Part shown: in pieces, positions 1 through 13,132 of the stretch
Layout of the letters: each line of letters begins with the position of its first letter
How positions within the stretch are numbered: the first letter of the stretch is position 1
DNA from: an uncultured Spirochaetota bacterium
Lineage (GTDB): Bacteria > Spirochaetota > Brevinematia > Brevinematales > JAOACQ01
Length of the DNA: 13,132 bases
NCBI GenBank assembly: GCA_963783575.1
Contig: CAWAOD010000017.1
Location: forward strand, 1-13,132
Direction: 5' to 3'
The notes under the pieces: generated by a model
Databases searched by the model: none
Told to the model about the DNA's origin: nothing
The model's input: only the letters and a program-made list of their open reading frames with translations
Translations under genes and position numbers: made by a program

Positions 1-86
1 TCTAGTACTAATTCAGCTTTGTTTTGAAGGACTTATTTTGCTATTACGACGACATCGAGATTCCCTTCCATAATCACCTGTCTAGT

Positions 87-837
87 AGAGTCCAAAAGCG
101 CCTGGAGCAAACTCATCAAGCGCGAACAGGCCGTTCTACTCACCAATACCTGTTAAGAAGACATGCGTATTGTGGAATTTGCAGAAGTCCACTCGTAGGG
201 AGCTGTCTTAACAAGAAATGGCTGTACTATCCGTTGCCGAGCAACAACGCCAACCACGAAAGGTCCCAAATCCTGTAATGTGGGTTACTTGAATCCCTGG
301 TTTGGGATAAGGTCAAGGCTTTGTTATCTAACCCCGATATTGTAATGACTGAGATAAACCGTGCGGCAGAGGACCTGCGCAAACAGATGGGGGCACTAAC
401 CCTGACAAAGAAATTGCTCAGGTTGGACGTCAGGTCAAGGAATATGATAATCAGGAGAAGCGCCTTATCATCGTGTTAAGGGGTGGTGAATTTAAACAAG
501 ACTTTATTTTGGATGAATTGAATAACCTGAAACAGGACCGTGAATCCGAAATTAACGTCTGCATGATTTACAGCAAGCCAAAGACCGACTAACCAAGTTA
601 GAAAAAGCTGAAATACAACTTGCCAATCTCCAAGACGTTATTAAGCGGCTTGACCAATGTACTTATGAGGAAAAACGCCTGGCCTTTGATGCCCTCGACA
701 TCAAAATTAAGGCTACACCTCAGAATATTGAGGTTAGCGGCGTTATCCCGGGGGACATTATGTCCACACAATCATCAGGTAAGAGTGAAAATCCTATTCA
801 CCATTGCACAAACATGGGCATCTCCGTTCCGTTGTAG
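87..837 (+). pseudogene. C-terminal part of a large serine recombinase/integrase (zinc-ribbon and coiled-coil region); frameshifted and apparently 5'-truncated
   Basis: Stitched frames read RVQKRLEQ...YLLRRHAYCGICRSPLVG...YYRC...SCN...LESLVWDKVKALLSNPD...coiled coil...EEKRLAFDALDIKIKATPQNIEVSGVIP. This matches the recombinase zinc beta-ribbon (YLL-x-CxxCG-like, YYxC) and C-terminal pattern. No catalytic N-terminal domain is visible. The stop is TAG 835-837, or 943 if there is one more frameshift. Confidence 0.75.
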
Positions 838-908
838 ATATACCTATGCCGGGCATAGGCTACAAATGCGGAGTAAGTGGCAGAGAGTTTGTACTCTGGT
901 AAGTGAAG

Positions 909-1313
909 CTAAACAGTATTACTTTGTCTTTTTACTCGCTTAGCCCTTCTAGCTTCCTTAGCGGCTCGGAAAGCGGCTCTCTGTTCCGGAGTCGGCCCTC
1001 CGTGAGTTTTTTCTACGATGGGTATTCCTACTCTCTTCCGCAACGCTTTGATGTACACTTCTTTAGATGGGCAAGAGCCTCCTATAAAATTACAAAGATG
1101 TATTACCTCTGCCCCCTTCTCTTTGAGTCTTTTAGCCTTCTTTACGATTTTATCGGCTTTACCCTGGTTGCATCCCCCACACGTATCAAATCCAACCAAT
1201 TCGATCTTGTCATAGCGGCTGAACTCCCCGGTTTTATTATCTATCGCCTTAAAACAGTTCCAACCCGCACACTCAGCGCTACGCGCGTCACAACGTACAA
1301 TTCCTATTTTCAT
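909..1313 (-). CDS. CGGC domain-containing Cys-rich putative metal-binding protein
   Basis: Intact ORF MKIGIVRC...ECAGWNCFKA...VGFDTCGGC...IHLC...CP...IVEKTH is the typical CGGC-domain (PF08821) layout. A GGAGG RBS upstream of ATG 1313 favours this start over 1334. Confidence 0.9.
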   Translation of the reverse strand: MKIGIVRCDARSAECAGWNCFKAIDNKTGEFSRYDKIELVGFDTCGGCNQGKADKIVKKAKRLKEKGAEVIHLCNFIGGSCPSKEVYIKALRKRVGIPIVEKTHGGPTPEQRAAFRAAKEARRAKRVKRQSNTV

Positions 1314-1412
1314 CGCTGGTTTTTTACCTCCCATAATTTCGATTGGCTATTATGATAGCATGAAAAAACAGGAAATGAATATATATTTCCGACGCTCTTT
1401 GGCAAATTTGCC

Positions 1413-3082
1413 CTAATACCTGGCATATGTGGGTACTATGTCCTTGTATTTAGCCACCAGTTTATCCCACTTTTTAGGAAGTTCTATTTTTTCCGTGGCG
1501 ATACTGCCACCGGAAACCATTCCCAAATGGGCCCCGAATCCGCCGAGCACATAAATCTGAACCGGGTCAGGTTCTTTAGGGACTGCCTGGAATATCGGCA
1601 GCCTGTCCTCGGGATTCTGTTTGGCTCTTTCTTCCGGGGACAGTGAATAGTAAGACTGACAGATGATCCCGGGGCGCAATAGCATTCTTGATAATATATT
1701 CCTTGATGGCTTTCTTGCTCCAGCCCTTGCTGGCCAGGGCTTTGGCATTGCTCGGGGTTAAAAGTACACCGAAGATTCCAATATGCAGGGGCGCCGCATT
1801 ATAGCAGATGCTCTTGAGAATACCAATATCATCAATCACATAGGGCATAACATGTTGATAGGTCTGTGGGAAAGTCAAAGTAACGGCGCTGTCCTCTTTC
1901 TTTAACCCTCGCTCCACATGCAGAGGTTCCCAGGGGCTGTTCTCTTCATTCTCTCCGGCTACCCAGCTATATTTGCCAGGGTTGCCCAGCAGACCCATAT
2001 CCTCCATGCCTTTGCGGATTCCCCGGATGTTCTTGGTAATCAGGCCCATCGCCCGGCCGATGGCCGCATTGGCGATATCTCCGGGATTCATGGCGCCATA
2101 GCTGCAGTTCACATGAATATCCTGGCGAATCGGGCCGTTAATAAGCCAGAAAGGGGACAAACGAGCCGGTGCTGGCGGCCATCATCACTGCGGTGCGGTT
2201 GGAGACCAGGGCTTTGGTTCCGGCGATCAATACCGGCAGATGGGTCGGCAGAGCACCCGGCCATGACGGCATTAACGGCAATCCTCTCCACGGTGGCTTT
2301 ACCCAACCGCGGCTCTAATTTGTTGACCAGGTAATCCGGCAGGCAGGTCGGTCCCGGTGAGCATTTCCGCTACGGCTTCCTCGGTCGGCGGAACTATCGG
2401 CAGGCCGTCCGTCCAGCCTCGTTTGTAAAAGAATTTATTGTACCTCCTCCAGGTTACCTTTAAAGGCGATCCTCTGGGGAGTTCCGATCTCTTTGGGCTT
2501 GGGAGAAGCTTCCTCGGCAGTCAGAGGACGGGTCAAGCCGGTAATGACGTTATCGATCACTTTTTCGATCGCCGGTTCAATCTCCTCCATGATGGTACAC
2601 TCGGAAACTATCGGTCTCCGGGACAGCCTGATCTGGGGCATACCGTGGGAAGAAGCCCCCGAATAGGCATCATTGGCGAAATACTGGAAAACCAGGGAAA
2701 CCGTGGGTTTACCTCTGGATTCGATAAAAATGCTGTCGTACACAAGGTACTTGGTGCAGGCGCCTCAGTCACCCACCGCGGCGATGACTGCATCCACGCT
2801 CTTAATCCAGTCTTCAAACTCCTGACGCCGGTCTTTTTCCAGATCGGAAACCGAGAAAGTCTTGCCCCGGAACCAGACTGAACTCGGCGTCAGGATACTT
2901 ATTCCGCAGTATTTTTTCAATTACCGTCAATATCGGCTCTGCCGCCCGCTTGCCATTACGCAGCAGGCCGATTTTCTTACCGGCCAGGTCGGTAATGCGG
3001 GGGGTCAGTCCTTTAAGGGAATCGGGTCGGCTTCTGCCCAGGGACTGAGGACTTCATACATGGCATTGGATTTGCTTGCCAT
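1413..3082 (-). CDS. Selenoprotein A: UGSC-like (U-G-A-C) redox-motif protein fused to a large uncharacterised domain, ~555 aa; several apparent sequencing frameshifts
   Basis: AGGAG RBS (3091-3095) and ATG 3082. Stitched: MASKSNAMYEVLSPWAEADP...DLAGKKIGLLRNGK...EFEDWIKSVDAVIAAVGD-TGA(2767-2765)-GACTKYLVYDSIFIESRGKPTV...GMPQIR...LTRPLTAEE...FYKRGWTDGLPIVPPTEEAVAEML...GKATVERIAVNAVMAG...NGP...ANAAIGRA...GNPGKY...ENEENSPWEPLHVERG...TYARY, TAG 1413-1415. Co-linear with the paralog at 4023-5601. Confidence 0.85.
2735..2767 (-). promoter_or_regulatory. Sec UGA codon and candidate bacterial SECIS hairpin (selenoprotein A)
   Basis: mRNA UGA GGCGCC UGCA(C)CAAG UAC CUUG UGUA gives an 8-bp stem with one bulged C and one G-U pair, starting 7 nt after the UGA. 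Folded by eye. Confidence 0.55.
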
Positions 3083-3093
3083 GATTCTGACTC

Positions 3094-3967
3094 CTATTTG
3101 TTATTTATCTGGTTAAGTGCGTCGTAGACCTTTCTCAAGTCCAATTCGGTCATAAAATGAGTAATGGGGGTTTCGGCCCCAGACTTCCTCAGCCAGTTCC
3201 AGAGCAGTATCCCGGTCCTTATCGTCTATAGTTTTTAGTGGGGCTTTCCCCGCGGGTGCTGGTGCGGTCGGTGCCCTCCGCAAGCGCCTGACCAGGACAT
3301 TCATGCCTATGCTGCGACCAGTGCTGACATTGATGGCAGCCACCATCTGATCGAAGCGTAGTCCGGCTTTAACTCCGATGTTTAAACATTCACGAGAAAA
3401 AATCTCATTTCCATATCCTTGCAGATTGTTGATCAGCTTGCAGACCTGCCCGCTTCCAATACCGCCCAGGTGAAAAATGTTTTTGCCTAAAGCTTTAAAC
3501 ACCGGCATACACCGCATTACCGCCTCATCATCTCCTCCTATCATGAGAGTTAAGGCTACCGATTCCTGCCCGGGTGTGAAATTCCGGCTTTCAGCGCTCA
3601 CCGGCGCATCAATTACATAGACTCCCTTTTCTTTTCCCTGTGCATATAACTTACGGCAATAACCCGGGCTTATCGTACTAGAAATAATAAGAGTACTCCC
3701 CTCTTTTACTCCCTGCCAAACTCCATCAGGGCCGAAAATAACCTCATCATTTTGATGCTCATCACGGACCATACTAAAAATAACATCGCTGGCGGCGGCC
3801 ACTTCACGGGATGATCCGGCTGAGGTCGCTCCCAGAGATACCATCTCAGATACAGCTTCTTTCCGCAAATCATAGACTACCAGATGTTCTCCGTTTTTGG
3901 CCATATTCTTGGCCATGAGTATGCCCATGTTGCCCAGACCGATAAAGCCTATTTTTAAAGAACTCAT
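3094..3967 (-). CDS. NAD(P)-dependent oxidoreductase, beta-hydroxyacid dehydrogenase (3-hydroxyisobutyrate/tartronate semialdehyde reductase-like) family
   Basis: GFIGLGNMG Rossmann motif, SSTISP, DAPVS, LMIGG and GSGQVCKLINN (catalytic Lys). A likely frameshift near 3180 gives the C-terminus ...GAETPITHFMTELDLRKVYDALNQINNK-TAG(3094-3096), which overlaps the next gene's RBS. The uncorrected ORF ends at 3113. Confidence 0.9.
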
Positions 3968-4022
3968 ATTTATTTCCTCTAGTTTTCCTTTCCCCGGAGA
4001 GTTATTTATTTACTGCTTTTCC

Positions 4023-5601
4023 CTAACGACCGGCCTGAGTAAGGGTGGCCCCATGGATCTTCTTTATCACATGGGCATTGGTATCCAGCATGACCCACAT
4101 CACGGTATATCCGGGCACCCCTCCGGCTACGGCGATATGAATATTTTGTTTCAGCACTCCGGTTTTTTCCTCCAGCCATTCTCGGACACTGTCCCTATTG
4201 AAGCCCAGTTTGTGGAGTTCCTTATGGATTTCCGGGTTAATTACAATGTAAACTCCGCCTCTCCGGGGCATCCTTTCAGCCAGCCATTGGTCTAAGATTG
4301 ACTGGGCTTTCCAGAGACCGACTGCGCCTCCGCCAAAAGTAGCATAAACGCTATTGACCTTGGTTACCGTAACGCAGCTATCCTGTTTACTGAATCCACG
4401 GCTGACGTGAAAGGGGTCCCACAACTTAGTTCTTCATTTTCCGCGAAAGTGTACCACGTATGTGCTGAGGGGCGACCGGTCAAGGCCATGTCATTCTCTC
4501 GGGGCCAGCAGTCCCCGATATTGAGAGTGCTCAACCTGACGGCGCGTCCGATGGTATTATTAGACCGCCAGCCGTGGCCCAACAGGCCGATACCCGAATT
4601 CATGTTGATTTCAGTGGCAATGGAGCCGTCTACCATGATTACCAGGTTGAAGGAGCCCGATGAGCCAGGGTATTAAAGAATCTTTCACCGTCACCGCCGG
4701 GACCGTTTTCTCCCACAAAGCTTTCCATGGCTCCGATGATTACCGGTAAATACTCTGGCTTAGCCCCGGCCATAACGGCGTTGATGGCAACCTTCTCAAT
4801 CGTGACGGTACCCCACTTCGTGGGACATTTCCCTAAGACTTCGTCCGGGGAGCGATTAGTGCCCTTTAGCATCCACTTGACTCGCTCCTCCGTGGGAGTT
4901 ACCGGGGCAAGCCATCACCCATATTATTTTCCAGAAAGAACTCGTTGAATTTCTCTAAAGCCTCGGAGTAAGTTTCCCCGGTTATTGAATATTCCGCCGG
5001 CCCGATGTCAGCCTTCTTAGGTTTGGGGGGATTAGCTTCTTCAGGCGTCAAGGGACGGGTCAGGATATCGATGATTTCTTCAATAGCCCCTTCGGCTACC
5101 GGTTGCACTCCTCCGGCGTCCTTCGCAGGTTATACCATTTATCCGAAGGTAAGGCTACCGGGCGTATTTTCGGCATTCCCCAGTCGTAGGCTGCCGACCG
5201 GGCATCGGTCATAAAGTTAGAGCTAACGAAATAGGCTCCCGGTAGGCCCCGCTTCTCTAGCTCGGCTGTGTGGTCGGAACCCCACCACATACAGGTGCCT
5301 CAGTCTCCGGACCCGAAATAAAGGCGTAGGCTGATCTGGCGACCTCGTCATAAAAGGCCGGATTCATAGCCAGGTTGACCGTGGTGGTAAATTGTTTGAC
5401 GAAACTGAGGGTAGGATACCTGGATTTCAGCAAGGCCTCCACGGCATCCATAAAAGTACTGACGCCGGGTTTGGTGTTGCTAACCAAAGCGATTCTCTTA
5501 CCTGCTAAATCGGGAAACCTGGCAGCCGGGGCGAACATTTTCTTGGCCTCAATATCACCTTTAGGATTCCGTAGTAATAATTCAACCTTCTGTGGACTCA
5601 T
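4023..5601 (-). CDS. Selenoprotein B: UGSC-like (U-G-T-C) redox-motif protein fused to a large uncharacterised domain, ~525 aa; several apparent sequencing frameshifts
   Basis: AAGGAG RBS and ATG 5601. Stitched: MSPQKVELLLRNPKG...RFPDLAGKRIALVSNTK...SAYAFI(F)GSGD-TGA(5302-5300)-GTCMWWGSDHTAELEKRGLPG...WGMPKIR...LTRPLTPEE...MGDGLP.VTPTEERVKWML...VTIEKVAINAVMAGAKPEYLPVII...SNNTIGRA...TGRP...ENEELS.WDPFHVSRG...AGR, TAG 4023-4025. Confidence 0.85.
5264..5302 (-). promoter_or_regulatory. Sec UGA codon and candidate bacterial SECIS hairpin (selenoprotein B)
   Basis: mRNA UGA GGCAC CUGU AU GUGGU GG GGUU CC G ACCAC ACAG CC. CUGU/ACAG, GUGGU/ACCAC and GG/CC pair around a GGUU apical loop that begins 18 nt after the UGA. 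Folded by eye. Confidence 0.7.
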
Positions 5602-5686
5602 CAGTTACTCCTTCACACTATATAGCATATTCATCTGTACCCGGAAGTGATATCTGCTCTCCGGGCACTTCAACCGAAATAATAGA

Positions 5687-7304
5687 CTACTTAGCTTTCT
5701 CCATCCAGGCTTTTTCCGGGGTCCAGACTGTAAAGTGCCCCGAGGTAAGGAGCCCATGGTCATGAAGACCTTTCTGGAGAACATCTAACGTGCGCACCTG
5801 TATAGATGGGTATGATGGTGGCATCGTCATACATAATCTTGACTAATTTTTGACACAGTGATTTCTGAGTATTGTAGTCTGTCGCCACCAGAGCACTATT
5901 AAGGGTGTCCTGGTAATTGTCCGGTCTCTTCACACTGTTAAACTGGATAGAATTAGATGAGATATAGGCATCCATGGTGGCATCATAATTGGGAGATTCG
6001 GCAAACATACAAGAGACCAGAGCATTTTTCCATCCATTGGTCCTTATATCGGTATATTTTGCCGCATTCACAATATTAATTTGGGCATCGATTCCCACGG
6101 CGCTGAGATAGGCCTGTATCGACTGGACCGCATCCTTATTGTAGGTTTGCGGGTCAGGTATAATCGTGGTCGCAAACCCATTGGGATAACCCGCTTCTGC
6201 CAGCAGTTGCTTGGCTTTTTGCGGATCATAGGTGCGTCCTACGATATCTGAGTTATAAGCCATACCATTTGGTATGGTAGCCTGATAGTTGGCACTCCAA
6301 TAACCATAGCCCAGAGTTTTGGCCATGGTGGCTTTGTCAATAGCATACTCTTACAGCCTGGCGCACTTTCGGATTAGCAAAGGGGGAATCAGCGTTTGCA
6401 CTATCAGGAAGCAATGTGGCATACCCATTAGGCTGGTTGATGACATCATATCCCTTGGCTGCCAAATCAAAGGCTGTCTTGACATCCGCGGAGCTGATTA
6501 CCTGCCCAGCTCCGGTCTGGAAAGATGCCGCACGGGTCATCGTATCCTGTATGACAGTGTCTTCTATTGCGTCAAGATAGGGTAGTCCCTTCTGCCAGTA
6601 CCCGTCAAATCGGGCAAATTTGAGAGAAACATCCCGGGCAAAACTGACAAATTTAAAGGGGCCGGTACCCACCGGGTTCCACCGGGCCCAATCTATCCCT
6701 TTGGTATTGTAGGCAGTGGGTGAGACGAACACATCACTAACTGCCATTGAACCCAGAATCGAGTTCTGATATTGTTTTAAGTTTACTTTGACCGTGTAAT
6801 CATCCACTACTTCTACTGAGGTAAACTGACCGGTTCCGGGCTTTTTGGCTACCATAAAAGCATCAATGTTAAATTTGGCCGCCTGGGCATTCCAATCGGT
6901 GCCATCCTGGAACTTGACGCCCTTCCTTAAATAAAATGTTATCGATTTCCCATCCGGAGCGACTTGCCAGGATTCAGCCAGGCAGGGAATATCATGTCCG
7001 GTGAGGTCTTCGTTAACCAGGACCTCGAGACAGGGCCTGACCATTGGCGTGGATGCGCCTATAGCTTCTGGCGGCCAGCCGATAGGAGCGCTGGGACCGG
7101 TTACTACGAGTATTTTTAATGTCCCGCCATACTGGGGCTGGAGTGCTGCTTGGGTGGGAGCAAGCTGGGTGCGGCACTCGACTGGGCGCCGGTAGCTGCG
7201 GCAGAGTTCGTGGTTGCCGACGGTGAAGAGCAAGCTGCAGCCAGCAATAAGGTCAACACAATTAAGATCAATGCTCCTAAATAAATGACTGGTCGTTTAT
7301 TCAT
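5687..7304 (-). CDS. ABC transporter substrate-binding lipoprotein, family 5 (DppA/OppA/NikA-like); frameshifted
   Basis: Signal peptide with lipobox MNKRPVIYLGALILIVLTLLLAAA-C followed by a Ser/Thr/Ala linker. Motifs PQYGGTL, LAESWQVAPDGKSITFYLRKGVKFQDGT, PVGTGPFK, YWQKGLPYLD, KVRQA and YDPQKAKQLLAEAGYPNGF. After a final frameshift it ends ...WTPEKAWMEKAK-TAG (5687-5689). AAGGAGG RBS upstream. Confidence 0.92.
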
Positions 7305-7414
7305 AATGAGACCTCCTTGTACTCCAAACTGAGTCTTTTACCGGTGTCTATGTCTTAGTAAAGACCACCTGCCGAGTCGAACACCAGGGTACCGCCGGCT
7401 AACTCCACAGTAGT

Positions 7415-7447
7415 GTCATATGATGCCTATATGGACGTCATATACGA
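7415..7447. promoter_or_regulatory. Candidate operator: three phased 11-bp units
   Basis: GTCATATGATG / CCTATATGGAC / GTCATATACGA at 7415, 7426 and 7437. GTCATAT is repeated exactly 22 bp apart, and the first unit contains the palindrome TCATATGA. Confidence 0.45.
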
Positions 7448-7462
7448 AATTAATCAGCAATT

Positions 7463-7492
7463 ATTATACCACAATAGTCAAGGGCTTATGAA
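7463..7492 (-). promoter_or_regulatory. Sigma70-type promoter (extended -10) for the SBP-selenoprotein cluster
   Basis: Minus strand TG-G-TATAAT at 7471-7463, with a possible weak -35 TTCATA at 7492-7487 (18-nt spacer). Confidence 0.55.
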
Positions 7493-7571
7493 ATATTAAT
7501 CTGGGCTGATGTATTAATTATCCGGAAGCTAAACCCTTAACAGATATCAATTTCTCTGAAACAAGATAGTA

Positions 7572-7600
7572 TTGACACTTCGGCGAAGTCTGGCTATAGT
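7572..7600 (+). promoter_or_regulatory. Sigma70-type promoter for the UroD-family gene
   Basis: TTGACA (7572-7577), 17-nt spacer, TATAGT (7595-7600). AAGGAG RBS upstream of ATG 7637. Confidence 0.8.
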
Positions 7601-7636
7601 GATAGAAATTGAAAAAATACCAAAAGGAGACAGTCC

Positions 7637-8953
7637 ATGCCAACAGATAAAACTCAAGGCCAATCGGCTAAAGATAAGAAAATAGTGGAAGAAATTGAAA
7701 GAAAGCATGGGAAGACCCCGGCACAGCTCTTTGAGGAAAGGGATAAAAGAGTCCGGGACGCCATTGCCTTGAAGGAACCGGACAGAGTGCCGGTACTCCT
7801 GGGCGAAGGCGTGTTTGCGGCTAAGTATTCCGGACTACCGCTCTCGGCGATGTATTACGACCTGGCAGCTTTCCGTGACGCCTGTCGTAAAGCGTTCTGG
7901 ATTTCGAGCCGGACCTATGCCAGGCAGGCGTGGGCGGCAATTCCGGCAAACCCTGACACTTCTGGAAACACGTCACCAGCGCTGGCCGGGAGGAAACCTG
8001 CCCCCGAATATCCCCTATCAGTTCGTAGAAGGGGAATACATGAAGGTTGAGGAATACGACCTCTTCCTGAATGATCCCTCTGACTTTACCCTGAGATACT
8101 ATCTGCCGAGATTGTTCGGTGTATTGGCCCCGGTATCCAAACTTCCGCCCTTAAGGACACTTTCCAGCGGCGGGGTCCCTGCTATCGTCAGCCTGTTTGC
8201 TACCCCGGAATTCCGCAAATTGGGTGAAATATTGTATCACGCCGGTCAGGAGCAGGCTAAAGCGCTGCTGGCCGCGAAAGGAGCTGAAGAGGAAATGAAC
8301 CGCCTAGGATTCCCCACCATGAGGCTCGGTAGGGGCGTAGGCGCCTCCCCCTTCGATTCCATTGCGGATAATTTAAGGGGTATGCGCGGGGCCATGCTGG
8401 ATATGTACCGCTGCCCGGACAAGCTCCTGGCTGCCTGCGAAAAAATTTTGCAGTGGCGCATCGCCGGAGCCTACCCCGGCTGATACCCTGTATCCGGCAG
8501 GACCCGCCTGGTCTCACGTCCTCTCCATAAGGGCGCCGAAGGCTTCATGTCCCTGAAGCAGTTTGAAAAATTCTACTGGCCGACCTTAAAGGCCGCCGTT
8601 ATCAAGGATATTGAGCTGGGCTATACTCCCCGGCTGGGCTGGCAGGGGAAAGTGGACTCCCGCCTGGAGTATTTCCTGGAGCTCCCAAAGGGAAAGTCGT
8701 TTGCTGGTTTGAGCATACCGATATGACCAAGGCCAAGGCCGTGCTGGGCAATCACATCTGCATCGCCGGCAATGTCCCTGTTTCCCTGCTTTGCTGCGGC
8801 TCGGCCCAGGACGTCGATGAGTATTGTAAAAACCTGATCAAGGTCTGTGGCAAAGGCGGCGGCTTCATGCTTACCAGCGGCGGCGCTATGGATGACGCCA
8901 AGCCGAAGAATGTGCGGGCCATGGTCGAATCGGTCAAGAAGTATCGTCCTTAA
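7637..8953 (+). CDS. Uroporphyrinogen decarboxylase / methylcobalamin methyltransferase (URO-D/CIMS-like) superfamily protein; frameshifted
   Basis: Stitched: RVRDAIALKEPDRVPV...QFVEGEYMKVEEYDLFLNDPSDF...SPFDSIADNLRGMRGAMLDMYRCPDKLLAAC...PLHKGAEGFMSLKQFEKFYWPTLK...ELPKGK...TDMTKAKAVLGNHICIAGNVPVSLL...GGGFML...NVRAMVESVKKY. These are typical URO-D-family (PF01208) motifs. Not assignable as true hemE. Confidence 0.88.
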
Positions 8954-9065
8954 AGAGGTCTACTGGCAACATCTAATTTGGCTAGCAACTGAAGAATCCG
9001 GTCTTGTGCGAATTGCTGAGGGATTGGGCGCGCAAAGAGACCGCGGGAGAATTCGCAGAGGAGCT

Positions 9066-9776
9066 TCAAGAAGCGGCGATGAGCGGCGCCTTGCACATTA
9101 TCATCGAAGGCGACCATTGGCGCAAGAGTTGTAACAGGTCAGTTGGGTATTGAATAAGCGCCTTGGCGCCGCCCCCTAGCAGTTCTTCCGCAGTACGAAA
9201 GCCCCATAAGGCTCCGACCGCATACATATTAGCGGCGACTGCTGTTCGCATATCTGTAGCTGAATCACCCAGATAAAGGAATTCGCCGGGATCTATCTTC
9301 ATCCGCTTTGATATTAGAAGCGCTGCTGCAGGATCAGGTTTTAGCGGAATACCGGGCTGTTCTCCCCGGACAATGTCAAAATGCCAGCGCGGTATAAGTC
9401 TGAGGACCATCAGTTCTGCTGGCCTCTGGGGCTTATTGGAAAGGATGGCCATACGGGTCCCCGAAATAGTCAGAGCGTCCAGCAACTCCGGAATCCCTGG
9501 ATAAGGAAGAGTGTGTTCCGCCCATCTCCTGGAATACTCTGCTTCTATCTGAGAGGCTATTTTTTCCACGGTCGGTTGATCGCGGTGGTCCTCCGGGAGC
9601 GCTCGTAAAGCCAAGGTCCTGATCCCATGGCCGACAAAATAACGGAAAGCCTCGACTTCATGCCGGGGAAAACCTTCTCCGGCCAGGACGTAATTCGCCG
9701 AGTCGGCCAAATCCCGGAGGGTATTCAAGAGTGTCCCATCTAGATCAAATAGCACCGCCCTGTATATCACGCACAA
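9066..9776 (-). CDS. HAD-superfamily hydrolase (phosphoglycolate phosphatase-like, subfamily IA)
   Basis: Motif I FDLDGTL, motif II LSNK, motif III KPDP, motif IV YLGDSATD, and GALWGFR. Intact ORF; the exact start is uncertain (GTG a few codons in). Confidence 0.92.
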   Translation of the reverse strand: MCVIYRAVLFDLDGTLLNTLRDLADSANYVLAGEGFPRHEVEAFRYFVGHGIRTLALRALPEDHRDQPTVEKIASQIEAEYSRRWAEHTLPYPGIPELLDALTISGTRMAILSNKPQRPAELMVLRLIPRWHFDIVRGEQPGIPLKPDPAAALLISKRMKIDPGEFLYLGDSATDMRTAVAANMYAVGALWGFRTAEELLGGGAKALIQYPTDLLQLLRQWSPSMIMCKAPLIAAS

Positions 9777-9812
9777 TATCCTAACATATCTTTTACCCGC
9801 CGTCTAAGCTTC

Positions 9813-9884
9813 TCAGCCTCTTTCCACAACATCCTCAATTAATAATTGATGTTCCCAGCTATCATCAAAATCAGATTCATAGAG
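9813..9884 (-). pseudogene. Possible short relic of a plasmid pRiA4b ORF-3 family gene
   Basis: Translates as LYESDFDDSWEHQLLIEDVVERG*, resembling the YxYDFGDxWxH(x)IxxE signature. The flanks show no recognisable similarity. Confidence 0.3.
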
Positions 9885-9992
9885 TCCTGCGACACCAGAT
9901 GCAAGCGGCACAAAGTAATGTTTGCTGGGATGGCGGTGAATATCCTGCTTGCTATCAAATCCTTCTTATCTTCTTATTATGAATCCCTAGAG

Positions 9993-10301
9993 TTATACAA
10001 CTCGACTGAGACCCAAGAAATTTTCCGCCAGGCTTTTACGCTCCCATTCGCTCCAAGGAATGTCAGCAAACATCGGATGCATCCCTGCAGTAGCCTTCGT
10101 TGCATGCACCTTGGATTCCCAGAGAGATATGTTCACAATGCGGTCATTGTCTTTGTCCAGCCACGCACCAATATCAACCAGCCCTTCAAATTTGCGGGCT
10201 ACCTCTGATACTCTCCTGACGGCGGTCAGAATGTCATCAACATTCTGGGGTTTCGGGTACAATACTCGTATTGTCAAATATCTCTGGGTCTCAGACGCCA
10301 T
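9993..10301 (-). CDS. Antibiotic biosynthesis monooxygenase (ABM)-like dimeric alpha/beta-barrel protein
   Basis: ~102-aa intact ORF with YPKP...FEGL...IVNISLWESKVHA, the ABM-like pattern. The AAGGAGG RBS is suitably spaced from ATG 10301. Confidence 0.65.
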   Translation of the reverse strand: MASETQRYLTIRVLYPKPQNVDDILTAVRRVSEVARKFEGLVDIGAWLDKDNDRIVNISLWESKVHATKATAGMHPMFADIPWSEWERKSLAENFLGLSRVV

Positions 10302-10409
10302 TATCATCCCTCCTTTACGGAATCTTCAGTATCAGTCGTTAATCGCTTGGTACGCCAACATCCAAAAATCATTAAACATATTTGGTGGGCTAGGAGATTC
10401 CCAGGCGCG

Positions 10410-10565
10410 AGTCTTCGCCGACAGGCAGAACGATGTGCATGAGCTTGTTTTCGTCTTTCTTCGGGGATAGCCATACCTGGGACCGGCATGTCCTTAAACC
10501 GGGTAATAGAACTTAAAAGCCTCTTCCGCATTACCGGCAAAGTTCAGATAGGTGTTTAGTTTCAT
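10410..10565 (-). pseudogene. PhnB/VOC-family gene remnant with internal deletion and C-terminal truncation
   Basis: AAGGAGG RBS and ATG 10565: MKLNTYLNFAGNAEEAFKFY, then in another frame SSITRFKDMPVPGMAIP..., then ENKLMHIVLPVGED. The expected xxVFGGE segment and the whole C-terminal half are missing. Confidence 0.7.
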
Positions 10566-10578
10566 GGATGTTCCTCCT

Positions 10579-11027
10579 TTATTTCAATGATTTAGCTTTC
10601 TTATCATCCCACGGTTTTTTTATTTCTTGTCTCATAAATGGCTGCAGCATACTAACCCGATTGCCTTCCGTATCCATGTACGAGACGTACTGCCCAATAC
10701 CGGGAATCTCTATCGGATCTCCAAGGACCTTTCCGCCCGCGTCGCTGACTTTCCTCATCGCCTCCGTGATGTCATCAACTGCAATGACTACTGAGGGATA
10801 CTGGGCAGGCCAATCGGGTTTCCGAGGAAAGAAGCCGCCGTGATGGCTCCCGGGGTTTTTATCATCCTGTTCTCATCAGTTTCGGTCGTTGTAGCGGTTA
10901 CATAATCTCCCATCTCCTGGCCCTGCTTCTGCATCTGCCAACCAAAGGCCTGCGTGTAAAACCTTACCAGCCGGTCCGGGTCCTCATACGGCATTTCGAA
11001 ATGTACCACTGGATCCATCTTTGTCAT
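10579..11027 (-). CDS. VOC family protein (glyoxalase/bleomycin resistance-like); one frameshift near 10840
   Basis: MDPVVHFEMPYEDPDRLVRFYTQAFGW...PGAI/GGFFPRKPDWPAQYPSVVIAVDDITEAMRKVSDAGGKVLGDPIEIPGIGQYVSYMDTEGNRVSMLQP..., TAA 10579-10581. Confidence 0.88.
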
Positions 11028-11056
11028 TCTGCATTTCTCCTTTGCCTTCTTTTTAC

Positions 11057-11966
11057 CTAAACTCCCTTGTAGGCTTTCTTCAATTCGCCAATATCGAATT
11101 TCTTCATCTTCAGAAAAGCATTGGTCACACGTTCCACCCTTTCTTTATCCGGGTCTTGCAGCATCTCACTCAGAACCGTAGGGGCAACTTGCCAGGAAAC
11201 ACCGAACTTGTCCTTGAGCCAGCCGCAAACGCCTTCCTGCCCTCCATCTGCCGTGAGCTTCCCCCAGTAGTGGTCGATTTCTTTTTGGGTCCGGCATTCA
11301 ATCATAAGCGAAATAGCTTCGTTAAAGGTAAAATTATGCTCCCGGGCGCTGTCCATGGCCGCGAACTGCTGACCCTCCAGCGTGAAGCCGGCATGCCTTA
11401 CTGTTCCCTCTTTATCGGCTTCCTCGCCTTTGCCATAGCGCATAGTATGGTCAATGGCCGAATTGTGGAAGACAGTGGTGTAAAGATTGACCGCCTCTTC
11501 GGCTTTCCCGCACTGCTTACCGACAAACATAAGCGTCGGAGTGATCTTCTGTTTGACTTCGCGATCTCTCACGAACATGATCTGCCACGACAGACCGTAC
11601 TTGTCCTGGACCCATCCATATCTTTCGCTGAAGGGATAGTGCCAAGTTCCATCAGGGAGGACCGCCCCTAGACAGTTTCTCCCAAATGGCATCGACTTCA
11701 TCTTTATGCTTGCAGGCCACAAGAAATGAAATAGATGGATTGAATTTAAGATAGGGCCGCCGTTTAATCCCGATAAATCTCATCCCCTCAATCTCAAATT
11801 CAACGGTCATTACCGTGCCCTCCGGCAAGGCCGTGAATTTCAAAACCTGCTTTGCTCGCCCGGGTTATATTGCCAACTCTGGAATTCTGAAAATGGAAGC
11901 ATAGAAATTGGCCGCTTCTTCTGCCTGGCGGTCGAACCACAGACTCGGCGTTATTTTATGTTTCAT
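11057..11966 (-). CDS. Two-domain VOC/PhnB-like protein (3-demethylubiquinone-9 3-methyltransferase-like family); frameshifted
   Basis: AGGAG RBS and ATG 11966. MKHKITPSLWFDRQAEEAANFYASIF...VMTVEFEIEG...FNPSISFLV...YGWVQDKYGLSWQ, then a second repeat QKITPTLMF...AEEAVNLY...FTFNEAISL...CGWLKDKFGVSWQV...MKKFDIGELKKAYKGV (PF06983-like). Confidence 0.9.
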
Positions 11967-12071
11967 TGTTTTTCTCTCCTCGTATTACCTATATATCAAG
12001 CAGGGATACTCTATGTAACTAAAATACGATCAGGCAATTCAAGGCAGTCAGTTAGATTACAGATAGCAACC

Positions 12072-13005
12072 TCAATCATCGGTCTTCGTTAAAGATTGAT
12101 AATATAGATAATTGTCGCGTCCCAATTTCTTGACCACATACATGGCCGTATCAGCATGTTTTATGAGCGTTTCCAGATTTTCTCCGTCTTAGGATAGACT
12201 GCGATTCCAAGACTAACCGTAATCTTTTTGGTTAAGCCAGACACGTTAAATGGCTTCCTTAAAACACCAAGTATCCTTTGGGCAACCTCTTCGGCCGATT
12301 CTTTCAAGCCCATCTCGGGGATTAAAACGGAAAATTCATCGCCTCCCATGCGACATATAGATCGGTCTGGCGTAGAATACCTGCGAGCCGGCAACCAACT
12401 CCTTTCAATATTTGGTCACCTGCTTCATGTCCCAGGTTGTCATTAATGTCTTTGAAATTATCCAGGTCAAGCATCATTAGAGTTGTTTTTTGTTTATAAC
12501 GATTGCTTGCGGCTATGGCCATATTAAACCTATCACTGAACAATGTGCGGTTAGGTAAACCGGTGAGAGAATCATGATAAGCCAATTTCTTGATGGTATC
12601 TTCCGCTCTTTTGCGTTCGATAGCATAGCGTAAAGATCGCACTAATAAATTGCCGTCAGTTTGCCCTTTGATGAGGTAATCTTGAGCCCCTTCCCGTATT
12701 GCTTTGCGCGAGTCCTCTTCATCTTCGAAACCCGAATAAATTACCACAGGGATATCCGGTACTTGATGATTTAAGTTGAGGAAAGTTTCAACGCCCAGGC
12801 TATCCGGCAAATTAAGATCTAATAATATAACGTCCACTCTTGCCTCAATAGCACTCTGGATCCCTGCTGACAGAGTGTCGGCGGAGTTAACATGAAAACG
12901 GGTGTAGCTGGTCTTTTCCAACATACGTTTCGTTAGTATCAGATCTGAAGGGTTATCTTCAATTATGAGAACCTCAGTAGGTTTTCCAGACTTTTGAACA
13001 TCCAT
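12072..13005 (-). CDS. Response regulator receiver - diguanylate cyclase (REC-GGDEF); frameshifted
   Basis: REC: VLIIEDN, ILLDLNLPD, GAQDYLIK. Linker LAYHDSLTGLPNR. GGDEF domain: LDLDNFKDIND, GHEAGD, RQTD (RxxD I-site) just before RMGGDEF, ITVSLGIAVYP, ADTAMY. TGA stop at 12072-12074. Confidence 0.92.
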
Positions 13006-13132
13006 CAGATGCCTCGATGCTCCTCATTTGGGGTCTGCGCAATAGAACGATAACCTTTGGGTGACATGAGTCAGTCATATTAAATTACAAATAAAACAAG
13101 CATGATTACTTAACTATATTATAACTCACCTC

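Follow-up and report, generated by a model that had tools for sequence, protein, structure and literature searches.

The reductases for glycine and for D-proline both work through a selenolate that forms a Se-carbon bond, which a thiol then resolves to leave a selenenylsulfide (PMC10298544). A UxxC motif is given for both GrdB and PrdB (PMC13188914). The UGSC-containing selenoprotein family was published by Zhang et al. (PMC1976440) and ranked fifth by frequency among the selenoprotein families of an ocean survey, with 255 sequences; the fusion of a UGSC domain to a second domain, Unknown_1, is already published in that survey (PMC2398784, Fig. S1A). UGSC is listed as predicted and uncharacterized (PMC13188914). 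In the literature that contains both UGSC and selenoprotein, a body of openly searchable text with subscription journals largely outside it, no function is reported, and the phrase 'UGSC family' is absent among the matches listed from 2018 onward.

Here, we analyze the window, a whole 13-kb contig (13,132 nucleotides) that carries two such genes (Table 1). A sequence-only reading had singled out a TGA codon in one of them as selenocysteine; it was right about the codon and missed the known UGSC family, the 556-codon fusion to which the codon belongs, and a rival hairpin that is in register and better supported across the family. The selenocysteine call is one more member of a family catalogued since 2007-2008. 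Copy 1 resembles the published UGSC proteins in its G-D-U-G-x-C site, in passing the Pfam cut-off, in the TGA at the selenocysteine (Sec) column and in the fusion to Unknown_1, but its motif is U-G-A-C rather than U-G-S-C, and its SECIS loop is CUUGU rather than A-GUN-U.

Table 1. Features of the window discussed in the text; nt numbers count the TGA as 1-3.
Feature	Position	Strand	Remarks
CGGC-domain gene downstream of copy 1	909..1334	-	PF08821, 91.6 bits
Gene copy 1, UGSC fused to Unknown_1, ~556 codons	1413..3082	-	9 single-base indels; intact orthologs
SECIS-like stem-loop, in register, nt 18-30	2738..2750	-	4-bp stem, CUUGU loop without consensus G23
Alternative hairpin of the sequence-only reading, nt 10-29	2739..2758	-	RNAalifold consensus of 15 subfamily sequences
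Cys of U-x-x-C, predicted resolving Cys	2756..2758	-	Cys in 43/66 relatives with a residue in the column
In-frame TGA, predicted selenocysteine	2765..2767	-	Motif G-D-U-G-A-C; U102 in numbering of ortholog L020
NAD-dependent beta-hydroxyacid dehydrogenase-like gene, between both copies	3113..3967	-	PF03446
Paralog (copy 2), same fusion, frameshifted	4023..5601	-	TGA 5302-5300 in G-D-U-G-T-C; G23-U24 loop hairpin

The in-frame TGA and its gene

As the sequence-only reading held, the TGA at 2767-2765 lies in frame on the minus strand, in AVGD-U-GAC. Upstream, the frame reads W-F-R-G-K...V-D-A-V-I-A-A-V-G-D for 36 codons from 2875; downstream, it continues as G-A-C-T-K-Y-L-V-Y-D-S-I-F-I-E-S-R-G-K-P into the open reading frame at 2435..2743. 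The 36-codon open stretch is genuine, but its upstream limit is a one-base insertion near 2878 and not the start of the gene. At the other end, the stop at 2437-2435 comes after another insertion, near 2439. The TGA does take the first position of a UxxC/CxxC-type motif, U-G-A-C, with its Cys at 2758-2756. The window has three instances of the pattern TGA-GGN-NNN-TGY, two of them inside UGSC genes (2767 and 5302), and the window's list of open reading frames is normal under table 11.

We hold with high confidence that this TGA is read as selenocysteine, a reading supported by the family, the TGA column, the Cys homologs, the conserved stem and the Sec machinery in ortholog genomes. The name 'selenoprotein A' that came with the original call, if it meant GrdA, is the wrong label, since GrdA has CxxU and the window protein UxxC (PMC13188914, Table 1). 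GrdA (PF04723) was rejected as a candidate on this motif, and PF24696 is the sole match at E <= 1.

Copy 1 runs from an ATG at 3082 to a stop at 1413 and comprises a UGSC domain (~3060-2530) followed by Unknown_1 (~2470-1413). As assembled, it is not translatable, with eight single-base indels relative to its closest relative and one more relative to a paralog. Compared with L019 across the TGA, copy 1 has 51 codons unchanged, 18 changed synonymously and 6 changed non-synonymously, and genes elsewhere on the contig that are unrelated to UGSC are split as well, for example a family-5 binding protein in two open reading frames. Because the substitutions are mostly synonymous and unrelated genes are split too, the nine indels are probably assembly errors. 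Copy 2 has an intact ortholog in L074.

Family membership and the residue at the Sec column

Read through the TGA, the window fragment scores 66.5 bits against the UGSC model (Pfam PF24696; cut-off 25), and intact orthologs score 91-98. With the NCBIfam model NF041046, 'UGSC family (seleno)protein', the fragment scores 58.8 bits and the intact fused orthologs 77-85, all under the cut-off of 125, compared with 164-174 for standalone UGSC controls. By these sequence scores, the fused branch is well within the Pfam UGSC family despite falling under the NCBIfam equivalog cut-off.

The sequence-only reading expected Cys or TGA at this column in homologs, and both were found there. The four closest loci, all from Dehalococcoidales (61-85% identity), have TGA at the column (4/4); L020 and L022 contain the complete gene, an uninterrupted frame of 556-560 codons apart from one TGA, and the remaining two are cut by the ends of their loci. 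A search with a hidden Markov model (HMM), with stops masked, placed TGA at the Sec column in 49/49 distinct sites from 53 loci, which had been chosen for their top-ranking matches and are mutually related. Among 151 sampled Dehalococcoidia genomes, 60 are UGSC-positive, and each of the 150 matches listed, from a total of 305, has one TGA. Some of these genomes hold at least 21 copies. Seven of them (G037, G039, G081, G148, G094, G131 and G055) have 17 to at least 21 UGSC matches each, a large expansion of a single family.

Of the 63 full-length representatives that reach this column, 31 carry Cys, the others having Ala (10), Ser (9), Gly (3), Thr (3) or another residue (7); they come from 147 aligned of 150 representatives at 50% identity, a set biased against Sec forms. 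Homologs with a non-Cys residue here had been put forward as evidence against selenocysteine. Of the 63, 32 are of this kind; TGA is found in all 49 Dehalococcoidia sites sampled. Judging from the alignment, the residue is dispensable in many paralogs. In several full-length fused proteins (P0140, P0144, P0153, P0157 and others), Sec is replaced by Ala, Ser or Gly and the second Cys is kept; it is possible that such relatives are inactive or single-thiol subunits. In public gene calls, 11 of the 14 relatives matched end at A-A-V-G-D, that is, at the TGA codon, and 116 of the best 120 matches to the full ortholog start directly after it.

The RNA element downstream of the TGA

A hairpin had been proposed 7 nt downstream of the TGA. 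It can be drawn at 2758-2739, but on its own the sequence folds no better than shuffled versions (z +0.67 for the first 63 nt past the TGA and +0.61 for the first 40, not significant). The support for an RNA element here comes only from comparing homologous sequences. In 42 sites from a motif-based search, which missed 7 of the 53 loci, 166 of the 168 cells of the stem 18-21:27-30 are paired; this stem ranks at the top of 76 axes, the next reaching 0.74, and shows compensatory exchanges (T-A/A-T/G-C, A-T/G-C/C-G and C-G/G-C). Over the 49 sites of the HMM search, it is complete, with 4/4 pairs, in 42.

The register of this family hairpin is that of the E. coli fdhF type, whose SECIS places its upper stem at nt 15-31 and has a loop containing G23-U24 (PMC8659212); in copy 1 the loop is CUUGU and position 23 is a U. 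G23 is present in the loop at 32 of the 49 sites, including window copy 2, and the other 17, copy 1 included, have a U at this position, in a CUUGU loop with no G at its first two positions. G23 is thought to be essential for SelB binding. One locus, L063, has a CUUGU loop on a family-type stem.

In the 15 sequences with K-Y-L-V, the codons of the element are frozen (AAG, TAC, CTT and GTG each in 15/15, the final TAC in 14/15), and outside the element the codons for conserved Ala, Val, Gly, Pro and Ser residues vary. For these 15 sequences, RNAalifold chooses the nt 10-29 hairpin, with eight pairs, none broken and none compensatory, at -3.3 kcal/mol; this structure has a G-U at the loop and a spacing of only 14 nt. 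The two hairpins are mutually exclusive. Given the family-wide register and the combination of loop and stem in L063, we tentatively favor the in-register hairpin as the better supported of the two by family-wide sequence comparison.

The bSECIS consensus comprises four criteria, to which exceptions exist (PMC13188914, Fig. 2A). The in-register hairpin agrees with the consensus geometry, having a 5-nt loop (3-9 nt), a 4-bp upper stem (4-16 bp) and an 18-nt spacing (16-37 nt), but its loop, CUUGU, has no G at position 1 or 2. The minimum free energy is -8.8 kcal/mol for 63 nt and -5.5 for 40 nt, against a threshold of <= -7.5 kcal/mol, and neither hairpin agrees with all four criteria. The frozen element with its CUUGU loop offers a ready test of how strict SelB recognition is. 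In L078, the hairpins of two tandem UGSC genes fit the family register less well, with 2/4 and 3/4 pairs.

Origin of the contig and the Sec machinery

In the window's bin, which is 89.85% complete, none of selA, selB, selD or tRNA-Sec was found above cut-off. Taken by the letter, this speaks against the call, as the sequence-only reading had said that the lack of Sec machinery in a complete genome would; however, the contig appears foreign to the bin. Its GC content is 0.491, versus 0.371 +/- 0.030 (maximum 0.454), and its tetranucleotide correlation is 0.63, versus at least 0.76, the reference in both cases being 188 equal-size chunks from five large bin contigs. UGSC was found in 0/30 relatives. 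At the DNA level, the contig has many matches in the Dehalococcoidales genome G001 (84% over 1682-3059, 70% over 4030-5504 and 65% over 1880-3949) versus two short ones in the bin's congener. The bin contains lpxC; Dehalococcoidia are not known to have LPS. From composition and homology, the contig is probably mis-binned and derives from a Dehalococcoidales bacterium, which would account for a selenoprotein in a bin without Sec machinery. Such cases deserve a warning, since a mis-binned contig puts a selenoprotein into a genome that lacks this machinery. Another contig of the same bin, C7 (49 kb, GC 0.52), is also a compositional outlier.

The four ortholog genomes encode tRNA-Sec with a UCA anticodon (4/4, one each at E <= 1e-8), selB (4/4), selA (3/4) and selD (3/4, each with its own in-frame TGA). 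Across the larger sample, 54 of the 60 UGSC-positive genomes have tRNA-Sec, compared with 49 of 80 UGSC-negative ones (of 91 negatives, 80 were tested), a modest association among genomes that are related and non-independent. Dehalococcoidia are among the selenoprotein-rich genomes in BSepDB (PMC13326102).

Predicted structure and kinship with GrdB and PrdB

An AlphaFold2 model of the intact ortholog L020 has a pLDDT of 94.5 and a pTM of 0.94, and it places U102 at the start of the helix that follows the third of five strands. Among the structural matches listed, the best are parallel alpha/beta domains of flavodoxin-like or Rossmannoid type at Z ~9-11, with no clear winner (for example, Z 11.2 with an rmsd of 5.0 over 140 residues and Z 10.0 with an rmsd of 2.5 over 112). 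No thioredoxin-fold protein appears among the best ~50 matches listed for the whole model, and when alignment A1 was searched against the sequences of solved structures, no match fell under E 0.013.

Profile comparison points to a relative with known chemistry. Using hhalign, the UGSC domain aligns with 17 GrdB-type sequences at a probability of 96.4% (E 1.4e-9), Sec on Sec, over 87 columns; with the motif removed the probability is 90.1%, and reversed, shuffled and four unrelated controls give 0.05-12%. The GrdB-type set comes from Dehalococcoidia and consists of the 17 of 24 frames kept by a motif filter; the probability is 84% when the 7 spurious frames are included. Standalone UGSC proteins match TIGR01917 and TIGR04483 weakly (E 4e-4 and 8e-4), and the fused orthologs L019 and L020 have no match to PF07355, TIGR01917 or TIGR04483, for which nothing rose above cut-off. 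L074 scores 10.4 bits against the betaine GrdH model and standalone UGSC proteins 15-20 bits, with cut-offs of 65-800. This homology over ~87 columns of sequence argues for kinship with GrdB and PrdB and does not specify the reaction. The shared Sec region has the form strand-U-G-x-[CT]-helix-E-x-x-G-x-P, as in GrdB (PF07355) and PrdB. The window protein differs from them in having Sec near its N-terminus (residue 102) rather than after ~350 residues, and in being fused to Unknown_1. The GrdB-type selenoproteins of Dehalococcoidia in L079-L094 mostly continue as U-G-T-[S/G/D]-T-R after the TGA and not as U-x-x-C.

We assigned the C-terminal domain to Unknown_1 by eye, from the motif A-x-N-x-V-M-A-G-C-x-P-x-Y-M-P in Fig. 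S1A of PMC2398784. UGSC and Unknown_1 lie in one intact frame in L020, L022 and L074, and the window copy is broken by its indels. Unknown_1 has many near-invariant residues and a conserved Cys (A-G-C; Cys272), counted in 112 of 147 relatives and, in another count, in 73 of 140. Taken alone, the domain has no Foldseek match at E <= 0.001, its best structural hit being Z 5.4 with an rmsd of 2.5 over 73 residues; poor matches of this sort do not demonstrate a new fold. Its profile gave no alignment with the one GrdB-type template used (probability 0.4%), and a feature search of the ESM Atlas with Unknown_1 returned no usable match, a result that says nothing on absence or novelty.

A possible function and its alternatives

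The homology of the UGSC Sec region to GrdB and PrdB leads us to propose a cycle of the GrdB/PrdB kind. For insertion of Sec, SelB would bind the hairpin 18 nt after the UGA and deliver Sec-tRNA. In the cycle itself, the selenolate, placed where the helix following strand 3 begins, would attack a small organic substrate held by Unknown_1, the presumed substrate-binding half, to give a Se-substrate bond. The Cys three residues after Sec would free the product and leave a Se-S bond, which a thiol or thioredoxin-type system would re-reduce, possibly via the conserved Cys of Unknown_1 (A-G-C). That the Dehalococcoidales UGSC/Unknown_1 protein is a Sec-dependent reductase of GrdB/PrdB type is a tentative prediction, to which we give a little less than an even chance, and we are similarly guarded about GrdB-like substrate chemistry overall. 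A broader version seems to us possible but rather unlikely. According to it, UGSC/Unknown_1 proteins would form an undescribed class of selenoenzymes, made of a single chain and independent of pyruvoyl, for the reductive cleavage of C-N, C-O or C-S bonds in the manner of glycine and proline reductase, present in at least 21 copies in sediment Dehalococcoidia for different substrates, and one branch would recode UGA without G23. No pyruvoyl proprotein of GrdE/PrdA type was found in the 99 open reading frames scanned of 165 neighboring ones, within short flanks.

Sec might instead be inserted into a general oxidoreductase, acting on thiols and disulfides, on peroxide or in sulfur relay, and lacking carbon-heteroatom chemistry like that of GrdB. 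A UxxC motif is typical of thiol oxidoreductases, Zhang and Gladyshev assumed such a role and a thioredoxin-like fold was proposed for the UGSC protein (PMC2398784), and a thioredoxin-reductase-like gene follows two tandem fused paralogs in L078. The flavodoxin-like parallel alpha/beta folds of the best structural matches and the alignment of the Sec region with GrdB and PrdB run counter to this, and the presence of at least 21 copies per genome beside varied catabolic genes suggests different substrates; we consider a general oxidoreductase a lesser, though serious, possibility. It is less probable still, and on balance improbable, that Sec binds a metal or Fe-S cluster as a ligand, or has a regulatory role, in an enzyme that is not redox-active and has its catalytic part in Unknown_1. 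In keeping with such a role, half of the full-length relatives lack Cys or Sec at the column, Unknown_1 has its own conserved Cys and near-invariant residues, and its weakest tier of structural neighbors includes Fe-S fumarate hydratases (Foldseek E 1.3e-3, TM 0.24; in a second comparison Z 4.8, rmsd 3.8 over 83 residues). These fumarate hydratase scores, however, do not rise above background, all of the sampled Dehalococcoidia sites have Sec, and homology to the catalytic site of GrdB points to a nucleophile.

Two further explanations deny that selenocysteine is made from copy 1 at all, and we regard each as very unlikely. If the TGA were a true stop between two genes, as the split in public gene calls and the non-consensus hairpin might suggest, it would divide one predicted domain, with strand 3 on one side and the following helix on the other, and yet the Cys homologs are full-length and continuous. 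A reading as Cys or Trp has a precedent for Cys in the UGA-to-Cys tRNAs (tRNA-ReC) of some anaerobes (PMC13582414); against this, as against a stop, stand the tRNA-Sec(UCA) and selB of all four ortholog genomes and the TGA-containing selD of three. Copy 1 could also be dead, either as a pseudogene in its own host or as DNA transferred into the low-GC organism of the bin, which would be unable to make Sec. Its nine indels, the further ones in copy 2 and the lack of Sec machinery in the bin would fit this, but unrelated genes of the contig are split too, the substitutions are mostly synonymous, and the contig is a stand-alone outlier in GC and tetranucleotide composition. An intact single-chain fusion such as L020 makes a tidy target for biochemistry, and the homology to GrdB and PrdB tells what to assay.

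Gene neighborhoods

The neighbors of UGSC genes fit a role in organic catabolism, as far as their sequences indicate. The beta-hydroxyacid dehydrogenase family represented between the two window copies also adjoins UGSC genes in L068, L075 and L076; short-chain dehydrogenases are found near those in L020, L022, L074 and L076, and family-5 binding proteins or permeases near those in the window, L019, L021, L022 and L078. Further neighbors are an aldehyde ferredoxin oxidoreductase and a thioredoxin-reductase-like gene, the scan covering 99 of the 165 neighboring open reading frames listed. The latter gene is in L078, after two tandem fused UGSC genes (3195-6442). The CGGC-domain protein of the window is Cys-rich and may bind metal or have a redox role. 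Apparently frameshift-split genes in the rest of the window encode a family-5 solute-binding protein (5760-7304, minus strand), a URO-D/MtaA-like methyltransferase (7637-8953, plus strand) and a receiver-GGDEF protein (12161-13005, minus strand).

Follow-up and report, generated by a model that had tools for sequence, protein, structure and literature searches.

The window analysed here, a stretch of 13,132 nucleotides, carries on its minus strand a fusion of a UGSC domain with an 'Unknown_1' domain, which, judged against its orthologues, is a single gene at 5601-4023 of about 525-526 codons including one selenocysteine (Sec) codon. The in-frame TGA of this gene (5302-5300) is very probably decoded as Sec by the standard bacterial SelB/tRNA-Sec route at a downstream hairpin, as we infer from comparative sequence analysis. 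This reading, put forward in the earlier note as Sec recoding with a bacterial SECIS (bSECIS), is supported because TGA corresponds to Cys codons (TGC) in orthologues, the family is catalogued with U at this position, the hairpin covaries, and the site tracks the Sec machinery. The gene adds one more, unexceptional member to the UGSC family, which the earlier note did not recognise; both family and fusion have been published since 2007-2008. Taken alone, the locus is another mis-split gene of a listed family on an error-rich, probably mis-binned contig. TGA-plus-hairpin and Cys-without-hairpin orthologues, at 66-70% identity, form a matched natural pair; expression of the Cys versions needs no Sec machinery, so the function of the UGSC family becomes testable.

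Table 1. Coordinates of the features discussed (window positions)
Feature	Position	Strand	Basis
CGGC-domain protein (PF08821), downstream of paralogue A, end of co-oriented gene run	909..1334	-	Pfam
Paralogue A, same architecture, TGA 2767-2765 (D-U-G-A-C)	1413..3082	-	sequence, tblastn
NAD-dependent beta-hydroxyacid dehydrogenase (3-hydroxyisobutyrate dehydrogenase-like), between the two paralogues	3113..3967	-	
Whole gene, UGSC/'Unknown_1' fusion	4023..5601	-	tblastn of intact orthologue P0037
C-terminal 'Unknown_1' domain (~residues 200-526)	4023..5000	-	GDGLPxxPPT, AINAVMAGAxPEYLP, WRANNTIGRA
UGSC domain (~residues 10-182), predicted alpha/beta/alpha	5050..5575	-	Pfam/NCBIfam, model, hhalign
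Extended stem, 36 nt; lower pairs differ among orthologues	5264..5299	-	folding
Putative SECIS upper stem-loop, +12..+19 paired with +30..+23, loop G20-U21-U22	5270..5288	-	folding, orthologues
Cys of the UxxC motif	5291..5293	-	Cys codon in 9/9 subfamily orthologues
In-frame TGA, putative Sec 101, D-U-G-T-C (UxxC) motif	5300..5302	-	sequence, homologue sites
First missing base (~5317)	5316..5318	-	orthologue alignment, tblastn
Shine-Dalgarno-like AAGGAG, 6 nt before ATG 5601	5608..5613	-	sequence
Family-5 ABC solute-binding protein, upstream, same strand, frameshifted	5760..7304	-	

The extent of the gene was defined by a tblastn search with the intact orthologue P0037 (526 aa with one TGA, locus L010 of a Dehalococcoidia genome), which spanned window 5601-4023 in six frame-shifted pieces at 57-79% identity. 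Five single-base deletions (~5317, ~5107, ~4905, ~4664 and ~4424) split the gene in this contig; the last four, which join the ORF to 4023, had been omitted from the earlier note. That note had placed one missing base near 5316-5322 and attributed it to a T-run. An extra base was indeed present at ~5317 in all seven orthologous DNA loci; the loss need not be a T-run error, because the relatives carry C, A, G or T there. The frame slip sends the N-terminal ORF into a spurious PETEAPVCGGVPTTQPS tail. A search with the upstream-ORF protein returned 33 relatives, and all 31 that were aligned (two 70-aa partials being left out) had N-terminal ORFs ending G[SA]GD, precisely at the TGA position; none ended PTTQPS, the natural ending that the earlier note had named as counting against its reading. 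Additionally, the ORFs on either side, 5601-5257 upstream and 5290-5096 downstream, matched consecutive parts of the UGSC family model, and GGAG stood at the Shine-Dalgarno place in the consensus of eight aligned loci.

Public contigs of relatives restored the absent base at four of the five sites, and near-identical public records filled two of them (~4424 and ~4905). No relatives' contig in the listed tables of public contigs bridged 5317, so the first deletion rests on the orthologue alignment. None of the public sequencing runs shared more than 7% of the window's words, and no RNA run was among those listed. Frameshifts also affected the adjacent ABC binding protein, a URO-D-like gene and paralogue A, the last with six insertions and two deletions relative to the 84%-identical locus L165. 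Because relatives fill four of the deletions and neighbouring genes are frameshifted too, we infer uncorrected long-read error, and not decay, as the source of all five deletions and of the G at 5275.

Around the site, the minus strand reads TTT AT- TTC GGG TCC GGA GAC TGA GGC ACC TGT ATG TGG TGG GGT TCC GAC CAC. That the TGA is in frame with the ORF 5096..5290, giving FGSGD-U-GTC, can be read directly from the sequence, as the earlier note had it. A site-profile scan found TGA at 111 of 113 distinct sites and TGC at the other two; the profile was trained on TGA sites, and it therefore favours TGA-like sites and undercounts divergent Sec-free paralogues. The first motif scan, by demanding Gly next to the site, overlooked the Cys orthologue, and its one non-TGA row was spurious. 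Searching the Dehalococcoidales order (363 genomes) gave 80 matches, 56 with TGA and 24 open, and every class-wide match among those listed (150 of 285) contained exactly one TGA. In three close orthologues (L006, P0039 and P0040), which share 66-70% identity with P0037, the motif is D-C-x-T-C. Together with L164, these three (L006 at 2483-4063) are naturally occurring Cys versions within subfamilies that carry TGA.

Across 74 full-length homologues, the residue at the site was Cys in 24, Asn in 14, Ser in 7, Ala in 7, Thr in 6 and another residue in 7, with a gap in 9. The second Cys was absent from many homologues with Asn, Ser, Ala or Thr at the Sec site; redox catalysis is therefore not required family-wide, as many members have neither Sec/Cys at the site nor the second Cys. 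In P0134-P0157, P0051, P0112, P0144 and L116 the Sec position is taken by Asn, Leu, Thr or Ser, some of them lacking the second Cys, and P0051, P0112 and P0144 bear N-terminal extensions resembling export signals. Divergent UGSC paralogues with an in-frame TGA (L119, L120 and L128-L133) showed U-P-G-C, U-D-G-C and U-S-T-C motifs.

Profile searches placed the gene in the UGSC family. The window pieces scored 34.5 and 27.9 bits on PF24696 and the N-terminal ORF 36.8 bits, all above the gathering cut-off (25 bits), and the intact orthologue scored 109 bits over model positions 2-171 of 172. On NF041046 the intact orthologue scored 90.1 bits (E 1.4e-25, model 2-147 of 147), below the 125-bit equivalog cut-off. 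By these scores the gene is a divergent branch of the UGSC family outside the curated equivalog NF041046, and its subfamily is a Dehalococcoidia branch. A 'UGSC-containing protein' is listed in the accessible text of PMC1976440 and of PMC2398784 (Zhang and Gladyshev 2008), and again in that of a 2026 review (PMC13188914), where such proteins are still described as largely uncharacterised. The UGSC/Unknown_1 fusion with the same C-terminal block appears in Fig. S1A of PMC2398784, as far as its text gives it; a by-eye comparison with that text found the AxNxVMAGxxPEYxP / NGP block in the C-terminal domain here, and the figure's AVNGVMAGCRPEYMP row corresponds to AINAVMAGAKPEYLP in this gene. Within the accessible part of PMC2398784, the published fusion shares with this gene the UGSC domain, the Sec position, UxxC, the C-terminal domain, Cys homologues and a downstream bSECIS. 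The gene differs from the family motif in reading U-G-T-C-x-W-W-G in place of U-G-S-C, and the Cys highlighted in Unknown_1 (MAGC) in that part of the source is Ala here.

To judge from the comparison of related sites, the hairpin after the TGA is a well-supported bacterial SECIS despite the chance-level folding strength of this copy, and the comparative evidence for it is much stronger than its folding energy. The 36-mer folds at -13.1 kcal/mol with a z of -0.41, and 62 of 200 shuffles folded as well; the stem contains a G17.G25 mismatch. The hairpin that the earlier note called strong is real, and the adjective is what had to be dropped. Its GGUU apical loop belongs to the same stem in an opened form, the predicted loop being GUU (+20..+22) closed by G19-C23. 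Single-sequence folding was rejected as proof of a SECIS, since z ranged from -0.4 to -1.35 and averaged -0.96 over 55 distinct TGA sites. A search of the whole window against Rfam gave no match up to E = 1.

The mismatch was peculiar to this copy: T stood at +25 (window 5275) in all seven orthologous loci and in 3/3 contigs of run X5. With T there the stem becomes an unbroken 8 bp, and 8/8 pairs formed in all nine WWGSYH sequences. Over all 111 TGA sites, among which kinship inflates the contrast, the inner five pairs formed in 78% of cells compared to 57% after shuffling (0/1000 as high), and other registers had 23-61% of cells paired. Thirty sequences hand-picked to span the subfamilies, mostly ones already showing the register and likewise inflated by kinship, gave 82.5% compared to 61% of cells paired and a covariation score of 0.56 compared to 0.21 (0/500 shuffles). 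Two-sided changes occurred at six of the eight pairs in these 30 sequences, from which RNAalifold recovered the same inner five pairs unprompted. The covariation across homologues that the earlier note had called for is found in the inner five pairs. Codons +7 to +9 (GGT TCC TAC) were identical in 9/9 orthologues, while conserved residues alongside use several codons, and the Cys orthologue L006 recodes the stretch such that the stem is lost.

The available part of PMC13188914 models a bSECIS as a stem-loop 16-37 nt after the UGA with G in the first two loop positions and an MFE of at most -7.5 kcal/mol. The spacing, loop G and MFE of the hairpin here all agree with this model, as the earlier note's claim of bacterial SECIS geometry had it. 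The resemblance extends to the consensus in that source (Fig. 2A legend), with a loop that begins 18-19 nt after the UGA, an N1-G-U-N-N2 sequence with N1:N2 paired, an upper stem of 7-8 bp and an energy below -7.5 kcal/mol; in contrast to the consensus, the stem sequence here varies among subfamilies, forcing compensatory amino-acid changes. A permissive bSECIS-rule test was passed by 101 of 111 TGA sites but does not discriminate, because 59% of synonymous controls and both Cys sites passed as well. At register 42 alone, at least six of eight pairs formed at 54% of sites compared to 40% of synonymous controls, since much of the pairing follows from the encoded peptide. Other subfamilies favoured registers at -1 or +4 from this one. 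The 14/16 match between the 16-nt contexts of this TGA and the paralogue TGA (2767-2765), reported earlier, was reproduced; it mostly reflects shared codons, because positions G1, A2, T4, G5, A6, G7, G8, T13 and G14 were invariant in 30 family members.

The origin of the contig bears on the Sec machinery available to the gene. The window is an entire contig of the host assembly, with 49% GC in an assembly mostly at 37%; 177 host chunks reached at most 44.8% GC, and the tetranucleotide distance of the contig was above their maximum. A second composition outlier was another contig of the host assembly, C7 (52% GC). No selA, selB, selD or tRNA-Sec over the cut-off was found in the host assembly, and the UGSC family was present in 0/30 relatives of the host, two of which matched any window DNA, both in unrelated genes. 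The five genome matches were all Chloroflexota, four of them Dehalococcoidia or Dehalococcoidales, and window DNA was matched in 15 of 151 Dehalococcoidales-order genomes at up to 84%. The contig is probably mis-binned Dehalococcoidia DNA, given its outlying composition, its Dehalococcoidales matches and the absence of the family from the host's relatives. Since the contig appears foreign, the host assembly's want of Sec genes would say nothing about this TGA; equally, no Sec genes belonging to the source organism itself were seen.

Sec genes were present in 60 of 61 UGSC-bearing Dehalococcoidia genomes. We detected selA in 57/61 UGSC-positive compared to 49/90 UGSC-negative Dehalococcoidia genomes (Fisher P = 8e-8, overstated by kinship). 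Three of the four UGSC-positive genomes lacking selA had tRNA-Sec, two of these also selB, and the fourth (G131) had a weak match only (E 6.8e-4). The five nearest named genomes carried tRNA-Sec in 5/5 and selA in 4/5. Dehalococcoidia are among the most selenoprotein-rich bacteria in BSepDB, according to the accessible part of PMC13326102. Large paralogue expansions were seen in G031, G033, G079, G114, G129 and G045, with at least 17-21 UGSC matches per Dehalococcoidia genome.

Three other explanations of the split gene were weighed. A real pseudogene, in which the deletions and the G at 5275 represent decay, perhaps after transfer into a Sec-less host, would accommodate five deletions, several of them outside homopolymers, as well as three changes of residues conserved elsewhere (5328 Asp>Tyr, 5289 Thr>Met, 5275 Tyr>Asp) and a host assembly without Sec genes. 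We consider this improbable: unrelated neighbouring genes are broken likewise, the matched pieces contain no in-frame stop besides the TGA, near-identical public contigs have the missing base at 4423 and 4903, and the compositional outlier status, the Dehalococcoidales matches of up to 84% and the 0/30 count among host relatives point to mis-binning instead.

Termination at the TGA, yielding a two-subunit enzyme whose 100-aa N-terminal chain and C-terminal chain start independently, is what most databases' gene callers imply, with many 100-aa and 396-aa entries. It is very improbable, however, as all 111 stop-bearing sites have TGA and never TAA or TAG, 9/9 orthologues have ACG or ACA in place of the start codon of the downstream ORF (ATG at 5290), the TGA sits at a strand-helix junction within one predicted domain, and the Cys orthologues are continuous. 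A UGA read as Cys or Trp, or through a SECIS-independent route, is scarcely credible: TGA terminates ordinary ORFs in the window, the TGA site is tied to Sec genes, and the stem is gone where the codon is TGC, even though the hairpin here is thermodynamically unremarkable and that of paralogue A is weak (-5.5 kcal/mol).

An AlphaFold2 model of the orthologue (pLDDT 94, pTM 0.94) has a three-layer alpha/beta/alpha N-terminal domain in which U101 lies at a helix start just after a strand, placing the TGA inside one predicted domain. The top 50 structural matches were Rossmann, flavodoxin/receiver, TIR and P-loop folds with tied, middling scores; no thioredoxin was among the 50 listed, and the model shows beta-alpha repeats. 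The Sec domain is accordingly predicted from the model to be Rossmann/flavodoxin-like and probably not thioredoxin-like, unlike the 'likely Trx-like' assignment in the available text of PMC2398784. The C-terminal domain alone also folds confidently in prediction, with no clear match among solved structures, and sequence searches of the PDB gave insignificant matches only (E 0.019, 0.088).

Profile-profile comparison aligned the C-terminal half of the UGSC domain with the Sec region of GrdB (hhalign probability 97%, E 1.2e-10, 89 columns, Sec on Sec), with the GrdB alignment built from 12 Chloroflexota loci; the match to PrdB was weaker (probability 77%, E 2e-5). NCBIfam matches to GrdB-type models were weak (E 0.015, 0.065), TIGR01917 gave 14.2 bits against a cut-off of 602, and PF07355 matched neither the window nor the intact orthologue. 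GrdB/GrdH, PrdB and the gene here have in common a strand-U-G-T-C-helix-E-x-x-G-x-P-strand core, Sec on Sec. They differ in that the second Cys of the GrdB CxxC is missing here (T-W-W instead) and the C-terminal domain here does not match GrdB or PrdB. No grdA, grdC, grdE or prdA-like gene was found by Pfam in the window or in 24 neighbouring ORFs of related loci; the pyruvoyl proprotein GrdE/PrdA is the partner of GrdB/PrdB. From these alignments, the U-G-T-C region is homologous to the Sec region of GrdB/PrdB, and the gene itself is not GrdB or PrdB. The literature searched, mostly outside subscription journals, held no statement of a UGSC-GrdB homology or a UGSC function. Together, the GrdB homology and the predicted non-thioredoxin fold favour a GrdB/PrdB-type reductase over a generic thiol oxidoreductase as the working guess at function.

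By this analogy, the gene product is likely a Sec-dependent reductase. A tentative mechanism, to which we give rather less than even weight, is that of a single-chain enzyme working through a selenolate, a selenenylsulfide and thioredoxin. SelB and tRNA-Sec would insert Sec at the TGA, guided by the hairpin 12-30 nt downstream, to give a predicted 526-residue, two-domain single-chain enzyme. The selenolate would attack a small substrate held with help from the C-terminal domain, after the chemistry of GrdB and PrdB as given in the accessible part of PMC13188914; the U-x-x-C pair would then form a selenenylsulfide, which the thioredoxin system of the cell would re-reduce. The window itself contained neither a thioredoxin nor a reductase gene; a single pyridine nucleotide-disulphide oxidoreductase adjoins a paralogue-A orthologue. 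The neighbourhoods of the family were catabolic but variable, with aldehyde:ferredoxin oxidoreductases, short-chain dehydrogenases, UbiD, MmgE/PrpD, URO-D-like and beta-hydroxyacid dehydrogenase genes and no fixed partner gene across 13 neighbourhoods. Their catabolic content suggests a role in the anaerobic breakdown of organic acids or amino compounds.

More speculatively, UGSC/Unknown_1 fusions might be widespread, paralogue-expanded single-chain Sec reductases descended from the GrdB/PrdB catalytic core, with the C-terminal domain replacing the pyruvoyl subunit as substrate activator, and might perform undiscovered reductive bond-cleaving reactions on organic matter in sediment Dehalococcoidia, at up to ~20 copies in a genome; we regard this as unlikely in its full form. 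On this view the SECIS would also visibly dictate which residues follow Sec.

At paralogue A, the codons AAG TAC CTT GTG TAC (window 2765-2735, minus strand) were identical in 12/12 KYLVY-type TGA sites, an identity that implies RNA-level constraint. The consensus stem of paralogue A is 4 bp with a CUUGU loop, folding at -5.5 kcal/mol in this copy, and this hairpin is possibly an atypical SECIS. In the window and in genome G428 (L169:569-1420) alike, paralogue A is immediately preceded by the beta-hydroxyacid dehydrogenase; this adjacency, seen at two loci, is a possible conserved link. A small ORF with the motif VRNAAQA and no Pfam match follows the gene in L010:7618-8049, L013:3590-4027 and L166:3219-3710 and is absent after the gene in the window. 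A promoter/terminator scan of the window performed at chance level. On the plus strand, window 24-479 holds fragments in which a CGICR motif precedes a helical stretch; they had no Pfam match and resemble a serine recombinase C-terminus.
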